Shown here: one piece after another, positions 1 to 12,688 of the stretch | Position numbering within the stretch: position 1 is the stretch's first letter | Layout of the letters: each line of letters begins with the position of its first letter | NCBI GenBank assembly: GCA_014728035.1 | Contig: WJMJ01000036.1 | Span: forward strand, 1 to 12,688 | Direction of reading: 5' to 3' | Source of the DNA: Promethearchaeota archaeon | GTDB taxonomy: Archaea > Asgardarchaeota > Thorarchaeia > Thorarchaeales > Thorarchaeaceae | Length of the DNA: 12,688 bases | Notes under the pieces: model-generated | Databases searched by the model: none | The model's input: the letters and a program-made list of their open reading frames with translations, nothing else | What the model was told of the DNA's origin: nothing | Made by a program: the position numbers and the translations under genes

Positions 1-463
1 GTCTAAGGGACCGCAGCTGAGTACATCTACTGAGGGGCGATAGGTCTAGGTTCTGGAGTTTATCCATCCTCTCAAATTCTAAGGACCGCAGTTGTGATAG
101 AGATGAGAGAGGAAACAGATCCAGAGTCTCGAGTCTATCCCCGGATAGTGATAGTGACTGTAGCTGTTGGCATTCACGAAGAGGAGAAAGATCCAGGGCC
201 TGGAGATTACGCATAAGAAATAGTGATAGTGATTGCAGCTGTTGGCATTCACGAAGAGGAGAAAGATTCAGAATCTGGAGTTCATCCAACCTCTCAAATT
301 CTAAGGACTGCAGCTGAGTACATCTACTGAGGGGCGACAGGTCTAGGTTCTGGAGTTTATCCATCCTCTCAAGTGTTAAGAACTGCAGCTGTGCGCATCC
401 ACTAAGAGGAGACAAATCCAGGGTCTGGAGGTTTTTCATCGTTCCTAGTGTCAGGGACTGCAA
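1..463 (-). repeat. Coding tandem repeat of 75-bp units (one of 72 bp) underlying the LRRs
   Basis: 13-75 matches 310-372 at 62/63 nt; 145-192 matches 220-267 at 46/48; 68-91 matches 290-313 at 23/24. All offsets (297, 75, 222) are multiples of 3. Confidence 0.93.
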
Positions 464-604
464 ATTCGTACATGCTGTCAGATTACCGAGATCGATACTT
501 ACTGCATCAGGTTTAATGATCTCTATCTCCGTGACCTCATTATCATAACTGAGAGTGCGTTCTTCATCCTCAGTGTCTGTGTATCGGATAGTAATCTCGC
601 CCAT
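1..604 (-). CDS. Leucine-rich repeat protein, 25-aa LRRs; runs off the left edge (3' partial); not in the supplied ORF track
   Basis: Manual translation from ATG at 604 (GGGAG just upstream on the minus strand) gives 201 codons with no stop: MGEITIRYTDTEDEERTLSYDNEVTEIEIIKPDAVSIDLGNLTACTN / LQSLTLGTMKNLQTLDLSPLSGCAQ / LQFLTLERMDKLQNLDLSPLSRCTQ / LQSLEFERLDELQILNLSPLRECQQ / LQSLSLFLMRNLQALDLSPLRECQQ / LQSLSLSGDRLETLDLFPLSSLSQ / LRSLEFERMDKLQNLDLSPLSRCTQ / LRSLR... The LxxLxLxxxxxLxxLDLSPL pattern is clear, and no signal peptide is visible. Confidence 0.95.
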   Translation of the reverse strand, partial: MGEITIRYTDTEDEERTLSYDNEVTEIEIIKPDAVSIDLGNLTACTNLQSLTLGTMKNLQTLDLSPLSGCAQLQFLTLERMDKLQNLDLSPLSRCTQLQSLEFERLDELQILNLSPLRECQQLQSLSLFLMRNLQALDLSPLRECQQLQSLSLSGDRLETLDLFPLSSLSQLRSLEFERMDKLQNLDLSPLSRCTQLRSLR

Positions 605-992
605 GGCTAACTCCCGCTTTACAAGACTCTCTTGTTATTAATAATATTGTGCGGAAGGAGTTAGAGCCCCAACTGCTTCCAGAACTCGATATTTTTTGCA
701 AGTATGAAGATATACTCTTGGAAACGTTTGTAGATAGGTCCGGGATGCCAGATGAATATTTCATCAGTATAGATAATAGAATTTCTAATTTTTCTCTTAG
801 TAACTGGAATCAGTACTATCGAAAGAAGTGAATTCAACTCATCCGAGATAACTCACTCTCAGCATTTGAATAATTCAGATAATAAGAAAATGTTATCTTC
901 AAATCATTTAGTTCACTGTATATGATAACAGACCCAGAATTCTCACGATGGATTTATTACTTCTCATTCATTTTTTAATTATTGAATGAAGG

Positions 993-3900
993 ATGTTTCC
1001 CATGGACAAGAAGGTCTTATTTCTATCTGTCTTTGCTTTGCTTCTTTTGGCAACTGTTCCAACAGCCGAAGAGACACACAACTCTGTAATTTCAAGCAGT
1101 AACACGGATTTTTTTGCAAAAGCATACACCGAAAGGAATCCTATCGTTATTACCAGTGATGCTGATTTTTCCTCGCAGGGTTTTCCAGGAAATGGATCCG
1201 AGTCAAATCCCTACCTCCTAGAAGGATATAACATAACTAGTGATGATGTATGTATCGACATCAGTGGAACATCTGCTCATTACAAAATCAATGGATGTCT
1301 AATTTCAGCTCCAGTTTTCTCTAGCAATCAAGGAATTTTAATTGATTCGGCACCCAATGGTACTGTAGAAAGCTGTATTATCGAAAAACACCAGTATGGT
1401 CTTCGAATCGCATCTTCTGAGGACTGTGTTGTAAAAAGTAATACTGTCCGCGATAACTCTGAAGGTCTCAGTTTCTATGATTGCGACAACTTCCTGATAT
1501 CAAACAACACAGCATTCAATGATGAAATTTCGTTATATCTGACAAGCAGTTATCATTGTGTTATTAGTAACAACACATTAAAAGATTCTACTAAAGGGGG
1601 TTACATTAGTGGAGTGTATCTCAATGTAATTGACAATATTGTGAAGAATAATTCTGAATATGGTCTCTTCACTGCTAGTGAATACAGTACTGTAGCAGAA
1701 AACGAGATAATGCAAAATCCTACAGGTATCTATTTCTATTCAGGTCAAGGGCTGAATATCTCCTTCAATCAGATATATGATAACACAGAGTATGGGTTTT
1801 ACGGTTACGAATACGATTTGAGAGATAGCATTTTAGCGAACAATACTTTTTCGGATAATAAATATGGAGTATATTTGAGCAGGGTTATAGTATTTGCTAA
1901 TCCCCCGGAAAACTTCACCTTTGTAAATAATACATTGATCAATAATGGTCTTTACTTGGGTAATAGAGCTGATTCAAATTGGATAACTGATGTTACTGGG
2001 ACAACCGTGAATGAAAAACCTCTAGGATATTTCACTGACCTGAATGATTCAATTATTGATGGAACTCAATATGGACAAGTGATTCTTATCAACTGTTCCT
2101 ACACAGATGTCATAGGGGGAATATTTGATAATGTCACACTAGGTGTGACTGCTATTTCCTCCAACAATTGTACTTTCATGGATATCAGTTCTTTAAATAA
2201 TTCAGCAGTTGGGTTTAGACTAATAAATTCCGATGACTGCCATATAATAAACAATACAGCATCTAACAATCTCAATTATGGATTTATTCTAGACAATTCA
2301 CATAATTGTAGTCTAACTAATAACACCGCACTAGATAATTCACAATCAGGATTCTACATTAGTAGTTCGCATTACTTGGAAATATACAACACTTCTGCAG
2401 TCGATAATTCAAACCATGGGTTCTATTTAGACAACTCAGATTTCTGCAATCTGACAAGAAATATTGCTCAATCTAATAATGAAACTGGTTTCTATGAATA
2501 CCGATGTTCTGTTCCTGAATATCATGAAAACGAAGCTAATGAAAATGGATATGATGGATTCAACTTCGAAGATACTGATAATGGAACTCTAGTTAATAAT
2601 ATTGCAAAGAGCAATTCTCGAAATGGATACAGTTTCACGAGTTCAGATACATATACTCTAACAAACAATACTGCAGAGAGTAATGCCAATAATGGATTTT
2701 TTGTGCGTGATTCATATTATCACTATTTAGATTTCAATGATGGATGTGCAAATTTCATTGGGTTCAATTTAGATTCTTCAGTAAACTGTTCGCTTCAGAA
2801 TAATACCGCAATATCCAATTCATTACATGGATTCAATCTGCATTCTTCTGATAATAGTACCTTCATTAAGAATAATGCAACGCAGAATATTTTGATTGGT
2901 ATCTCCCTGACCAATTCAAGCTCTTGTACAATGTATCAGAACACCGTTATTCACAATAATATTGGGATACAAGTAGATATTGACTCTGAGAGTAATCTCT
3001 TCTATTTGAATCGGTTTGGATATAATTCACTTTTCAATGGACTCGATGAAAGCTATTCAACAGATTGGGACAACACAACTCAAGGAAATTGCTGGTCAGA
3101 TTATGATGGTTCGGGACATTATCTGGTAGATGGATCTCCAGGGAATATCGATAATCATCCTTGTATTCTTGATCTATATGTTCCAACGCTGAATCAACCT
3201 CAAGATATTAGCTACGAGTTGGGTGAAACAGGTAATTCTATACTATGGATAGCATATGACCTGCATTTGGATTCTTATGTTGTTCATAGAAACAATACCC
3301 TGATTGATTCCAACACTACCGATGGGACCAACATCACAATAAATGTAGACGGCCTAGATATTGGAAGCTATAACTATACCATAACTGTGAATGATACAAT
3401 GGGCAAGGTATCGGTTGACACAGTGTTTGTCGAGGTTTTTGATACTATCCCTCCTGAACTAGATCATCCTGAGGATATAGATTACGAACTGGGTTCAACT
3501 GATAATGTATTAACTTGGAACCTCACAGATTTTAGACCTGACTCGTATGAGTTATACCAAAATGGTAGTCTTATTGAAGAAGGTTTCTGGTCCGGTGGTG
3601 ATATCCAATTTATCATAGACGGACTTCCTGTAGGTACCTATATCTTCACGCTTGTAGCGAATGATACTACTGGAAACAATGCCAGTGATTCTGTAATTGT
3701 ATCAGTTGTAGATACTATATCTCCTAACCTCGATTCATCATCAGATATCCAATACGAACTAGGCTCAATGGAAAATTCAATTACTTGGACTGTATCTGAT
3801 TTAGATCCGTTCTCATATGAGGTATATGTCGATGGTAGCCTTATGGAGAACTCTTCCTGGGACGGCAGTCAGATTGACTATAATGTCGATGGTTTTGCAG

Positions 3901-4676
3901 TTGGCTCTTACAACGTCATGTTGATAATCTATGATTCAAGTGGGAATCATGCAATTGACAATGTGGCAGTTAATGTAATCGATACGACTATTCCCACAAT
4001 CGATTCTACCCCCGACTTCCAATATGAGGTAGCCTCCACTGGAAACTCCATAAGCTGGATAGTATCAGACCTAGATGCTTACTTGTATGAGATACATTGT
4101 AATGGTGTACTCATCCAAAGTGAATCTTGGGACGGCTCAAATATTGAATATAACGCCGATGGCATGTCTGTTGGTTCTCATAACATTACACTGATTATTT
4201 TTGATAGCTCAGGTAATCGCGCAAGTGATTCGGTAATTGTTAATGTAACTGACACTATCACTCCAACCATTAGCTCACCTGAAGACGTCACATACGAAGC
4301 AGGTACAAACACTCATAGTATTTCTTGGAATGTCACTGATGCTAGTACTCTACATTATGTTTTGTTGAGAAATGGAACTGAACTTTATGATGGAACAATG
4401 AACGACTCGAAGATTATAGTTGACATTGATTCCCTAGCACTAGGAACATACAACTTCACTTTGATAGTTACCGATGAAGGAGGTAACACTGCAAATGATT
4501 CGGTTCTAGTTCATGTTCTACTACCTAGCAGCATCTCCACCACAACAACAGTATCAACACAAGAGGGTTGGAATCCTATGATTATTGGTCTGGTTGCTGG
4601 CATTGGTATTGCTGGATTTGCTCTAGTAGTGTTTCTATTTATTGTCCCAAAAATCAGAAATAGAGAAAGGTTGTGA
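993..4676 (+). CDS. Secreted, membrane-anchored right-handed parallel beta-helix (NosD/CASH-type) protein with five Ig-like repeats; probable cell-surface glycoprotein
   Basis: Signal peptide MDKKVLFLSVFALLLLATVP (start may be the ATG at 1002). About 22-23-aa repeats of the form 'NNTAxxNxxxGFxLxxSxxC'. NosD-like C-cap 'WDNTTQGNCWSDYDGSG...D..P'. Five 90-aa beta-sandwich repeats, a Ser/Thr linker, a TM helix (IIGLVAGIGIAGFALVVFLFIV) and a basic tail. Many N-x-S/T sequons. Confidence 0.92.
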   Translation: MFPMDKKVLFLSVFALLLLATVPTAEETHNSVISSSNTDFFAKAYTERNPIVITSDADFSSQGFPGNGSESNPYLLEGYNITSDDVCIDISGTSAHYKINGCLISAPVFSSNQGILIDSAPNGTVESCIIEKHQYGLRIASSEDCVVKSNTVRDNSEGLSFYDCDNFLISNNTAFNDEISLYLTSSYHCVISNNTLKDSTKGGYISGVYLNVIDNIVKNNSEYGLFTASEYSTVAENEIMQNPTGIYFYSGQGLNISFNQIYDNTEYGFYGYEYDLRDSILANNTFSDNKYGVYLSRVIVFANPPENFTFVNNTLINNGLYLGNRADSNWITDVTGTTVNEKPLGYFTDLNDSIIDGTQYGQVILINCSYTDVIGGIFDNVTLGVTAISSNNCTFMDISSLNNSAVGFRLINSDDCHIINNTASNNLNYGFILDNSHNCSLTNNTALDNSQSGFYISSSHYLEIYNTSAVDNSNHGFYLDNSDFCNLTRNIAQSNNETGFYEYRCSVPEYHENEANENGYDGFNFEDTDNGTLVNNIAKSNSRNGYSFTSSDTYTLTNNTAESNANNGFFVRDSYYHYLDFNDGCANFIGFNLDSSVNCSLQNNTAISNSLHGFNLHSSDNSTFIKNNATQNILIGISLTNSSSCTMYQNTVIHNNIGIQVDIDSESNLFYLNRFGYNSLFNGLDESYSTDWDNTTQGNCWSDYDGSGHYLVDGSPGNIDNHPCILDLYVPTLNQPQDISYELGETGNSILWIAYDLHLDSYVVHRNNTLIDSNTTDGTNITINVDGLDIGSYNYTITVNDTMGKVSVDTVFVEVFDTIPPELDHPEDIDYELGSTDNVLTWNLTDFRPDSYELYQNGSLIEEGFWSGGDIQFIIDGLPVGTYIFTLVANDTTGNNASDSVIVSVVDTISPNLDSSSDIQYELGSMENSITWTVSDLDPFSYEVYVDGSLMENSSWDGSQIDYNVDGFAVGSYNVMLIIYDSSGNHAIDNVAVNVIDTTIPTIDSTPDFQYEVASTGNSISWIVSDLDAYLYEIHCNGVLIQSESWDGSNIEYNADGMSVGSHNITLIIFDSSGNRASDSVIVNVTDTITPTISSPEDVTYEAGTNTHSISWNVTDASTLHYVLLRNGTELYDGTMNDSKIIVDIDSLALGTYNFTLIVTDEGGNTANDSVLVHVLLPSSISTTTTVSTQEGWNPMIIGLVAGIGIAGFALVVFLFIVPKIRNRERL
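3183..4520 (+). repeat. Five tandem Ig-like (beta-sandwich) domains at an exact 270-bp period
   Basis: Repeat-initial Pro codons fall at 3183, 3453, 3723, 3993 and 4263. Consensus P.ID...D..YE.G...N.I.W...D......Y...NG......W.G..I...VDG...G.YN.T....D..GN.A.D.V.V.V.D. Confidence 0.9.
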
Positions 4677-4922
4677 TATGTAACATTTACTCAGTGGTAG
4701 GTAGTGATATAGAAGTAAGGGATAGAAACGAGATGATATTGTATGTATTATGATGATATGAATACCTAGTGAACCAGTAGATTTTGTAGGTCTATGTTGA
4801 TTGTGTCAGAATCATACGAATCAATTTTTTCTATGTATTCAGAATTGGTATGTCTGAATTCGACCATATCGATATTCAAATCATAGAAATGCACACTGCT
4901 TGATGATAATATTATGAAATTG

Positions 4923-6536
4923 CTATAATTTCGATTGAAATAGTTTCTCTCGTAGTCTTGAATCCCTGACTAATTTTAGGATATACCTTTGCAAGCTAGT
5001 AGAAATGTGTTCAGGATAGGGGACTCTTCCTGTTTCGTGGACTGTGATTGTTCCTCCCAATTTTTCAATCTCAAATCGAATTCTGTCAAAATCCTTCATC
5101 GTTACGAATTGACCTGTTCCCAAAGCAGAACAGATCTGGAATCCCCAAGCAGTACAGATCAGGGGTCCTAGGTTTATCTTTCCCCCATCAGTTTTTTTCA
5201 CTTTGATATGTTTTATCTCCTTCCCTCGTAGTCTAAGAATTGTTGGGATAATTGCTGCGATTTCAGTTAGAGCCAATTCATCGATATCTGCAAGTATAGT
5301 TGTTCGTTCAGATTTGATTTGCTTTGAATATAGTGAAAATACTTGGTGTTGAACTTCTGAAAGATTATCACAAGTAAGCAACTCTTCTAAATCCTGAATT
5401 TCAATATCCAAAATACCAATACCCGGGATATCATAGTTCCTTGTCATATTATTTGTTAGAAAACTGACCTTCCATGAACATGGTTCATAGTCTTTTAGAA
5501 TTTCGACTAACTTTCTGATTGTAGTAATGTTGTATAGTCCGAGTATTTTATCATAATGTGAGATATGCCTATTCCAATGTGGGTATTTCTTGAAAATAGA
5601 TTCTTCACTCAGAATGGTAGATGCATAGCTGATATCAATGCTATCTATAGGGATATCCAGCAAGGGTAGCAAATCCACCCTTCTAAGACGTGTGTTTTCT
5701 GAGATTTCAATATCATTTAATTTGGAGCAAAATGAGAGTGGACTAAGGTCTATCTTGCGTAATTTTGTATTTCGGATTAATCTGAACTTCTTAAGTTGCG
5801 TTAAGGTAGCAAGGGATTTGAGGTCAATTGTTTCTAACATTCTATTATAGGATATTTGCATCTCCTCAAGAGACTCTTCCAATCCTTCCAGATTCAAATC
5901 AAAATCTTGTAATCTATCATTGCGGTATACTACGAGTTTACGTAATCTAAATGCAGATAGAAAGGGAAACAATACTAGACTGGTAATTCTCCAGTTTTGG
6001 CTGATTCTTAATTCCTGAAGATTATCCAATATCTTGAGAGCTGACAAGTCTAAATCATGAGTATTACCTCCAAGTACTAGTGAAGTAAGCTGAATGCATC
6101 TAGCAATGTCCTTCAGACTCTGCAACTTGATGTCTTCATTTATCCATACTTCAAATTCTCTAAGACTCTTACAATCTGATAATCTCCGTAGATCTAATTC
6201 TTTAAGACTTGCTAAGTTTCGTATTTGAATTGAATGAAGCTTGGGCAGTGCTGACAAAGGCTTCAGGTCCAATTTCTGAATCTGGTCATTCCCTACTATT
6301 GTAAGAGTCCGAAGGTGTGAACATGAAGAAATCGGACTTAAATCTAGTTCCGTTAGAATTTTATTATTTATGATTTGAATTTTTTCCAGCTGTGAAAATG
6401 ATGATAGTGTCGAAAGATCTATCTTAGTCGCATACGGGATTTGAATCTTAATTTCAATTGCATCAATATCATAGGTCTTGATGGATTCTTTTCCATCCCA
6501 ATGCAATATAGGAATTTCAACTTGGAGCATGACCAA
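4923..6536 (-). CDS. Leucine-rich repeat protein (about 10 LRRs of 23-25 aa) with an uncharacterised ~230-aa C-terminal domain
   Basis: Repeats such as LEKIQIINNKILTELDLSPISSCSH and LKKFRLIRNTKLRKIDLSPLSFCSK. The N-terminal cap resembles that of the 1-604 protein. No signal peptide or TM helix. True start may be the ATG at 6530 rather than the TTG at 6536. Confidence 0.92.
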   Translation of the reverse strand: MVMLQVEIPILHWDGKESIKTYDIDAIEIKIQIPYATKIDLSTLSSFSQLEKIQIINNKILTELDLSPISSCSHLRTLTIVGNDQIQKLDLKPLSALPKLHSIQIRNLASLKELDLRRLSDCKSLREFEVWINEDIKLQSLKDIARCIQLTSLVLGGNTHDLDLSALKILDNLQELRISQNWRITSLVLFPFLSAFRLRKLVVYRNDRLQDFDLNLEGLEESLEEMQISYNRMLETIDLKSLATLTQLKKFRLIRNTKLRKIDLSPLSFCSKLNDIEISENTRLRRVDLLPLLDIPIDSIDISYASTILSEESIFKKYPHWNRHISHYDKILGLYNITTIRKLVEILKDYEPCSWKVSFLTNNMTRNYDIPGIGILDIEIQDLEELLTCDNLSEVQHQVFSLYSKQIKSERTTILADIDELALTEIAAIIPTILRLRGKEIKHIKVKKTDGGKINLGPLICTAWGFQICSALGTGQFVTMKDFDRIRFEIEKLGGTITVHETGRVPYPEHISTSLQRYILKLVRDSRLREKLFQSKL

Positions 6537-6780
6537 CTCTCTGAAATCAGAAAGGGATATCGGTAATATCAGTATATCGAGCTAAATTGAAAAACACCCA
6601 ATCTATTTATCCCGCTAAAGTCAGATGGTATTTGATGAGTTCAAAACATCTATTTGTAAATGCAGACATCTCTGTACCTTCATGCGACTACATGATTAGC
6701 TCCTATATCCTTGCATATGATTACAATCTAAAAACTGGGCAGAGCAATCAATATGTATTACTATAAATCTAGATATAACA

Positions 6781-7305
6781 ATGAGCGAAGAACATTTGTT
6801 CTATTCCAAAGAATCATCTGAGAATACTATTGATGAAGCAATTGTTCTTGGCACAAATCACACCTACCAGATAATAGCTGGAATACGAGACCGCGATTTT
6901 AGAGAAGCTACAATTCGAGGAGAAGTTCCAATCATGCTTGATGATTCGGAAATGACCTCGAAAGATATAAGCCATAATGATAGAGGTGATGAAAATTTCG
7001 GACCTAGTGTATGGGACTCCATCAAAATTAACATTCTTAACAATGAAACGGCAAATCTCACAATTATAGGCACAATGGATCTGGCTGATTATTGGTTATT
7101 GGAAATCTATGAGGATTTGCCTGATATTGGTATCGGTTCACTTGCAATCATACTTATGGTATCCGAGTATGCCAGTATCTTTTCTGGTGCTTGGCTTGTT
7201 TGTGCTCTCCTACGAATGACCAATAAGAAACAATTTAGTTCAGAATCTGATGAAGAAGATGAACAAATTGAAGATGGCGACTTGGGTGTGATATATTATG
7301 ACTGA
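6781..7305 (+). CDS. Hypothetical protein with one C-terminal TM segment and an acidic tail; possibly 5'-truncated
   Basis: 174-aa ORF with hydrophobic IGIGSLAIILMVSEYASIFSGAWLVCALL followed by RMTNKKQ and ESDEEDEQIEDGD. Several N-x-T sequons but no signal peptide. The frame is open upstream to 6721. Confidence 0.65.
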   Translation: MSEEHLFYSKESSENTIDEAIVLGTNHTYQIIAGIRDRDFREATIRGEVPIMLDDSEMTSKDISHNDRGDENFGPSVWDSIKINILNNETANLTIIGTMDLADYWLLEIYEDLPDIGIGSLAIILMVSEYASIFSGAWLVCALLRMTNKKQFSSESDEEDEQIEDGDLGVIYYD

Positions 7306-7679
7306 ATCTATCAATTCAACCTAGGATTTTATTTTCTTTCGTTATTCGACTCCGGTTTGCTTTAACACGGTGGTTTATCCAAACCATATCCTTTGCGACT
7401 GGCATTTTCATCCACCTGAAGTATTAGTATTCCATATCTATTCAAGATAGACACGACGACCAACCATAAACTACCATTTACGGAAACAAATTGATATGCA
7501 ATCGAATAATTACGCTTCATATTAGTATGAAATTGGATAGCTTTTTCATTCGACATCAACGTTATCTCTATTTGAAATTGAATTCCCTCTATTGTTTTCC
7601 TGTTTTCCGGTCCCGTTACGTTGATGGTAATACTCAAAATACCAATGCCGGTATCAATAGAATCTATTTGGTGATTATT

Positions 7680-8573
7680 TTGAATAGGACTCGATCAAAT
7701 CGCATGATTGTTTTACTCTTTCTACTAGCGAATTTAGTAGTAATTCCAATGCTAGCATCTGTTTCGATAAATCCTACCCTAAAACAAAATGCGGATTCAG
7801 ACCAAATTTATGCAGCAAATCCCGTTGATGAGATTAATCTTCCAATTTGGGATGAAGAACCCACAAATCAAACAATACAGTTCACTCAAAGTTTTAGATA
7901 TGACTTGAACGCTACAATTCCGGGAGGAGGAAGTGTATGGTATTACATGCGAGATTGGGTTCACTTTGATATTAGTGAATGGACTGGGATTATCAGGGAC
8001 AACAATAGAGAAGGTCCTTATCCTTATCTCTCAGCGGGAGTATATCCCTTAGTGGTTTATGCGTATGATATTGTTGTTTATGAGGCAATTTACAAATTGA
8101 TATACATTCATGTTGTTGAATACGATGCACCAATCATTGAAGGCGACAACCCAGATAGAACATTCATAGAAGGAAATGTTAATGCAACTCTGAGATGGAA
8201 TGTAAGTGAGCCAAATTGGGATAAACTTAGGTTATATTGCAATGATGAAGTTGTGGGATTCTATGATTATGAATGGGTCGAGGCCAATATATCGATAGAA
8301 TATGAAGTACCAGATTTAGATCCAGGTTTGTACGTGTATAGACTTGAAGCTACAGACTCTGTTGGCAATTCCGCTGAAGACTATGTTGCAATTACTGTGA
8401 GTACATTAAGATTTACACCAACAGTAACTAATCAACCACCATTTTCAGTCACTAGTACAACTACAACTTCAAATGACACTAATGTGATGCACGGATTGAC
8501 CATTTTCATACTTGTAGCTTCATTCATGGGATTAGCAATAATAATCATAGTAACCTATCATAAGATAAGATGA
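7680..8573 (+). CDS. Secreted, membrane-anchored protein with two Ig/cadherin-like beta-sandwich domains
   Basis: Start revised from 7491 to TTG 7680, with GGTGA at 7670-7674 (alternative ATG 7704). This gives the signal peptide MNRTRSNRMIVLLFLLANLVVIPMLAS. Domain 2 (APIIEGDNPDRTFIEGNVNATLRW...LDPGLYVYRLEATDSVGNSAEDYVAITV) matches the Ig repeats of 993-4676. Thr-rich linker, TM helix, HKIR tail. Confidence 0.85.
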   Translation: MNRTRSNRMIVLLFLLANLVVIPMLASVSINPTLKQNADSDQIYAANPVDEINLPIWDEEPTNQTIQFTQSFRYDLNATIPGGGSVWYYMRDWVHFDISEWTGIIRDNNREGPYPYLSAGVYPLVVYAYDIVVYEAIYKLIYIHVVEYDAPIIEGDNPDRTFIEGNVNATLRWNVSEPNWDKLRLYCNDEVVGFYDYEWVEANISIEYEVPDLDPGLYVYRLEATDSVGNSAEDYVAITVSTLRFTPTVTNQPPFSVTSTTTTSNDTNVMHGLTIFILVASFMGLAIIIIVTYHKIR

Positions 8574-8577
8574 ACTT

Positions 8578-8618
8578 GATCTAGCTGGATTTAGAATTTG
8601 CTTTATCCAGCTCTGATC
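8578..8618. terminator. Inverted repeat just after the 8573 stop; possible terminator hairpin or protein-binding site
   Basis: AGCTGGAT (8583-8590) pairs with ATCCAGCT (8605-8612) across a 14-nt spacer, flanked by GATC at 8578-8581 and 8615-8618. Confidence 0.35.
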
Positions 8619-8801
8619 TTCCACAATAAGTTTAACCAGCATATGACCAACAAATCACATATTCATTTATATCCCCTATAGCTGAAGAGAACATACTGTC
8701 ATTCGTGTAATAAGGTACTATGATACATAGAATACTTATTATTGGGAATGTAGTATTCCTAACAGGAAAAGAATAAGGTGAAATACGGGCAGGCATAGGC
8801 T

Positions 8802-9164
8802 ATGGCAACGATTTTCATTATCGACGACGAGGCAATTCTTCACAGGCTATACAAGGATGTTTTTGCTATCAAAGGCCATGAAGTTGTAGCTGACGCCTAT
8901 GATGGGGAAGAAGCAATCAAGAAATATATGGAGCTTGAACCTAAACCTGAAGTCATTATTTTAGACCACAGAATGCCTTACAAAGACGGTCTCGAAGCGA
9001 TGAAAGAAATCCTCGCTATTGAGCCAAACGCCAGAATTGTCTTCATTAGTGCAGATGCTAATGTAAGAGAAGAAGCAATGAAAAATGGAGCAGTAAGTTT
9101 TGGTTTGAAACCGGTTACAATTAGACACATGTTAGATCTGGTTGAAAATGCAAGTCAGCCATAG
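8802..9164 (+). CDS. Single-domain response regulator (CheY-like receiver), canonical active site
   Basis: IIDDE acidic pocket, ILDHRMPYKDG phosphoacceptor Asp, FISA switch Ser, and KP. No output domain. Confidence 0.95.
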   Translation: MATIFIIDDEAILHRLYKDVFAIKGHEVVADAYDGEEAIKKYMELEPKPEVIILDHRMPYKDGLEAMKEILAIEPNARIVFISADANVREEAMKNGAVSFGLKPVTIRHMLDLVENASQP

Positions 9165-9225
9165 ATAGTGGTTTATCACCATATATTATGAAATCCGAAT
9201 GAGTTTGGTGGATGTGACCTGAAAT

Positions 9226-9606
9226 TTGAGCACCAGCTATTCTTCATCATCAGTAATCATAGCAGGTGATGTTCCGTTTCTCAGAGCATTGTTGAAAATG
9301 GCTATTCAAGATGCAGGTTTTGAAATTTCTGGTGAAGTATCCGATGGTTCTTCATTACTTGAACTCTGTGCAACTAAAAATCCAGATATTGTTGTTATGG
9401 ATTTGGAATTGCCCGTCGATGAAGCTATCCGGTTAATTGAAAGCATCCTGGATATTAATTCTCGAGTATCCATTGTTGCAATTTCTGACGTTGCCAGCGG
9501 TCTCAGTGAGATTGCATTTGCTGTTGGAGCTCGAGGCTTCTTACAGAAACCCTTCACAATTCATGACCTAATTGATATGATTAAAAAAGTAACTCCAGTC
9601 TATTAA
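9226..9606 (+). CDS. Single-domain CheY-like receiver with partly degenerate active site
   Basis: IIAGDV in place of IVDD; VVMDLELP keeps the phosphoacceptor Asp; AISD; FLQKPF. TTG start. Confidence 0.9.
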   Translation: MSTSYSSSSVIIAGDVPFLRALLKMAIQDAGFEISGEVSDGSSLLELCATKNPDIVVMDLELPVDEAIRLIESILDINSRVSIVAISDVASGLSEIAFAVGARGFLQKPFTIHDLIDMIKKVTPVY

Positions 9607-10370
9607 TCAGGTAATCTCGCATCAGGAAATACAATAATACCCGAGTCATTTATTTTGAACATAACAGGCCTCATACTATGATTAGCTCCTCTCAACTTGA
9701 TGACTCTCAATGTTCTGATGTAATCCCCTGCCGTATACAGTGTACCCAAACGGATAACTCCATCACATATGAAATACGGCATTTCATCATTTTGAGTGCC
9801 TGACATAGTACGCAGCTCGTGTGTAATTAGTACTGTTGCGTCTTTAGCTGACAATTCTCTTAGGAAACCATAGACCATTTGTCTCATTTCGAATCTGTTT
9901 GTTCCTAATTCTATTAGCGGTCCTAATCCATCTATGATTAACCTTTTTGCTTTATTTTCTCCAGCCTTTCTTCTGACTAAATCTGCTAACCGCTGTACTG
10001 TAAAAGGTTGCTCACGCAGCATAGGATGGTCAAAAGCAATGATATATTCAAATCCACTTTCTCGTGGAATCAGTCGTAAATCTCCACTTAGAATGATAAG
10101 TCTATTTTCATTGAGCGCAGGTTCCGGATCCCAGCCAAAACTTTTCATATCCTCGATTATCATTTCTGTTTTTTGGTCAAGTGACAGAAGGATTGCATTC
10201 TCGCCGTTTTCTAGTCCTTGAAATATGAAATGCCAAGTTAGGATACTCTTTCCAGTACCAGGACCACCAGCGAGTAAAATGGACCTTCCAGAAACATATC
10301 CTCCACCAAGTAGCTTGTCTAAACCTTCGACTCCACTACTGATTCTTTCTTTCTCCACTTCAAGCACCAA
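9603..10370 (-). CDS. Single-domain KaiC/RAD55-family (RecA superfamily) ATPase
   Basis: RISSGVEGLDKLLGGG, Walker A GGPGTGKS (10245-10268), Walker B LIIDGL, 'CDGVIRL', and 'RTLRVIKLRG' with the K-x-R finger, ending 'FKINDSGIIVFP'. Confidence 0.95.
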   Translation of the reverse strand: MVLEVEKERISSGVEGLDKLLGGGYVSGRSILLAGGPGTGKSILTWHFIFQGLENGENAILLSLDQKTEMIIEDMKSFGWDPEPALNENRLIILSGDLRLIPRESGFEYIIAFDHPMLREQPFTVQRLADLVRRKAGENKAKRLIIDGLGPLIELGTNRFEMRQMVYGFLRELSAKDATVLITHELRTMSGTQNDEMPYFICDGVIRLGTLYTAGDYIRTLRVIKLRGANHSMRPVMFKINDSGIIVFPDARLPD

Positions 10371-10483
10371 ATGGATACTACTTAAGATATGATTTAACTT
10401 TTGTCAGGATATGTCTACTGAAGAAAACGGATACATTCACCATTCATTTTTCAATAAGAACGACAATTTTTATGCGGAGAGTC

Positions 10484-10504
10484 CTTCTAGAAGCTTTTTA
10501 GAAG
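10484..10504. promoter_or_regulatory. Dyad element overlapping a TATA-like TTTTTA in the divergent KaiC/TPR intergenic region
   Basis: CTTCTA-GAAGCTTTT-TAGAAG (6-bp arms), about 55 nt upstream of the TPR start. GGTGA ribosome-binding site at 10543-10547. Confidence 0.3.
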
Positions 10505-10557
10505 TGATAGTAGAACTGCACCTTGTAACACAATAAACCGACGGTGAAAAAGTAACT

Positions 10558-12141
10558 TTGCAAAGCGACCCAATAATCCCAGAGTTTGCTATGTATTCAG
10601 GAGATTTAGATAAGAAAGAGATTGAGGAGCTGAATCTGCGTCTTGCTCAAGAAAAACGCAGCTCAAAGAATCGTTTCCTCATTTTCACTGATTTGCTATT
10701 AGATTTCATTGGGTCCGGAGAATGGAAAAATCATTCTGATGCCTTTATAGCTATGTGCGCAAAAGCTGCATTTTTACGAGGCAAATATGGATACAATCAG
10801 ATTCTTGCGAAAGAAACAACCAATATCACGTGTAATGGCTACGCAGCTGCCGCATACTGTAGACAGAGTTTAGACCCGAGATGGATAAACAATCTTAGAA
10901 ACTATGTAAATCAAGCTTGGCAATCCAGTGATTATATTGCATTCGCAGAGTTATCTGGGCAATTAGCAGCAGTTTTAATTGACCTTGGATATGCAGACCA
11001 TTCAAAGGAAGTTGCAGAGGAGAGCATCGAACGCGTTACGAAAGCTACGACGCACAATCCTGAAATTCGCAAAAAGATTCAACTTGCTCTTCTTCGTCCA
11101 CGGATAATACTGGCTTATATTGCATCTACATCTGAATTACGAGATGAGGCTATGATACGTCTAGATGCTGCTGAGGATGCATCAGAAATACTAGATCATC
11201 AGCTTGCACTTGTTGATGTAGAATATTTTCGAGCAAGGGTTATGCATGACTTCAGAGAAATCGATAGAGCATTGGATATTCTGACTTCTGCTATCCGAAA
11301 GTATGAAAGAATGGACTATCTTCTAGGAGTTGCAAGAGCTAGAAATCTCAGGGGTGTTATTTATCTAGGAAAAGGACTTCTCCAAGAGGCAAGAGATCAA
11401 TTTGAAGAATTGCTAATAATTCAACAACAACTTAACTACCAAGTTGGATTAGCTTCTACTCTGATAAATGTAGGAGAAATTGACCGTGCACTAGGCCAGC
11501 TTGAACAGATGGAAACTTACAACCAACGTGCATTAGAAATTAGTCAAGAAGCAGAATTTGTTAAAGGGATTGCATTGTCAAATTCTAATCTCGGAGATGT
11601 TGAATTACGTAGAGGCAACATCGAAGAAGCTTTGAAAAGGTATATGAAGTCAATAAAAATTGTGGAAGACTCGGGGATGAAAGAGCTCCTCAGGTTGTTT
11701 TGTTTTCTAGCTGGTGATGCATACTATGCAACCCAAAAGTATGACAAGGCACTCGAGATGTATAAACGTGGAAGAAAAGCTGCTGTAGAAACCGGTGATG
11801 ATCTTATTGCATTCCATGCTGATGTGAGCGAATTAGTTCTTTCTTGGACTAGTGATAATCCAGAAGACAAAGATGTTCTTAACCGTGTTCGAGACCTCAT
11901 GGATTCTAAAGATGAATTTCTAGAAAGTACCTCAAGCGAACCAATGATAGAATTACGTAGACGAATCCATCAAGATGACTCACTCGAAAGCAGTCATTGT
12001 GTACTATTTGATATTGAGAAGAATTATGAGTGTCGAGCTGATAGAGACTCTCTCAAAAAGGAATGTTTTGGTAATTTATTCTGGAAGGGTGTATTATGCT
12101 CTTACTTTGTAACCTTCTTGAACCGATTATACCCCGATTGA
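10558..12141 (+). CDS. Tetratricopeptide repeat protein (40-aa-period, TPR_12/MalT-like) with a Cys-rich C-terminal module
   Basis: Conserved TPR Gly codons at 11353, 11473, 11593 and 11713 (120-nt period), e.g. LASTLINVGEIDRALG and IALSNSNLGDVELRRGNIEEALKRY. TTG start with GGTGA upstream. Confidence 0.9.
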   Translation: MQSDPIIPEFAMYSGDLDKKEIEELNLRLAQEKRSSKNRFLIFTDLLLDFIGSGEWKNHSDAFIAMCAKAAFLRGKYGYNQILAKETTNITCNGYAAAAYCRQSLDPRWINNLRNYVNQAWQSSDYIAFAELSGQLAAVLIDLGYADHSKEVAEESIERVTKATTHNPEIRKKIQLALLRPRIILAYIASTSELRDEAMIRLDAAEDASEILDHQLALVDVEYFRARVMHDFREIDRALDILTSAIRKYERMDYLLGVARARNLRGVIYLGKGLLQEARDQFEELLIIQQQLNYQVGLASTLINVGEIDRALGQLEQMETYNQRALEISQEAEFVKGIALSNSNLGDVELRRGNIEEALKRYMKSIKIVEDSGMKELLRLFCFLAGDAYYATQKYDKALEMYKRGRKAAVETGDDLIAFHADVSELVLSWTSDNPEDKDVLNRVRDLMDSKDEFLESTSSEPMIELRRRIHQDDSLESSHCVLFDIEKNYECRADRDSLKKECFGNLFWKGVLCSYFVTFLNRLYPD

Positions 12142-12153
12142 TAAATACTGCTA

Positions 12154-12159
12154 TTTTTT
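12154..12159 (+). terminator. Oligo-T tract, possible archaeal terminator of the TPR gene
   Basis: TTTTTT begins 13 nt after the stop codon. Confidence 0.3.
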
Positions 12160-12261
12160 GAGATTTTCGCAAAATGACATTAAGAATGTTGAGAACGCCA
12201 CACTTATCTTTATTAACATGAGATTTGTTTCTATATTTGAAATGCCAAGGGGATTTCTATA

Positions 12262-12688
12262 ATGTGTCCTTACCGATCCATACCTCCCAACATTGGGCAA
12301 GCTCTCGATTCAGAGTCCGGGTATATTTTTGTGGTATCGGGTAAACCTGGTACTGGTAAGTCATTATTTGTTCAAGAAATTTTCCGTAATGTCCAAGATG
12401 CCTTCATGGTTCTTACAAATACTGAAACTCCCGTTACATTCAATGATGAATTTGAAACAACAGACCATTGGAAAAATCGTCACACCTATGCCAATTTTTG
12501 GCGAAATGTTTTTGACGAGTTCGATTATGATGTTCCATTGATTGAACAATTGGAAAAACTTGTGGGACACGAATCTACCAATTTAGGCTCTCAACACATC
12601 ATTATTGACTCATGGAGTGATTTTCTCGAGCCATTTCCAGACCAAAAACGAAAGAAAATTGAGCAATCCCTTATTTATGCAGCTAGAA
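12262..12688 (+). CDS. GvpD-like / KaiC-related P-loop ATPase (3' partial); not in the supplied ORF track
   Basis: Manual translation: MCPYRSIPPNIGQALDSESGYIFVVSGKPGTGKSLFVQEIFRNVQDAFMVLTNTET...SQHIIIDSWSDFLEPFPDQKRKKIEQSLIYAAR. Walker A GKPGTGKS, Walker B IIIDSW; the 'IP..I...L....G' start and 'DSW' are typical of GvpD P-loop domains. An in-frame TGA at 12238 fixes the start. Confidence 0.85.
   Translation, partial: MCPYRSIPPNIGQALDSESGYIFVVSGKPGTGKSLFVQEIFRNVQDAFMVLTNTETPVTFNDEFETTDHWKNRHTYANFWRNVFDEFDYDVPLIEQLEKLVGHESTNLGSQHIIIDSWSDFLEPFPDQKRKKIEQSLIYAAR

Follow-up and report, generated by a model that had tools for sequence, protein, structure and literature searches.

The LRR gene that opens a Thorarchaeota contig probably carries the marks of ordinary recombination within its own tandem array, that is, of concerted evolution in the gene of a cytoplasmic LRR protein, with neither cassettes nor dedicated machinery (a probability of about 0.7). 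The stretch of DNA that was analysed, called the window from here on, is the whole of contig C171 (12,688 nt) of a 4.33-Mb MAG in 173 contigs. Two tracts of nearly identical DNA are shared between repeat units of this gene; they are real and well supported, they look like ordinary concerted evolution, and there is no sign of a programmed receptor system that shuffles cassettes. The gene would represent the 5′ part of a member of a large Thorarchaeota family composed of a short N-terminal cap, an array of units of 24-25 residues ('LxxLDLSPLxxCxxLxxLxLxxxxx') and, where the paralogue is complete, a family-specific C-terminal domain of ~250 residues. We infer recombination as the mechanism: the 75-nt units would have exchanged sequence recently by homologous recombination within the tandem array, and short non-reciprocal gene-conversion tracts, template switching or unequal exchange are the candidate routes. 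In one case ~63 nt would have been copied over a distance of four units (U1 end/U2 to U5 end/U6), and in the other ~48 nt between the neighbours U3 and U4. Concerted evolution of this type would be sporadic and would raise the likeness of the units as much as it recombines them.

The gene and its repeat units

The repeats that the initial annotation had read at positions 1-463 are real. That first reading could not have shown that the minus strand encodes the gene and that the contig stops within it at base 1, or that an indel sets bases 1-12 apart from their partner. The ATG is located at 604-602 and the frame remains open up to the contig end at base 1. Because contig C171 stops inside unit U6, the 3′ part of the gene and the C-terminus of its product are missing from the assembly. 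An A/T-rich TATA-like box (635-648), read by eye, precedes the ATG by 31-44 nt. The visible part of the gene is organised as follows:

2-604, minus strand: 5′ part of the LRR gene, first 201 codons (P0001), from the ORF and its translation
506-604, minus strand: N-terminal cap, residues 1-33 (MGEITIRY...), from translation, tblastn and hydropathy
431-505, minus strand: unit U0, residues 34-58, the most divergent, with 43-52% DNA identity to the other units
356-430, minus strand: unit U1, residues 59-83, whose final codons (ERMDK) are part of tract a
281-355, minus strand: unit U2, residues 84-108, the partner of U6, with 89% DNA identity over the available 57 nt
206-280, minus strand: unit U3, residues 109-133, the tract b partner of U4
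134-205, minus strand: unit U4, residues 134-157, 24 residues long, one codon shorter
59-133, minus strand: unit U5, residues 158-182, whose second half LRSLEFERMDK resembles the second half of U2 and then the end of U1
2-58, minus strand: unit U6, residues 183-201, truncated at the contig end and differing from U2 and U5 by a 1-nt indel near base 9

The period of 75 nt was confirmed by two repeat finders. The 201-residue product belongs to the Pfam LRR clan, as it combines seven units of 24-25 residues with two models above their cut-offs, LRR_EndoS (33.0 bits, cut-off 27.9) and LRR_5 (28.7 bits, cut-off 27.7), and its nearest named homologues come from Thorarchaeota and Sifarchaeia. According to the unit alignment and its identity matrix, DNA identity between units is typically 45-77%; amino acid identity has a mean of 58% and ranges from 40 to 79%. 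The cap is acidic and of the same type as in the other LRR paralogues of the genome, where ~35 residues stand directly before units of the LDLSPLxxC type. In the paralogues on C120, C84, C141, C94, C121 and C103, the tblastn alignments begin at query residues 1-4. Neither the cap nor the rest of the visible 201 residues contains a signal peptide, and there is no membrane helix in them either (highest Kyte-Doolittle 19-residue mean, 0.76). This agrees with the cytoplasmic location that had been proposed for the protein, which is probably cytoplasmic.

Near-identical tracts within the array

The regions of the array in which DNA identity exceeds that of the surrounding units are the following:

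13-75: tract a, copy 1, 62/63 identical to 310-372 at an offset of 297 nt
310-372: tract a, copy 2, the partner of 13-75
145-192: tract b, copy 1, 46/48 identical to 220-267 in neighbouring units
220-267: tract b, copy 2, the partner of 145-192
68-91: SLEFER patch, 23/24 identical to 290-313, a weak third match that underlay the claim of a chimeric sixth repeat

The three counts had been given in the initial annotation and are exact. With a typical unit identity of 45-77%, the two long patches (62/63 and 46/48) are not a product of chance. To assess significance, the mismatches of each unit pair were re-dealt over the columns, weighted by the variability of each column in the other pairs, in 20,000 simulations. 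Clustering of mismatches as clean as that observed occurred with p = 5e-5 for U3/U4, which is the floor of 20,000 simulations, with p = 0.0017 for U2/U6 and with p = 0.0026 for U2/U5. When the columns were simply shuffled and the longest matching run was scored, a cruder test, the values were marginal (p = 0.04 and 0.11), because pairs with high overall identity keep long runs after shuffling. The two long patches are thus far beyond chance.

The length of the tracts bears on how they arose. At 63 and 48 nt, both are shorter than a 75-nt unit and bounded on both sides, and the 48-nt patch lies, as had been claimed, between unrelated flanks (1/10 positions identical on the left and about half on the right). 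Since a simple one-unit duplication would leave 75 nt of identity, the copying of parts of units is favoured over simple whole-unit duplication, as the initial annotation had argued. A variant of duplication nevertheless has to be weighed, in which the patches are the edges of whole- or multi-unit duplications (a four-unit block of 297 nt or a tandem U5b-U6a run) whose other parts were later overwritten. This is unlikely, even if several features of the contig end fit it: tract a runs towards the contig end, and its offset falls exactly one codon short of four units; the sequence at 2-16 reappears at 78-91 (14/14 bar one extra G; offset 75-76 nt), as if a further U5b-type unit began there; the break at base 1 is the effect expected of an exact repeat of at least 141 nt; and the closest relative of the gene shows a clean duplication of a block of three units. 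However, tract a is bounded on its outer side as well, by three mismatches and an indel in bases 1-12 relative to the U2 partner, and tract b ends after 48 nt in unrelated flanks in neighbouring units, short of the 75 nt that a one-unit duplication would leave.

Two further details of the first reading fared less well. The sixth repeat had been described as a chimera of two parents, and although the match counts behind this are correct, the chimera itself is weak: the second parent is represented by four informative sites in 9 nt, in the SLEF codons, and the corresponding recombination triplet (U5b-U6a / U1b-U2a / U2b-U3a) reached p = 0.003 uncorrected among 283 triplets tested and was not significant after correction. 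The micro-homology that had been placed at 68-75 as the joint of this chimera is CCTCTCAA, found at 68, 290 and 365, and corresponds to the conserved x-E-R codons of three units.

The assembly and the contig end

The gene is located at a contig end, a near-identical 5′ copy of it on contig C148 also ends at a contig end, the last 12 bases contain a 1-nt indel, and the bin has an estimated contamination of 8.5% and is ~1 Mb larger than its relatives. These circumstances could suggest that the mosaic is an artefact, originated either by a chimeric path through the repeats or by the merging of near-identical copies or strains. Such an origin is highly improbable in view of how the assembly was built. 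A survey of contig ends in this genome found 108 overlaps with a length of exactly 141 nt, which indicates a de Bruijn assembly that was finished at k=141. In the LRR gene itself, the three longest exact repeats measure 34, 31 and 28 nt, and therefore each mosaic junction, together with its flanks, is contained within single 141-mers derived from reads. Moreover, the frame is open for 201 codons, and inter-contig matches of at least 80% identity and at least 300 nt add up to only ~44 kb of the 4.33 Mb, so that no close second strain has been co-binned.

The very tip of the contig deserves separate mention. Relative to their partner at 298-309, bases 1-12 contain three mismatches and a 1-nt indel. 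The sequence GGG at 7-9 corresponds to GG in the partners 304-305 and 83-84, which means one extra G at the contig tip, and with this extra G the last codons read LRSLR where LxSLEF is expected. This reflects either a genuine frameshift or divergence, or a mistake at the contig tip, and the last dozen bases need caution.

A continuation of the gene was sought in the rest of the assembly. No other contig has even a 21-mer in common with the first bases of the window. The start of contig C115 was considered as the missing 3′ end and rejected, as it is a near-twin of a gene on C28 and not of the LRR gene of the window: C115:1-329 starts in the tail of the C-terminal domain of the family and is ~90% (by eye) like the end of the LRR gene at C28:30375-32093. 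The pair is a second recently duplicated gene of the LRR family broken at a contig end. Apart from this, ~20 contig ends (e.g. C8, C10, C16, C22, C36, C37 and C38, and further C41, C46, C57, C65, C69, C71, C83, C89, C91, C94, C138, C141 and C163) share a terminal sequence of ~85-141 nt in both orientations, which suggests that the assembly breaks at a dispersed multi-copy element such as an insertion sequence.

Search for donor sequences

In lampreys and hagfish, VLR genes are put together in somatic cells from donor cassettes, hundreds of which flank the gene, and a cytidine deaminase takes part. The array studied here resembles a VLR in that segments have been copied from other LRR units through short homologies, and cassette shuffling of the lamprey kind had been proposed for it. 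The assembly gives no ground for this proposal, as no donor-like DNA is present anywhere in it. A blastn comparison (word size 11) of positions 1-700 with the 4.33-Mb assembly (173 contigs), the search for donor cassettes or paralogous units that had been recommended, returned matches only within the gene itself and in its 5′ twin on C148, and thus no copies of units outside the gene. Unlike in VLRs, the window gene has no donor cassettes in the assembly and the copying took place between the units of the expressed gene itself.

The comparison was extended to the LRR paralogues of the genome, a set of 33 reading frames with the same type of LRR unit collected from the assembly. The 32 other frames displayed no unit-to-unit DNA similarity over at least 40 nt, two of them having a single match of 77% only, and the best DNA patch between LRR paralogues reached 85% over 40 nt. 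The second LRR gene of the window (4923-6536, 537 residues) is also made of old, diverged units. The resulting proportion of one frame with recent exchange in 33 has to be read with an ascertainment caveat, since near-identical arrays break short-read assemblies and the window gene is itself at a break. The lack of donors, together with the 32 of 33 frames without exchange, leads to the conclusion that there is no cassette store and that the LRR family as a whole is not being shuffled. Nor is a diversity-generating retroelement indicated, as no reverse transcriptase is encoded among the genes of the window and the three differences within the patches (T/C, C/T and A/C) are not adenine-specific.

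A probable paralogous island on contig C148

The only DNA outside the window that resembles the start of the gene concerns its 5′ end:

521-701: first 28 codons plus 97 nt upstream, with a second copy at C148 5543-5723, 177/181 identical

All four differences between the two copies are upstream of the ATG. Adjoining the C148 copy there are 59 nt that are 95% identical to 1036-1094 of the window, the signal-peptide region of a NosD-like gene; this relic lies on C148 (5484-5723) beside a truncated LRR frame. C148 (5.7 kb) has no counterpart of window positions 702-1035. At its other end, C148 1-253 is 81% identical to 7833-8084 of the window, and its middle part has a gene content of its own, with three further LRR frames and a prolyl-oligopeptidase-like gene among others. 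C148 is more likely a paralogous LRR island than a second strain. The second strain was rejected on the basis of the ~44 kb of genome-wide matches at 80% identity or more and of the unequal ends (98/95% versus 81%). A junction of a k=127 graph, conceived from the 128 nt of identical overlap between C148 and the window, was rejected too: the survey of contig ends gives k=141, and hence the end of C148 is no simple junction with C171. The 5′ end of the LRR gene has therefore probably been copied recently between islands. This supports recombination of LRR loci here in general, with C148 providing no donor of repeat units.

Relatives of the gene

LRR genes of this kind are numerous in the family, with 6-25 matches in each of 18/18 family genomes and 53 in the present one. 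Among 30 related genomes, there is no orthologue of the LRR gene of the window above 54% identity. No near-identical copy appeared in the public collections searched either: a peptide-pattern scan of JGI metagenome contigs found matches at 27-29% identity only, a scan of genome contigs found only distant bacterial LRRs, and the best match in a collection of 5.8 billion proteins (longer and similar lengths) was 44% identical. The closest relative, G007:C10, comes from another genus, is 54% identical and has 18 units of 72 nt; it, too, is cut by a contig end. In this gene, units 2 and 5 and units 3 and 6 are 100% identical and unit 8 is 99% identical to units 3 and 6; a block of three units has been duplicated, and a few unit types are re-used in varied order. 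One more locus (L010) with an array similar at the DNA level was found among the 11 related loci sampled. The identical units of G007:C10, considered together with the copy on C148, lead to the conclusion that LRR arrays in this group are remodelled now and then. G007:C10 (1-2675) is also peculiar in its C-terminal domain, which carries an insert of ~75 residues with a helix-hairpin-helix (Pfam HHH_5, E = 5e-10) that is absent from the other members.

The product and its possible function

Complete paralogues carry a C-terminal domain of ~250 residues (QIxxGGTTI ... LRxxE ... PLxxTAYGF). Twelve members were aligned, including the 537-residue paralogue of the window (domain at 4926-5660, minus strand). 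The AlphaFold2 model of the domain is confident (pLDDT 88.5, pTM 0.83). The domain corresponds to no Pfam family and has no sequence match in PDB; Foldseek found nothing against PDB at E <= 0.001, the best VIA-align Z was 5.5 over 61 residues, which is at noise level, and ESM Atlas comparisons gave TM <= 0.30. As regards signalling, no NTPase, TIR or other signalling domain occurs in the visible 201 residues or in the complete 537-residue paralogue, and no NB-ARC/NACHT or Roc-COR was found in these two sequences or in the C-terminal part of G007:C10.

An antiviral role had been considered possible for the protein. PADLOC and the genomic context lend it no support, with no match for the LRR protein of the window or for the 537-residue paralogue and no defence genes among the neighbours, which encode a NosD/beta-helix surface protein, response regulators, a KaiC-like ATPase and a TPR protein. 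On the G007:C10 protein, PADLOC gave one weak match to PglW (E = 0.002), located inside the helix-hairpin-helix insert. A cytoplasmic binding or scaffold role is a reasonable suggestion for the product.

Selection and direction of change

The initial annotation had described the gene as actively diversifying. What the tracts reveal points in another direction: the three differences within the patches are all synonymous (the single one in tract a is CTA/CTG, both Leu, and the other two are in tract b), and 32/33 LRR frames are without exchange. In two neighbouring units, tract b, which encodes LSPLRECQQLQSLSL, covers the beta-strand (LQSLSL) as well as the convex part and renders them identical. 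Differences that are only synonymous, together with beta-strands that are identical in two units, imply that the visible events homogenise the array. Copying may still yield new combinations of unit halves. In a rough Nei-Gojobori estimate from unit pairs that are not independent, pN/pS was 0.97 in the variable segment versus 0.39 in the framework for the window gene, and 1.32 versus 0.32 for G007:C10. This contrast is the usual pattern of LRRs and is compatible with relaxed or diversifying selection, and a value of about 1 in the variable segment leaves room for selection for diversity.

These observations have to be confronted with a broader idea, namely that selection keeps a receptor repertoire variable, on the model of the highly internally conserved (HIC) repeats of fungal NLRs and of the resistance-gene clusters of plants. 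Units would be shuffled frequently within and between paralogues, the concave face would be under positive selection, new binding specificities would result, and the extreme form would be VLR-like. The mosaic tracts are there, the promoter and first 28 codons have a second, 98%-identical copy on the paralogous island C148, the LRR genes are clustered as well as numerous (the 53 matches here and the 6-25 in each of the 18 family genomes), the G007:C10 array of 18 units is built from few unit types in varied order, and the pN/pS values (0.97-1.32 in the variable segment versus 0.32-0.39 in the framework, for non-independent pairs) go in the same direction. Against this, no donor-like units exist in the assembly, the units of 32/33 LRR frames are old and lack similarity at the DNA level, the patch differences are synonymous only and tract b has rendered two beta-strands identical. 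Similarly, the mean unit identity of 58% at the amino acid level is far under the 85% over 100 residues that defines HIC repeats (PMC4986451), and neither the visible part of the window protein nor the complete paralogue has a signalling domain or a PADLOC match. Taken together, a selected variable repertoire is improbable. A related proposal appears rather unlikely, namely that Thorarchaeota maintain a set of cytoplasmic LRR receptors (N-cap, LRR array and a C-terminal domain of no recognisable fold) in which recombination, both inside genes and from one paralogous island to another, remodels arrays and promoters again and again under selection for new binding faces. If it were true, the LRR repertoire would be an archaeal counterpart of how immune receptors evolve in plants and fungi, and this in the closest lineage to eukaryotes. 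Concerted evolution by ordinary recombination in the array is the preferred explanation.

Comparison with known systems

Concerted evolution of tandem LRR units is familiar from the resistance-gene clusters of plants, such as Cf-4/Cf-9, RPP5 and Xa21. The Thorarchaeota genes resemble these clusters in that LRR paralogues are clustered, a conserved framework is combined with variable positions on the beta-strand face, and short exchange tracts occur both between repeat units and between paralogues. Unlike the plant clusters, the host is an archaeon, the proteins have no NB-ARC, kinase or membrane anchor, recent exchange is found in one of the 33 paralogues only, and there is no sign of a defence role.

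A second system, to which the resemblance is looser, is provided by the HIC repeats of fungal NLRs (WD40, ANK and TPR repeats, as in the het-d/het-e/nwd genes of Podospora), which are defined by at least 85% identity over at least 100 residues (Dyrka et al. 2014, PMC4986451). HIC arrays show marked polymorphism of repeat number, and LRRs are reported to be absent from fungal NLRs (PMC4986451); alleles of fungal HIC repeat genes obtained with long reads have been described (PMC12222747). Shuffling within the gene and between members of the family, a variable binding face and breaks in the assembly are points in common with the genes studied here. In contrast, the mean unit identity of the window gene (58%) lies below the HIC threshold and its repeat is of the LRR type.

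Asgard archaea have an expanded set of LRR (alpha-beta solenoid) proteins whose abundance has been published (bioRxiv 10.64898/2026.10.28.762692), and LRR is among the promiscuous repeat domains (10.1101/2020.10.19.343400). The window gene belongs to this expansion, as it has an LRR-only annotation and comes from a Thorarchaeota genome with dozens of paralogues. The papers on Asgard LRRs cover abundance and not the evolution of the arrays, to which the exchange of units described here is a small addition. Whether these proteins are static scaffolds or fast-changing binding surfaces bears on the function of Asgard LRR proteins. The locus shows that units are exchanged in at least some arrays, and the start of a gene has probably been copied between paralogous islands. 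A signal that is present in a single one of 33 paralogues and is ordinary in appearance says little about function by itself. A practical lesson is that such arrays break short-read assemblies, so that the number and order of units in MAGs under-represent the most dynamic members.

Other coding repeats in the genome

Similarity between units at the DNA level was also observed in repeats of other types. A coding repeat of 25 residues, BspA/DUF285-like, at C49:2514-3506 shows DNA-level similarity between its units. A 26-residue repeat (IKQDPxWAYxYAxxVIKGRWPEAE) has DNA-similar units at C131:160-726, C118:5024-5434, C74:1337-2329 and C158:224-513; these IKQDP...GRWPEAE arrays are often near contig starts, and the C74 copy contains stops. 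DNA-level similarity between units is therefore not special to LRRs in this genome, and occasional expansion or homogenisation of coding repeats is common here and not specific to the LRR gene of the window.
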